Source: an uncultured Pseudomonadota bacterium
GTDB taxonomy: Bacteria; Pseudomonadota; Alphaproteobacteria; JACZXZ01
Assembly (NCBI GenBank): GCA_963749075.1
Contig: CAVVLJ010000016.1
Span: 96,001-160,000, forward strand
Length of the DNA: 64,000 nt
Reading direction: 5' to 3'
Shown here one piece after another: positions 1 through 64,000 of this stretch. Position 1 is the first letter of the stretch. Every line of letters starts with the position of its first letter. A program made the position numbers and the translations under genes. Under the pieces are notes generated by a model. It was not told the origin of the DNA. It worked only from the letters and a program-made list of their open reading frames with translations, and ran no database searches.

Positions 1-1251
1 GATCACGACCGGCCGCGGCGCGAGGAAGGGCTGGTCGAGCTCGAGCGGCTCGCTTGCCGGCGCGGCCGCGGCGACGGCAGGCGTTGCGGCCCTGGCGGCG
101 GCGCCAGGTGCCGGAGCCGCCGCCTGCGCCGCGGCGGCGGGTGCGGGAACCGCCGGCTCGACGGTGCGCGCCGCCGGCTGCCTCGCCTCCGCCGGGATGA
201 CGGGCGGCGGGCTCAAGACGGCGCGCGGCGCCGGCCGCTCGCTCACCAGGACCGGCCGGCTCGGCTTCTGCTGGCCGACTGCTACGCCGTCGATGCCGGT
301 CGCCACCACCGAGACGCGGATGCGCCCCTGGAGCTGCTCGTCGAAGGTCGAGCCGAAGATGATGTTGGCCTCGGGATCGACCTCGTCGCGGATGCGGTTG
401 GCCGCCTCGTCCACCTCGAACAGCGTCATGTCCGTGCCGCCCGTGATGTTGATGAGGACGCCCTTGGCCCCCTTCATCGAGACGTCGTCGAGGAGCGGAT
501 TGGAGATCGCCGCCTCGGCGGCATCGAGCGAGCGGCGCTCGCCCTCGGCCTCGCCGGTGCCCATCATCGCCTTGCCCATCTCGCTCATCACCGTGCGGAT
601 GTCGGCGAAGTCGAGGTTGATGAGGCCGGGCATCACCATGAGGTCGGTCACCCCGCGCACGCCCGAATAGAGCACGTCGTCGGCCATCTTGAAGGCGTCC
701 GCGAAGGTCGTCTTCTCGTTGGCGACGCGGAAGAGGTTCTGGTTCGGGATGATGATGAGGGTGTCGACGAACTGCTGCAGCTCGTCGATGCCCTGGTCGG
801 CGATGCGCATGCGGTTTTGGCCCTCGAAGTGGAAGGGCTTGGTCACCACGCCGACCGTGAGGATGCCGCGCTCGCGCGCCGAGCGGGCGATCACGGGTGC
901 GCCTCCCGTCCCGGTGCCGCCGCCCATGCCGGCGGTGATGAACACCATGTGGGAGCCGTCGAGGTAATCGAGTATCTCCTCGATGCCCTCCTCGGCCGCG
1001 GCCCGGCCCACGTCGGGGCGCGAGCCGGCGCCGAGCCCGTGGGTGACGGTGAGGCCGAGCTGGATGCGCCGGTCCGCCTTGGAGAGCGAGAGGGACTGCG
1101 CATCCGTGTTGCAGGCGAGGAACTCGACCCCCTCGAGGTTGGCGGCGATCATGTTGTTGACCGCATTGCCGCCGGCGCCGCCGACGCCGACCACGACGAT
1201 GCGCGGTTTGAGCTCACGCTCCTTGTCCGGTATCGATAGGTTGATGGTCAT
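1..1251 (-). CDS. ftsZ: Cell division protein FtsZ (3' end beyond window)
   Basis: Manual translation from ATG at 1251: [34 protein letters not shown], with tubulin signature GMGGGTGTG; lies directly after ftsA. Confidence 0.98.
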
Positions 1252-1341
1252 GTCAGCCTCCGCTTCCCTTTCCGTAACAGCCGCCGGCTCTCGGACCCCG
1301 TTCTTGAAAGGCCCCGGCCGCGGCGGCGCGGCCGCAGTCGC

Positions 1342-2598
1342 TCAAAGATTCTCCCGTAGCCAGCTGCCGAAGCGCTCGAGCACGCCGTTGGGCGCCTGGT
1401 GGTTGCGCCGCGCCAGCGTGGGCGTCGCCGAATAGCGCGTCACCGCGTAGTGGAGGAGCCCGGCGCAGGTGGCAAAGGCCGGACCCGCCGTGGCGTCGGC
1501 AAGGCCGCCGATCCTGAGCGGCCGGCCCATGCGCACCTGCTTGTCGAGGACGAGGGCGGCGAGCTCGCGCACGCCCTGGAGCTGGGAGGCCCCGCCGGTC
1601 AGCACCACGCGGCGCCCTGCGGCCTTGTCGAGGCCGCCTGCCTCGAGGCGCGAGCGCACGAGCTCGAAGGTCTCCTCGATGCGCGGCTGGATGATGCCGA
1701 CGAGGATCGATTTCGGCACGTGGTTGGGGATGGCGTGCTCGTCCTCGCCGACCTGCGGCACGTCGATCACGTCGTGCTCGTCGGCGGAGGCGGCGAGCGC
1801 GCTGCCGTAGAGCGTCTTCATGCGCTCGGCGTGCACGAGCGGGGTCGAGAGCCCGCGCGCGATGTCGCTCGTCACGTGCTGGCCGCCGATCGGGATGCAC
1901 TCGGTGTGGACCACCTCGCCGTCGAGGAAGACCGAGATCGAGGTGGTGCCGCCGCCCATGTCGATGCAGGTGACGCCGAGGTCCGTCTCGTCCTCGACGA
2001 GCGCCGAGAGGCCGGCGGCGTAGGACGAGACGGCGAGCGCCTGGAGGTCGAGGTGGCAGCGCGCGACGCAGGTCTTGAGGTTGCGCACGGGGCCGGCGCT
2101 GGCCGTCACCACGTGCATGTTGACGCCGAGGCGCTCGCCGTACATGCCGCGCGGGTCGCGGATGCGCGGGCTGCCGTCGATGATGTAGTTGACCGGGATC
2201 GAATGGATGATCTCGCGGTCGCTCGCCTCGTTGAAGAGGTAGCCCTGGCCGAGGGCGCGTCTTAAGTCCACGTCGCCGACCTCGTGCCCGGCGATCGACA
2301 CCTCGACCGCCACGGTCTGCGAGGCGGGCGAGCCGCACGAGAGGTTGACGAAGACCTCGCGCATGGTCTCGCCGGCCATCTGCTCGGCGGCGTGCACGGC
2401 GCCGCGGATGGAGTCCTCGGCGGCATCCATGTCGACGATGGCGCCGGCGCGCAGCCCCCGCGCCTTCTGGTGGCCGATGCCGATGACGCGGATGTTGCCG
2501 TCGCCGTCGACCTGGGCCACGAAGCAGCACACCTTGGTGGTGCCGATGTCGAGTGCGGCGACGAGACCGCTCTTCGGTTTTGCCAATCCTCGCTTCAC
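1342..2598 (-). CDS. ftsA: Cell division protein FtsA
   Basis: ALDIGTTKVCC, IDMGGGTT and VLTGGASQL actin-fold motifs; GTG start at 2598 chosen from the RBS. Confidence 0.97.
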   Translation of the reverse strand: MKRGLAKPKSGLVAALDIGTTKVCCFVAQVDGDGNIRVIGIGHQKARGLRAGAIVDMDAAEDSIRGAVHAAEQMAGETMREVFVNLSCGSPASQTVAVEVSIAGHEVGDVDLRRALGQGYLFNEASDREIIHSIPVNYIIDGSPRIRDPRGMYGERLGVNMHVVTASAGPVRNLKTCVARCHLDLQALAVSSYAAGLSALVEDETDLGVTCIDMGGGTTSISVFLDGEVVHTECIPIGGQHVTSDIARGLSTPLVHAERMKTLYGSALAASADEHDVIDVPQVGEDEHAIPNHVPKSILVGIIQPRIEETFELVRSRLEAGGLDKAAGRRVVLTGGASQLQGVRELAALVLDKQVRMGRPLRIGGLADATAGPAFATCAGLLHYAVTRYSATPTLARRNHQAPNGVLERFGSWLRENL

Positions 2599-2665
2599 GG
2601 CGTCCTCTGCTCTCCAACTTCCCGACCGGCCCGTCCGGCCCAGACTCGGCACCCCTTCGCGCGCC

Positions 2666-3514
2666 TCACGTGCTCCTCCCCGGCTTGTGCTCGTGCGGTG
2701 CCGCGTCCGGGGCCAAGCGCACGATGAGACGGTCGGGCAGGCGCAGATCGATCATCACGATGTCGCGCGCGAAGAGCTTCTCCTTGGTCTCGAGACCGGC
2801 CAGGCGTACCAACGCCTCCTCGGGCGCCAGCTCGGGGAGACGCACGTCGATGCCTTCGACGAGGCGCAGGTTCCAGCGCCGCTTGCCGACCCAGATGGCG
2901 GCCTGCACGTGCGGTGCGAGCGCCGGCTGCTTGGCGAGGAGGGCGAGGAAGGCGGGTGCCGCCTTGGCGGCACCGGCGCCGACGACGAGGGGCAGGTTGG
3001 CGAAGCGGGCGGTGTCGGCACTCTCGATCACCGTGCCCTGGAGATCGATGAGCCTGGTCTTGTCGTTCTGCTGCCAGAGGGCAAGCGGCGAGCGCTCCTC
3101 CACCTTGACGTAGATGAGCTGCGGCCAGCGCCGCTCGACCGAGGCGCGCAGCACCCAGGGGAGCGCCTCGAGCCGCGCCTTGGCGGCCGTGAGGTCGACG
3201 GCGAGGATGGCCTCGCCGCGGCGGATGCCGAGGGCGGCGAGAAGGGCGACAACCGGGGTCTCCTTGCGGCCCTCGACCGTCACGTCGGCGACCCTCAGGC
3301 CGAGCGAGGCCGAGGCGCGGGCCGCACCGTCGACGAGCGCCGCCGCCGCCGCCGCGGCGGTGCCGCTGCGCCACAGCCAGAAGCCGCCGCCGCCGAGCCC
3401 GGCGAGCACGAGGGCGACCGCACCGTAGCGCAACGCGTCGCGCAGCCAGCGCGGCGCCGGGCGGCGCCAGTGCTGCCGCGCGGGCGGAAGGGAGGCTGCC
3501 TTCAGCGTTCGCAT
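2666..3514 (-). CDS. ftsQ: Cell division protein FtsQ/DivIB
   Basis: Single TM helix, POTRA-like region (LPWVLRASVERRWP), C-terminal IDLRLPDRL; between ddl and ftsA. Confidence 0.93.
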   Translation of the reverse strand: MRTLKAASLPPARQHWRRPAPRWLRDALRYGAVALVLAGLGGGGFWLWRSGTAAAAAAALVDGAARASASLGLRVADVTVEGRKETPVVALLAALGIRRGEAILAVDLTAAKARLEALPWVLRASVERRWPQLIYVKVEERSPLALWQQNDKTRLIDLQGTVIESADTARFANLPLVVGAGAAKAAPAFLALLAKQPALAPHVQAAIWVGKRRWNLRLVEGIDVRLPELAPEEALVRLAGLETKEKLFARDIVMIDLRLPDRLIVRLAPDAAPHEHKPGRST

Positions 3515-4422
3515 GTGGCGTGCTCCACCATCCAGCTCACCAGTTCGGCGAAGGACATGCCGAGGTAGGCTGCCTGCTCGGGCACGAGCGAGAGCGGCGT
3601 CATCCCCGGCTGCGTGTTGATCTCTAGGAGATAGAGCCGGCCGGGCTCCCCGCGCGTGTCGTCGTAGCGGAAGTCGGCGCGCGAGACGCCGCGGCAGCCG
3701 AGCGTGCGGTGCGCCGCGAGCGCGTAATCCATGCAGGCCCGGCTGATCTCGTCGGGTACCGGCGCCGGGACGAGGTGGAGCGTGCGCCCGTCCGTGTATT
3801 TGTGCGCATAGTCGTAGAAGCCGTCGTCGGGGCGCAGTTCGGTCACCGCGAGCGCCCGGTCGCCCATCACGGAGACGGTGAGCTCGCGGCCCGGAATGTA
3901 GCGCTCGACCAGCACCTCGTCGCCGTAGGGCCAGCTCTCCTCCTCGAACGGCAGCTCGTTGTCGCCTTGGCGCACGATGCGCACGCCGACGCTCGAGCCC
4001 TCGGCGAGCGGCTTCACCACGTAGGGGCGCGCCATCACGTCGCCGGCAAGCATGCGCTCGCGCGGCACCACGCGGCCGTCCACGACGGGAATGCCGGCGG
4101 TCTCGAAGAGGCGCTTGGCCATCGGCTTGTTCATGGCGAGCGCCGAGGCGAGGAGGCCGGAATGGGTATAGGGCAGCTCGATGAGGTCGAGGAGCCCCTG
4201 GATGGTGCCGTCCTCGCCCCAGCGGCCGTGGAGCGCGTTGAACACCACGTCCGGGCGCGGCTCGAGCGCCGCGAGGAGCCGCCGCGGGTCGCGCTCGACC
4301 ACGATCTCGCGCACCGCGTAGCCGGCCTGGAGAAGTGCTGCGGCGCAGGCCTTGCCGCTCACGAAGGAGACCTCGCGCTCTGCCGACCAGCCGCCCATGA
4401 GCACGGCGACCTCCTTGCTCAC
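3502..4422 (-). CDS. ddl: D-alanine--D-alanine ligase
   Basis: VAVLMGGWSAEREVS, LHGRWGEDG, LEINTQPGMT motifs; GTG start overlapping the murB stop. Confidence 0.97.
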   Translation of the reverse strand: MSKEVAVLMGGWSAEREVSFVSGKACAAALLQAGYAVREIVVERDPRRLLAALEPRPDVVFNALHGRWGEDGTIQGLLDLIELPYTHSGLLASALAMNKPMAKRLFETAGIPVVDGRVVPRERMLAGDVMARPYVVKPLAEGSSVGVRIVRQGDNELPFEEESWPYGDEVLVERYIPGRELTVSVMGDRALAVTELRPDDGFYDYAHKYTDGRTLHLVPAPVPDEISRACMDYALAAHRTLGCRGVSRADFRYDDTRGEPGRLYLLEINTQPGMTPLSLVPEQAAYLGMSFAELVSWMVEHATCER

Positions 4423-5390
4423 GGCTTGGTCTCCTGAATCGCTCGCGGACCGGCCGAGGCAGGCACGCCGATGATGCGGATCTCCCACTCGAGCGAGATA
4501 CCGCTCGTCTCGAAGACGCGGCGGCGCACCTCCTCGCCGAGCCCCTCGATATCGGCGGCGCTGGCGGCACCGGTGTTGACGATGAAATTGCAGTGCTTCT
4601 CCGAGATCACGGCGCCGCCGCGGGCGAGGCCCCGGCAGCCGGCGGCGTCGATGAGCTGCCAGGCCTTGCGGCCGGCCGCCTCGGGCCCGCGCGGGTTGGC
4701 GAAGGTGCTGCCGCCGGTGCGGCCGCGGATGGGCTGGCTCTCCTCGCGCGCCGTCTCGATCTCCGCCATGCGCGCTGCTATCTCCGCGCGCACGCCGGGC
4801 ACAGCATCGAGGGTGGCCGCCACGACGATCCAGTCCGCGGGAAAGGCCGAATGGCGGTAGGAGAGGCCGAGTGCCGCGCGGTCGAGCCTGTGGCTTTGCC
4901 CGCGCCCGTCGAGGGCGTCCGCACCCACGATCGCATCGGCGATCTCGCGGCCGTAGGCGCCGGCGTTCATGCGCACGCCACCGCCGATCGAGCCGGGAAT
5001 GCCGGCGAGGAACTCGAGGCCGGCGAGGCCCGCCTCGGCCGCGGCCTCGGCTACGTTGAGGTCGAGCGCTGCGGCACCGGCGCTCACTCCCGGCGGTGCC
5101 ACGGCGATGGCGGCAAAGCGCTTGCCCAGGCGCACCACGACCCCCGGCACGCCGCCGTCGCGCACGAGGAGGTTCGAGCCCACGCCGATGACGCTCAGCG
5201 GGACGTCCGCGGGCTTCCTTGCGAGGAACTGCGCGAGATCGTCGCGGTCCGCCGGCTGGAACATGACCTCGGCGGCACCGCCCGTGCGGAAGCGCGTGAG
5301 GCGCGCCAAGGGTGCTGCGGCCGTGAGCCGTCCGCGCACCTGCGGCAGGCGCTCGATGAGGCGGGGGAGGAGGCTCTTGAGCGCCATCAT
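4419..5390 (-). CDS. murB: UDP-N-acetylmuramate dehydrogenase
   Basis: [41 protein letters not shown]. Confidence 0.97.
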
Positions 5391-6838
5391 CCGCTCGCTC
5401 CATTGAGCCGCCTGGCCGCGGGCGCAGCACCGGCGAAGAGGGCCTCGAGCTCGCCGGGAAGCGTCGCCGCCCACTGGGTGATGCTGCCGGCGCCGACGCA
5501 GACCACCGTGTCGCCCGGCTCGGCGAGCGCCGCCACGATCGACGCGAGCTCGCGCGGATCGGCCAGCGAGACCACCTTGCGGTGGCCGTGGCTGATGAGC
5601 CCCTCGACGAGCGCCTCGCGGCTCGCACCCTCGATGGGCGTCTCGCCGGCGCCATAGACGTTGGCGACGATGACCGCATCGGCCTCGTTGAAGCAGGTGC
5701 AGAATTCCTCGAAAAGGTTGTGCAGGCGCGTATAGCGGTGCGGCTGCACCACCGCGATGACGCGGCCCTCAGAGGCCGTGCGCACCGCGCGCATCACCGC
5801 GGCGATCTCGACCGGGTGGTGGCCGTAGTCGTCGATCACGCGGATGCCGCCCGCCTCGCCGGTCACCGTCAGGCGGCGCTTGACGCCGGCGAAAGAGGCG
5901 AGGGCCTCGCGGATGGTCGCCTGGTCGATGCCCATCTCGTGGGCGATCGCAATGGCGGCGAGCGAGTTCTGCACGTTGTGCTGGCCCAGCATGGGCAGCG
6001 TGAGTGCCTCCAGCTCGTGCTCGCTGCCGCGGAAGCGGTCGGTGATGTGCACGTTGTAGCGCGAGCCTTTGGGGCCGAGCTCGATGTCGCTCGCCCGCAC
6101 GTTGGCCTGCGGGCTCATGCCGTAGGTGATGATCTTGCGGTCGAGCACGCGCGGGATCAGCGCCTGCACCTCGGGATGGTCGATGCAGAGGGCGGCGAAG
6201 CCGTAGAAGGGGATGTTCTGGATGAAGGAGACGAAACCGTCGCGCAAGCGATCGAAGCTGCCGTAGAAGTCGAGATGCTCGGGATCGATGTTGGTGACGA
6301 CCGAGATGGTGGCCGGCAGCTTGACGAAGGTGCCGTCGGACTCGTCGGCCTCCACCACCATCCACTCGCCGCTGCCGAGCCGCGCGTTGGTGCCGTAAGC
6401 GTTGATGATGCCGCCGTTGATCACCGTGGGGTCGAGCCCGGCCGCCTCGAGAAGTGCCGCCACCATCGAGGTGGTCGTCGTCTTGCCGTGCGTGCCGGCG
6501 ACGGCGACCGACCATTTGAGGCGCATGAGCTCGGCCAGCATCTCGGCGCGGCGCACCACCGGCATGAGGCGCGCGCGCGCCGCCTTGACCTCGGGATTGT
6601 CCGCCGGAATCGCCGAGGAGACGACGATCACCTCGGACTCGCCGAGGTTCTCCTCGCGATGGCCGATCGAGACCGGGATGCCGCGGGCGCTGAGGCGCCG
6701 CACGTTGGCGCCGTCGGCCACGTCGCTGCCCTGCACCCGGTAGCCGAGGTTGTGCAGGATCTCGGCGATGCCGCTCATGCCGATGCCGCCGATGCCGACG
6801 AAGTGGATGATGCCGATGTCGAGCGGAAGCGTTCTCAT
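5387..6838 (-). CDS. murC: UDP-N-acetylmuramate--L-alanine ligase
   Basis: [36 protein letters not shown]. Confidence 0.98.
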
Positions 6839-7974
6839 TCGGCGGCCACCTTGAGCGCATCGTGGTTGCCGTTGGCGGGCAAGAGGCGCTCGACGACGGA
6901 GGCGAGCCGCTCGGCCGCGTCGCTGCGCCCGGCGGCGGCGGCGGCCATGGCGGCGCTCATCAGCGTCTCGGGCATGGCGATGAGGGCGGCCAGGCGTTCG
7001 GTGAGCTTGGCCGCATCGAACATGCCCTCGGGGATGAGCCAGGCGCCTCCGCCCGAGTCGATCGCCTGCGCGTTCGCCATCTGGTGGTCGTCGATGGCGT
7101 GGGGATAGGGCACCAGGATCGCCGGCCGGCCGACGGCGGTGAGCTCGGCACAACTCGAGGCGCCCGAGCGGCTGATGAGGAGATGGCAGGCGGCGAGCCG
7201 CTCGGGCACGTCGCGGAAGAAGGGGGAGACCTCGGCCTCGACGCCGGCGCTGCGGTAGGCGGCCTCCACCGCCGCCTGGTCCTCCGGACGCGCCTGCTGC
7301 TCGACCCGCATGAGCTGGCGCCGCTCGGCGGGGAGGCCATGGACGGCCGCCGGCACCACCTGGCCGAAGACGCGGGCGCCCTGGCTGCCGCCCAGCACGA
7401 GGAGGCGGAAGCGCTCGCCCGGGCCCAGCGGCGGGTAGGGCCGGCGGGAGAGCGCCGCGAACTCCTCGCGCACCGGATTGCCGGTGAGCGTCAGCTTGCC
7501 GCGGTCGCTCTCGCGGATCGCCTTGGTGTCCGCGAAGGAGGTGGCGATGAGGCGGACGCGCGAGGCGAGCAGGCGGTTGGCGCGGCCGAGGACGGCGTTC
7601 TGCTCATGGAGGGCCGCCGGCAGGCCGGCGAGGAGTGCCGCCGCCATGGTGGGAAGCGAGGCGTAGCCGCCGAAGCCGAGGAGCGCATCGGGCTTCTCGG
7701 CCCCGATGAGGGCGCGCGCCTGGAGGAAGCCGATGGCGAGCCGGAGTGCGGCACCGCCGCGCTGCAGGAGGCCGCGCCCGGCGATGCCGCCGGCCGCGAT
7801 CACGCGCAGCTCCGCGCCCGCGGGTGCTCCGCCGTGGCTGGCGCCGCGCCGGTCGGTGACCAGGATCGCACGGTGCCCGCGCGCCACGAGCGCCCGTGCC
7901 GTGGCCTCCGCGGGGAAGATGTGCCCGCCGGTGCCGCCGGTCGCGAGCATGATCGAGGCGGGCTTGGCGCTCAT
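6835..7974 (-). CDS. murG: Undecaprenyl-PP-MurNAc-pentapeptide GlcNAc transferase
   Basis: [32 protein letters not shown]. Confidence 0.97.
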
Positions 7975-9098
7975 GCGAGCCCTCCCGGTCCGACGCGCTT
8001 GCGCGTCAGCGCCAGCACCATGCCCATGCCGAGTGCCAGCGCCAGGAGCGAGGAGCCGCCGTAGCTGATGAAGGGCAGCGTCATGCCCTTGGTCGGCATG
8101 AGGCGCATCTCGGACGCCATGTTGACCACGGCCTGGAGGCCGAACTGCACGAGGAGCCCCGAGCCCGCGAGCAGCACGAAGAGATTCTGCTCCTGCATGA
8201 GCCGGCCGATGCCGCGCAGCACCACGAAAGCGAAGAGGGCGATGATGAAGAGGCAGGCGAAAAGCCCGAACTCCTCGCCGGCGACGGCAAAGACGAAATC
8301 GCTGTGCGCGTCGGGCAGGTGGAGCTTGGCGACGCCCTCGCCGGGGCCGCGGCCGAAGAGGCCGCCGTTCGAGAAGGCGTCGAGCGAGCGCTCGACCTGG
8401 TAGCTGTCGCCCTGCTGGGGATTGAGGAAGTGGTCGACGCGGACCGCCACGTGGGGCAGCGTCACATAGGCCGCGGCGAGGGCGGCTATGCCGAGCGTCA
8501 CGAAGAGCAGCGCCCAGTAGACGCGCAGCCCCGCGAGGAAGAACTGGCCGAACCACACGACGGAGACGACTACGACCATGCCGATGTCGGGCTGGGCGAC
8601 CAGGAGGGCGGCGACGATGCCGTAGAGGAGGATGGCCACGGCGTTGCCCGGCACGGCCTCGCCCTGGCGCTGCGCCGCGAACATCCAGGCGGCGACCACG
8701 GCAAAGGCCGGCTTGACGAACTCGGAGGGCTGCAGCGAGACGCCGGCGAAGTAGATCCAGCGCTTGGCACCCTTGATCTCGGTGCCGACGTAGGGTGTGA
8801 GCGCCAGCAGCACCAGCGCCGCCACGAAGACGAAGACGGAGAGCCGACGCACCCCGCGCGGCTCGAGGAGCGACACCGCCAGCATGAGGACCACGGCGGT
8901 GGGCAGGAAGACGAACTCGCGGCGCACGAAGTAGAGCGAGTCGTAGCCGATGCGCACGGCGACCGGCGGGCTCGCGGCGAGCGTCATGATGCAGCCGATG
9001 AGGGCGAGGCTGGCGAGCGCCACCAGCATCCACTTGTCGACCGTCCACCACCAGCGGCCGATGATGCTCGTGTCCGTGCGGGTGAAACTCATGCTCAT
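7971..9098 (-). CDS. ftsW: Peptidoglycan glycosyltransferase FtsW
   Basis: [37 protein letters not shown] (SEDS family). Confidence 0.97.
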
Positions 9099-10509
9099 GG
9101 CGCGGCCTCCGCCTGGAGCGCCTCGCCGCGCCTGCCGGGCAGCGCCTTCACGAGCGCCTTGAACGCCTCGCCGCGCGCCTCGAAGCTGGCGAACTGGTCC
9201 CAGGAGGCCGAGGCGGGCGAGAGCAGCACCACGGCGCCCTTGCCGGCATCGCGCGCGGCATCGGCGTGCGCTTCGGCCACCGCCCTCTCGAGCGTGCGCG
9301 CGAGCGTGAAGGGCACGCGGCCCGCGAGCGTCGCCGCGAACGCGTCGGCCGCCTCGCCGATGAGATAGGCATGGGCGACGCGGCCGAAGTGCGGCACCAG
9401 CCGCTCGATGCCGCCCTCCTTGGCGAGGCCGCCCGCGATCCAGTAGATGCGCTCGTAGGAGACCAGCGCGCGCATGGCCGCTTCCGCGTTGGTCGCCTTG
9501 CTGTCGTTGACGTAGCGCACGCCGTCGATCGCCGCCACGAGCTCCTGGCGGTGCCTGAGCCCGGGGAAGCTCGCAAGCGCGGCGGCGATCGCTGGCGTGG
9601 GCACGCCCGCGGCCTTGGCCGCGGCATAGGCGGCCGCTGCATTCTGCCAATTGTGGCGGCCCGGGAGCGTCGGGATGGCGGCGAGATCGGCAATCTCGCG
9701 GGCCTTCCCCCGCGTGTCGTCGACGAGGCGGCCGCCCTCCGCATAGACCCCTCCGGCAACGCGCCCTTCGCCCGAGATCGGCACGGCGGTGGGACCCGCG
9801 CTCGCGGCGAGCTCGCCGTAGATCGCCCGCGCCTCGGCATCGTCGACGCCGACCACGGCGGTCTCGAGGGTGGCCTGGCCGCGGAAGATGCGCTTCTTCG
9901 CCGCGATGTAGCCCGCGAGCCCGCCGTGGCGCGCGAGATGGTCGGGGCTGATGTTGGTCAGCACGGCCACGTCGAAGGTGGGCGAGAGGGTGAGCTCGAG
10001 CTGATAGGAGGACATCTCGAGGACGTAGAAGCCGCCCTCGTCGAGCGGCTCGAGCTCGAGGGCCGGCGTGCCGAGATTGCCGCCCACCTCGACGCGGAAG
10101 CCGGCACGGCCGAGGATATGGCCGATGAGCGCCGTCGTCGTCGATTTCCCGTTGGTGCCGGTGATGCCGATGTAGGAGCAGTTGCGCCGGCTGCGGCCGA
10201 GCAGCTCGAACGTCGGAGACGATCTCGAGGCCGGCCGCGCGCGCGCGCTCGGCCACGGGGTGGGGCTTGGGCCAGGTGTGCGGGATGCCCGGGCTCCACA
10301 CGATCGTCCGCGCCGCCTCGAGATTCTTTCTTATAGAGGTCGACGAGGGGGATGCGGGCGGCCTCCGCCTCCTGGCGCCGCGCCTCGCTGTCGTCCCATG
10401 CCCACACTTGCGCGCCGCTCGCCAGAAGCGCCTTGGCCGCCGCCAGGCCGCTCCTGCCGAGGCCCATGACGGCGACCGGGATGCCGGCCAAGGGAGGGAT
10501 CACGATCAT
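9095..10509 (-). CDS. murD: UDP-MurNAc-L-Ala--D-Glu ligase, interrupted by two +1 frameshifts (probably sequencing errors)
   Basis: [53 protein letters not shown] are spread over three frames; removing one base near 10324 and one near 10210 restores a 470-aa ORF. Confidence 0.93.
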
Positions 10510-10513
10510 CCCC

Positions 10514-11602
10514 TCACCTCAGCTTGAGCGTCGAGAGCCCGGCGAGCGCCAGGATCGACGCGATGATCCAGAAACGGATGACGATGGTGGCCTCCTGCCA
10601 GCCCTTCTTCTCGAAGTGGTGGTGCAAGGGCGCCATGCGGAAGACGCGCTTGCCGGTGAGCTTGAAGGAGACCACCTGGACGAGGACCGAGACCGTCTCG
10701 AGCACGAAGAGCCCGCCCACGATGGCGAGCACCAGCTCGTGCTTGGTGACGACGCTGATGACGCCGAGGGCGCCTCCGCAGGAGAGCGAGCCCGTATCGC
10801 CCATGAAGACCATGGCCGGCGGCGCGTTGAACCAGAGGAAGCCCAAGCTCGCCCCCACCAGCGAGCCGCAGAAGACGGAGAGCTCGCCGGCACCCGCCAC
10901 GTAGTGGAGCTGCAGGTAGTTGGCGAAGACCAGGTTGCCGGTCAGGTAGGAGATGAGGCCGAAGACGCCCGCCGCGATCATCACCGGCACAATGGCAAGG
11001 CCGTCGAGCCCATCGGTCAGGTTGACGGCGTTCGAGGCCCCCACGATCACGAAGGCGGCGACCGGGAGGAAGAACCAGCCGAGCTGCAACAGCACCGACT
11101 TGAAGAAGGGCAGCGCAAAGCCGGTCGCGAGCGGCTCCGGCGTGTGGAGGACGAGCCAGAGTGTCGCGAGGAGCGCCAGGACGACCTGGCCCAGGAGCTT
11201 GACCCTGCCGGGCAGCCCGCGGCTCGAGCGGCGGCTCAGCTTGAGGTAGTCGTCGGCAGCACCGATGGCACCGAAGCCGAAGGTCACGAAGAGCACCAGC
11301 CAGACATAGCCGTTGTTGATGTCGGCCCAGAGGAGCGTGCTCAGCGTGAGCGCCGCGAGAATGAGGACGCCGCCCATGGTGGGCGTGCCCTTCTTGCTGA
11401 CGAGGTGCCCCTCGGGGCCGTCCTCGCGGATCGGCTGGCCGTCGCGCTGCATCTGCCTGAGCCAGGCGATGAGCTGCGGCCCGAGGAGGAAGCTGATGAG
11501 GAGCGCCGTCGCGACCGCACCGCCCGTGCGGAAGGTGATGTAGCGGAAGAGGTTGAACGGCGTGAAATCCTCGGTCAGCGGGGCGAGCAGGTTGAACAGC
11601 AT
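10514..11602 (-). CDS. mraY: Phospho-N-acetylmuramoyl-pentapeptide transferase
   Basis: [37 protein letters not shown]. Confidence 0.98.
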
Positions 11603-11611
11603 GCGCGCCCC

Positions 11612-13030
11612 CTAGCCGCCGACCGCGCGCTGCGGCAGCTCAAGCGCTTTGAGTGCTCCCACCACTTGGCCCATGCGCGAGCCGAGCGAGCCCTTGACGG
11701 TGACCACGTCCCCGGGCCGGACGGCCTCGGCCAGGTGCCCGCAAAGCTCGGCCGAGCTTGCCGCGTGCGCGTCGCGCATGGTGGCGGGGAGCGCCTCGTG
11801 CAGTGCCGCCATCAGCGGGCCCGCGGTGAAGACGAGATCGATGCCCGCCGCCGCGAGCGGCGCCGCGAGTGCGGCATGAAGCGCCTTTGCCTCGGCCCCG
11901 AGCTCGAGCATGTCGCCTAAGACCGCGATGCGCCGGCCGCCCTCTCCCGGGAGTGCCGCCGACAGCACCTCGATGGCGGCGCGCATGGAGGCGGGGGAGG
12001 CGTTGTAGCTGTCGTCGATGAGCTCGAAGCTGCCGCCCCGGATGGCGATGCGGGAGCGCTGGCCGCGCCCCTTGAGTGCCGCGAGATCGGCCATGGCGGC
12101 GGCGGCGCGCTCCACGTCGGCGCCGAGAGCTCCGACCGCCGCCAGCACGGCGAGCGTGTTGAGCGCCCAGTGCCGCCCGGGCACGCCCACGCGGTAGGCG
12201 ATCTCGCGGCCCGCGATGCGGGCCAAGACCTCGCTCCCCGTAGGTCCACCCGCGAGGGAGAGCAGCCGCACCTCGGCCGAGGAATCGGCGCCGAAGCCGA
12301 TCACGCGCGTAATACCGGCGGCGCGCGCGCGCGCTGCGAGCAGCGCAAAGAAAGGGTTGTCGCGGTTGAGCACGGCGACGCCGCCAGCCATGCCGGCGAA
12401 GATCTCGGCCTTGGCCTCGGCGATCGCGGCGGTCGAGGCGAAGAACTCCATATGCACGGCCTCGACCGTGGTGATGACCGCGACGTCGGGCCTGACGAGG
12501 CGGGAGAGCGGCTTGAGCTCGCCGGGATGGTTCATGCCGAGCTCGAAGACGCCGAACTCCGCATCGCGCGGCATGCGCGCGAGGGAGAGCGGCACGCCCC
12601 ACAGGTTATTGAGGCTGCCGGCGCTCGCCGCCGTCTTGCCCTGGCGCTCGAGAGCGAGCTTGAGCGCCTCCTTGGTGCCGGTCTTGCCGACGCTGCCGGT
12701 GACGGCCGCGATGCGCGCGCGGCTCCGCGCGCGTGCAGCCGAGCCGAGCGCCTCGAGCGCTGCCTGCGTGTCCGCGACGAGGATGAGCGGGCGGCCCTCG
12801 CAGCCCACGGTCAAGCGCGCCACCACGGCGGCCGCGGCACCGCGCTGGAGGGCGTGGCGCACGAAATCGTGGCCGTCGACGCGCGGTCCGCGGATGGCGA
12901 CGAAGAGGTCGCCCGGCTCGAGCGTACGGCTGTCGATCGAGACGCCGGTTGCGGCGAAGGGGGCACTCGCCGTGCCGCCGCTCGCCTCAACGACTTCCTC
13001 CGCGGTCCACAGCGCCGCCGCCGCCGTCAT
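11612..13030 (-). CDS. murF: UDP-MurNAc-tripeptide--D-Ala-D-Ala ligase
   Basis: SIDSRT, VTGSVGKTGTKE, ELGMNHPGE, DDSYNASP, GDMLELG, KGS. Confidence 0.97.
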   Translation of the reverse strand: MTAAAALWTAEEVVEASGGTASAPFAATGVSIDSRTLEPGDLFVAIRGPRVDGHDFVRHALQRGAAAAVVARLTVGCEGRPLILVADTQAALEALGSAARARSRARIAAVTGSVGKTGTKEALKLALERQGKTAASAGSLNNLWGVPLSLARMPRDAEFGVFELGMNHPGELKPLSRLVRPDVAVITTVEAVHMEFFASTAAIAEAKAEIFAGMAGGVAVLNRDNPFFALLAARARAAGITRVIGFGADSSAEVRLLSLAGGPTGSEVLARIAGREIAYRVGVPGRHWALNTLAVLAAVGALGADVERAAAAMADLAALKGRGQRSRIAIRGGSFELIDDSYNASPASMRAAIEVLSAALPGEGGRRIAVLGDMLELGAEAKALHAALAAPLAAAGIDLVFTAGPLMAALHEALPATMRDAHAASSAELCGHLAEAVRPGDVVTVKGSLGSRMGQVVGALKALELPQRAVGG

Positions 13031-14499
13031 GCCGCACTCCCTGCCAAGCGGAAGGCCGCCTTGCGCGCCACCTCGGCATCGTCGAACGGCAGCACCTTGT
13101 CGCCGACGATCTGGCCGCGCTCGTGGCCCTTGCCGGCGATGAGCAGGATGTCGCCCGGCCCGAGGGCGGCGAGCGCCGTCTCGATCGCGCGCTCGCGTTC
13201 GCCGATCTCGCGCGCGTCGGGGCAGCCGGCCAGCACCTGGCGGCGGATGGCGGCGGGGTCCTCGCCGCGCGGGTTGTCGTCGGTCACGATGACGCTGTCG
13301 GCGAGGTGCCGAGCGATCTCGCCCATCTGGGGCCGCTTGCCGGCGTCGCGGTCGCCGCCGCAGCCGAACACGACGTGGAGCCGCCCCTTTGCCAGCGGCC
13401 GCAGCGCGGCCAGCACGGCGGCAAGCGCGTCGGGCTTGTGCGAGTAGTCGACGACCACCACGGCGCCGTTCGGCAGGCGCGCCACCTGCTGCATGCGGCC
13501 GGCGACGCCCTGCAGGTGGCCGAGTGCCGTGATCGCCGCCTCGGCATCGCCGCCGAGGCCGATGACAAGGCCGAGGGCCGCCAGGAGGTTGCCGGCCTGG
13601 AAGGCGCCGATGAGCCCGACCGTCGCCTGGTGGCGCCGGCCGGCGAGGGCGAAGCGGATCGTCTGCCCGGAAGCGCTTGCCTCGACGTCCTCGAGGCGCA
13701 GCGTGTCGCCCTTCAGCCCATAGCTCAGCACGGCATGGCGGCGCGCGCGGCAGGTCTCGAGAAGGGCGCCGTACTCGGGCGCGTCGGCGTTGAGCACGGC
13801 AGGGCTGCCAGGCGCCATCACCTCGGCGAAGAGGCGGCGCTTGGCGGCGAAATAGTCCGCCATGCTCGCATGGTAGTCGAGATGGTCGCGGCCGAGATTG
13901 GTGAAGGCGCCGGCGCGGATGGCGACGCCGTCGAGGCGATACTGGTCGAGGCCGTGGGAGGAGGCCTCGAGTGCCAGATGGTCGATGCCGGCCGAGGCGA
14001 GCTCCGCGAGCTCCTTGTGCAGCTCCACGGGATCGGGCGTCGTGAGGCTGCCGTAGCGCTGCAGGCCGGGGGCGATGATGCCGAGCGTGCCGAGGCTCGC
14101 GGCCTGGAAGCCGAGCTCGGTCCACAGCTGGCGCGTGAAGCAGGCGACCGACGTCTTGCCCGAGGTGCCGGTGACCGCCGCGATGGTGCGCGGCTGGCGC
14201 CCGTAGAAGCGCGCCGCCATGAGCGCCAGGCGCCGGCGCGGGTTGGCATCGGCGATGAGCGGCACCGCGGGCTCGGGGAGGGCTGCGCCGGGCTCGGCGA
14301 GCACGGCGACGGCGCCGCGGCGCACGGCCTCGTCGATGAAGCGGCGGCCGTCGGTCCGGCTGCCGGTCAGGGCGGCAAAGAGATAGCCCGGCTTGACCTT
14401 CCGCGAGTTCGCCGTCAGGCCGGCGATCTCGAGCTCGGCGGCGGCCGAAGTCTTCGCTGCGGATGGTGCGGAGCCGTTCATCAGTTCAGTTAAGCGCAA
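13027..14499 (-). CDS. murE: UDP-MurNAc-dipeptide--meso-DAP ligase
   Basis: VTGTSGKTS, LTTPD, EASSHGL, FGCGGDRD, DDNPR, AGKGHE. Confidence 0.97.
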   Translation of the reverse strand: MRLTELMNGSAPSAAKTSAAAELEIAGLTANSRKVKPGYLFAALTGSRTDGRRFIDEAVRRGAVAVLAEPGAALPEPAVPLIADANPRRRLALMAARFYGRQPRTIAAVTGTSGKTSVACFTRQLWTELGFQAASLGTLGIIAPGLQRYGSLTTPDPVELHKELAELASAGIDHLALEASSHGLDQYRLDGVAIRAGAFTNLGRDHLDYHASMADYFAAKRRLFAEVMAPGSPAVLNADAPEYGALLETCRARRHAVLSYGLKGDTLRLEDVEASASGQTIRFALAGRRHQATVGLIGAFQAGNLLAALGLVIGLGGDAEAAITALGHLQGVAGRMQQVARLPNGAVVVVDYSHKPDALAAVLAALRPLAKGRLHVVFGCGGDRDAGKRPQMGEIARHLADSVIVTDDNPRGEDPAAIRRQVLAGCPDAREIGERERAIETALAALGPGDILLIAGKGHERGQIVGDKVLPFDDAEVARKAAFRLAGSAA

Positions 14500-16258
14500 T
14501 CTTGTGGTCCTGCGGCTTGTGGTCCAGCGGCTTGTGGTCCTGCGGATTGATCTGCACCCACAGTGCCTTCTCGACGTCGGGGTCCGTCTCGTCGATCGGC
14601 ATCACGCCGAGGATGGGTGCGATGCGCTGGACGATGCGGTTGACGACGGGCACGGCGGTCCAGCCCGCGGTCGCATAGCCGTGGGTCTTGGCCGTGGCGT
14701 GCGGCTCGTCGAAGAAGGCGAGCACGACGTACTTCGGGCTGGTGATGGGGAAGGCGCCGACGAACGAGCTCAGGAGCTCGTGGCGCGCGTAGCCGTGGCG
14801 CACCGCCTTCTCGGCCGTGCCGGTCTTGCCGCCCAGGAGATAGCCTGGAATGGCGCCCTCCTTGGCGGTGCCGTCGGTGACGACCAGGCGCATCAGGCGG
14901 CGCATCTCGTCCGAGGTTCGCTCGGAGACGACGCGCACGCCCGATGCGCCCTCGCCCGCCCGGCGCTTGAGCAATGTCGGGTTCATGAGGATGCCGCCGT
15001 TGACGACCGCGGCGGTGGAGGCGGCCACCTGCAGCGGCTCGACCGCGACGCCGTGGCCGAAGGCGATCGTCATGGTGTTGATCGGCCGCCAGGTGGCCGG
15101 ATACTCGGGCACGCCGAGCTCGTCGAGCTCGATCTTGGCGGGCGAGAGCAGGCCGAGGCGCTGGAGGAAGGCGTGCTGGACCGCACCGCCCGCATCGAGC
15201 GCCATGCGCGCGGCGCCGATATTGGAGGAGTACATGAAGATCTCCGGCACGGTCAGCCAGCGGTTGCGGCCGTGGTAGTCGCTGATGGTGAAGCGGGCGA
15301 TGTGGATGGGATGGCTTGCATCGTAGCTCGAGGTGAGCTTGGAGGTTCCGGTCTCGAGCGCCATCGCCGCGGTGAACACTTTGAAGATCGATCCCATCTC
15401 GTAGACGCCGAGCGTCATGCGGTTGAAGCGCGCGTCGGCGACCGCCTCGCCCGCCTTGTTGGCGTCGAAGTCGGGCAGCGACACGAGGGCGAGCACCTCG
15501 CCCGTGCGCGCGTCGAGCACGGCGCCGCCGGCACCGATCGCCCTGAACTCCTGCATGCCCTGGAGCAGCTCCTCGCGCAGCACGTGCTGGATGCGCAAGT
15601 CGAGCGAGAGGACGAGCGGCGGACCGCCCTTCGAGAGGGTCTCGTCGAAGCGGCGCTCGACGCCGGCCATGCCGTGGTTGTCGATGTTGGTAAAGCCGAC
15701 GACGTGCGCGGTCAAGACCCCATGAGGATAGACGCGCCTGTCCTCGCGCTGGAAATAGAAGCCCGGGATGCCGAGGGCGTTCACCTCGTATTCCTGGCGC
15801 GGCGTCAGGTTGCGCTGGAGCCAGACGAAGCGGCGGCCCTTCTTGAGCTTGTCGAGAACCTCCGGCTCCTTGAGCTCGCGCAGCACCGAGACGAGCTGGT
15901 GCGCGGCGGCGCGCGGATCGGGCACCTCCTTGGGATCGGCGTAGAGCGAGGCGGTGGCAAGGCTGGTCGCCAGCAGCACGCCGTTGCGGTCGACGATGTC
16001 GGCGCGGTCGAGCGGCAGGTTGATCGCGCGGTCGGCGCGGTCGAGCTGGGGCTCGCGCGGCTGGTTGAACGCGGTCACGTAGACGACGCGCGCCGAGAGC
16101 ACCGCGAAGGCCACGGTGAAGAGCGCCGCGCACAGCACGAGACGGTTGCGCCCGGTCTCGAGGATCTCCTTGTGCGCCCCTTCGAGCCGCACCGGGCCGC
16201 CGTTGCACGCGGCATCGTGGTGGGGATGGCAGGGATGCTTGCGCCAGAACCGGATCAT
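14486..16258 (-). CDS. ftsI: Penicillin-binding protein 3 (FtsI)
   Basis: RADIVDRNG, EMGSIFK (SxxK), SSN, KTGT; between ftsL and murE. Confidence 0.96.
   Translation of the reverse strand: MIRFWRKHPCHPHHDAACNGGPVRLEGAHKEILETGRNRLVLCAALFTVAFAVLSARVVYVTAFNQPREPQLDRADRAINLPLDRADIVDRNGVLLATSLATASLYADPKEVPDPRAAAHQLVSVLRELKEPEVLDKLKKGRRFVWLQRNLTPRQEYEVNALGIPGFYFQREDRRVYPHGVLTAHVVGFTNIDNHGMAGVERRFDETLSKGGPPLVLSLDLRIQHVLREELLQGMQEFRAIGAGGAVLDARTGEVLALVSLPDFDANKAGEAVADARFNRMTLGVYEMGSIFKVFTAAMALETGTSKLTSSYDASHPIHIARFTISDYHGRNRWLTVPEIFMYSSNIGAARMALDAGGAVQHAFLQRLGLLSPAKIELDELGVPEYPATWRPINTMTIAFGHGVAVEPLQVAASTAAVVNGGILMNPTLLKRRAGEGASGVRVVSERTSDEMRRLMRLVVTDGTAKEGAIPGYLLGGKTGTAEKAVRHGYARHELLSSFVGAFPITSPKYVVLAFFDEPHATAKTHGYATAGWTAVPVVNRIVQRIAPILGVMPIDETDPDVEKALWVQINPQDHKPLDHKPQDHKIALN
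14501..14545. repeat. 3 x 15 bp tandem repeat in the ftsI 3' end
   Basis: cttgtggtcctgcgg / cttgtggtccagcgg / cttgtggtcctgcgg, encoding PQDHK-PLDHK-PQDHK. Confidence 0.9.
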
Positions 16259-16623
16259 GGCATGTCCCTCACGAGGGTTACCCGCGTCGACTTCGGCATC
16301 TTCGGCCGCGCCACGGGGAGCGGGAGCGGCGGGGCTTGCGCGGCCTCGCCGCGCTGGGGGAGGTCGTCGAGAGAGCCGTATTGCTTGCCGGTGAGCGGCA
16401 CGAGGCCGAGGTACTTGCGCGCGAGCTCGTCGATGCGCTCGGGCTGGTTGAGATAGCTCCACTCGGCCTTGAGCACGTGGATCGCTTCCTCGCGCTCGAG
16501 GATCTGGCGGTTGACCGTGGCGTAGCGCTGCTCGAGCCCCTGCACCTTGAGCTTGAGCTGGTAGACGCCGAAGCCGACGCCGAGCACCACGCAGAGCCAG
16601 AGCCACACGCCGCGGCGCATCAT
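16255..16623 (-). CDS. ftsL: Cell division protein FtsL (alphaproteobacterial type)
   Basis: TM helix plus coiled coil ending [14 protein letters not shown]; between rsmH and ftsI. Confidence 0.9.
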
Positions 16624-17585
16624 GGTGCCGCCTCGCGCAGCCAGGGCGGGGCGGCGGTGCGCTCCGCCGCGCGCAGGCGCGCCGAGCGCGCGCGCGGGTT
16701 GGCCGCGAGCTCCGCGGCGGCGGGGCGCACGGCCTTCTTGGTGACGAGGCGGAAGCTCGGCTCCCGCTGCGGCTCCTCGCCCGGAAGAAGGCGCGAGCGC
16801 GTACGGCCGGCCGCACTGCGCTCCTTCATGAAGCGCTTCACCGCGCGGTCCTCGAGCGAATGGAAGGCGACGACCGCGAGCCGGCCGCCCGGCTTGAGCA
16901 GGCGCTCGGCCGCCCTAAGCCCGCGGTCGAGCTCGCCCAGCTCGTCGTTGACCCGCATGCGGAGCGCCTGGAAGGTGCGGGTTGCGGGATCGATGCCGTC
17001 GCCGGACGGCCGCACGACGCGGCGCACGATGGCGGCGAGCCTGCCCGTGGTCAGGATGGCGCCTTGCGCGCGAGCTGCTACGATGGCGCGCGCCACCCGG
17101 CGGCTCAGGCGCTCCTCGCCATAGAGGTGGATGACGTCCGCGAGCTCGCCCTCGGCGAGGCCGTTCACGAGATCGGCCGCGGTCGGGCCCGCTTGCTCCA
17201 TGCGCATGTCGAGCGGACCGTCGGCGGAGAAGGAAAAGCCGCGCTCGGCATCGTCGAGCTGGGGCGACGAGACGCCGAGGTCGAGCGCCACGCCGTCGAC
17301 GGCGCTCACGCGCTCGCCGGCAAGGAGGCGGTCCATCTCCCCGAAGCGGCCGGCGAGAACGCTCAAGCGGCCGCCATGGCGGAGTGCCAAGCTCCGTCCG
17401 CGCTCGACCGCCTCGCCGTCGCGGTCGATGCCCAAGACGGTGCAGTCGGCCGCGGCGAGGAGCCCGAGGCTGTAGCCGCCCGACCCGAAGGTGCCGTCGA
17501 CATAGATGCCGCCCTGGCGCGGCTTGAGGAGGGCGAGCACCTCCTCGAGCAGCACCGGGACGTGGCCGCCGGGCTGCCTGGTCAT
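16620..17585 (-). CDS. rsmH: 16S rRNA m4C1402 methyltransferase RsmH (MraW)
   Basis: [40 protein letters not shown]. Confidence 0.97.
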
Positions 17586-18064
17586 GTGCCGCCTCCGCCG
17601 GAGGGCATTTTCTTGTGAGGAATTTTCAGCGTCAGGCCATTGCGGCTGGCGCGCTCGCGCGCCACTACGTCGAACGCCGCGCGGGCCGCGGGCTCCCAAA
17701 TCTGGAAGCGCTCCTTATGCCCGACGAAGGCCACGGCGTCCGCAATCTTGGCGTGCTCGCGAAAGGGCTGGGGGAGTACGATGCGCCCCTCGGGATCGAA
17801 GGGGATCTCGCGCGCGGCGCCGAAGATCGCCGAGGTGACGTCGTCCTCCTGCTCCGAGAACATGGGGATGTCGTCGTTGCTGTCACCGAGCTGCTCGAGA
17901 AAGCCCGAGGCGCAGCACTCGAGCGCCGGGTGCCGGAAGGAGGGGAAGATGACGATGCCGCTCTGCGAGCCCAGATTGTCGAGGGTGCGGCGGAACTCCT
18001 TCGGCACGGAGACGCGCCCCTTGCCGTCCAGCTTGTTGACGAATGTTCCGTAGAACAGCGCCAT
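17582..18064 (-). CDS. mraZ: Transcriptional repressor MraZ
   Basis: Two DxxGR motifs ([20 protein letters not shown]) and FQIW; first gene of the dcw cluster. Confidence 0.95.
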
Positions 18065-18140
18065 ACCGCCCCCCACGGCCGCGCGGGCGGCCGGACCTCC
18101 CCGCAGCGCGGCCGCCGTGAGCCGAGGCGGCAGCCTGCGT

Positions 18141-18206
18141 TATGGGACTTTATGGGATAACATGGGTAGATTTGGGCGTCAACGGGTTTTCACAGTAAAT
18201 CCTGGG
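18141..18206. promoter_or_regulatory. Putative MraZ operator: TGGG repeats at 10-bp spacing
   Basis: TGGG at 18143, 18153, 18163 and 18173, CGGG at 18183, TGGG at 18203; 80-140 bp upstream of mraZ. Confidence 0.75.
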
Positions 18207-18328
18207 TATTCAAGGACTTTTCCCCCCACTCGATTTGCTCTGCACAAACAGTGCTCCGATCAAAATCTGCCCTCTCAATGCGCAGCGCCCCACTATCCTT
18301 ATTCTTCGCCGAATTTGGGCGAAATTAT

Positions 18329-18343
18329 GTACTTGCTTTGTTC
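18329..18343. promoter_or_regulatory. Possible alphaproteobacterial LexA (SOS) box
   Basis: GTAC-N7-GTTC (reverse GAAC-N7-GTAC) in the AT-rich region upstream of mraZ. Confidence 0.35.
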
Positions 18344-18490
18344 TTTGTGGGGATTTTGTCACGCTCAAGAAGTTAAATGGAGGAGCACTCCGGCGCGCGC
18401 ATTGCGGCACGACGGCGCGGCTCCGTCCCGCTGCGCGTGCTGCAAAATTTATCGTTGCGAATCAATAAATTATTGACCTTGTCCGCATGA

Positions 18491-18871
18491 TTATCTGGTC
18501 CACACTTCCTGGCCGAGCGCGTCGCTCGTGCCCACGTAGTACCAGGCGCCGCGCCAGCTGCCGTCCGATTGCCGCTGCATGAGGACCACGCCCGGTTGGC
18601 CGGAGTTGGTGAAGCCCACGGAGAGGGTGCCGCCCTGCAGCATCCCGGCGCCATAGAACTTGCGGCCGGCGATGTCCCACACCACGCGGTACCCGGCACC
18701 TGCCTGGGTCAGATCGACGCGGCCGTTGTAAGCGGTGCCGTCGGGGTTGCTGCCCTCGAGATTGTAGGCGCCGCCGAGCTCGTAGCTGCTCCCGGCGGCC
18801 TCAGCCGCTGCCGGCACGGCAAGTGCCAATGCCGCCAGGAGCGCCGCCGCCATCGTGAAGCGCGCTGCCAT
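18491..18871 (-). CDS. Small secreted beta-rich hypothetical protein
   Basis: Signal peptide ([25 protein letters not shown]), then GAYNLEGSNPDGTAYNGRV...GQEVWTR; RBS upstream. Confidence 0.75.
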   Translation of the reverse strand: MAARFTMAAALLAALALAVPAAAEAAGSSYELGGAYNLEGSNPDGTAYNGRVDLTQAGAGYRVVWDIAGRKFYGAGMLQGGTLSVGFTNSGQPGVVLMQRQSDGSWRGAWYYVGTSDALGQEVWTR

Positions 18872-18908
18872 CCCTCGCCCTCCCATAGTTCCCCATCGAG
18901 GGGCAAAT

Positions 18909-19320
18909 GCCAGACGGCCTGTAAGCCGGGTTCTGTCCCTGCCTTGCGGCAGGGGATGGCCATTCATCTGGGACGCCCGTTGCCGGGCGCCTCGCGCGAC
19001 CGACCCGGACGGCGGCGCGGAAGCCCGCCTGCCGGCGCACCCCCGAAGGAGACGCCGGCCGCCGTCCCTACTTGGTCTTGCTCCCGGTGGGGTTTGCCGT
19101 GCCGCCCCCGTTGCCGGGGGCGCGGTGCGCTCTTGCCGCGCCGTTTCGCCCTTGCCGGCACCTCGCGGCTGGCCGGCGGTTTGTTTTCTGTGGCACTGTC
19201 CCTGGGGTTGCCCCCGCCGGGCGTTACCCGGCACCGTGTTTCCGTGGAGCCCGGACTTTCCTCCCCCCGCGCGCGCTCAGAAGCGGCCCGCGCGGAAGGC
19301 AGCCATCCGGCCGTCTGGCC
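18909..19320 (-). ncRNA. rnpB: RNase P RNA, type A
   Basis: Minus strand contains GAGGAAAGTCCGGGCTCCA, AGTGCCACAGAAA and ACAGAACCCGGCTTA; the terminal GCCAGACGGCC/GGCCGTCTGGC pair forms P1. Confidence 0.97.
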
Positions 19321-19382
19321 AGCAAGAGGTAAGCGCTCAACCAGCCAGCGGTCAAGAGTGGGCCGGGGTCAGTGGGCCGGGG

Positions 19383-20129
19383 TCAGGAGCCGACGCGGGC
19401 GAGGAGATGGTGGAGCAGGCTCTGGGTCTCGCCGTCGGCGCGGCCGTCGACGAGGTGCTGGCGGAAATGGCGCTGGAAGGCGGTGACGACGGCCTCGGTC
19501 AAGGGGTCGTAGAGGCCGCTCCCCTCGACGCCGTAGCCGAAGCCGGAGAGGGCCAGTTGCAGCATGACGACGGCGGAACCGGACATGCCGGGCTCAAGCG
19601 TCCCTGCATTGCGCGACGGCACAAAGCCCTCCTCCGGCCAAAGCCCGATGCCGGCGCGCGCGAGGCGCTGCCAGGGAAAGCGCTCGCCCGGGTCCTGCTT
19701 GCGCATGGGCGCCACGTCCGAGTGGCCGAGCACGCGCGAGGGAGCTATGGCGCGCCGCGCCACGATGTCCGCGGCGAGCGCCTCGACGGCGGCCATCTGC
19801 GCCGCGGGGAAATCGCGGTAGCCGAACTCGTGGCCCGGGTTGACGATCTCGATGCCGATGGAGCGCCCGTTGATGTCGGCAGCACCGGCCCAGGAGCTCA
19901 AGCCGGCATGCCAGGCGCGCCTCTCCTCGGCGACCATGCGGGTGCAGGTGCCGTCCTCGTCGACCACGTAATGGGCGCTCACCCGCGCCGCCGGATCGGC
20001 CAGCCGCGCGAGCGCCGCAGCCGAGCTCTGCATGCCCGTGTAATGGAGAAGGAGGATATCGATCGGCCCGCCCTCCGGGCGCGCGTCCCAGTTGGGCGAC
20101 GGCCGCTCGACGAGCAGAGGCGCGCTCAC
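19383..20129 (-). CDS. N-acetylmuramoyl-L-alanine amidase (Amidase_2, AmpD/AmiD-like) with C-terminal PG-binding domain
   Basis: SPNWDAR, LHYTG, VSAHY, AWHAG, SIGIE, GHSDVAPMRKQDPG, AFQRHFR; start at 20129 or 20141. Confidence 0.93.
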   Translation of the reverse strand: MSAPLLVERPSPNWDARPEGGPIDILLLHYTGMQSSAAALARLADPAARVSAHYVVDEDGTCTRMVAEERRAWHAGLSSWAGAADINGRSIGIEIVNPGHEFGYRDFPAAQMAAVEALAADIVARRAIAPSRVLGHSDVAPMRKQDPGERFPWQRLARAGIGLWPEEGFVPSRNAGTLEPGMSGSAVVMLQLALSGFGYGVEGSGLYDPLTEAVVTAFQRHFRQHLVDGRADGETQSLLHHLLARVGS

Positions 20130-20334
20130 CGCCGCATCCACGGTGCCGACTGTGCGATCGAGAGGAGAGAGGCCATGACGCGGTCGCTCCGCTGCGGACG
20201 CCGGGCATCATAGCAGAAACCGCGATCTTTCCCGTTGCGCATCGCGAGCCGCGATGGAAGAGTGGCCGCCGAACGATAACAAACCGCGGCGCCGCTCGCG
20301 CGAGGCGCGGAAATGCTTCAAGGGAGGATGCGGC

Positions 20335-21336
20335 ATGACAAATTTCAAGATTCCAGTGACCGCGATGCTTGGTTTGGCATTTGCCATCGCGGCCGCCGGC
20401 GGCGTCTCGGCGACGACGCTTCGCGCCTCGCACCAGTTTCCCGGCGGCAAGGGCGACGTGCGCGACGATATGGTCCAGATGATCGCGCGCGAGGCCAAGG
20501 CGGCCAACGTCGACCTCGAGATTCAGGTCTATCCCGGCGCCTCGCTCTTCAAGCCCAACGACCAGTGGAACGCCATGGTGAACGGCCAGCTCGACATCGC
20601 GCTCTTTCCGCTCGATTACGCGAGCGGCAAGGTGCGCGAGTTCAGCGCCACGCTGATGCCCGGGCTCGTGCGCAACCAGGCGCGTGCGCAGCGCCTGAAC
20701 AAATCGCCGTTCATGAAGGACGTCAGGGCGGCCATCGAGGGTGCCGGCGTGATGGTGCTCTCGGACGCCTGGTTCGGCGGCGGCATGGCCTCCAAGAAGG
20801 GCTGCATTCTCGATCCCGGCGACGTGAAAGGCCTCAAGTTCCGCGCGGCGGGAGCCACCTTCGCCCAGATGTGGGAGAGTGCCGGCGCCTCGATCGTCTC
20901 GGTGCCGTCGAACGAGATCTACAATGCCTTCCAGACCGGCGTCGCGGAGGCGACCGACACCAGCCTGGGCAGCTTCGTGTCCTTTCGCCTTTACGAGCAG
21001 GCCAATTGCCTGACGGCGCCGGGCGACAATGCGCTGTGGTTCATGTACGAGCCGGTGCTGATGTCGAAGAAGAGCTTCGACAGGCTGACCAAGGCGCAGC
21101 AGGCGGTGCTGATCAAGGCCGGCCAGGACGCCCAGGCCTATTACGAGAGCAAGGCCGCCGCGGTCGATGATGCCGCCGTCCAGATCTTCAAGGATCACCA
21201 CGTCAAGGTGGTGAGCCTGAGCCCCGAGCAATACGCAAAGTGGCTCGAGGTCGCCAAGGAGAGCTCCTACAAGGAGTTCGCCAAGGACGTGCCGGACGGC
21301 AAGAAGCTGATCGACGAGGCGCTCGCCGTCAAATAG
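20335..21336 (+). CDS. TRAP transporter substrate-binding protein (DctP family)
   Basis: Signal peptide, IQVYPGASL, DVKGLKFR, EIYNAFQTG; followed by small and large permeases. Confidence 0.92.
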   Translation: MTNFKIPVTAMLGLAFAIAAAGGVSATTLRASHQFPGGKGDVRDDMVQMIAREAKAANVDLEIQVYPGASLFKPNDQWNAMVNGQLDIALFPLDYASGKVREFSATLMPGLVRNQARAQRLNKSPFMKDVRAAIEGAGVMVLSDAWFGGGMASKKGCILDPGDVKGLKFRAAGATFAQMWESAGASIVSVPSNEIYNAFQTGVAEATDTSLGSFVSFRLYEQANCLTAPGDNALWFMYEPVLMSKKSFDRLTKAQQAVLIKAGQDAQAYYESKAAAVDDAAVQIFKDHHVKVVSLSPEQYAKWLEVAKESSYKEFAKDVPDGKKLIDEALAVK

Positions 21337-21352
21337 GCGTCAACCCGCGGCA

Positions 21353-21381
21353 CGGCCGGCCGCCGCAAGGCAGGCCGGCCG
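21353..21381 (+). other. Intercistronic stem-loop after the binding-protein gene
   Basis: CGGCCGGCC-GCC-GCAA-GGC-A-GGCCGGCCG, no U-tract. Confidence 0.55.
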
Positions 21382-21431
21382 TTCCGGGCCGAGGCCCGAT
21401 CCGAGACGCGAGCAGGGAGGCATCGCGGCCT

Positions 21432-21950
21432 ATGGAGTCGTTCATCCGCGCCGTGCGGACGGTCTCGCAGCTCGCGGGATTCGTCGCGGCAGGCCTCATC
21501 GCCCTCGGCGTGATCGGAATCTGCGACATGGTGGTCGAGCGCTATCTGCTCGGCCTGAACACCATCTGGCAGACCGATTTCGTGACCTACAGCCTGATCG
21601 CCGCCACCTTCATCGGCAGCCCCTACGTCTTGCTGACGCGCGGCCACGTGAACGTGGACGTGCTGCCGCACTATGCGGGCCCCCGCATGCGCTATTGCCT
21701 CGCCCTTTACGCAGCGCTCCTCTCGCTCGCCTTCGCGGCGGTCATGACCGTGCTCACCTACCGCTACTGGCTCGAGGCATGGAGCAACGGCTGGCGCTCC
21801 GACACGCTTTGGCGCGCGCGCCTCTGGATCCCCTACTCGGCGATGCCGATCGGCCTCGGCCTCCTGGCACTCCAGTACGTCGTCGATCTCGTCTGCCTCG
21901 TGACCGGCCGCGAGCCGCCGTTCGGCGCCGATCCCGAGCGCCGCTCATGA
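21432..21950 (+). CDS. TRAP transporter small permease (DctQ family)
   Basis: About four TM helices, GHVNVD motif. Confidence 0.92.
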   Translation: MESFIRAVRTVSQLAGFVAAGLIALGVIGICDMVVERYLLGLNTIWQTDFVTYSLIAATFIGSPYVLLTRGHVNVDVLPHYAGPRMRYCLALYAALLSLAFAAVMTVLTYRYWLEAWSNGWRSDTLWRARLWIPYSAMPIGLGLLALQYVVDLVCLVTGREPPFGADPERRS

Positions 21951-23263
21951 GCCCGACGGCCGAAGGCACCATCGTTCTCGTGGTCACGCTCGCGGTGCTG
22001 CTCTCGGGGGCGCCCGTCGCCTTCGCGCTCGGCGCCATCTCCATCGTCTTCATCGTCATCTTCCAGGGCTTCGACGCGCTGCATGCGGTGGCCGAGATCT
22101 TCTATTCGGGGCTCAACGACTTCACGCTCGTCTCGATTCCCATGTTCGTGATGATGGGGGCGGCGATCGGCTCGTCGCCCGCCGGCAGGGACCTCTACGA
22201 GGCGCTCGACCGCTGGCTCTACCGGGTGCCGGGCGGGCTCGTCATCTCGAACCTCGGCGCCTGCGCCCTCTTCGCGGCCCTCACCGGCTCCTCGCCCGCG
22301 ACCTGCGCCGCGATCGGCAAGATGGGCATTCCCGAGATGCGGCGGCGCGGCTATTCCGACGGCATCGCCACCGGCTCGATCTGCGCGGGCGGCACGCTCG
22401 GCATCCTCATCCCGCCCTCGATCACCTTCATCCTCTACGGCATCGCCACCGAGACCTCCATCGGCCGGCTCTTCCTCGCCGGCGTGATGCCCGGGCTGAT
22501 GCTGACCGGCCTCTTCATGCTGTGGACGCTGTTCGCGGTCTGGCGCAGCGGCTTCCGCGCCCACGCTGCTGAGTTCCGCTACAGCTGGCGCCAGAAGTTC
22601 GCGGCGATCCCCAAGGTGGCGCCCTTCCTCGCCATCGTGGCCGCGGTCATGTACGTGCTCTACGGCGGCATCGCGACGCCGTCCGAGGCCGCTGGCGTGG
22701 GGGCCGCACTTTGCCTCGTGCTTGCCGTTATCATCTACCGCATGTGGGACCCGCGCGCGGTCTGGCAGATCCTCAAGGAGACCACGCGCGAATCGGTCAT
22801 GATCCTCATGATCATCGCCGCCGCCGCGCTCTTCGGCTACATGCTGACCTCGCTCTACCTCACCCAGACGCTCGCCCAGGGCATCGCCGCCATGGCGGTC
22901 AACCGCTGGGTGCTGATGCTGCTCATCAACATCTTCCTCCTCGTCTGCGGCTTCTTCATCCCGCCCGCCGCAATCATCCTGATGACGAGCCCGATCCTCT
23001 TGCCGATCATCACCGCCGCCGGCTTCGATCCGGTGTGGTTCGGCGTCATCCTGACGATCAACATGGAGATCGGGCTCATCCACCCGCCGGTCGGGCTCAA
23101 CATCTACATCGTCAGCAGCATTGCCCCCGACGTGCCGGTGGTGCGCATCATGTGGGGGACGCTGCCCTATGTGATCTGCATGATGCTGCAGATCGTCGCC
23201 CTCTGCTTCTTCCCCCACATCGCGACCTGGCTCCCCGACCTGCTCATGGGTGCCGCGCACTGA
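21947..23263 (+). CDS. TRAP transporter large permease (DctM family)
   Basis: GSSPATCAAIG, GTLGILIPPS, TPSEAA, HPPVGLN. Confidence 0.95.
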   Translation: MSPTAEGTIVLVVTLAVLLSGAPVAFALGAISIVFIVIFQGFDALHAVAEIFYSGLNDFTLVSIPMFVMMGAAIGSSPAGRDLYEALDRWLYRVPGGLVISNLGACALFAALTGSSPATCAAIGKMGIPEMRRRGYSDGIATGSICAGGTLGILIPPSITFILYGIATETSIGRLFLAGVMPGLMLTGLFMLWTLFAVWRSGFRAHAAEFRYSWRQKFAAIPKVAPFLAIVAAVMYVLYGGIATPSEAAGVGAALCLVLAVIIYRMWDPRAVWQILKETTRESVMILMIIAAAALFGYMLTSLYLTQTLAQGIAAMAVNRWVLMLLINIFLLVCGFFIPPAAIILMTSPILLPIITAAGFDPVWFGVILTINMEIGLIHPPVGLNIYIVSSIAPDVPVVRIMWGTLPYVICMMLQIVALCFFPHIATWLPDLLMGAAH

Positions 23264-23281
23264 GGCGGCGCGGCCGCAAGG

Positions 23282-24476
23282 TCAGTCCGCGGGTGCGGCG
23301 AGTGCCGCGCGCCGCTCGCTCGGCAGGAAGAGCCCCGCCGTTGCCACCGCGAGCGCCAGGACGGCGAGCAGAGGCAAGAGCGTCGAGAAGCCGCCGGCGC
23401 GGTCGTGGAGGAAGCCCACGATGGGCAGCGTGAGCGCGCTCACGCCGAAGCTCATGAGCTGCTTCGCCGCATAGATGCGCGTGCGCCATTCGGGGGTGGC
23501 GTAGCGCCCGACCATCCAGTCGCTGATCGGAATGGCGCCGAAGACGAAGAGGAAGAGCAGGAGTGCCGTGCCCACCAGCGCCCAGCCGCGCGTGCCCGCG
23601 ATGAGAAGGAGGAAGGGCACCTGGGCCAAGGGGATGAGGATATAGAGGGGCTTCAAGGGATAGCGGTCGAGCAGGTGGCCGACGAAGATTCTGGGCGGCC
23701 GCCGCGATCGCGAAGGTGACGGTCGCGAAGGCGCCCACCGCGGTGGTGCCGCCGGCGAGGCCGCCGAGCTGCTCCTGGTAGAGCTTGGGCAGCACCACGG
23801 TCGCGGCATTGAAGACGAGGCCGCTCGCGAGCGAGCCCACCAGCACGACGAGCACCACGCGGACGAGTGCGGCGCGCGGCAGGGCCACGGTCGTGCGCTT
23901 AAGGCGCGCCGCGCGCTCGGCCGTTTCGGTACGTCCGCGCATATGCAACGCAAAGGCGAGGCCGGTGAGGACGGAGACGATGCCCGGCACCACGAAGGCC
24001 ATGCGCCAACCATAGCGCTCGCTGAGCGTGGCCGCGGTGATGGCGGCGAACGCCACGCCGAGATTGCCGAACACGCCGTTGACGCCGAGCGCCTTGCCCA
24101 TGGCGGCCGATTCCTCGACCACCATGGCGATGCCGACCGGGTGGTAGATCGAGGCGAAGAGCCCGATGAGGGTGAGGCCGCAGGCCAGCTCGAGCGAGCC
24201 GTGCGCAAAGCCGGTCACGATCGCCGCACCCCCCATGCCCACGAAGAAGAGCGTCATCATGGTGCGCCGGCTCACGCGGTCGCCGAGCCAGCCCGAGGGC
24301 AGCGTGCCAACGCCGAAGGCGACGAAGCCGGCGGTGCCCAGAGCCAGGAGTTCGCCGTAGGGGCGCTGCCAATCGCGCTCGAGCGAGAGCACGACCGTGG
24401 GGAAGATCAGCATGAAGAGATGGTCGTAGAGATGGCCGGCATTGAGGAAGAGGATGGTGAGGCGGCGCTGCGGCAT
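23282..24476 (-). CDS. MFS transporter with one +1 frameshift near 23690
   Basis: GWLGDRVSRR motif and SIYHPVG in one frame; C-terminal half (IFVGHLLDRYP...) in the next frame; deleting one base gives 397 aa. Confidence 0.88.
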
Positions 24477-24547
24477 GGCGGGGCTCCTCGCGGCCCATGA
24501 GAGGGAGCGATGGACTCTAGCGGCGCTGCCTGTTACCGTCTCTCGAT

Positions 24548-25348
24548 ATGAAGCCAAAAAATGTCTCGATTCGGACAGCCGTGCTTGATGGTGCACGCGC
24601 GGCGCCGGTCGAGGGCGGCGGCCAGCCCGTCATCGCGCGCGCCACCGACTATCCCGACCGCCATCTCATCGCCGCCCATTGGCACCCGCGCGCCCAGCTC
24701 CTCTACGCGCGGAACGGCATCATGACGGTGACGACGGAGGCGGGCATCTTCGTGGTGCCGCCGCAGCGCGCGGTCTGGGTGCCGGCGCGCCTCGTGCATC
24801 AGGTGCGCGCCTCGGGCCGCCTCGAGATGCGCAGCCTCTATATCGACGAGGCCGCCGCACCCGGCCTGCCGGGCGGCTGCTGCGTCGTCACCGTGAGCCC
24901 GCTCTTGCGCGAGCTCATCATGGCGGCAGTCGCCTTGGCGCCTTGCCGTCCCGCGGACGGCCGGGCCGCCCACGTCATGTCGCTCATCCTCGACGAGATC
25001 CGCGCGCAGCGGAGCGCACCCCTCCATCTCCCGGAGCCGCAGGACGGCCGCTTGAAGCGCATCGCGGCAGCGCTCCGCGCGGAGCCGGGCGACGGCCGCA
25101 CGCTCGCCGCCTGGGGCGATCTCGTAGGTGCCAGCGCCCGCACGCTCGCCCGCCGCTTCCAGGCCGAGACCGGCCTCTCCTTCGCCCGCTGGCGCCAGCA
25201 GGCGCGGCTCCTCGAGGCGCTCGTCCGGCTCGCGGGCGGTGCGGCGGTGACGACCGTGGCGCTCGATCTCGGCTACGACAGCCCGAGCGCCTTCATCGCC
25301 ATGTTCCGGCGCGCCCTCGGCACCACGCCGGCACGCTATTTCGGGTGA
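24548..25348 (+). CDS. AraC-family transcriptional regulator (cupin plus HTH), divergent from the MFS gene
   Basis: HWHPRAQL, VPPQRAVWVP, LGYDSPSAFIAMFRR. Confidence 0.93.
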   Translation: MKPKNVSIRTAVLDGARAAPVEGGGQPVIARATDYPDRHLIAAHWHPRAQLLYARNGIMTVTTEAGIFVVPPQRAVWVPARLVHQVRASGRLEMRSLYIDEAAAPGLPGGCCVVTVSPLLRELIMAAVALAPCRPADGRAAHVMSLILDEIRAQRSAPLHLPEPQDGRLKRIAAALRAEPGDGRTLAAWGDLVGASARTLARRFQAETGLSFARWRQQARLLEALVRLAGGAAVTTVALDLGYDSPSAFIAMFRRALGTTPARYFG

Positions 25349-25462
25349 ACGCGCTGCGGGCGATTCGCAAAGCCGTCCTTGCCGGCCCTGGCGCCAGGGA
25401 GTAGCGTCGCTCGTCCGTCCATGGAATGCGGGGCCGGCCGCCGGCACCGGCGAGGAGAGAGC

Positions 25463-26884
25463 ATGTCCGCGCAGCCGAAAATTGCCGCCGAGCCGCAGGT
25501 CGCCGCAGTGCCGCGCCTCAACCCGCGTGCCTCAGCCGAGTTGCATGCCCTCCTCGGCGAGCGCTTCTCGACGTCGCTCGCGGTGCGCGAGCTCCACGGC
25601 AAGGACGAATCGAGCTTCCGCCCGGTGCCGCCGGAGGCGGTCGCTTTCGCGCGCTCGACCGAGGAGGTGAGCGCCATCGTCAAGATTTGCGCGCGCCACA
25701 GGGTGCCGGTCATCCCCTTCGGCACCGGCACCTCGCTCGAGGGCCACGTGCTCGCGATCCAGGGCGGCCTCTCGCTCGATGTGAGCCAGATGAACCGGGT
25801 GCTGCGCGTGAGCCCGGAGGATCTCGACTGCACGGTCGAGGCCGGCGTCACGCGCAAGCAGCTCAACCAGCACATCAGGGACACCGGGCTCTTCTTCCCC
25901 ATCGATCCGGGTGCCGACGCCTCCTTGGGCGGCATGGCGGCGACGCGCGCCTCCGGCACCAACGCGGTGCGCTACGGCACCATGCGCGAGAACGTGCTCT
26001 CGCTCACCGTCGTGCTGCCCGACGGGCGCATCGTGCGCACGGCGCGGCGCGCGCGCAAGTCGGCCGCCGGCTACGATCTCACGCGGCTCTTCGTGGGCTC
26101 GGAGGGCACGCTCGGCGTCATCTGCGAGGTGACGCTCCGCCTCTACGGCATCCCGGAGGCGATCTCGGCCGCCGTCTGCCCGTTCCCCAGCCTCGAGGCG
26201 GCGGTGCGCACGGTGATCCAGACCATCCAGATGGGCATCCCCATCGCCCGCATCGAGCTCGCCGATCCCAGTGCGATGCGCGCGATCAATCGATACTCCA
26301 AGCTCGACTACCCGGAGTCGTTCACGCTCTTCTTCGAGTTCCATGGCAGCGAGAGCGGCGTCAAGGAGCAGGTCGAGACGGTCGAGGCGCTCGCCGGCGA
26401 GCATGGTGCCAACGACTTCCGCTGGGCGGTGCGGCCGGAGGAGCGCAGCAAGCTGTGGCAGGCGCGGCACGATGCCTATTTCGCCTCGCTCCAGCTGCGG
26501 CCAGGCTGCCGCGGCATCTCGACGGATGTCTGCGTGCCCATCTCGCGCTTGGCCGACTGCATCCTCGAGACCTTCGACGACATCAAAGGCGCCTCCATGC
26601 CGATCACGCTCGTGGGCCACGTGGGCGACGGCAATTTCCATCTCCTCTTCCTCATCGATCCGGACAGCGAAGCCGAGCGCCACGAGGCCGAGACGCTGAA
26701 CGAGCGCATGGTGATGCGGGCGCTCGCCATGGACGGCACCTCGACGGGCGAGCACGGCGTCGGCATCGGCAAGATGGACTTCCTCCTCGCCGAGCATGGC
26801 GAGGCGGTGAGCGTCATGCGCCAGATCAAGCGGGCGATCGACCCGGACAATCTGATGAATCCGGGCAAGATGCTGCGCTTCTGA
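25463..26884 (+). CDS. FAD-linked oxidase, D-lactate dehydrogenase/GlcD family
   Basis: PFGTGTSLEG, DPGADASLGG, GSEGTLG, GHVGDGNFH, GEHGVG, NPGK. Confidence 0.93.
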   Translation: MSAQPKIAAEPQVAAVPRLNPRASAELHALLGERFSTSLAVRELHGKDESSFRPVPPEAVAFARSTEEVSAIVKICARHRVPVIPFGTGTSLEGHVLAIQGGLSLDVSQMNRVLRVSPEDLDCTVEAGVTRKQLNQHIRDTGLFFPIDPGADASLGGMAATRASGTNAVRYGTMRENVLSLTVVLPDGRIVRTARRARKSAAGYDLTRLFVGSEGTLGVICEVTLRLYGIPEAISAAVCPFPSLEAAVRTVIQTIQMGIPIARIELADPSAMRAINRYSKLDYPESFTLFFEFHGSESGVKEQVETVEALAGEHGANDFRWAVRPEERSKLWQARHDAYFASLQLRPGCRGISTDVCVPISRLADCILETFDDIKGASMPITLVGHVGDGNFHLLFLIDPDSEAERHEAETLNERMVMRALAMDGTSTGEHGVGIGKMDFLLAEHGEAVSVMRQIKRAIDPDNLMNPGKMLRF

Positions 26885-27128
26885 GACCGCTTCGGGCGCC
26901 GGGATGCGGCGTCCTCCGCGTGCTGCGGCGGGCGCGCGGGACTTGACCTCGCCATAAAGTCGTCACAAGGCTTCCTTAGCGTGCTGCTGCCCGGGCTGTC
27001 GGGCCGGCGCCGCCCGTAAAGGATGCAGCGGTGCCGCTGGCTTTTGCCGCGGCCTTCGTTTTGAGCTGAGGCGATAGGTTTCTGACTTTGGCAGCCGCGG
27101 CCCGGACGCGGTTCAGGAGGCCTCACGC

Positions 27129-30100
27129 GTGAGGAAGCTCTTCATCAGCCTCGGCGCTCTTTTGGCGCTGGCCGCCGTCACCGCGCTCTTCGCCCCGAGC
27201 CTCGTCGACTGGAACCGCTACAAGGGCGAGATCTCGACGCGCGTCGAGGATGCGACGGGCCGCACGCTCACGATCGACGGCAACATCGCACTTGCGCTCC
27301 TGCCCACGCCAAAGCTGCTCGTGACCGGCATGCGTCTCTCGAACCTGCCGGGCTCGAAGAACCCGGACATGGTGCGCCTCAAGGCGCTCGAGGCCCATGT
27401 CGCCTTTGCCCCGCTCCTCGCCGGCCGCATCCAGATCGAGAGCCTCGATCTCATCGAGCCGCAGGTCCTCGTCGAGCGCCTTGCCGACGGTCGGGTCAAC
27501 TGGAAGTTCACGCCCGAGAGAGCGCCGGCGGACAGCGGCTCGAGCGCGGCACCCGCGGCCGCGGGAGGCGAAGCGACGCCGCTGCCCTCCTGGCTGCAGC
27601 TCGATCATCTCACGGTCGAGGGCGGCACGCTCGTCTACCACGATGCGAAGACGGCCAAGCTGTGGACGCTCAGCCAGATCAACGGCGGGCTCAGCGCGGG
27701 CACCCAGGCGGGCCCCTACCGCGCCCAATGGCGCGCCGTGGCGGGCAAGCTGCCGGTCACCATGGACATGTCGCTCGAACGCATTGCCGGCCGCCGCCCC
27801 GCGGGCTTCGGCCTGCGCGTCGCCTTCACCGGCGCGCAGGTCGATTTCAACGGCAGCGTCAGCAATACCGCCGACGGGCTCGAGCTCGCCGGCAAGCTCC
27901 GTGCCTCGAGCCCCGACGTGAGCGCCGCGGCCGCCACCATGGGGCTCGCCGGGCTCGCGGCGCTGCCGGCGTTCCTCAATCAAAAGCTGGCGCTCGACGG
28001 CACCATCACCGCCTCCCAGCAGAAGCTCGTGTTGAGCCAGCTCTCGCTGCGCCTCGGCGAGAGCGAGGCGACCGGCGGCATCTCCTTCCAGCCCGGCCCG
28101 AAGGACCGCGTGGCGGTGACGCTGGCGCTGACGCGCATCGATCTCGACAAGTGGCTCGCGAGCGAGCCGCCGCCCAAGGCGGCCTCGGGTGCCGCCCTGG
28201 GTCCGGCCGTGCCGCTCACGGCGGGGGCGGCAGCCGACGCGGCCAAGGAGGCCGTGCTCGACCTCGCGTCCTTCAAGCTTCCCGACGGCATCGAGGCGAC
28301 GCTCGACGTGTCCCTCGACGGCCTCCTCCTCAAGGGCGGCGTGGTGCGGCAGATCCGTTTCGGAGCGGCGCTCAACAACGGCGAGCTCGCCCTCACCCAG
28401 CTCACCGCCGAGCTGCCCGGCGGCTCGGACGTGACGATCTATGGCGCGCTCAAGACGCCGCCCGGCGGGCCGGTCTTCAACGGCGACATCGAGGCGGCCT
28501 CCGACAACCTGCGCGGCATCTTCGACTGGCTCAAGATCGATACCAGTGCGGTGTTGGCCGAGCGCATGCGCCGCCTCTCGCTCAGCGCTGCGATGCAGCT
28601 CACGCCCAATCAGCTCCAGCTGCGCGACGTCGATGCCACCCTCGACACCTCGCACGTGATGGGCGCCGCCACCGTCCTCTTGCAGAAGCGCCCGGCCTTC
28701 GGCGCGAGCTTCGCGATCGACCGGCTCAATCTCGATGCCTACCTGCCGCAGCCGGCTGCTGCGAAGCCCGCGGCGCCGGCCGGCGCCAAGGCGTCCGCCA
28801 AGGAGGGCATTGCTACGGACGCCGCGAAGCTCGCAGCCGCGGATCCGCAGCACCTGCTCGCGGCCTTCGATGCCAACCTGCGCGCGCGCATCGACGAGCT
28901 CATCTTCCGCGGCCAATCCATCCGCGGCATCCGCTTCGACGGCACGGTGCAGTCGGGCGCGCTCACGGTGCGCGAGGCGAGCGTCGACGATCTCGCCGGG
29001 CTCAAGGGCCGGGTGTCGGGCAGCCTCAGCGGGCCGCAGCAGGCGCGCAAGCTCGATGCGACGCTCGATCTCAGCGCCTCCGATCCTGCCGGTCTCCTGC
29101 GCTTTGCCGGCTGGCAGACGTCGTTCCCGGTCGACCAATTGGGCACGGTGGCGCTCAAGGGGCAGCTCTCGGGCAATCTGGAGAAGCTCGCGATCGATCT
29201 CGACGCCGGGCTTCTCGAGGGGAGCTACAAGCTCAAGGGCGCGCTCGGCCTGGCGGGCGGCACGCCGAGCTGCGAGCTCGATGTCGCGGCGAAGCAGCCG
29301 CAGCTCGAGCGCCTGGTGCGCCTCTTCGCGGCCGACCGGGATCCGGGCGGTCTCGGGGAGCTCGATCTTTCGGCCCATGTGAGCGCCAAGGGCGATGCGA
29401 TTTCAGTGAGCGGCCTCAAGGCCCAATCGGGGCTGCTCGACGCGGCGGGCGATTTTGCCGTAAACGGCCTTGGCCAGAAGCGCGCGGTCAAGGCGAGCCT
29501 CACGGGCTCGACGAAGCGTCTTGCCGAGGTGCTGGGCCTCGCCGGCGCCAACGTGCCCCGGTCGCTCGACCGCCTCGGCGCGCTCGACGCTGAGCTCAAG
29601 CTCGAGGGCGAGGGCGAGAGCTATACCGTCGAGAGCAAGCTCACGGGGAGCGGCGGCTCCTTGGCGCTCGCCGGCAAGCTCGCGACGGCGGCCGGCGGCG
29701 CGAGCTATGACATGCTGCTCGACGCGGACGACAGCGAGTTTGCCACGCTGCTCGCCGCATTGCTGCCGGACTATCATCCGGCGAGCGCCAAGCTCGGCGG
29801 CTTCCGGCTGCACGCCAAGGCGACGGGAACGGGCGCCGCGATCGCTTTGAGCGAGCTCACGGCGAAGCTCGGGCCGGTGGACCTCACGGGCTCGCTTGCC
29901 GCGGCATTCGGCAGCGCGCGCCCGAAAGTGACCATGCGGCTCGAGGCGGACGCCCTCGACCTCGACCCGTTCCTTCCCGCAGGCGAGAGTGCCTCAGCGC
30001 CAAGCCGCCGCCCGCGCGGGCAGGCCGCCGCGACGAGTGCTCGCTGGTCGACGGCGCCGCTCGAGCTCGCCCTGCTCAAGTCGATCGATGCCGACGTGAC

Positions 30101-30911
30101 GCTCGACACCCCCTCGCTCACCTACGGGCAATACCGCATCGAGGGTGCCAAGCTCGCGGCAACGCTCGATCGCTCGGTCCTGGCGCTTGGCGGGCTCAGC
30201 GGCAAGCTTTACGGCGGCGATCTCAAGATCGCCGGCAAGCTCGACGGCACGGCACTCCCCGCGGCGAGCCTGTCGCTCCGCCTCGATGGCGCCAACCTCG
30301 GCCAAGCCGGGCTCAAGCTCGGCGCCGTCAAGCTCACGAACGGCCTGCTGTCGCTGTCGGCCGATCTCGCGACGAGCGGCGGCAGCGAGCTCGCACTGGT
30401 GCGCGGACTGAACGGCGGCGGCACGCTCGGCATGCAAGGCGGCGACATCGCGGGACTCGATCTAGGTGCTGTCAATGCGCGGCTCGCCAAGCCCGCGCGC
30501 GCGGCGGACGTGCTGGGCCTCGTGCAGGCTGCCACCTCGCGCGGCGAGACCAAGATCGAGCGTCTCGCGGGCACCTTCACCGTGAAGGACGGCGAGGCCG
30601 AGAACAAGGACCTGGTCATCCAGGCCGACGGCGCCAGCGGCGAGGGTCACGGCAGCCTCGATCTGCCGCGCTGGTACCTCGAGTACGAGACCTCCTTCAA
30701 GCTCGCCGCCGTCGCCGACGCGCCGCCCTTCGTCATCAAGTTCACGGGCGCCCCGGACGAGCCGCGCAAGTTCCTCTATGCGAACGAGTTCGAGAGGTGG
30801 CTCGCGAAGCGGGAGGCGGCGGCGCTGGTCAAGGGTGCGGTCAAGGGCGGCGCGCGGAACTCGACCGAGGGCGCCGTCGAGGACATCATCAAGAGCCTGG
30901 AGAAGAAGTAG
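27129..30911 (+). CDS. AsmA-family protein (1260 aa)
   Basis: N-terminal anchor then VDWNRYKGEI...TGRTLTIDG; repeated beta-rich segments; AsmA-like C-terminus. Confidence 0.88.
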   Translation: MRKLFISLGALLALAAVTALFAPSLVDWNRYKGEISTRVEDATGRTLTIDGNIALALLPTPKLLVTGMRLSNLPGSKNPDMVRLKALEAHVAFAPLLAGRIQIESLDLIEPQVLVERLADGRVNWKFTPERAPADSGSSAAPAAAGGEATPLPSWLQLDHLTVEGGTLVYHDAKTAKLWTLSQINGGLSAGTQAGPYRAQWRAVAGKLPVTMDMSLERIAGRRPAGFGLRVAFTGAQVDFNGSVSNTADGLELAGKLRASSPDVSAAAATMGLAGLAALPAFLNQKLALDGTITASQQKLVLSQLSLRLGESEATGGISFQPGPKDRVAVTLALTRIDLDKWLASEPPPKAASGAALGPAVPLTAGAAADAAKEAVLDLASFKLPDGIEATLDVSLDGLLLKGGVVRQIRFGAALNNGELALTQLTAELPGGSDVTIYGALKTPPGGPVFNGDIEAASDNLRGIFDWLKIDTSAVLAERMRRLSLSAAMQLTPNQLQLRDVDATLDTSHVMGAATVLLQKRPAFGASFAIDRLNLDAYLPQPAAAKPAAPAGAKASAKEGIATDAAKLAAADPQHLLAAFDANLRARIDELIFRGQSIRGIRFDGTVQSGALTVREASVDDLAGLKGRVSGSLSGPQQARKLDATLDLSASDPAGLLRFAGWQTSFPVDQLGTVALKGQLSGNLEKLAIDLDAGLLEGSYKLKGALGLAGGTPSCELDVAAKQPQLERLVRLFAADRDPGGLGELDLSAHVSAKGDAISVSGLKAQSGLLDAAGDFAVNGLGQKRAVKASLTGSTKRLAEVLGLAGANVPRSLDRLGALDAELKLEGEGESYTVESKLTGSGGSLALAGKLATAAGGASYDMLLDADDSEFATLLAALLPDYHPASAKLGGFRLHAKATGTGAAIALSELTAKLGPVDLTGSLAAAFGSARPKVTMRLEADALDLDPFLPAGESASAPSRRPRGQAAATSARWSTAPLELALLKSIDADVTLDTPSLTYGQYRIEGAKLAATLDRSVLALGGLSGKLYGGDLKIAGKLDGTALPAASLSLRLDGANLGQAGLKLGAVKLTNGLLSLSADLATSGGSELALVRGLNGGGTLGMQGGDIAGLDLGAVNARLAKPARAADVLGLVQAATSRGETKIERLAGTFTVKDGEAENKDLVIQADGASGEGHGSLDLPRWYLEYETSFKLAAVADAPPFVIKFTGAPDEPRKFLYANEFERWLAKREAAALVKGAVKGGARNSTEGAVEDIIKSLEKK

Positions 30912-31104
30912 AGAAGCAGGCGCTGGCGCATGTCGCAATCGGGCCGACCGCTCGATCGCGCCGCAACCCGTATTGCGCGAGTACCCGGCTCGGCGTCGCC
31001 GGCATTGCGTAATGGGCGTACGATGGGTCACGCACGCCGGGCACCTTCGGGATGTCGGCTTGAAACTGCCATCCATGGGGGGATGCGCCATGAATTGAAC
31101 CGGG

Positions 31105-31611
31105 ATGCTCCGCAGAATGACGCTGGCCATGCTGTGCGTCGGTATCGCCCTCACCATGACCGACGCAATGGCACAGGGAACGTCGAAAATCGATAAGAGG
31201 AAGCTGGTGGGAAGCTGGACGCTCGTCGCGGTCAGCAACACGCTTCCGGATGGCAAAACGACGCAGAATTTCGGTCCGAATGACGGCGTCGTGATTTTCG
31301 CGGCGAATGGCACGTTTGTTCAAGCGCTCGCGCGCCCGGATATCCCTAAATTCGCGTCCAACAATCGCAACACTGGAAGCCCCGACGAAAATAAAGCGGT
31401 CGTCCAGGCAAGTCTGGCATTCTTTGGCACGTATACCGTCGGCAAGGACGGCACCCTGACGCTTCATATGGAACGCAGCACCTTTCCAAACTGGAACGGC
31501 ACGGATCAGATGAGAACCATTACCTCCCTTACCGCTCATGAGCTGAAGTGGCACAACCCCCTTGCGACGGTGGGCGGAACCACTGAGACAGCCTGGAAGC
31601 GCACCAAATAG
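31105..31611 (+). CDS. Secreted lipocalin-like domain protein
   Basis: Signal peptide, LVGSWTLV, AFFGTYTV, STFPNWNGTDQ. Confidence 0.85.
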   Translation: MLRRMTLAMLCVGIALTMTDAMAQGTSKIDKRKLVGSWTLVAVSNTLPDGKTTQNFGPNDGVVIFAANGTFVQALARPDIPKFASNNRNTGSPDENKAVVQASLAFFGTYTVGKDGTLTLHMERSTFPNWNGTDQMRTITSLTAHELKWHNPLATVGGTTETAWKRTK

Positions 31612-31748
31612 CCGGGTTGCTTGGCGCCGGAGCGCCCATCGCCGACAGCAGTCCCCTATGGATCATGAACGCGTGCGGAAGCGGGAACGCGCCGCGACCG
31701 CTCCGCCTGCTGCCGAGCGTTGCGCGAATTCGCTCAGCTGCGTCGATT

Positions 31749-32165
31749 TCACGCAGCCTGCAACTGCGATGCCGGCGACGGCACGCTGAGCAACTGCCGC
31801 CAAGTCGCACCAAGCCGCTTGCGCTCCGCTTCCGCGGCCTTCGCCGCCGCGAGGATTTCGCCGTCATGCGCACTGCCGAGCATCCCGAGGATGGCCGCCA
31901 AGCGGTCCTTCGTCTCGGTATGCGCCGCCGCGTCGGTGTCGGCGAGCATCCATTCGCCGTTGCGGGTGCACCTCAGGACGCCTTGCCGCTCCAGATGTTC
32001 GGCCGCCTTGCGGACGCTGGCGTAGATCGTCGGGGACAGTTGCGCGAACGGCGCCGCGACTTCCCATGCGAGAAGCTGAGTGGAAAGGTGCGGCGTCCGA
32101 GTGAGAATGGCGATGATCGCGTATTCGATGCGATCAAGGCCCGGCCCAATTCGGCCCGCATTCAT
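31749..32165 (-). CDS. Hypothetical protein: winged-HTH-like N-terminus plus helical GMLGSAHDGE domain
   Basis: Protein-like 138-aa sequence (…LERQGVL…; RLAAILGMLGSAHDGEILAAAKAAE…TWRQLL); its ATG overlaps the upstream mini-ORF stop. Confidence 0.65.
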   Translation of the reverse strand: MNAGRIGPGLDRIEYAIIAILTRTPHLSTQLLAWEVAAPFAQLSPTIYASVRKAAEHLERQGVLRCTRNGEWMLADTDAAAHTETKDRLAAILGMLGSAHDGEILAAAKAAEAERKRLGATWRQLLSVPSPASQLQAA

Positions 32166-32248
32166 GGCGCGTGCCGTAGGGCGAGCGTGAACACGGCGGC
32201 GACTGCCGCCGTCCAAACAGTCAAGTCCCTGGGTAATCCATCGTGCAT
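32162..32248 (-). CDS. Putative 28-aa hydrophobic peptide
   Basis: GGAGG RBS, MHDGLPRDLTVWTAAVAAVFTLALRHAP, ATGA overlap with the next gene. Confidence 0.45.
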   Translation of the reverse strand: MHDGLPRDLTVWTAAVAAVFTLALRHAP

Positions 32249-32381
32249 GACACCCCCTCCGCCCAGACTCCAACATGCCCGCTGCAAAACATTGCGGGAT
32301 ACTGCGGTGGCCGGCGTGCGCTTGCCTTGACCTAGATCAGTCGTATGAAACTGGGATGGCACGCCAGCCCTATGGCAAGCC

Positions 32382-32396
32382 GCAAGGAGCGTGCCA
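32382..32396 (-). promoter_or_regulatory. Sigma-54 (-24/-12) promoter
   Basis: Minus strand TGGCAC-GCTCC-TTGC, an exact TGGCAC-N5-TTGC match in an intergenic position. Confidence 0.65.
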
Positions 32397-32475
32397 ACCG
32401 CATAGCCGGCTTATGGGCGTCGCTGAGGGGCGCACGCTTTGCGTGCGGGGGTATGCCGGCTCATGAAAGGAGACT

Positions 32476-33732
32476 TCAGAACAGCCCCGCACCGGAGATG
32501 CCGCCATAGACGCCGAGGCCGGCGGTGAGCACCGAGACGGCAATCACGATCCAGCGGTAGAGGCCGCGCAGGCGGTGCGCTTCGGGGAGCGCGCGGATGG
32601 CCAGCAGGATGAGAAATCCGAGCACGAGCGGCAGCATCAGCGCGTTCATGACCTCGACGCCGATGTTGAGCGTGACGAGATTCGGCACGACCGCCACGGC
32701 GACGGCACCCCCCACCACCGCGGCGGTGAAGACGCCGTAGAACCAGGGCGCCTCCAACGGGTGGTGCTCAAGCGAGTGCTTGTAGCCTGCGACCTCGCCG
32801 AACCCCCAGGCCGAAGCGAGAGAAACGACGATGGCCGCGACCATCGCCGCGCCGATGGTTCCCAAGCCGAAGACCAGGCGGCCGATCCCCGGCCCCATGA
32901 AGGGCGTGAGGGCTTTTGCGATCTCGCCGATCGTCTCGAGGCTCGCATCCGAGTTGGCCTCGCCGATGGTGGCGGCTGCCGCCACCAGGATCGCCGCCAT
33001 GACGAGCTGCGTGATGACGGCGCCGAGCGCCGTGTCCCACCGGGCATCCCGGTAATGCTCGGGGCGCAGCTTCTTATCGGCGACCGCCGACTGCTGGTAG
33101 AAGATCATCCATGGCATGATGACGGCACCGATGTTGGCGGCGACAAGGTAGAGATAGTCCTTGTTCCCGAGCGGCATGTGCATGAGCCCCTGGGCCAGCT
33201 CGATGCCCTTCGGATGCGACGCGTAGGCGACCCAGAAGAAGGCGAACTCGAAGAGCCCCAGTGCTATGGCGACGCGCTCCACGCGGCGGTACGAGCCCGT
33301 CCAGACGACCGCCAAGAGGAAGCCCGCGGCTAAGACGAGGCTCACCACGCGCGGCACGCCGAAGAGCTCGCCGACGCCCGCGACGCCGGAGAATTCCGTT
33401 AGCAGCGCTCCGGCCGTGGCGACCCCCAGTCCCGCGACCGAGACCCAGGCCCAGCGCTTTCCGAAGACCTCGCGGATCAGCTCGCCATGTCCCTTGCCGG
33501 TGAAGATGCCGAGCCGCACGGTCAGCTCCTGCACCACGTAGAGAATGGGCATGAGCACGAATTGCAGCAGCAGGAGCCTGTAGCCCCATTGCACGCCGCT
33601 CTGCGCGGCGGTGATGATGCTGCCGACGTCGGTGTCCGCCAGCATCACGACGAGGCCGGGCCCGAGCACGGCAACGAATGCGCGCCAGCGCGCGGCGCGG
33701 AGCCGCCCGGCGTAGGGTACCTGGCTGCTCAT
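32476..33732 (-). CDS. NRAMP-family divalent metal transporter
   Basis: LGPGLVVMLADTDVGS, QELTVRLGIFTGKG, IGAVIMPWMIFYQQS. Confidence 0.92.
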   Translation of the reverse strand: MSSQVPYAGRLRAARWRAFVAVLGPGLVVMLADTDVGSIITAAQSGVQWGYRLLLLQFVLMPILYVVQELTVRLGIFTGKGHGELIREVFGKRWAWVSVAGLGVATAGALLTEFSGVAGVGELFGVPRVVSLVLAAGFLLAVVWTGSYRRVERVAIALGLFEFAFFWVAYASHPKGIELAQGLMHMPLGNKDYLYLVAANIGAVIMPWMIFYQQSAVADKKLRPEHYRDARWDTALGAVITQLVMAAILVAAAATIGEANSDASLETIGEIAKALTPFMGPGIGRLVFGLGTIGAAMVAAIVVSLASAWGFGEVAGYKHSLEHHPLEAPWFYGVFTAAVVGGAVAVAVVPNLVTLNIGVEVMNALMLPLVLGFLILLAIRALPEAHRLRGLYRWIVIAVSVLTAGLGVYGGISGAGLF

Positions 33733-34159
33733 TGACGGCGGTCCCAGCTCTCTCGTCGGAATAAGCAACTCGATGTCGTCGGCAATCTTGAGCGCCCCAC
33801 GTTGCCCCTCAAGCGTTGCCGCCCGGCGGCCCTAGCGGATTGATTTTTCGATGGAAATCAGCCAAGCGTTCGGTTCTCCCATGCGGTCGGAGTGTTACGC
33901 CAAATTCCGACGGGGCGTAAGCCCTGTTTCGAGAGCCTCGTCGAGGACCGCGATGGCTCGCGCTGGGGCCGCCGCAAGGTGCCGCTAACGGACTTGCGGG
34001 GAATTTCGCAGCTGCCTTAGCCGGGATACGACCGGGGATGCTGCCATTGGCCCTTTTCCAAGGACATGCCCAATGGGTCGTTTGGCCGGATCGGCGGATT
34101 GAATGTTGACCCCGATAGGAACAGACTTGCAGCGAAAGACAACTGCCGGGAGCCGTCGC

Positions 34160-35410
34160 ATGGCTAGCACCAAGCATCATCAAATCTTGATTGTTGGCGG
34201 GGGCACCGCCGGCGTAACGGTCGCGTCGAGTTTGCGCCGCCGCGGACCGGGGTCGCTGGACATCGCGATCGTCGAGCCGTCCGAGGCGCACTATTACCAG
34301 CCGTGCTTCACGCTTGTCGGCGCGGGCGCCTATGACATGGCCAAGACCCGGCGGTCGGAACGTAGCCTTGTCCCAGCCGGCGTGAGCTTGATCCAACAAG
34401 CCGCCAAAGCGTTTGACCCCGACAAGAACAGCTTAGCACTCGAAAGCGGCGACACGCTGACTTACGACTACCTCGTCGTCTGTACCGGCGTGAAGCTGGA
34501 CTGGGACAAGATCGAGGGCTTGTCCGCGACCCTTGGCAAGAACGGCGTGTGCAGCAACTATTCGCCTCTGTACGCGCCCTACACTTGGCAGTGCGTCCAG
34601 GGACTGAAGCCGGGCAGCCGCGCGATGTTCACGCAACCGCCGCTGCCGTTCAAATGTCCCGGCGCGCCGCAGAAAATCGCCTATCTGACCGCGGATCGTC
34701 TGCGACGCGCCGGCGCGTTGCAGGCGTGCGACCTGCAATACTTCGTGCATGCTCCCGTGGTGTTCGGCGTGCCGTTCTTCGCGCGTGAACTGATGAAAGT
34801 GATAACGCGCTACGGGATCAAGACGCATTTCCAGCAAAACCTGGTGGCGGTCGACGGCTCGGCGAAGAGCGCGACATTCGAGGCCGTGGGCGGCGACGAC
34901 AAGGGCAAGCGTACGACCGTCAATTTCGACATGCTGCACGTATCGCCGCCGCAAAGCCCGCACGATGCGATCACGAAAAGCCCTTTGGCGAACGCGGCCG
35001 GCTGGGTCGAGGTCAATCAGAACTCGATGCAGCATGTTCGCTACCCGAACGTCTTTTCGCTGGGCGACGTGTGCTCGACGCCGAATTCCAAGACCGCCGC
35101 GGCCGTGCGAAAGCAGTCGCCGATCGTCGTGCGCAACCTTTTGCACATGATCTCGGGGACGCCGGTGGAGGCGGGTTACGACGGATATGCTTCGTGCCCG
35201 CTCACCACCGCCTATGGCAAGACCATCCTGGCCGAATTCATTTATGGCGGCAAAGTCACGCCGACGTTGCCTCTCGATCCGGCAAAGGAGCGCTGGATCG
35301 GCTGGTGGATCAAGGTCACCGGACTGCCGATCTTCTACTGGAACTACATGCTCAAGGGCCACGAATGGTTCCTCAAGCACGACACGGCGTTCAAAGGCGA
35401 CGCCGCTTGA
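34160..35410 (+). CDS. sqr: Sulfide:quinone oxidoreductase (type II-like)
   Basis: IVGGGTAG FAD motif, HYYQP, KCPGAPQK and YDGYASCPL catalytic Cys motifs. Confidence 0.87.
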   Translation: MASTKHHQILIVGGGTAGVTVASSLRRRGPGSLDIAIVEPSEAHYYQPCFTLVGAGAYDMAKTRRSERSLVPAGVSLIQQAAKAFDPDKNSLALESGDTLTYDYLVVCTGVKLDWDKIEGLSATLGKNGVCSNYSPLYAPYTWQCVQGLKPGSRAMFTQPPLPFKCPGAPQKIAYLTADRLRRAGALQACDLQYFVHAPVVFGVPFFARELMKVITRYGIKTHFQQNLVAVDGSAKSATFEAVGGDDKGKRTTVNFDMLHVSPPQSPHDAITKSPLANAAGWVEVNQNSMQHVRYPNVFSLGDVCSTPNSKTAAAVRKQSPIVVRNLLHMISGTPVEAGYDGYASCPLTTAYGKTILAEFIYGGKVTPTLPLDPAKERWIGWWIKVTGLPIFYWNYMLKGHEWFLKHDTAFKGDAA

Positions 35411-35817
35411 GCCCACGATCCAAGCGCTGCCAAGCGGAACGGCGACGCCGGTCATCGAGGCCAATGGCATGGAGCCTGACGTGCCATTGCGAGGGCGCGC
35501 GCTACTTCGATCAAGGTGCCGGTCAATTCCCCGCACCCGCTTGAGTTCCGGATGCTCGGCAATCGAATGCCGGGTTCGGGTCGCTCCCGTTGGTCTCGCG
35601 ATTTCCGGGCTGCGGCCGCTTTGCCCTCGACAACCGCCGCGATGTTGCAGCGCCGCGAACGACGCGATGTGACAGAAGCTGACATCCGGCCGGTTGACCT
35701 GATGGCGATGCGTGCAGTCAATTCGTATTTTCGGGCGGTGCGGACTATCGAAGCGCGGGCAACAGGCGTTGGCCGTTTTTTGCGAACGGCCGAGGTGCCT
35801 CATTCCATCGCGCTCAG

Positions 35818-36763
35818 TTAACGCCAGTCGTCGAGGAGGTAGACCCCCGCGCGGCTGTACCCGACCTCGTTGGGCCGGTGCATCGCCACGCCTTGGATCG
35901 CGGCGCGGAACCCGCGTGCCACCATAAGACGATACGCTTCGTGGCGCGCCAGATTGATCCCGGCCAGCAGGTTCGGCATCCCCACCGTCACTGTCAGCGC
36001 GCCGCACGCATCGAGCAGGCGCGCGAAGCGCTCCTCGGCCGCGGCGCCCGGCCGCGCTGCGCCGAATTTGACATAGCAGCAGCCTTCGCCGGCTTCGCTT
36101 GCCGGCCCCCAGTGACAAATCGCAAAGCCGGCGAGCCGGCCGGCGCCATCGCGCAGCAATATCGTGTCGCCGAGGCCGCGCGCCGCGACGATACGGATTT
36201 CCGCGCCGAGGTCCAATCCCTCATAGATCTCGTCGGTCAGCTCGCGGCAGGCGATTTCGGCGGCTCGCCGCTCGCTCTCGGACAGATCCGAATAACGCGA
36301 CCAGGGCGTGGTCTGCTCACCGGGCTGGGCCGGCGCCGTCATGACCGCGGTCAGAAATCGGGCATGAAAGCCGTATTTCTGATAGAGCGCCACGTGCAGC
36401 GCGCTCTGCGCGAAGGTGAACAGTCCGGCATGGCGGATGCCCCATGCGTCGAAGCGCGCGGTGGCGGCCTCGACGAGGCTCTTGCCGATCCCGTGCGCCT
36501 GCCGGTCGGGGCGGACCGTGATCGGCCCGAAGAACCCGACGCTGCCCCAACGGGTCGCGAAATTGCTGCCAACCAGTTCGTCGTCGAGCTCCGCCCCGAA
36601 GCTGGCGACGTGCTCGGCCCCGAAGCGCCCATAGACATAATCACGGTCGGCCCAGAAATTCTCGGGATCGGGCGCACCCAAAAACGTGCCGAAAGGAGCT
36701 GCAAACGATGCGCCGAGCGACCGGCAGATCACGCTCGGTCAGCGGTCGAATGATGGCGTTCAT
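35818..36763 (-). CDS. GNAT-family acetyltransferase with a +1 frameshift near 36693
   Basis: GAGGAG RBS plus MNAIIRPLTERDLPVARRIV in one frame; FGTFLG...VRPDRQAHGIGK...YQKYGF in the next. Confidence 0.82.
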
Positions 36764-36917
36764 CTCCTCACCTTCCCGGCTTTACCCGACGTCCACGGAT
36801 TCCCGCGTGGTGAGGCGCGATTTTCTGCCTCTTTGACATCCGTGGCAACAAAGCTCAAGTGCGACGGGCGTAATAGACCACCTAAGCATCCGAAGCCGTC
36901 GTGCTTGAACGCAGTGC

Positions 36918-37040
36918 GAGAGCCGTTTTGGGTCATTCGCGTCGCTTGCGCGACTTCCACCAATTGTCCGGTCAGCGGCTGATTTCGAGCTTGCCGGTTT
37001 GCTGTCGGAGGCGTCCGCCCGCTACGACAAGGGCGCAGCC
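36918..37040. repeat. Degenerate non-coding repeat-like element at the right end of the accessory patch
   Basis: GCCGTTTTGGGTCATTCGCGTCG...TGTCCGGTCAGCGGCTGATTTCG...GCCGGTT resembles, from memory, interspersed repeats of soil alphaproteobacteria; only one full copy in the window. Confidence 0.35.
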
Positions 37041-37090
37041 GGCGGTCTTACCATTATCAAGCTCGGTTCTGTCCGGATTTGGCGACGCGC

Positions 37091-37327
37091 TCATGAGGCC
37101 GCGTCCCGCCCTCGCGGTGCTGCGCTCGTGGCCTCGAGCACGAAGACGCGGATGGCGCTCGAGAGGTTTCCGTTGCGGCCGCGGTCGATCTCGGCCACGA
37201 GCGCATTCAGCGAGAGGCCGCGCCGGGCGGCGATCTCCGCGAGTGCTGCCCAGAAGGCCGCCTCGAGCGAGACGCTGGTGCGGTGGCCCGCGATGGTGAC
37301 CGAGCGCTTGGCGCGCGCGGCAGTCAC
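37091..37327 (-). CDS. Ribbon-helix-helix domain protein
   Basis: [20 protein letters not shown]...[11 protein letters not shown]; GTGA overlap with fumC. Confidence 0.9.
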
Positions 37328-38733
37328 CCGCGCGGCCCCAGCATGCCCGCAGGCTGCACCCAGCGATCGAAATCCTCCGCCGTGACGAAGCCGAGCTCGA
37401 GGGCCGCCGCCTTGAGCGTCTTTCCCTCGGCGTGCGCCTTCTTGGCCACCTTGGCGGCCTTGTCGTAGCCGATGTGGGGATTGAGCGCGGTCACCAGCAT
37501 GAGCGAGCGCTCGAGGAGCTCGGCGATGCGCGCCTCGTCCGCCGCGATGCCGGCGATGCAGTTGTCGGTGAAGCTCACCGCGGCGTCGGCCAGGAGCCGG
37601 ATGGATTGCAGGAGGTTGTAAATCATCACCGGCTTGAAGACGTTGAGCTCGAGATGGCCGCTGGCACCCGCGAACGAGATGGTGACGTGGTTGCCCATCA
37701 CCTGGGCCGCCACCATGGCGAGGGCCTCGCACTGGGTCGGGTTGACCTTGCCCGGCATGATCGAGGAGCCCGGCTCGTTCTCCGGCAGCCGCAGCTCGCC
37801 GAGGCCGCAGCGCGGCCCCGAGCCGAGCAACCTCAAGTCGTTGGCGATCTTCATGAGCGAGCAGGCGAGCACGTTGAGGGCACCCGACGCCTCGACGATG
37901 GCATCGTGCGCGGCGAGCGCCTCGAACTTGTTCTTGGCGCTCAAGAAGGGAAGCTTGGTGATGCGGGCGAGCTCCTGGGCGAAGCGCTTGTCGAAGCCCA
38001 TGAGCGCATTGAGCCCGGTGCCGACCGCAGTACCGCCCTGCGCCACCCGATAGAGCCGCGGCAGGCAGTCGCCGAGCCGCGCGATGCCGTTCTCGACCTG
38101 CGCCGCGTAGCCGGAGAACTCCTGCCCGAGGGTCAAGGGGGTGGCGTCCTGGAGGTGGGTGCGCCCGGTCTTGATGATGGAGGCGAAGGCCTTGGCCTTG
38201 GCCTCGAGTGCCGCGAGGAGGTGTGCCAGCGCGGGCACGAGGCGTTCGGCGATCTCGCGCGCGGCGGCGACGTTCATGGCGGTCGGAAAGCTGTCGTTGG
38301 AGGACTGGCACATATTGACGTGGTCGTTGGGGTGCACCGGGCTCTTGCTGCCGAGTGCAGCACCCAGGAGCTCGTTGGCGCGGTTGGCGATGACCTCGTT
38401 GGCGTTCATGTTGGTCTGGGTGCCCGAGCCGGTCTGCCAGACGACGAGGGGGAAGTGCTCGGCGAGCGTGCCGTCGATCACCTCGTCGGCCGCGCGCACG
38501 ATGGCGGCACCGAGCCGCTTGTCGAGCGCGCCGAGCGCCATGTTGGCAAGTGCCGCCGCCTTCTTCTGCAGGCCGAGCGCCGTCACGAGCGCGCCCGGCA
38601 TGCGCTCGCCGCCGATGCGGAAGTTCTCCAGGCTGCGCTCGGTCTGCGCCCCCCAATAGCGGTCCGCCGGCACCTCGATGGCGCCCATGGAATCCGTCTC
38701 GCTGCGCGTCTTGGCTTTCCCCGACTTGGCCAT
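37324..38733 (-). CDS. fumC: Class II fumarate hydratase
   Basis: [34 protein letters not shown]. Confidence 0.97.
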
Positions 38734-38863
38734 GGCCGATGCTCCCGTCGCTGAGGTTTCGCCGGCCTTTTAGCATGGCCCGCCAGTGCCACCAATCAAG
38801 GCGATAGACGCGCGGGCGCGGCACCCGGTGACATCCGGCCATCGGGGTCGGGAGTCGGGCCGC

Positions 38864-39280
38864 TCAGAAGTCCGGCTTGAAACGGGCGCGGCGGCGCCCG
38901 CCGGCGTCAGCGCCTCGCCGCGGCTTCGCCGGCTTGGGCTTCTTCTTGGCGGTGACGCGCAGGCCCGCCGCGTGGGCTTCGCGCGCCCAGCGGCAGAGCG
39001 CCTTGCCGTCCTCGAGCAGGCCCGGCGGCGCCTCCCAATAGGGCAATGCGATCGTCTGGCCCTTGCGCCCCTCGTAGGTGATGGGGCCCAAGCCGCGCCG
39101 CTCGAAGGCGGCCTTGCTCTCCTCGTCCGCCTTGAGGAAGAGCGCGCCGTCGTAGACCAGCGCGAAGATGGTGCCCTCGAGATAGAGCCCGTGGCCGCCG
39201 AAGAGGCGCCGCGCCTCGACCGGGCCGAGCGGCAGCATGAGGGCCAAGAGGCGGCCTAAGAGCGGATCGGAGTGCTGAAT
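38864..39280 (-). CDS. TfoX/Sxy N-terminal domain protein (start uncertain)
   Basis: LGPVEARRLFGGHGLY...FALV...LFLK; possible starts are ATT 39280, TTG 39247 or ATG 39238. Confidence 0.85.
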   Translation of the reverse strand: MQHSDPLLGRLLALMLPLGPVEARRLFGGHGLYLEGTIFALVYDGALFLKADEESKAAFERRGLGPITYEGRKGQTIALPYWEAPPGLLEDGKALCRWAREAHAAGLRVTAKKKPKPAKPRRGADAGGRRRARFKPDF

Positions 39281-39308
39281 GGCGCGGGGCCTCGTGGACG
39301 GCGGGCGC

Positions 39309-40925
39309 TTAGCGCGCGTTGCCGAGGAAGAAGTCGTTGCCCTTGTCGTCGGTGACGATGAAGGCGGGGAAGTTCTCGACCTCGATGCCCCAGATCGCCT
39401 CCATGCCGAGCTCGGGATACTCGAGCAGCTCCACCTTGCGGATGCAGTCCTGCGCGAGGCGCGCGCCGGGGCCGCCGACCGAGCCGAGATAGAAACCGCC
39501 GTAGGACCTGCAGGCATCGACCACGGCGCGCGAGCGGTTGCCCTTGCCGACCGAGACGTAGCCGCCGCCGTTCTGCATGAGGAGCTCGACGTAGGAGTCC
39601 ATGCGCGAGGAGGTAGTCGGCCCGAAGGAGCCCGAGGCATAGCCCTTTGGGGTCTTGGCGGGTCCGGCATAGTAGATCATGCGATCCTTGATCGGCGCGG
39701 GAAGCCCGCCACCGCGCTCGATGCGCTCGGCGAGCCGCGCATGGGCGAGATCGCGTGCCACGACCATGGGGCCGGAGAGCTCGAGCCGCGTGCGCACCGG
39801 GTATTGGCCGAGCGTCCTGCGGACCTCGGCCATGGGCCGCGAGAGGTCGAGGTGCACCACCTCGCCGCCGATCTCGCCTGCGCCCGGCTCGGGGAGATAC
39901 TGGGCCGGGTTGCTCTCGAGCTCCTCGAGGAAGACGCCCTCGGCGGTGATCTTGCCGAGGGCCTGGCGGTCGGCGGCGCAGGAGACGCCGATGCCGATGG
40001 GAAGGCTCGCCCCGTGGCGCGGCAGGCGGACGACCCGCACGTCATGCACGAAATGTTTGCCGCCGAACTGGGCGCCGATGCCGAAGCCCTGCGCGAGGGC
40101 GCGGATCTCCTCCTCGAGGTCCAGGTCGCGGAAGGCGCGGCCCTGGGCGTTGCCGCTCGTCGGCAGGCCGTCGAGGTAGCGGCAGCTCGCGAGCTTGACG
40201 GTCTTGAGGTTGAGCTCGGCCGAGGTGCCGCCGATCACCACCGCCAGATGGTAGGGCGGGCAGGCGGCGGTGCCCAGCGACCGGAGCTTGCCCTCGAGCG
40301 ACTTCATCAGGGCGCCGCGCTTGAGCGCCGCCGGCGTCTCCTGGAAGAGGAAGCTCTTGTTGGCCGAGCCGCCGCCCTTGGCGATGAAGAGGAAGCGGTA
40401 CTCGTCGCCCTCGCGCGCGTAGATGTCGATCTGGGCCGGCAAGTTGCTCCCGGTGTTGGCCTCCTCGTACATGGAGAGCGGCGCCATCTGGCTGTAGCGC
40501 AGGTTGGTCTCGCGCCAGGTCTTGAAGACGCCGCGCGCGAGGGCCTCGCGGTCGCCGCCGCCGGTCAAGAGGCGCTCCCCCTTCTCGCCCATGATGATCG
40601 GCGTGCCGGTGTCCTGGCACATGGGCAGCACGCGCCCCGCCGCGATCACCGCGTTCTTCAGGAGGTCGTAGGCCACGAAGCGGTCGTTGTCCGAGGCCTC
40701 GGCGTCGTCGATGATCTTGCGCAGCTGCTGGAGATGGCTCGGCCGCAGCAGGTGCGAGATGTCATGGAAGGCCGTGGCGGCAAGATGGGTGAGCGCCTCG
40801 GGCGCCACCTTCACGAAGCACTCGCCCTCGAAGGAGGCCGTGCTCACATAGTCGCCGGCGAGCGTGCGGTAGGCGGTGGCATCCTCGCCGAGCGGGAAGA
40901 GCTCCTGATAGACGAACTCGCTCAT
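39309..40925 (-). CDS. fumA: Class I (Fe-S) fumarate hydratase
   Basis: [37 protein letters not shown]. Confidence 0.95.
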
Positions 40926-40975
40926 ACAGCACTGCCTCGCCCGGATGGCGCCAGCCCCGCCCGAACGCGCCAATA

Positions 40976-41440
40976 TCACTTCTTGCGAAAGGCGTCGAGA
41001 GCCACCACCCGGGGCGCCTTGTCGGCCGCGTCCGCCTCCGGTGCGCCGACCGCAACCGGCGGCAGGACGCCCGCCGGCACCTCGCCCTTGAACTCCAGGA
41101 CGAAGCGCTCGGAGGGATCCTCGAAGGCGGTGAGGGCGGCGAAGGGGATGCGCAGGCGCTCGTGCACCTTGTTGAAGCTGAGCGTCACCTCGAAGGCCTC
41201 CTCGCTCACCTCGAGGCCCCAGAACTCGTGTTGCAGGACGATGGTCATGACCTGCGGGTACTGCACGCGCAGGTGCTTGGGCAGCACCACGCCCGGAGCC
41301 CCGGTGCGGAAGGTCAAGTAGAAGTGGTGGTTGTCCGGCAGGCCGTTCTTCGCCGCCTGGGCCAAGGATTGGCGCACGACGCCGCGCAAGGCGTCCTCGA
41401 CCAGCTTATCGTAACGGAACAGGCTCCTGCTCGTGGCCAT
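40976..41440 (-). CDS. sspB: ClpXP adaptor SspB (alphaproteobacterial type)
   Basis: [21 protein letters not shown]-terminal [10 protein letters not shown]; adjacent to ssrA. Confidence 0.93.
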
Positions 41441-41480
41441 GCGCTTCCCCCTGCTGCCAGGCGCCCTCTTGCTGGGGCAT

Positions 41481-41822
41481 GAAGTGGAGGGCTTCTGTTG
41501 CCAGGTGCCCTCCGGACCCCGCCCCGGCGTGCGACGGCCGAGGACTTGAGAGTTAGGCCAACCAGCCGCCCTTAGGCAGCGAGGCGAGCCTCCGCGTAGT
41601 TGTCGTTGGCAACTATGCTATGGCCCGATAACGGTGGAACCATGCCGGACGAAAATCGTACCTTTAGCCGCGCGTCGATCCTGTTTCGCCCCCTTGGGTT
41701 GCCGCCGTCCAGCCTCGGGACCGCGGGCAAGATCGGAATTGGTGGAGGCGCCGGGTACTGCCCCCGGGTCCGCATCGGTTATTCTGTACGACGTTTATCG
41801 CCATAGCCAGGTTGCCCCGGCA
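41481..41822 (-). ncRNA. ssrA: Circularly permuted two-piece tmRNA
   Basis: Acceptor piece ends CGCCTCCACCA (41740); 46-nt spacer; coding piece starts GGGGGCG (41693) with a G3:U pair; tag ANDNYAEARLAA* at 41610-41572. Outer ends are approximate. Confidence 0.95.
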
Positions 41823-41951
41823 CTGATGAATATAGGGATGGCGAGGGCAGTTGGAAAGCGCTTCCGGAAGCGCTCAGCCGTGCCCCCGCCGCCCGTCTGG
41901 ACAACGCCTTGTAGGTTGCTAGGATAGACCCACGAGATATTGGGGAGCACC

Positions 41952-42890
41952 ATGCCGCTGAGCCGGGAGCAGGAGGCCGAGATCGCGGCCTTGCGCGCGG
42001 GCAAGAGCGAGACGCGGCGCACTTCTGTGCCGGCGCTCGAGGAAGTCCTCTACCAGCCGCTCGCCGTGCTCGACCACGGCTTCGTCCGCGTCATCGACTA
42101 CATGGGCGACGACGGCGCGGTGGTGCAGGCGGCGCGCGTCTCCTACGGCCGCGGCACGCGCAAGGTCTCGGAGGACCGCGGGCTCATCAACTATCTCATG
42201 CGCCACCGCCACACCACGCCCTTCGAGATGTGCGAGATCAAGTACCACGTGAAGCTCCCCATCTTCGTGGCGCGCCAGTGGATCCGCCACCGCACCGCCA
42301 ACGTCAACGAATACTCGGCGCGCTACTCCATCCTGGACAAGGAGTTCTACGTGCCGGCACCCGAGCAGCTCGCGAGCCAGTCTCAGAACAACCGCCAGGG
42401 CCGCGGCGCCGTGCTGGAGGGCGAGGAGGCGCAGCGGGTGCTCGCCCTCCTCAGGGAGGACGCCGAGCGCTGCTACGCCCATTACGTCGAGATGCTCAAC
42501 GAGGATGAGGGCGGCGGCGTCAGCGACGCCGGCCGGCGCGGCCTCGCCCGCGAGCTCGCGCGCATGAACCTCACGCTCAACGTCTATACCCAATGGTACT
42601 GGAAGTGCGACCTGCACAACCTCCTGCACTTCCTCTCGCTGCGCGCCGACGCCCATGCGCAATACGAGATCCGCACTTACGCGGACGTCATGCTCGATAC
42701 GGTCAAGCGCTGGGTGCCGCTCGTCCACGAGGCCTTCATGCAGCACCGCATGGGCGGTGCGGCGCTCTCCTCGGCGGCACTCGAGGTGGTGCGGCGCCTC
42801 GCGCGCGGCGAGAAGGTGGCACAGGCCGGAAGCGGGCTCGGTCCCCGCGAGTGGCGCGAGCTCATGGCGACACTGGGGCTCGAGGGGTGA
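41952..42890 (+). CDS. thyX: FAD-dependent thymidylate synthase
   Basis: [31 protein letters not shown]. Confidence 0.97.
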
Positions 42891-42982
42891 GCGCGCGTCC
42901 GCCTGCTGACTGACGATGCGCGGCGCACCCCCGGCGGCCAGAGTCCGCACCGCACGCTAATCGAGGAGAGGCGAAGCGGCCT

Positions 42983-43123
42983 CTACACTTTTCTCGGACC
43001 CCTTTTGGGACTGTTTTGTGCCGTTTGATTCAGAACAGAAATTGCCCCGGCTTTTTGCTTTTCGGCGACGGCTTTCTTCGGTTTCTTCGCTTCCCGGTTC
43101 GATCTCTTCTGACCCTTCGCCAT
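42983..43123 (-). CDS. 46-aa lysine-rich small protein
   Basis: Manual translation MAKGQKRSNREAKKPKKAVAEKQKAGAISVLNQTAQNSPKRGPRKV; purine-rich RBS; hairpin AGAGGC/GCCTCT at the stop. Confidence 0.75.
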   Translation of the reverse strand: MAKGQKRSNREAKKPKKAVAEKQKAGAISVLNQTAQNSPKRGPRKV

Positions 43124-43236
43124 GTTCTTTCCCACTTCTACTGGATACGTCATCTCAGCGGCAGAGCTGCAGCCCGTTCCCTCGAGCTGGCGCCGTCAAA
43201 GACGCGTGAAGGCACGCAAAGCGACTTGGACTCGGA

Positions 43237-43323
43237 TTATGCCCGCGCGCGCTGCCGCCGGTGTTTCGCCTTCAGCTTGGCCTTGCGGCGATTGGAACGG
43301 TCTATCTTTCCTCGTCTTTTCAT
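43237..43323 (-). CDS. 28-aa highly basic small protein
   Basis: AGGTGAGGT RBS; manual translation MKRRGKIDRSNRRKAKLKAKHRRQRARA. Confidence 0.65.
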   Translation of the reverse strand: MKRRGKIDRSNRRKAKLKAKHRRQRARA

Positions 43324-43442
43324 TTTGGCCCACCTCACCTTTCGCGACGTTTGAGTCTAACCCACCAATCTTACGACCCGCTCCCGATCGCCGGCCATCA
43401 CTTCCATCGGCCACCCTCAGCCCCGGCAGGAGCTCGCGGTAG

Positions 43443-44573
43443 CTACTGGATGACGATCCTCGGCGCTCGGCGCGCGATCTCGCCGAGCGACTCTTGCGCC
43501 TTCTCCCACACGCGCGCCGCGATCTCGAGATAGAGCTTGGCGTGGGCACTCTCGGGCTGCGAGATGACGATGGGCCGGCCGCCGTCGGAGGTCTCGCGGA
43601 TGGCGATGTCGAGGGGCACCTCGCCGAGGAACTCGATGCCGAGGCGCTCGGCCTCGCGCCGCGCCCCGCCGTGGCTGAAGATCTCGCTGCGCGCGCCGCA
43701 GTGGGGGCAGAGGAAGTAGCTCATGTTCTCGATGATGCCGAAGACCGGCACGTCGACCTTGCGGAACATGTTGAGGCCCTTGCGCGCATCGAGGAGGGCG
43801 ATGTCCTGCGGGGTGGAGACGATCACGGCGCCGGTGAGCGGCACCTGCTGGGCGAGCGTCAGCTGGGCGTCGCCGGTGCCGGGCGGCATGTCGACGACGA
43901 GCACGTCGCGCTCGCCCCACGCCACCTCGCGCAGCATCTGCTGGATGGCGCTCATCACCATGGGGCCGCGCCAGATCATCGGCGTGTCCTCGGCCACGAG
44001 GAAGCCCATGGACATGCAGGCGACGCCGTGGTTCTCGAGCGGCTCGAGCGTGTGCCCGTCGCTCGAGGACGGCCGGCCGGAGATGCCGAGCATGCGCGGC
44101 ATCGAGGGGCCGTAGATGTCGGCGTCCAGCACGCCGACCTTGAGCCCGAGCCGGGCGAGGCCCAAGGCCAGGTTGGCGGCGGTGGTCGATTTGCCGACCC
44201 CGCCCTTGCCGCTCGCCACCGCGACGATGGCGCGCACGCCCGGCACCATCGCCTTGCCGCCGCCGGCTGCCCGCTGCGCCGGGGCGCCCGCGCGCGCGGC
44301 CGGTGCCGCTGCGGCGGGCGAGGGGCGCTCGGCGGTGAGCACGGCGGTCACCGAGGAGACGCCGTCGAGGCGCATCACGGCCTCCTCGGCGGCCTTGCGG
44401 AGCGGCTCCATGCGCGCTCCCTTGCTCGCCTCAACGTCGATGGCGAAGCCCACGTTGCCGTCGCGCACGACGACGCCCGAGACCATGCCGAGCGACACGA
44501 TGTCTGCCTTCCGCTCGGGCTCGAGGACGGCCTTGAGCGCGGCTAAGACCTGCTGCTCCGTGACTCGGGCCAT
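43443..44573 (-). CDS. apbC: Mrp/ApbC Fe-S cluster carrier ATPase
   Basis: SGKGGVGKST, DADIYGPS, DMPPGTGD, ENMSYFLCPHC. Confidence 0.96.
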   Translation of the reverse strand: MARVTEQQVLAALKAVLEPERKADIVSLGMVSGVVVRDGNVGFAIDVEASKGARMEPLRKAAEEAVMRLDGVSSVTAVLTAERPSPAAAAPAARAGAPAQRAAGGGKAMVPGVRAIVAVASGKGGVGKSTTAANLALGLARLGLKVGVLDADIYGPSMPRMLGISGRPSSSDGHTLEPLENHGVACMSMGFLVAEDTPMIWRGPMVMSAIQQMLREVAWGERDVLVVDMPPGTGDAQLTLAQQVPLTGAVIVSTPQDIALLDARKGLNMFRKVDVPVFGIIENMSYFLCPHCGARSEIFSHGGARREAERLGIEFLGEVPLDIAIRETSDGGRPIVISQPESAHAKLYLEIAARVWEKAQESLGEIARRAPRIVIQ

Positions 44574-44729
44574 GCTTGAATTCTCCCCCGTCCGGCCAAT
44601 ATCCGCTTAAGCTCGCATCCGCTTTGGTTTGCACGGCCCGCCCGGCTGTCATATAAGGCCAGCGGGCCCCTTTGCAAAGCGCGCGTCCGGGGGCATTGCG
44701 GCCCTCTGCGGGCGCTGAGGATCAAGTAC

Positions 44730-45878
44730 ATGCCGTGGAGCAATCAAGGCGGTGGCGGCCCCTGGGGCGGCGGCGGTGGCAGCGGCGGCGGCGGTCCGGG
44801 CCCGTGGGGCCGCGGCCCGTCCGGTCCGCAGCCGCCCAATTTCGAGGACATCGTGCGCCGCTTCCAGGATCTGCTGCGGCGCTGGCTGCCGGGCGGCGGC
44901 CGCAACGCGCGGATCATCCCCCTCCTCGTCCTCGGCGCGATCCTGCTGTGGGCGGCCACCGGGTTCTATCGCGTGCAGCCGGACGAGCAGGGTGTTGCGC
45001 TCATCTTCGGGCGCTGGGTGGCGACCACCATGCCGGGCCTCCACTACAACCTGCCCGCCCCGATCGGTCACGTCTATACGCCCAAGGTGACGCGCGTGAA
45101 CCAGGTCGAGATCGGCTTTCGCAGCGGCGCCGAGATCGGCCGGCCCGGCGTGCTGCGCAACGTCGACCAGGAAAGCCTCATGCTGACCGGCGACGAGGAC
45201 ATCATCGACATCAAGGCGGTGGTCTTCTGGGTGATCGACGACGCGGGTAAATACCTCTTCAACATCCGCAACCCGGAGGGCACGGTCAAGGACGCCTCCG
45301 AGGCCGCCATCCGCGAGATCATCGGGCAGACCAATTTCGAGGTCGCCTATACCCAGGGGCGCAAGACGATCGCCACCGAGGCGCCCAAGCTCATCCAGCG
45401 CATCCTCAACAGCTACGACTCCGGCATCCGCATCACCCAGGTGGCCCTCCAGGCGATCGACCCGCCCAAGGAGGCCAAGAGCGCCTTCCTCGACGTGCAG
45501 ACCGCGCGCGAGGACAAGGAGCGCGCCATCAACGAGGCCCAGGGCTACCTCAACGAGGTGACCCAGAAGGCCCAGGGCCAGGCGGAGCAGATCACCAAGT
45601 CGGCCGACGCGTACAAGGCCGAGCGCGTCAACCAGGCGACGGGCGACTCCCAGCGCTTCCTCCTGATCTATCAGATGTATCTGCAGAACAAGGACGTGGC
45701 GACGCGCCGCATCTATCTCGACGCCATGGAGAAGATCCTGGGGGGCATGAACAAGGTGCTGATCCCGAAGGATATCTCCGGCAGCGGCGTGCTGCCCTAT
45801 CTGCCGCTCGACGAACTTCTCAAGCACCAGCCCCAGCCCCAGGCACATGAGGCGCAGCAGCGCGGAGGCCAGCCATGA
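44730..45878 (+). CDS. hflK: FtsH modulator HflK
   Basis: MPWSNQGGG..PWG N-terminus, SPFH domain (MLTGDEDI), TRRIYLDAME. Confidence 0.95.
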   Translation: MPWSNQGGGGPWGGGGGSGGGGPGPWGRGPSGPQPPNFEDIVRRFQDLLRRWLPGGGRNARIIPLLVLGAILLWAATGFYRVQPDEQGVALIFGRWVATTMPGLHYNLPAPIGHVYTPKVTRVNQVEIGFRSGAEIGRPGVLRNVDQESLMLTGDEDIIDIKAVVFWVIDDAGKYLFNIRNPEGTVKDASEAAIREIIGQTNFEVAYTQGRKTIATEAPKLIQRILNSYDSGIRITQVALQAIDPPKEAKSAFLDVQTAREDKERAINEAQGYLNEVTQKAQGQAEQITKSADAYKAERVNQATGDSQRFLLIYQMYLQNKDVATRRIYLDAMEKILGGMNKVLIPKDISGSGVLPYLPLDELLKHQPQPQAHEAQQRGGQP

Positions 45879-46795
45879 GCCGCGGCGGTCTTCTGGGCGC
45901 CGGGATCGCGGCGCTCGTCCTCCTCATCCTCGCCTTTTCCGCCGTCTTCACGGTCGAGCCGTGGCAGCAGGCGCTCGTGCTGCAGTTGGGCGCGCCGCGC
46001 TACGTGACCGCGGAGCCCGGCCTCCACTTCAAGCTGCCGCTCATCCAGTCGGTCAGCTATTTCGACAAGCGCGTGCTCGACCTCGATGCGCGCGCGCCCG
46101 ACGCCACCACGCTCGACCAGAAGCAGCTGCAGGTCGACGCCTACGCGCGCTACCGCATCGTCGATCCGCTGCGCTTCTATCAGGCCGTCAACAACGAGCA
46201 GGGGATCGAGGCTCGGCTCGGCTCGCTCATCAATTCGACGCTGAGGAACGTGATCAGCGACGTGCCGCTGCTCACCTTGCTGACGCCCGAGCGCGCGGCG
46301 ATCATGCAGCGCATCACCAGCACCGTCGACAGCGAGGCGAAGAGCATGGGCATCAAGGTGATCGACGTGCGGCTCAAGCGCATCGACCTGCCGGAGGCGA
46401 ACACGCAGGCGGTGGTGCACCGCATGCAGACCCAGCGCGGCCAGGAGGCGCGCAAGATCCGCGCCGAGGGCGACAAGGAGGCCAGGCGCATCCATGCCGA
46501 CGCGGATCTGCAGGAGCGCGTGATCCTCGCCGAGGCGCGCAAGCAGGCCGAGATCGTGCAGGGCCAAGGCGACGCCGAGGCACAGCGCATCTACAACGCC
46601 TCCTACGGCAAGGATCCGCAGTTCTTCGACTTCTGGCGCTCGCTCCAGGCGCTCACCACGGCGCTGCCCAAGGACACCACCACCTATGTGGGCCCGCCGG
46701 AGGGCGACTTCTTCCGCTACTTCGGCCATATGAACGGCAGCAGCGGCGCTGCGGCACCGGCGGCCGCGCCGGCGGCCGCGCCGGCGAAGCAGTAG
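45875..46795 (+). CDS. hflC: FtsH modulator HflC
   Basis: EPGLHFKLP, DVRLKRIDLP, DPQFFDFWRSL; overlaps hflK. Confidence 0.95.
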   Translation: MSRGGLLGAGIAALVLLILAFSAVFTVEPWQQALVLQLGAPRYVTAEPGLHFKLPLIQSVSYFDKRVLDLDARAPDATTLDQKQLQVDAYARYRIVDPLRFYQAVNNEQGIEARLGSLINSTLRNVISDVPLLTLLTPERAAIMQRITSTVDSEAKSMGIKVIDVRLKRIDLPEANTQAVVHRMQTQRGQEARKIRAEGDKEARRIHADADLQERVILAEARKQAEIVQGQGDAEAQRIYNASYGKDPQFFDFWRSLQALTTALPKDTTTYVGPPEGDFFRYFGHMNGSSGAAAPAAAPAAAPAKQ

Positions 46796-46836
46796 ACGGC
46801 CGCGATGGCGGCTGCGGTGGTGCCGAGGCGGGCGCG

Positions 46837-47022
46837 GTGTCGGACTTCCTGACGGCGCTCGGCCTCGTCCTGGTCATCGAGGGCGTGCTCTATGCCCTCT
46901 TTCCCGACGCGCTCAGGCGGATGATGGCGCTGGCGCTGGCCCAGCCGCACGGCGCCGTGCGCGCGGTGGGCCTAGCCGCCGCGGCGCTCGGCGTCGCCAT
47001 CGTCTGGCTCGTGCGCGGCTAG
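46837..47022 (+). CDS. DUF2065 (YjeT-like) small membrane protein
   Basis: DFLTALGLVLVIEGVLYALFP; typical position after hflC. Confidence 0.88.
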   Translation: MSDFLTALGLVLVIEGVLYALFPDALRRMMALALAQPHGAVRAVGLAAAALGVAIVWLVRG

Positions 47023-47160
47023 AGCACTCCTGCCCGGGAGATCACGCGCAATTGGCTTGACCCTGCTCGCGGCAGGCGTCAAATCATTCCCCGGGCGGCG
47101 CAATCGGATCATACTGGCGATCGAGAGGCTGGCCGCGCAGGCGTGCGGGCGGAGAGAGCG

Positions 47161-48705
47161 ATGGAGAACGACGTGAGCGAAGTCATGTCATGCAGCACCC
47201 GCGTGCCGGCCGGACCGCCGCAAGGGCGGAGAGGCCGCGGCATCCGGGTGGGGCTGGCTGCGGCCATTGCCGTCGCGGGCCTGCTCTGGACGGCCGGCGG
47301 CCAGGCGGCCGGGGGGCCCCCCGTCAGCTTCGCCGATCTCGTCGAGAAGCTCATTCCGGCGGTGGTCAACATCTCGACCACGCAGACCGTCAAGGGACAG
47401 GAGCGGCCGGGGGTCGAGGTTCCCCAGTTTCCCCCGGGCTCGCCCTTCGAGGAGTTCTTCAAGGATTTCTTCGACCGCCAGCAGCGCGAGCAGCGGGCGC
47501 GCAAGGTGACCTCGCTCGGCTCCGGCTTCATCATCGATCCGGCCGGCTACATCGTGACCAACAACCACGTCATCAACGACGCCGACGAGATCACCGTCAT
47601 CCTCGAGGACAACGGCAGCACCAACCTCAAGGCCAAGGTCGTCGGCCGCGACAGCAAGACCGATCTGGCGCTGCTCAAGGTCGAGGCCGGCCATCCGCTC
47701 GCCGCCGTCAAGTTCGGCGACTCGGACAAGGCCCGCGTCGGCGACTGGGTGGTGGCGATCGGCAATCCCTTCGGGCTCGGCGGCACGGTCACCGCGGGCA
47801 TCGTCTCGGCGCGCGCGCGCGAGCTCAACTCCGGACCCTACGACGACTTCCTGCAGACCGACGCCGCCATCAACAAGGGCAACTCGGGCGGGCCGATGTT
47901 CAACATGGCGGGCGACGTGATCGGCGTGAACTCGGCGATCTACTCGCCAACCGGCGGCAGCGTCGGCATCGGCTTCGCCATTCCCTCCTCGCTCGCCAAG
48001 CCGGTGATCGACCAGCTGCGCAAGTTCGGCCGCACCAGGCGGGGCTGGCTCGGCGTGCGCATCCAGACCGTGACCGACGAGATCGCCGAGACCATGGGGC
48101 TCGCCAAGCCAACCGGCGCCCTCGTCGCCAGCGTGAACGCCGGCGGGCCGGCCGAGCAGGCGGGCATCCAGGGAGGCGACATCATCGTCAAGTTCGACGG
48201 CAAGGACGTGGACGACATGCGCCACCTGCCGCGCATCGTGGCGGAGACCGAGATCGGCAAGACCGTGCCCGTCGAGATCATCCGCAAGGGCGTCCACCGC
48301 ACGGTGAGCGCCAAGGTGGGCGAGCTCCAGGAGGAGGAGCAGGTGGCGAGCGTCTCCGCCAAGGAGAAGGAGAAGCCCGCCGGACCCGGCAAGGAGCAGA
48401 AGGTCGACAGCCTCGGGCTCTCGCTGGCGCCGCTCAGCCAGGAGCTGCGCGACCAGTTCGAGATCGGCGCCGAGGTCAAAGGCGTCGTCGTCACCACCGT
48501 CGCCTCCGCCGGCAGCGCCGCCGAGAAGGGCCTCAAGCCCGGCGACGTGATCGTCGAGGTGAACCAGGAGGAGGTCGCCTCGCCGGCCGATGTCGCCGGC
48601 GCCGTCGACAAGGCGCAGCAGGCCGGCCGCAAATCGGTGCTGCTGCTCATCGAGCGCGAGGGCGACATCCGCTTCGAGGCGGTGCGCATCGGCGGCAAGA
48701 AGTAG
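47161..48705 (+). CDS. DegP/HtrA-family serine protease with two PDZ domains (start uncertain)
   Basis: LGSGFII, TNNHV, TDLA, QTDAAINKGNSGGP, RGWLGV. Confidence 0.96.
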   Translation: MENDVSEVMSCSTRVPAGPPQGRRGRGIRVGLAAAIAVAGLLWTAGGQAAGGPPVSFADLVEKLIPAVVNISTTQTVKGQERPGVEVPQFPPGSPFEEFFKDFFDRQQREQRARKVTSLGSGFIIDPAGYIVTNNHVINDADEITVILEDNGSTNLKAKVVGRDSKTDLALLKVEAGHPLAAVKFGDSDKARVGDWVVAIGNPFGLGGTVTAGIVSARARELNSGPYDDFLQTDAAINKGNSGGPMFNMAGDVIGVNSAIYSPTGGSVGIGFAIPSSLAKPVIDQLRKFGRTRRGWLGVRIQTVTDEIAETMGLAKPTGALVASVNAGGPAEQAGIQGGDIIVKFDGKDVDDMRHLPRIVAETEIGKTVPVEIIRKGVHRTVSAKVGELQEEEQVASVSAKEKEKPAGPGKEQKVDSLGLSLAPLSQELRDQFEIGAEVKGVVVTTVASAGSAAEKGLKPGDVIVEVNQEEVASPADVAGAVDKAQQAGRKSVLLLIEREGDIRFEAVRIGGKK

Positions 48706-48720
48706 GCAAGGGCATGAAAT

Positions 48721-48862
48721 CCCTCTCCCGTTTACGGGAGAGGGAAGGGGCCCATCCCGAAGGGATGGGAAGGGTGAGGGAATGCCGGATGTCGGCGCTG
48801 TCCCTCACCCTCCCACGGCCTTGCGGCCGCGGGTCCCTCCCGCTCCCGCAAGCGGGAGAGGG
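48721..48862. repeat. Alphaproteobacterial palindromic intergenic element (CIR/RIME-like)
   Basis: CCCTCTCCCG..CGGGAGAGGG hairpins at both ends; internal GGGAAGGGTGAGGG / CCCTCACCCTCCC inverted pair; between convergent degP and serB. Confidence 0.85.
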
Positions 48863-48888
48863 GAGTGTTGCCATCTCCCGTCGGCCAC

Positions 48889-49785
48889 CTAAGCCGCGAA
48901 CTCGTCCCTCCGGTAGCCCTGGAAGTAGAGGAGTGCCGTGAGGTCGCCGTGGTCGACGCGCGCGCGCGCCGCCGAGGCGAGCGCCGGCTTGCCGCGGTAG
49001 GCGACGCCGAGGCCCGCAGCCTGGATCATCTTGAGGTCGTTGGCGCCGTCGCCCACCGCGAGCGTCGCCGCGCGCGGGATGCCGCGCGCCGCGGCGAGCC
49101 GCTTGAGCGCCGCGTATTTGCCGTCGCGGTTTATGGCCGGCGGCACCACCCGGCCGGTCAGCCGGCCGTGGAGGATCTCGAGCTCGTTCGCCTCGTCGTA
49201 GTCGAAGCCCACGAGCTCGCGCACGCGGCGGGAGAAGAAGCGGAAGCCGCCCGAGACGAGCGCCGTATAGGCGCCCGCCTTGCGCATGGTGCCGACGAGC
49301 GCCGCAGCGCCCGGCATGAGGAAGACGCGCTGCCAGGCGCGCTCGAGCGCCTCCTCGGAAAGGCCCGCGAGCATGGCGACGCGCTCCTCGAGCGCCGCCG
49401 TGAAATCGATCTCGCCGCGCATCGAGCGCTCGGTGATCGCCGCAATGCGCCCCTTGAGGCCGGCGAAATCCGCGAGCTCGTCGAGCGTCTCCACCCCGAC
49501 GATGGTCGAGTCCATGTCGGCTACGAGGAGGCGCTTCTGCCGGCCGGCGCTCGCCTGGGCGAGGAGGTCGAAGGGCGCTTCGCCGAGGACCGCGCGCGCC
49601 GCCGTTTCGGCGCCCCGCCAGCCGATGCCCGAGAACGGCAGGTCGACCGCCAGGTCTGCTGCCAGCCAACGCCGCTCGCCCACGCGCGCGCCGAGTGCGG
49701 CGAGCGCCGAGCGCACCTCGCCGAGCGTGCTATTCTCGATACCGCCGGTCTCGGCACCGGCGACCAGGGTCAGGACATGCTGCAT
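48889..49785 (-). CDS. serB: Phosphoserine phosphatase
   Basis: HAD motifs ADMDST, VSGGF, VGDGAND. Confidence 0.95.
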   Translation of the reverse strand: MQHVLTLVAGAETGGIENSTLGEVRSALAALGARVGERRWLAADLAVDLPFSGIGWRGAETAARAVLGEAPFDLLAQASAGRQKRLLVADMDSTIVGVETLDELADFAGLKGRIAAITERSMRGEIDFTAALEERVAMLAGLSEEALERAWQRVFLMPGAAALVGTMRKAGAYTALVSGGFRFFSRRVRELVGFDYDEANELEILHGRLTGRVVPPAINRDGKYAALKRLAAARGIPRAATLAVGDGANDLKMIQAAGLGVAYRGKPALASAARARVDHGDLTALLYFQGYRRDEFAA

Positions 49786-49862
49786 CGCAATATGAGATTG
49801 TGCGGACGCGAATTTATGAGCAAGGTGCCGCTTGCCGCAAGGCGGATCGCGGCCCGCCGCGC

Positions 49863-50825
49863 GTGAGCCGGCCCGTCCTCATCGTGGCGGGGCCGACCGC
49901 AAGCGGCAAATCGCCGCTGGCGCTTGCCGTCGCCGAGGAGGCGGCCGGCACCATCATCAATGCCGACAGCATGCAGATCTACCGCGAGCTCGCCATCCTC
50001 ACCGCGCGGCCGGATGCGGTGGCCCTGGCACGCGTCCCCCACCGGCTCTACGGCGTGCTCTCGGTCGAGGAGCCGTGCTCGGCGGGACGCTGGCGCGAGA
50101 TGGCGCTCGCCGAGATCGCGGGCGCCCATGCGGCCGGCCGGCTCCCCATCGTGACCGGCGGCAGCGGCCTCTATCTCAAGGCGCTCGTCGAGGGGCTCGC
50201 CGCAGTGCCCCCAGTGCCGCCCGAGGTGCGCGCCCGCGGCCGGGAGCTTTACGCCGAGCTCGGACCGGCAGCCTTCCACCAGGCCCTCGCCGCGCGCGAT
50301 CCGGCGGGTGCCGCCAAGCTCAGGCCGCGCGACCGCCAGCGCCAGCTGCGCACCTGGGAGGTGCTGGAGGCGACCGGCCGGCCGCTCGCGGCCTGGCAGC
50401 AGGAGGCGAAGGTGCCGCCTGCGGACGAGCTCGCCTTCGCGGCCATCCTCTGCGATCCGCCGAAGCCTGGGCTCTATGCCGCCATCGAGCGCCGCTTCGA
50501 CGCCATGATGGCGGCCGGTGCCCTCGCGGAGGTCGCAGCACTCAGCGCCCGCAGCCTCGATCCGGCCCTGCCCGCGCTGCGCGCCGTGGGAGTGGCCGAG
50601 CTGATGCGGCACCTGGCCGGCGAGCTCACCCTCGAGGAGGCCGTGGCGCTCGCCAAGCAGGCGAGCCGCCGGCTCGCCAAGCGCCAGCTCACCTGGTTCC
50701 GCCACCACGAGCCGGCGCCCGACCTTCTGGTCATCGATCACCGCCCGGCCGCGCAATATTCGGAAAGTTTCAAAGCAAGAATCTTTAATTTTATTCGTCA
50801 TAACCTGTTGACCGTGGCGGAATGA
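49863..50825 (+). CDS. miaA: tRNA dimethylallyltransferase
   Basis: GPTASGKS, NADSMQIY, GGSGLY, AKRQLTWFR. Confidence 0.96.
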   Translation: MSRPVLIVAGPTASGKSPLALAVAEEAAGTIINADSMQIYRELAILTARPDAVALARVPHRLYGVLSVEEPCSAGRWREMALAEIAGAHAAGRLPIVTGGSGLYLKALVEGLAAVPPVPPEVRARGRELYAELGPAAFHQALAARDPAGAAKLRPRDRQRQLRTWEVLEATGRPLAAWQQEAKVPPADELAFAAILCDPPKPGLYAAIERRFDAMMAAGALAEVAALSARSLDPALPALRAVGVAELMRHLAGELTLEEAVALAKQASRRLAKRQLTWFRHHEPAPDLLVIDHRPAAQYSESFKARIFNFIRHNLLTVAE

Positions 50826-50836
50826 GCGTCTAGTTT
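50808..50836 (+). promoter_or_regulatory. Sigma-70-type promoter of the ilv operon
   Basis: TTGACC-N17-TAGTTT, 60 bp upstream of the AHAS start, preceded by an AT-rich tract. Confidence 0.55.
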
Positions 50837-50895
50837 GCCTCCCCCGCGCGCCCGGTCGGGCCGCGGGCGGCGGCTTTCTGAAGCGGAGCGGGACG

Positions 50896-52656
50896 ATGGC
50901 GGCGGACTCCTTCAACGGATCGGATGTGGTCATCAAAGCCCTTGTCGATCAAGGGGTTGAGGTCATCTTCGGCTATCCGGGCGGAGCCGTGCTGCCGCTC
51001 TATGACGCGCTCTACAAGCAGAACCATCTGCGCCACGTGCTGGTGCGCCAGGAGGGCGGTGCGGTGCACGCGGCCGAAGGCTATGCGCGCTCGACCGGCA
51101 AGGTGGGCGTCGTCCTGGTCACTTCGGGGCCGGGCGCCACCAATGCGGTCACGGGGCTGACCGACGCGCTCATGGACTCGATCCCGCTCGTCTGCCTGAC
51201 CGGCCAGGTGCCCACCCATCTCATCGGCAACGACGCCTTCCAGGAGGCCGACACGGTCGGCATCACGCGCCCCTGCACCAAGCACAATTACCTGGTGAAG
51301 CGGCCCGAGGACCTGGCGCGCGTCATGCACGAGGCGTTCTACGTGGCGCGCAGCGGCCGGCCCGGCCCCGTGGTGGTCGACCTGCCCAAGGACATCCTGC
51401 AGAACGCCGCACCCTATACCGCACCCGAGCGCGTGCAACACCGCAGCTACAAGCCCAAGCTCAAGCCGGAGCGCGCGCCGCTCGAGGCAGCGCTCGAGCT
51501 CATGCTCGCGGCCAAGCGCCCCATCTTCTACACGGGCGGCGGCGTCATCAACTCCGGCCCCGCCGCCTCCCAGCTCTTGACGCAGCTCGTGCGCCTCTCG
51601 GGCTTCCCCTGCACCAACACCCTCATGGGCCTCGGCGCCTTTCCCGGGAGCGACCCGCAGTTCCTCGGCATGCTCGGCATGCACGGCACCTACGAGGCGA
51701 ACCTCGCCATGCACGAATGCGACGTGCTGATCGCGGTGGGGGCGCGCTTCGACGACCGGGTCACCGGCAAGCTCGCCGAGTTCTCGCCCGGGGCGAAGAA
51801 GATCCAGATCGACATCGATCCCTCCTCGATCAACAAGAACGTGCGCGTCGACATCGGCATCGTGGGCGACGTGGCCCACGTGCTGGAGGACCTCATCAAG
51901 CTGTGGAAGGCGAAGCAGCGGCGGCCCGACCACAAGGCGCTCGACGCCTGGTGGCAAAAGATCGCGGCGTGGCGCAAGCGCGACTGCCTTGCCTACAAGC
52001 AAGGGCCCGACATCATCAAGCCGCAATACGCCATCCAGCGGCTCTACGAGCTCACCATGGCGAAGGAGCCCTTCATCACCACCGAGGTGGGCCAGCACCA
52101 GATGTGGGCGGCGCAGTTCTTCAAGTTCGAGAAGCCTTACCACTGGATGACCTCGGGCGGCCTCGGCACCATGGGCTACGGCCTGCCGGCCGCCATGGGC
52201 GTGCAGGTGGCGCACCCCGATGCCCTCGTCATCGACGTGGCCGGCGAGGCCTCGATCATGATGAACATCCAGGAGATGTCGACCGTCCAGCAGTACCGTC
52301 TGCCGGTCAAGGTCTTCATCGTCAACAACCAGTACATGGGCATGGTGCGCCAGTGGCAGGAGCTGCTCCACGGCGGGCGCTATGCCGAGAGCTACATGGA
52401 CTCGCTGCCCGACTTCGTGAAGCTGGCCGAGGCCTTCGGCGCCGTGGGCCTGCGCGCCGAGAAGCCCGGCGAGGTCGACGGCCTGATCGAGGAGATGATC
52501 CGCATCCCGCGCGCCGTCATCGCCGACGTGCGCGTCGACCAGGCCGAGAACTGCTTCCCCATGATCCCCGCCGGGCGCGCGCACCACGAGATGATCCTCG
52601 GGCCCGAGGACAAGGCGGGCAAGGCGGCGACCGAGGAGGGCATGGTGCTGGTCTGA
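50896..52656 (+). CDS. ilvI: Acetolactate synthase large subunit
   Basis: FGYPGG, TSGPGATN, GARFDDRVTG, SGGLGTMG, NNQYMGMVRQWQ. Confidence 0.96.
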   Translation: MAADSFNGSDVVIKALVDQGVEVIFGYPGGAVLPLYDALYKQNHLRHVLVRQEGGAVHAAEGYARSTGKVGVVLVTSGPGATNAVTGLTDALMDSIPLVCLTGQVPTHLIGNDAFQEADTVGITRPCTKHNYLVKRPEDLARVMHEAFYVARSGRPGPVVVDLPKDILQNAAPYTAPERVQHRSYKPKLKPERAPLEAALELMLAAKRPIFYTGGGVINSGPAASQLLTQLVRLSGFPCTNTLMGLGAFPGSDPQFLGMLGMHGTYEANLAMHECDVLIAVGARFDDRVTGKLAEFSPGAKKIQIDIDPSSINKNVRVDIGIVGDVAHVLEDLIKLWKAKQRRPDHKALDAWWQKIAAWRKRDCLAYKQGPDIIKPQYAIQRLYELTMAKEPFITTEVGQHQMWAAQFFKFEKPYHWMTSGGLGTMGYGLPAAMGVQVAHPDALVIDVAGEASIMMNIQEMSTVQQYRLPVKVFIVNNQYMGMVRQWQELLHGGRYAESYMDSLPDFVKLAEAFGAVGLRAEKPGEVDGLIEEMIRIPRAVIADVRVDQAENCFPMIPAGRAHHEMILGPEDKAGKAATEEGMVLV

Positions 52657-52707
52657 GAGATGCCCATGACAGCCGTACAACTCAAGGAGCGGGGAAGGAG
52701 TGCGTCC

Positions 52708-54286
<1,579 letters not shown>

Positions 54287-54378
54287 CCGGCATACCGCAG
54301 CAGGCTGGGGCCCTCGGCAAGCGCTCCGCGCCAGCCCATTCCCCACGGACCCGTCCGGCGCGCGCCCGCGCGGCCGCA

Positions 54379-54404
54379 TGTCACAAGCTCGGCCTTTCCG
54401 CGTC
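54379..54404 (+). promoter_or_regulatory. Putative ECF-sigma promoter
   Basis: TGTCACA-N15-CGTC, 41 bp upstream of the peptidase ATG. Confidence 0.5.
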
Positions 54405-54445
54405 TAAGTTTCGAGCGTCACTTCGGACGGGAAGGACGGATCATC

Positions 54446-54991
54446 ATGTCGAACAACGTCAATAACCCCCCTGCGTTGATCGCACAGGAGACCCCAGCCT
54501 GGTGCTTCGCCGCGGCGGAGCTGATGGCGCGCAATTTCTATGGCCTCGGGACGCCCACGCAATACGCCATTGCGCGCGCGAGCATCATGGGCCTCGTGGG
54601 TGCACAGGCGCCGCCCACCTTCGCGCAATGGAACCAGGCCACGATGAGCGACCTGCTGAACGATCAGGACGAGAACAACGGCGCCAACCTCCTGAGCGAG
54701 CGCGTCCAGCTCGTGCGCAATACCTACGGCGCCATCGATCATACGGCGATCAACGGGCGCATGAGGGACAACTATACCGTCAACGAGTTCAAGGCGGACA
54801 TCGACAGCAACAACATCGTCGTCATCGGCACCGCGATCCACTATTACGTGGTCTATGGCTACGACGATGCGAAGGATTTCACGCTGCGCGTCCGGGACCC
54901 TTGGCCCGCAAACGTAGGCGGCCAAGCGGCGACCATTCCCTACGCGCAGTTCCTGGGCTGGAACGGCCGGGTCGTCATCAAATTCACTTGA
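54446..54991 (+). CDS. Papain-fold cysteine peptidase (C39/C70-like)
   Basis: AQETPAWCFAAA (Q...C), HYYVVYGYD (H), VRDPWP (D); no signal peptide. Confidence 0.8.
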   Translation: MSNNVNNPPALIAQETPAWCFAAAELMARNFYGLGTPTQYAIARASIMGLVGAQAPPTFAQWNQATMSDLLNDQDENNGANLLSERVQLVRNTYGAIDHTAINGRMRDNYTVNEFKADIDSNNIVVIGTAIHYYVVYGYDDAKDFTLRVRDPWPANVGGQAATIPYAQFLGWNGRVVIKFT

Positions 54992-55173
54992 ACCGCAGGA
55001 TCGGCCGGTCGGGGCGGAGGGGGCGCCTGGCCATCGTTCCGGCGACAAGCGCCTCGCCGTGAGCAGCACCATGCCGATGCCTTTTCTCGCGGCCGCGATC
55101 GCCATGCGCCTCAAGCGCGGCGCGTATCGCCGGGTCATCTCCTTGGCCGGTCCGAGGGCCGATCGCGCGTTGC

Positions 55174-55200
55174 CGTCACAAAGTGGCGATGCCGGGCGTC
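55174..55200 (+). promoter_or_regulatory. Putative ECF-sigma promoter
   Basis: CGTCACA-N16-CGTC, 32 bp upstream of the ATG at 55233. Confidence 0.5.
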
Positions 55201-55232
55201 AAGCCGGAGTGAAGCAGGGGAGCACGGGCGCC

Positions 55233-55847
55233 ATGCCGGACACTTATGCCAAGCTATGCGCGATCTATCTCGGCCCCTACGCGGCGCGCGGCAAGAGCTT
55301 CCACACCGACCAGACGCAGCAGGGCATCAGCCAGGCCATCGACCAGTTCGCGGCGCTCTGCCGAGACGCCGACCAGCTCATGACGCGCCTGTCAGGCGGC
55401 AAATTCCCGAGCATCGCCGCCTTCGGCACGGAGGCCGAAAGCATCCTCTTGCAGCTCAAGGCGCAATGTCAGGCGCTCGCCGAGCAGTTCGCGCAGGCCA
55501 AGATCAGCGACCAGACGAAGATATCGGCCATGGCGGTCATCAGCCAGAGCGACGGCCTCGCCGCCGCCCGCCGGCAGCAGGACGCCGATGCCAGTCTGCT
55601 CGCCAGCCTGGAGGGCTTGGCGAAGCTGGTGCAGGGCGATTTCGCCCAAGGAGAGGCGCCGCCTCAACCGGGCCCGCCGCTCCCGCCGCCGCCGGGCGGC
55701 AACGGAGGCGGGGCGCTGCCGCCGCTCGACGCCACTCGGCTCAAGACGAAGCTGAGCGGCCGCGTGACCAGGCAGCCGGACGCCGTCTCCGAGGAGATCG
55801 ACCGTTTGAGCGGGCAAGCCGCGGAATCCGCCACGCCGGACAGCTGA
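55233..55847 (+). CDS. Hypothetical alpha-helical protein with polyproline tract
   Basis: GGGGAG RBS, MPDTYAKL...; Gln/Ala-rich helices then PPQPGPPLPPPPGG. Confidence 0.75.
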   Translation: MPDTYAKLCAIYLGPYAARGKSFHTDQTQQGISQAIDQFAALCRDADQLMTRLSGGKFPSIAAFGTEAESILLQLKAQCQALAEQFAQAKISDQTKISAMAVISQSDGLAAARRQQDADASLLASLEGLAKLVQGDFAQGEAPPQPGPPLPPPPGGNGGGALPPLDATRLKTKLSGRVTRQPDAVSEEIDRLSGQAAESATPDS

Positions 55848-55888
55848 GCGCGCGCCGCGACGCACGCGCGCGAGCGAGGATGCGGGCC

Positions 55889-56803
55889 ATGACTATATCG
55901 TCCCTGGACTCTTACCGCGACTTCGTGCGCTCCGCCTGGCAGTATCTGGCCCGGCCGGAGACCGACCGCGTCCCGCTGAGGAATGTGCTCAAGGTCCTCT
56001 ACAACGCCGCGGCCGGCTATAATCCGAATGGCGTCGCAGACAAGAAGCGGCTTATCGCCAGGGATCTCTATGCGGCGCTCGCCGCCTACTGCCGCGCGAT
56101 CCAGGGCAAGCGAGCGCGGCTCCAGCTGAGCGGTCCTTGGCGCGACGTGACCGACGACCTTGGTGCGTATGCGGACTACTACGAGGCCGTCCTGGGCTCG
56201 GGGCAGCCCAAGCCGAACCCTGAAGCCATGGATTTGGCGACGAGATATCTGCACGTCTATCCCGCCGAGCCGGCGAAGAACGATTGGCGCCTCGGACTCA
56301 ACGTCGAGCCGCGCAGCATGGCGTCGGCGGCGAAGGCGCTCGTGCCGCTCCTCGACAAGTTCCCCGACATCGGCCACATGAAGTTTTTCGGGCCCGGCGC
56401 TGCGGGAAAGGCCGACTCGGTCATCGTCTACCTGCGCAAGACGGAGCGCTACAACCGGTTGCGCAACGCCGTCCTCGACGCCGTCAAGGGGCTCGCCATC
56501 CAGCCGCGCGTCGGCGCCATGTGGAACGAGATCGGCGACGGCATCGGGGAGGCGTCGGAGTCGCCCCGAGCAAGCTTCACCCAATACCGGTGCCTCGCGA
56601 TCTATGCGGCGTTTCTCGCCTATTCGGAGACGGCCGGGCCGCACAGCTGGAGCGACTTCAAGGCGGCGCTGAACACCGTCCTGCCCGCGTTCGGCATCGA
56701 CCCGCGGGCGCCTCATATGCGCGCGCCGCGCCGCACGCAGGACCCCAACTATCCCGCCTATTGGGACGTCTTCTGCTGGCTCTATGCGATCTTGAGGGGC
56801 TGA
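55889..56803 (+). CDS. HopA1-family-like protein (putative phospho-Ser/Thr lyase fold)
   Basis: WRLGLNV, MKFFGPGAAGKADSVIVYL, GIGEASESPRASFTQYRC follow the HopA1-domain motif order (R.Y.N / K..R.D..V.Y / G...EP..SFG..RC). Confidence 0.72.
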   Translation: MTISSLDSYRDFVRSAWQYLARPETDRVPLRNVLKVLYNAAAGYNPNGVADKKRLIARDLYAALAAYCRAIQGKRARLQLSGPWRDVTDDLGAYADYYEAVLGSGQPKPNPEAMDLATRYLHVYPAEPAKNDWRLGLNVEPRSMASAAKALVPLLDKFPDIGHMKFFGPGAAGKADSVIVYLRKTERYNRLRNAVLDAVKGLAIQPRVGAMWNEIGDGIGEASESPRASFTQYRCLAIYAAFLAYSETAGPHSWSDFKAALNTVLPAFGIDPRAPHMRAPRRTQDPNYPAYWDVFCWLYAILRG

Positions 56804-56812
56804 GCCCGCGGC

Positions 56813-57298
56813 TCACTCGCGGAAGTTGGTGAATTGGAGCGGCTGCTCGATCTTGAGGCCGCGGACATGGGCGATGGCCGCCTGCAGGTCGTCCCTCTTC
56901 TTGCCGCTCACGCGCAGCTCGTCGCCCTGGATCGCCACCTGGACCTTGAGCTTGCTGTCCTTGAGCTCCTTGACCAGGCGTTTGGCGAGCTCGCGGTCGA
57001 CGCCCTGCTTCACCACGATCTCCTGGCGCAGCGTATCCCCCGACGCGCGCTCCGGCTCCTTGAAGTCGAGCGCTGAGGGATCGACCTTGCGCCGCACGAG
57101 ATGCCCCTTGAGGAGCTCGTGCATCTGCTTCAGTTTGAGCCGGTCGTCGGCGTGAAGGGTGAGCACCGCCTCCTGCCGCTCGATCCTGCACTTCGAGTTC
57201 TTGAAGTCGAAGCGCGTGGCGATCTCGCGCGCCAGGTTGGCGAGCGCGTTGTCGACCTCGCTGAGGTCGGTCTTGGAGACGATGTCAAAGCTCGGCAT
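56813..57298 (-). CDS. yajQ: YajQ-family nucleotide-binding protein
   Basis: MPSFDIVS, RFDFK, QGDELRVSGKKRDDLQ, NFRE. Confidence 0.96.
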   Translation of the reverse strand: MPSFDIVSKTDLSEVDNALANLAREIATRFDFKNSKCRIERQEAVLTLHADDRLKLKQMHELLKGHLVRRKVDPSALDFKEPERASGDTLRQEIVVKQGVDRELAKRLVKELKDSKLKVQVAIQGDELRVSGKKRDDLQAAIAHVRGLKIEQPLQFTNFRE

Positions 57299-57325
57299 GG
57301 CGATTTCCCGCGGCAAAACCCGTCG

Positions 57326-57823
57326 TCACCGGGCGAGGCTCTCTCCGAGGAGCGTCAACGCCGCAGCGGCGAAGGCGCGCATGTTGGCGAGGCGGTCGGC
57401 ATTGCCGGTCTCGAGCGTGAGAGCGTGCTCGACGGCGCCGGCGATGGCGAGGCAGGCGTGACCGGCCGCATCGCCGTAACGATTGCCGCTCGGTCCCGTG
57501 GCGCCGGTCTCGGCAAGGCCCCAGCTCGCCGAGAAGCGCTCGCGCACCGTGCGCGCAAGGAGGAGCGCATAGGGCTCGGTCGCCGAGCGGATGCCGACGA
57601 GTGCCTCCTCCGTGATGCCGAGGAGCGCCCCGCGCGCGCGATAGGTGTAGACGACGGCGCCGCCGAGGTAATAGGCGGAGGCGCCTGGAACGGCGAGGAG
57701 GGCGGCGGAGAGGAGGCCGCCAGCCGACGACTCGGCGACCGCGATGCTCTCGCCGCGCTCCTTGAGGAGCGCTGCCGCCTTTTCGGCCAGAGGGAGAAGA
57801 TCATGTGGGAGGAGATCCTGCAC
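57326..57823 (-). CDS. CinA C-terminal/PncC-family protein
   Basis: AVAESSAGG, VPGASAYYLGG, AETGATGP. Confidence 0.88.
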   Translation of the reverse strand: MQDLLPHDLLPLAEKAAALLKERGESIAVAESSAGGLLSAALLAVPGASAYYLGGAVVYTYRARGALLGITEEALVGIRSATEPYALLLARTVRERFSASWGLAETGATGPSGNRYGDAAGHACLAIAGAVEHALTLETGNADRLANMRAFAAAALTLLGESLAR

Positions 57824-58047
57824 GGCCGCCCTACCTTTCCCTTGTGCGTTGCGGTGCCGGGACGCGCCGACTATAGGACGGAGCACGCGCCGCACAAAGC
57901 CCTTGCGAGCTTCGGGCGAAACATCGTACACATAGCTGCCGCCTTGATTCTCAAAGGTTTTTTTGTGGAATCGCGGCGGCGTGCGTGAGGATTTGCCGAG
58001 CTTTCCCAAGGCACTAGCCGTAAGGGAAGGCCCGGGAGGACGACTGG

Positions 58048-58179
58048 ATGGACCGCAGCGCAGCCATTCGCCTCTCGGCTGGCGCGCCCCTCGTGGCGCG
58101 GGTCCGTTCGCGTCTTGCCGGTCTCGTCTCTCTCTTGCTCCTCCGTGGTGGTGCCGCACGCCGACTTAGCAGCCCCTGA
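58048..58179 (+). CDS. Leucine-rich leader peptide of leuA (43 aa)
   Basis: GGGAGGA RBS; MDRSAAIRLSAGAPLVARVRSRLAGLVSLLLLRGGAARRLSSP, with four consecutive Leu codons. Confidence 0.75.
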   Translation: MDRSAAIRLSAGAPLVARVRSRLAGLVSLLLLRGGAARRLSSP

Positions 58180-58263
58180 GCGCCGTCCCGGGAGCGATCC
58201 GGGCGTTCAGGGGAGGAGATCGGTGTTGCGCTTGCTGCATGTTCGGACCGGAGGACCCAGACC

Positions 58264-58267
<4 letters not shown>
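58132..58267 (+). promoter_or_regulatory. leuA attenuator-like RNA structure
   Basis: Stem CCCCTGAGCGCC (58173-84) / GGCGTTCAGGGG (58202-13); Leu codons CTCCTCC (58138-44) are complementary to GGAGGAG (58212-18). Confidence 0.7.
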
Positions 58268-60913
<2,646 letters not shown>

Positions 60914-61039
60914 GGCGCGCGCGAGAATCGAACAATTCCCTGATTTTTCCAGCGAATCCTTAGTGATATACTGAGACGCGCGAGGGGGTGCGGCGGGCAC
61001 CGCCCGCGAGATCAGGGCGCTGGACGAAGGGCGAGGGAC

Positions 61040-61939
61040 GTGAAGCCGCGCGGCGGATCGATCATGCGCTACGCGGCGCCGCTCAAGGCAGCGGCGCAGC
61101 GCTTTGCCTTCCTCATGCTGATCGCGGGCTCGGTGGCTCTCATCGTCCTCGGCAAGGCCGATGCCGTGCTCGTCGAGCGCTTGCGCATCGCCGTGAGCGA
61201 CGCCTTCGCCCCCATCCTCGCCGGCCTCGCCCAGCCCATGGCGACGGTCGGCCACGCCATCGGCGAGGTGCGCGAGGTGGTGCATCTGCGCTCCGAGAAC
61301 GAGCGCCTCAAGGAGGACAACGCGCAGCTCCGGCGCTGGGAGCAGGTGGCGCGCGAGCTGGCGGCGCAGAATCAGTCCCTGCGCGACACCCTCAACTTCG
61401 TGCCGCACGGCGAGCAGCACAGCATCGCGGGCCGCGTCATCGCCGATTCGGGCGGCTCCTTCGTGCGCAGCCTTCTCATCGACGCCGGCGCCAGGGACGG
61501 GGTGGCCAAGGGCCAGGCCGTGGTGGTGGGCGAGGGGCTCATCGGCCGCGTCGCCGAGGTGGGCGAGATCTCCTCGCGCGTGCTTCTCATCACCGACCTC
61601 AACTCGCGTATTCCGGTGGTCGTCGAATCGACGCGCGACCACGCGGTCCTCGCCGGCGACAACACCGACCTGCCGCGCCTCCTCTACCTGCCGCCCAACC
61701 TGGCGCTCGAGCCCGGCACGCGCATCGTGACCTCGGGCGACGGCGGGGCCTTCCCGCCGGGCCTCCCCATCGGCACGGTGGCCTCCTCCGGCGAGGGCGG
61801 CGTCCGCGTGCAACCCTTCGCCAACTGGAGCCGCATCGAGTACGTGCGCATCATCGATTACGGGCTCAAGGGCATCTTGGGCCCGCTCGACCCGCTGCCG
61901 GCACCGGCGCGCGGCAAGCGTGCGGCGGTGCGGCCATGA
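61040..61939 (+). CDS. mreC: Rod shape-determining protein MreC
   Basis: TM helix, coiled coil (ENERLK), GLIGRV, LITDLNSRIP, TSGDGGAFPPGLPIG. Confidence 0.95.
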   Translation: MKPRGGSIMRYAAPLKAAAQRFAFLMLIAGSVALIVLGKADAVLVERLRIAVSDAFAPILAGLAQPMATVGHAIGEVREVVHLRSENERLKEDNAQLRRWEQVARELAAQNQSLRDTLNFVPHGEQHSIAGRVIADSGGSFVRSLLIDAGARDGVAKGQAVVVGEGLIGRVAEVGEISSRVLLITDLNSRIPVVVESTRDHAVLAGDNTDLPRLLYLPPNLALEPGTRIVTSGDGGAFPPGLPIGTVASSGEGGVRVQPFANWSRIEYVRIIDYGLKGILGPLDPLPAPARGKRAAVRP

Positions 61940-62451
61940 TGACGGGGCTCGCCCATCAGCTCGATCTCGCGGCGCGCCGGCTCTTCCCCTTTGCGCTCTC
62001 GGTCCTCCTCGTCGTCGTGAGCGTGGTGCCCCTGCCGGTGCCGGGCTACGGCCTCGTGGTGCCCGCCTTCGGCCTCATGGCGGTCTATTATTGGGCGATC
62101 CACCGCCCCGACCTCTTGCCGGCGCCCGCGGTCTTTCTCCTGGGCCTCCTCGACGACATCCTGACCGGAGCGCCCACCGGCCTCAATGCGCTCCTCTTCC
62201 TCGCCGTCTACGGCATCATGCGCAACCAGCGCCGGCCGTTCCTCGGCAAGCCCTTCGCGGTCATGTGGTTCGGCTTCATCGTGGTGGCGCCCGCCGCGAT
62301 CTTTGCCGAGTGGCTGCTCACCTCGGCGCTGGCGGGGCGCCTGGCGCCGCCGCACGCGGCCTTCGTCCAGCTCCTCTTGACCCTCGCCCTCTATCCGTGG
62401 CTGACCTGGCTCTTCGCCGCGGGCCAGCGTGCCTTCCTCAGGCGGAATTGA
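61936..62451 (+). CDS. mreD: Rod shape-determining protein MreD
   Basis: Hydrophobic; YYWAIHRP, GLLDDILTG; between mreC and mrdA. Confidence 0.93.
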   Translation: MMTGLAHQLDLAARRLFPFALSVLLVVVSVVPLPVPGYGLVVPAFGLMAVYYWAIHRPDLLPAPAVFLLGLLDDILTGAPTGLNALLFLAVYGIMRNQRRPFLGKPFAVMWFGFIVVAPAAIFAEWLLTSALAGRLAPPHAAFVQLLLTLALYPWLTWLFAAGQRAFLRRN

Positions 62452-62457
62452 CGTTGC

Positions 62458-64000
62458 ATGCAGCTCGACCAGTCGCAAAGCAAGCAGTTCGGCCGGCGCG
62501 CCGCCTTCATCGTGGGCGGCAAGCTGGCGCTGCTCTCCGCCCTCGTCGGGCGCATGTACTATCTCCAGGTCCTGCAGGCCGAGAAGTACCAGACGCTCGC
62601 CGAGGACAACCGCATCAACCTGCGCCTGCTGGCGCCGCCGCGCGGGCGCATCCTCGACCGCTTCGGCCTGCCCGTGGCGATCAACCGCCAGAACTACCGC
62701 GTGGTGATCGTGCCGGAGGACGCCGGCGACGTGGAGGCCACCCTCGAGCGCCTGGGCCAGGTCGTGCCCATCGCCGAGGCGGAGCGCCGCCGGGTGCTGC
62801 GCGACGCCGAGCGCAAGCGCGTCTTCGTCCCCATCACGGTGCGCGAGAACCTGAGCTGGGAGGAGTTCTCGCGCATCGAGGTCAACATGCCCGATCTCGC
62901 GGGCGTGCGCACCGAGGTGGGGCGCATCCGCGACTATCCCTACGGCGCCACCCTGGCGCATATCGTGGGCTATGTGGCGATCGCCTCCGACAAGGAGCTC
63001 GACGGCGATCCGCTGCTCGAGCTGCCGGACTTCCGCATCGGCAAGGCGGGCGTGGAGAAGGTCTATGACCTGGCGCTGCGCGGCTCGGCCGGCACCAGCC
63101 AGGTCGAGGTGAACGCGCGCGGCCGGGTCATCCGCGAGCTGGCGCGCGACGAGGGCGAGACCGGCAAGGACGTGACGCTCGGCGTCGACTACGAGATGCA
63201 GCGCTTCCTTGCCGAGCGCATCGCCGACGAGCGCAGCGCCGCGGCGGTGCTGATGGATCCCCACACGGGCGAGGTGCTCGCCATGGCCTCGACCCCGTCC
63301 TTCGAGCCCAACGAGTTCAACGAGGGCCTCTCCGCCGCGCGCTGGCAGGCGCTCACCTCCGATCCGCTCTCGCCGCTCACCGCCAAGGCCATCGGCGGGC
63401 AGTTTCCGCCCGGCTCGACCTTCAAGGTCGCGGTGGCGCTGGCCGCCCTCGAATCGGGCGCCGCCACCCCCGCCACCAGGGTGTTCTGCCCGGGCTACCT
63501 CGAGCTCGGCGATACGCGCTTCCACTGCTGGAAGCCGCAAGGGCACGGCACGCTCGACATGCACGGCGGCATCAAGAATTCCTGCGACGTCTACTTCTAC
63601 GAGACAGCACGTCGCACCGGCATCGACCGCATCGCCGAGATGGCGCGCCGGCTCGGCATGGGCGAGCTCACCGGCATCGACCTCACCGGCGAGCGGCCCG
63701 GCCTCATCCCGACGCGCGCCTGGAAGAAGGCCACCCTCGGCCAGTCCTGGACCCAGGGCGAGACCCTCGTCGCCGGCATCGGCCAGGGCTTCGTGCTCAC
63801 GACGCCGCTGCAGCTCGCCCTCATGCTCTCGCGCGTGGTCAACGGCGGCAAGGCGGTGGTGCCGCGCGTGGTGCGCAAGCCGCCCGACGGCGGGCTCATC
63901 CAGGTGCCGCCGGTGGACGATAATCCCGCCGCCCTCGGCATCTCGCGCGCCTCCCTCCAGGTGTTGCTGAGCGGCATGAACGCCGTCGTCAACGAAGAGG
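62458..64000 (+). CDS. mrdA: Penicillin-binding protein 2 (3' end beyond window)
   Basis: Manual translation: LAEDNRI, PPRGRILDR, IGKAGVE, PPGSTFK (SxxK), SCDVYFY. Confidence 0.96.
   Translation, partial: MQLDQSQSKQFGRRAAFIVGGKLALLSALVGRMYYLQVLQAEKYQTLAEDNRINLRLLAPPRGRILDRFGLPVAINRQNYRVVIVPEDAGDVEATLERLGQVVPIAEAERRRVLRDAERKRVFVPITVRENLSWEEFSRIEVNMPDLAGVRTEVGRIRDYPYGATLAHIVGYVAIASDKELDGDPLLELPDFRIGKAGVEKVYDLALRGSAGTSQVEVNARGRVIRELARDEGETGKDVTLGVDYEMQRFLAERIADERSAAAVLMDPHTGEVLAMASTPSFEPNEFNEGLSAARWQALTSDPLSPLTAKAIGGQFPPGSTFKVAVALAALESGAATPATRVFCPGYLELGDTRFHCWKPQGHGTLDMHGGIKNSCDVYFYETARRTGIDRIAEMARRLGMGELTGIDLTGERPGLIPTRAWKKATLGQSWTQGETLVAGIGQGFVLTTPLQLALMLSRVVNGGKAVVPRVVRKPPDGGLIQVPPVDDNPAALGISRASLQVLLSGMNAVVNEE

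Follow-up and report, generated by a model that had tools for sequence, protein, structure and literature searches.

The gene cassette between ilvC and yajQ

The stretch of DNA analysed here, referred to as the window, comprises 64,000 nucleotides from the genome of an uncultured Pseudomonadota bacterium (G000). According to the open reading frames listed for the window, the interval between ilvC and yajQ holds three genes on the same strand (g1, g2 and g3), in agreement with the co-oriented trio described in a first-pass annotation of this DNA. The features of this cassette and its flanks are as follows:

53267-54286: ilvC (KARI_N/KARI_C), flank of the cassette
54381..54404 (54380-54404 with the leading G), plus strand: promoter-like site P(g1), TCACAAGCTCGGCCTTTCCGCGTC; TG precedes, giving TGTCACA-N15-CGTC
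54446..54991, plus strand: g1, 181 aa, predicted papain-like cysteine peptidase, C39_2/C70-like
55176..55200 (55175-55200 with the leading G), plus strand: promoter-like site P(g2-g3), TCACAAAGTGGCGATGCCGGGCGTC; GTCACA-N16-CGTC
55233..55847, plus strand: g2, 204 aa, no known family; ATG behind a GGGGAG ribosome-binding site
55889..56803, plus strand: g3, 304 aa, HopA1/LanY-fold protein, putative phospho-Ser/Thr lyase
56813-57316, minus strand: yajQ/DUF520, flank of the cassette

The longest open reading frame of g2 starts at 55059, and g3 has a second possible ATG at 55880; the 41-nt gap between g2 and g3 noted previously holds with 55889 as the g3 start. No hydrophobic signal-like stretch was seen by eye at the N-termini of the three proteins, which bears out the reported absence of signal peptides. 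A recent mobile-element insertion was considered and rejected: the flanks show no noteworthy repeats, and the open reading frames include neither an integrase nor a transposase, the second point agreeing with the first-pass annotation. The GC content of g1 is 0.61-0.62 against approximately 0.68 for the genome, and the sequencing runs that contain the cassette stretch consist of soil-metagenome DNA only.

The g1 protein matches Peptidase_C39_2 (PF13529) at 21.8 bits, under the cut-off of 24. Its 45 homologues include many with PF13529 and/or PF12385, and Q14, C20, H132 and D151 are invariant in a 22-sequence alignment; by analogy these four residues may form the catalytic set. The suggestion that g1 is a papain-like peptidase of C39/C70 type agrees with the homologue domains and invariant residues, the Pfam match itself being under its cut-off.

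The g2 protein has no Pfam or NCBIfam family, its predicted model finds nothing better than E 0.064 in the PDB (Foldseek), a search for homologous proteins returned only the query's own cluster, and the protein atlas gave no usable match. The model (pLDDT 81.4; residues 1-140 above 90) predicts an N-terminal four-helix bundle (1-141) and a disordered proline-rich linker (142-166). The C-terminus consists of a short conserved segment ending in (I/L)xx(L/I)(S/G)G(Q/A/V), its Gly invariant among 13 sequences, and an acidic tail. In all 12 genomes in which g3 homologues were found, g2 lies directly upstream of g3, and by gene order the conserved core is therefore the g2-g3 pair. Conversely, g1 was found together with g2-g3 in this genus only; because 10 of the 12 genomes with the pair lack it, its place in the core of the module was rejected. 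Of the three-gene unit originally proposed, it is the pair that stands, with g1 as an addition within the genus.

The g3 protein scores 31.9 bits against Pfam HopA1 (PF17914), over the cut-off of 22.7, and its model (pLDDT 94.1) has Foldseek matches to 4rsx (E 3.7e-12) and 9dk1_B (E 2.4e-9). Alignment of the model with the solved HopA1 structure 4rsx (VIA-align) gives Z 20.2 and an rmsd of 2.8 with 243 of 257 residues aligned, so that the earlier HopA1-like assignment holds. The model also aligns with the lanthipeptide phospho-Ser/Thr lyase LxmY (9dk3_B, Z 17.6) and, at Z 9-10, with OspF, SpvC and class III lyase domains. R134, K165, K174, D176 and Y181 are invariant among homologues. The spacing of R134, K165, K174 and Y181, compared in sequence only, matches that of CaoY R187, K219, R229 and Y236, which passages of PMC9486802 report as catalytic or active-site residues. 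By its modelled fold, g3 may be regarded as a putative phospho-Ser/Thr lyase.

Closest relatives of g3 carry an additional domain that the window protein lacks. More specifically, 11 of 24 hand-picked relatives have an N-terminal eCIS_core/DUF4157 domain, and the orthologue in the same-genus genome G006 combines eCIS_core (PF13699) with HopA1, whereas g3 of the window is without PF13699/DUF4157; further relatives are large proteins with the HopA1 domain at the extreme C-terminus. Parts of PMC8213781 describe DUF4157 as marking the N-terminus of eCIS toxins. No sheath gene was detected in G000 or G006, and DUF4157 thus occurs in this genus outside any detectable eCIS. A tblastn search of plasmids with g3 gave no match.

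The composition of the cassette bears on one reading offered by the first-pass annotation, namely a minimal protein-modification module. In its RiPP-like form, g2 would be the substrate, g1 would cleave at the C-terminal Gly motif of g2, and g3 would modify g2. The intact Q/C/H/D set of the C39-like g1, the HopA1 fold known in lanthipeptide synthetases and the conserved g2 motif with its invariant Gly, which we take to resemble the double-glycine processing sites of C39 peptidases, are all in its favor. This scheme is nevertheless highly improbable: the 10 genomes lacking g1 keep the g2 motif all the same, the segment past the motif is only about 8-12 poorly conserved residues, and g2, with its folded 140-residue helical bundle, is unlike a precursor peptide. 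Moreover, g1-g3 are the sole genes between ilvC and yajQ, and by Pfam there is no kinase, cyclase, exporter, LanC, decarboxylase or precursor peptide within the cassette. The module reading is thus short of both a precursor peptide and the kinase partner that LanY-type lyases need.

Promoter-like sites and R-body gene clusters

Both promoter-like sites were found where the first-pass annotation had placed GTCACA-N15/16-CGTC, before the first two genes; P(g1) ends 41 nt ahead of g1 and P(g2-g3) ends 32 nt ahead of g2. No sigma-70-like promoter was found in 54200-57000. The motif count by itself shows no enrichment in the window, where TCACA-N15/16-CGTC has 2 matches against 0.84 expected and at least 2 occur in 22 of 100 shuffles. 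The motif stands above chance because of its position and conservation, including its recurrence before g2 homologues and reb genes elsewhere. Both cassette sites, proposed as a promoter common to g1 and g2-g3, are kept in G006 and in L041, a metagenome contig, although the intergenic DNA around them differs, the P(g1) counterpart lying upstream of g1 in G006 (L003 8923) and in L041.

R-bodies are coiled protein ribbons that burst membranes and have had, for decades, a reputation as toxin-delivery devices. The search for further genes with the same motif, as the first-pass annotation had advised, led to another contig of G000, where it precedes the R-body (RebB, reb) genes and the gene of an ECF-type sigma factor:

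C20:473902-474825 of G000: ECF-type sigma gene beside reb genes

In its strict form (TCACA-N15/16-CGTC) the motif has 26 matches across the 5.49-Mb genome, of which 2 lie in the cassette and 4 in the reb cluster; each of these 4 points in the sense direction and stands 17-120 nt ahead of a gene, namely two reb genes, the sigma gene and a gene of 85 aa. Counted over the genome, the motif shows no enrichment. P(g1) and P(g2-g3) have the same form as the sites that precede reb genes and the sigma gene beside them.

The same association is repeated in other genomes. The motif precedes the first g2 in all 12 genomes (9 exact, 3 with TCACG). It also stands before genes in reb clusters of other Alphaproteobacteria, with 40 matches in 12 loci (approximately 200 kb) against 2.71 expected from dinucleotide shuffles. 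Locus L005 alone has 7 matches against 0.23 expected, a number reached in none of 200 shuffles; the genes that follow them are 4 Reb genes, that for the sigma factor, g2 and one transcribed divergently from it. Genomes without g3 also have the motif inside their reb clusters (5 matches in G162, 4 in G051). In the wider family of g1, the motif is mostly absent.

The phylogenetic distribution of g3 likewise points to reb. All 12 genomes with g3 homologues, which are not independent and form about six groups, possess multi-copy reb with 6-13 RebB matches each; the set includes one unpublished genome (G013, locus L007), and the count becomes 11 of 11 when this is left out. Of the 401 genomes sampled across the class, only 14 have RebB, 11 of them in multiple copies. 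With at most five first-look candidates scored per genome, the g3 profile was found in 2 of these 401 genomes, both reb-positive, in none of the 387 reb-negative genomes, and was missing from 9 of the 11 multi-copy reb genomes. It is missing also from G004 and G005, of the same genus. Because g3 is absent from most reb-positive genomes, it appears to be dispensable for R-bodies. Whole-genome PF17914 searches missed g3 even in G000, and their blanks in nine other genomes (eight reb-positive) are therefore uninformative. In 5 of the 12 genomes (loci L005, L006, L007, L011 and L012) no more than about 7 kb separates g2-g3 from reb genes, and in L005, L007 and L012 it adjoins a sigma gene whose product shares 47-50% identity with the reb sigma of G000.

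From these observations we infer that the reb-linked sigma factor reads TCACA-N15/16-CGTC promoters, and the cassette very probably belongs to its regulon. An unrelated ECF stress regulon might instead own the motif, for example one under an ECF41-type sigma, making the link with reb coincidental. The ECF41 target motif is TGTCACA-N16-CGTC, which the cassette motif resembles, and in G000 the motif is also present before the gene of an RpoH-like sigma and before other genes, so that its specificity is imperfect. Against this, the best match of G000 to TIGR02957 (SigJ/ECF41-type) reaches 36.6 bits against a cut-off of 323 and is the reb sigma itself; in many genomes the motif is concentrated at reb loci, and it stands before the very sigma gene that is linked to reb; and g2-g3 is near reb genes in five genomes. 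Coincidence is thus a very remote prospect.

The first-pass annotation had also suggested effectors delivered by a device encoded elsewhere. A device elsewhere does fit, the locus that tracks with the genes in all 12 genomes being the reb cluster; a T3SS, T6SS or eCIS as the partner found no support. G000 does have two TssC matches (C20:505788-508284), so that a T6SS and the reb cluster are some 28 kb apart, HopA1 is a T3SS effector according to PDB entry titles, and close g3 relatives bear the eCIS toxin marker DUF4157 (passages of PMC8213781). However, TssC occurs in 1 of the 12 g3 genomes (G000 only) and Phage_sheath_1 in 4, neither G000 nor G006 among them, and T3SS secretin matches in G000 and G006 are far under the TIGR02516 cut-off (114 against 238 bits). 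By open reading frames and Pfam, no PAAR, VgrG or Hcp gene adjoins the cassette, and the cassette promoter has the form of the reb-gene promoter. Searches of G000 for PF13699 and of genomes for PF06841 were blank in control genomes too and are weak negatives. As judged from gene content, the partner that tracks with g2-g3 is the reb cluster, and an effector cassette of one of these secretion systems has very little probability.

Candidate roles of the cassette products

The reb-linked reading of the cassette can be extended to a mechanism, starting from the common promoter, the reb co-occurrence, the reb adjacency in some genomes and the fold, all obtained by comparison; the sigma factor, the lyase activity, the delivery and the target are presumed. 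The reb-linked ECF-type sigma would read the motif before its own gene, the reb genes and a small regulatory operon, and the same sigma would act in trans on g1 and the g2-g3 operon. Owing to the common promoter, a cell committed to R-body formation would also make g1, g2 and g3 as three cytoplasmic proteins. The reading of the cassette as a detached piece of the R-body regulon, with candidate cargo as its products, is slightly favored on balance, while a cargo or effector role as such has somewhat less than an even chance.

Because the cassette carries the promoter of R-body genes, g3 becomes a candidate for the R-body toxin. As cargo, g3 would be freed into a predator or host cell as the R-body unrolls and ruptures both the bacterium and the phagosome, and would there irreversibly dephosphorylate phosphorylated signalling proteins by beta-elimination. 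The g2 protein may act as a chaperone of g3, as its inhibitor or as its tether to the R-body, and g1 may be a lineage-specific second cargo or a processing peptidase recruited under the same promoter. In its fullest form, this proposal makes g3 an R-body-delivered phospho-Ser/Thr lyase toxin, co-made with the ribbon, restrained or tethered by g2 and freed in the cytosol of a grazing protist, where it would irreversibly inactivate phosphorylated signalling proteins; in such detail it is offered only tentatively.

Alternatively the cassette may serve R-body maturation. Here g3 and a kinase would dehydrate Ser/Thr residues of Reb proteins, the dehydro-residues would cross-link the ribbon, g1 would trim Reb or g2, and g2 would act as scaffold. 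The evidence for the regulon is equal for this reading and for cargo. R-body proteins form covalent, SDS-insoluble ladders, and the N-termini of Reb proteins are rich in Ser/Thr (VNGQITDAVTQ). In addition, among enzymatically characterised proteins, those nearest to g3 in structure are LxmY, a dehydratase subunit, and lanthipeptide lyase domains. LanY-type lyases are nonetheless reported, in passages of PMC9486802, to act in complex with an APH-type kinase, and a kinase is found neither in the cassette nor under the motif at the sites inspected. R-bodies are evidently made regardless of g3, given its absence from G004, G005 and 9 of the 11 multi-copy reb genomes (at most five first-look candidates scored in each), and the fusion of close g3 relatives to the toxin marker DUF4157 also argues against maturation, which is considered unlikely.

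Relation to known systems and implications

The preferred reading, a cassette that encodes candidate R-body cargo, has its nearest precedent in the reb cluster of Pseudomonas aeruginosa PA14. Passages of PMC8322103 describe the sigma factor FecI2 and RcgA as driving the reb genes there, with the co-encoded RapA associating with R-bodies. The PA14 cluster and the synteny pattern that Raymann et al. (2013) named 'Group 2' likewise have multi-copy RebB beside an ECF-family sigma gene and non-Reb proteins co-regulated with the ribbon, for which damage to eukaryotic cells has been proposed (parts of PMC8322103 and PMC3583457). The reb sigma described here is apparently autoregulated, having the motif before its own gene; the passages of Schulz et al. 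2015 on FecI2 give no promoter motif for it (PMC4362757). In contrast to PA14 and 'Group 2', the accessory genes lie on a separate contig, tied by the promoter alone, and consist of a HopA1-fold putative lyase with its partner and a papain-like peptidase. Neither kind of enzyme was found mentioned in the sections of the R-body literature covered, and among the papers searched none named HopA1 together with R-body or R-bodies.

In its modelled fold, g3 resembles the Pseudomonas syringae type III effector HopA1 across nearly the whole crystallised domain (4RSX and 4RSW, Z 20.2 and 19.1), and the profile aligns the R...K...D-S...Y block of HopA1 with g3. In the shcA-hopA1 arrangement, the gene for a small partner, the chaperone ShcA, lies upstream of hopA1, and g2 is similarly a small partner gene directly upstream of g3. 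The differences are that identity between g3 and HopA1 is 19-22%, that no T3SS secretin over the cut-off occurs in G000 or G006, that g2 is predicted to be a four-helix bundle without a significant structural match, and that its promoter is ECF-type and common with reb genes. The LanY, LxmY and CaoY lyases of class V lanthipeptide and thioamitide pathways match the modelled fold at Z 17-17.6, and the Arg, Lys and Tyr studied by mutagenesis in CaoY (passages of PMC9486802) have counterparts at matching intervals in the g3 sequence. Unlike these lyases, g3 is not accompanied in its cassette by an APH-type kinase, a precursor peptide, LanC, a decarboxylase or an exporter, and its context is proteobacterial R-body genes as opposed to an actinobacterial biosynthetic cluster. 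The eCIS_core and HopA1 combination in the G006 orthologue has the architecture reported for eCIS toxins (passages of PMC8213781), from which the window protein differs in having no DUF4157, and both genomes in having no sheath gene found.

The R-body toxin was still called unknown in passages of PMC3583457 (2013) and of PMC13430693 and PMC13689365 (2026). What is new here is the apparent link of the cassette to the R-body through a common promoter motif. It provides a promoter signature, belonging to one class of reb clusters in Alphaproteobacteria and usable to find distant members of the regulon, and a conserved two-gene module, the HopA1-fold putative lyase and its partner. In this analysis the module turned up in reb-bearing genomes only, and it constitutes a testable toxin candidate with culturable carriers of g2-g3 in Tistlia consotensis USBA 355 and Magnetovibrio blakemorei MV-1. 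The link also presents a case of the eCIS toxin marker DUF4157 in genomes where no eCIS is detectable. Should the lyase instead modify the ribbon, this would have a bearing on how R-bodies become covalently insoluble; if g3 is indeed a toxin, DUF4157 would be a general cargo-handling module whose use extends beyond contractile injection systems.

Organization and conservation of the ilvC-yajQ insert

The first-pass annotation described three co-oriented genes between ilvC and yajQ, the first two each preceded by GTCACA-N15/16-CGTC and the third starting 41 nt past the second. ORF calling and a family scan bear this out, and the observation is correct in all particulars that could be checked. 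The cassette comprises genes for a papain-like peptidase (g1), a helical protein with a proline-rich linker (g2) and a HopA1-fold protein (g3).

Cassette features in the window
53267-54286, ilvC, upstream flank of the cassette
54380-54404, GTCACA-N15-CGTC, ending 41 nt before the g1 start
54446-54991, g1, co-oriented with g2 and g3, 181 aa; Peptidase_C39_2 at 21.8 bits, just below the Pfam cut-off of 24
55175-55200, GTCACA-N16-CGTC, ending 32 nt before the g2 start
55233-55847, g2, co-oriented with g1 and g3, 204 aa; contains a PQPGPPLPPPPG tract
55889-56803, g3, co-oriented with g1 and g2, 304 aa; HopA1 (PF17914) at 31.9 bits against a cut-off of 22.7
56813-57316, minus strand, yajQ/DUF520, convergent with the cassette

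No Pfam or NCBIfam family matches g2, and a scan of the cassette region for a sigma-70-like promoter found none. Because the gap between g2 and g3 is short and contains no motif, these two genes look like a single operon. The shcA-hopA1 pair likewise has a small partner gene immediately 5' of hopA1.

The window has two copies of the core motif, TCACA-N15/16-CGTC, where 0.84 would be expected (22 of 100 shuffles have at least two), and the 5.49-Mb genome (G000) has 26; by counts alone the motif is not above chance in the window. Evidence for the motif comes from the positions of its sites and their apparent conservation. In a congeneric genome, G006, this junction is occupied by the same cassette (identities of 73% for g1, 64% for g2 and 67% for g3), with both motifs kept at equal distances despite divergence of the surrounding intergenic DNA, and both are likewise kept in a metagenome contig (L041). 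The motif lies 5' of the first g2 in all 12 g3-bearing genomes (9 exact, 3 with TCACG), which represent roughly six named groups, and hence are not independent, and include the unpublished G013 (locus L007), without which every 12/12 here becomes 11/11. Another species of the genus, G002, has about 80-90 bp from ilvC to yajQ with nothing in between, which makes the cassette an insert within this genus.

The junction is variable in the genus: empty in G002 (L026), it is occupied differently in the reb-positive G005, where the pieces (L027 1-1120 and L035 1-1500) end in contig breaks and hold different genes, among them a 433-aa ORF that runs opposite to ilvC and is serine-peptidase-like by eye; no strict motif is present. 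As in the window, g2-g3 also lies between ilvC and leuA in Tistlia and two Rhodovibrionaceae genomes. These are different groups in which the remaining intervening genes differ, and the shared placement may stem from ancient vertical descent or from a site favoured for insertion.

ilvC-to-leuA intervals holding g2-g3
L008, 5300-10898
L009, 6112-12569
L010, 6132-8987
window, 53267-59811

R-body clusters, their sigma gene and the motif

Relatives of g3 were sought in one genome per species, blind to all other genes, yielding 11 loci, G006 included. Co-occurrence with g3 holds for g2, a homologue of which lies directly 5' of g3 in 11 of 11 loci (tblastn and ORF reading), but not for g1, present in G006 alone. 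In Rhizomicrobium-type loci the neighbours of g3 are R-body (reb) genes, encoding RebB ("killing trait", PF11747), and an ECF-family sigma gene. G000 itself has eight RebB matches, seven of them clustered, with a sigma gene adjoining.

R-body features on contig C20 of G000
473902-474825, reb-linked sigma gene, adjoining the reb cluster, 48% identical to the Rhizomicrobium sigma
475301-477883, cluster of seven RebB matches

Of the 26 genomic sites, four fall within this cluster, each sense-oriented and 17-120 nt 5' of a gene: two reb genes, the sigma gene and an 85-aa gene heading a small pre-sigma operon. In L005, seven sites against 0.23 expected (0 of 200 shuffles reach seven) precede the sigma gene, four Reb genes, and g2 together with its divergent neighbour, and 12 loci together hold 40 sites against 2.71 expected. 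Two reb-positive genomes without g3 likewise have several copies of the motif within their reb clusters (five sites in G162, four in G051); G055 has one site, and the clusters of G198 and G308 have none. This recurrence in reb clusters and cassette suggests that one class of alphaproteobacterial reb clusters uses the motif as its promoter and that the cassette carries it in trans. A regulon of ECF41 type, whose consensus the motif resembles, is highly improbable, as no ECF41-type sigma was found in G000. The reb-linked sigma of G000 clears the cut-off of the general ECF model TIGR02937 alone.

The small operon before the sigma gene (C20:472969-473703; L023 6969-7703) has its own motif and consists of the 85-aa coiled-coil gene and a 152-aa Ala-rich gene, neither matching any family; similar small genes precede sigma in L005-L007. 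Both are candidate regulators of the reb-linked sigma. On contig C4 of G000, an exact TCACAA-N15-CGTCAAT (435545, minus strand; L054 101-994) lies 126 nt 5' of a gene for a 297-aa sigma-70-family protein with regions 1.2, 2, 3 and 4, RpoH-like by size and architecture; the site may represent heat-shock-sigma cross-talk or chance. Another exact site, GTCACAAG-...-GCGTC at C20:60627 (L055 211-480), is followed 60 nt downstream by an 89-aa ORF that matches no Pfam family and may be a further regulon member.

Distribution of g2-g3 among R-body genomes

RebB matches occur in 12 of 12 g3 genomes (6-13 each), with g2-g3 within about 7 kb of reb genes in five. Among 401 evenly drawn genomes of the class, RebB is found in 14 (at least six matches in 11 of these), whereas the g3 profile, with up to five candidates scored per genome, is found in two, G000 and G006, as is g1. 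Of 11 genomes in the taxonomic family of G000, four have reb, and two of these four have g3. Together these counts indicate that, in the genomes examined, g3 is always seen with reb, while reb is mostly seen without g3. A whole-genome PF17914 search missed the G000 g3 (31.9 bits by hmmscan on the protein), and blanks of that search, where domains are short or divergent, are not evidence of absence.

In three Rhizomicrobium-type loci g3 is in tandem duplicate behind a single g2 (L005 7063-8891, L006 7042-8921, L007 6851-8703), and a Magnetovibrio MAG has the entire pair duplicated (L013 7150-10871). The homologue in Magnetovibrio blakemorei MV-1 (L014 7986-9021) is split into overlapping frames, 7986-8642 and 8347-9021, through either a frameshift or a sequencing error.

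Delivery of g3 by T6SS, eCIS or T3SS is very unlikely: TssC is found in one of the 12 g3 genomes and a phage-type sheath in four, and G000 and G006 have no T3SS secretin over the cut-off. The first-pass interpretation was half right: the HopA1-like g3, the papain-like g1 and the idea of a device encoded elsewhere agree with the evidence, and a T6SS, eCIS or T3SS partner is not supported. The two TssC matches of G000, at C20:505788-508284, share a contig with the reb cluster and lie some 28 kb away from it; G006 has no TssC match.

The cassette proteins and their proposed role

The AlphaFold model of g3 (pLDDT 94.1, pTM 0.90) matches HopA1 4rsx (Foldseek E 3.7e-12; VIA-align Z 20.2, rmsd 2.8, 243 residues aligned) and LxmY, the lyase subunit of lexapeptide dehydratase (Z 17.6). 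The family profile aligns to HopA1 across the block with R134, K165, D176 and Y181; these and K174 are invariant in 13 sequences. Their spacing agrees, at the sequence level, with R187, K219, R229 and Y236 of CaoY, whose K219A variant reportedly has no lyase activity and whose R187A variant is reportedly impaired in dehydration (PMC9486802). We predict that g3 can act as a catalyst. Among 1.84 billion proteins, a cut-off of E <= 1e-30 leaves 43 representatives, so that the family is a small one. Among 24 relatives chosen by length, 11 have an N-terminal eCIS_core/DUF4157 domain, described in PMC8213781 as an N-terminal marker of contractile-injection-system toxins, four are HopA1-LanC fusions, and several are large proteins with the HopA1-type domain at the extreme C-terminus. 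DUF4157 is present in the G006 orthologue and absent from the window's g3; as the closest relatives carry it, we infer its loss in the window's lineage.

The g2 model has a confident four-helix bundle (residues 1-141), a disordered proline-rich linker and a short C-terminal segment, and gave no significant match in a structural search; outside the bundle, (I/L)xx(L/I)(S/G)G(Q/A/V) in the C-terminus is best conserved. The g1 protein belongs to a widespread stand-alone papain-like peptidase family of about 180 aa with members in Dyella (70% identity), Rhizobium, Agrobacterium, Ensifer and Desulfatibacillum; Q14, C20, H132 and D151 are invariant, and the GC content of g1 is below that of its surroundings. 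Thirteen metagenome loci have g1 relatives: two are the same cassette, L042 additionally has the motif, and ten have no strict motif, reb, g2 or g3. In this genus g1 appears to be a recruit to the regulon. At L042 115-2763, on a short metagenome contig, an exact motif ends 33 nt before the start of a g1 relative of 49% identity; next comes a 540-aa ORF that has a twin-arginine-like N-terminus and is still open where the contig ends. A RiPP-like module with g2 as substrate would agree with the C39-like g1 and with the g2 glycine motif, which resembles the double-glycine processing sites of C39 peptidases, but is improbable given that g1 is absent from 10 of 12 g2-g3 genomes. A maturation role, in which g3 dehydrates Reb proteins for cross-linking, is unlikely too, though less so: R-body polymers are covalent and the enzymology agrees, but the kinase is missing and most reb genomes lack g3.

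Comparison of the genomes examined shows that the cassette shares one putative promoter type with the reb genes and with the sigma gene beside them, and that g2-g3 is confined to reb-bearing genomes. The reb-linked, apparently autoregulated ECF sigma would turn on reb, its own gene and the cassette together, so that three signal-less cytoplasmic proteins build up in R-body-making cells. Unrolling of the ribbon would break the cell and the enclosing vacuole, releasing g3 into the target cytosol, where it would strip phosphate from pSer/pThr by beta-elimination, like OspF-type effectors; g2 may be its chaperone, inhibitor or tether. There is precedent in P. aeruginosa PA14, where, according to PMC8322103, expression of the reb genes is driven by RcgA and the sigma FecI2, and RapA, encoded with them, is found together with R-bodies in the cell. 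Raymann et al. 2013 (PMC3583457) describe hypothetical proteins specific to reb and a sigma in the vicinity of reb genes, and put these forward as candidate regulators or toxin. A literature search found no paper naming HopA1 together with "R-bodies" or "R-body". A more fitting description of the cassette is probably that of a satellite of the R-body regulon, encoded in trans and carrying a candidate R-body toxin.
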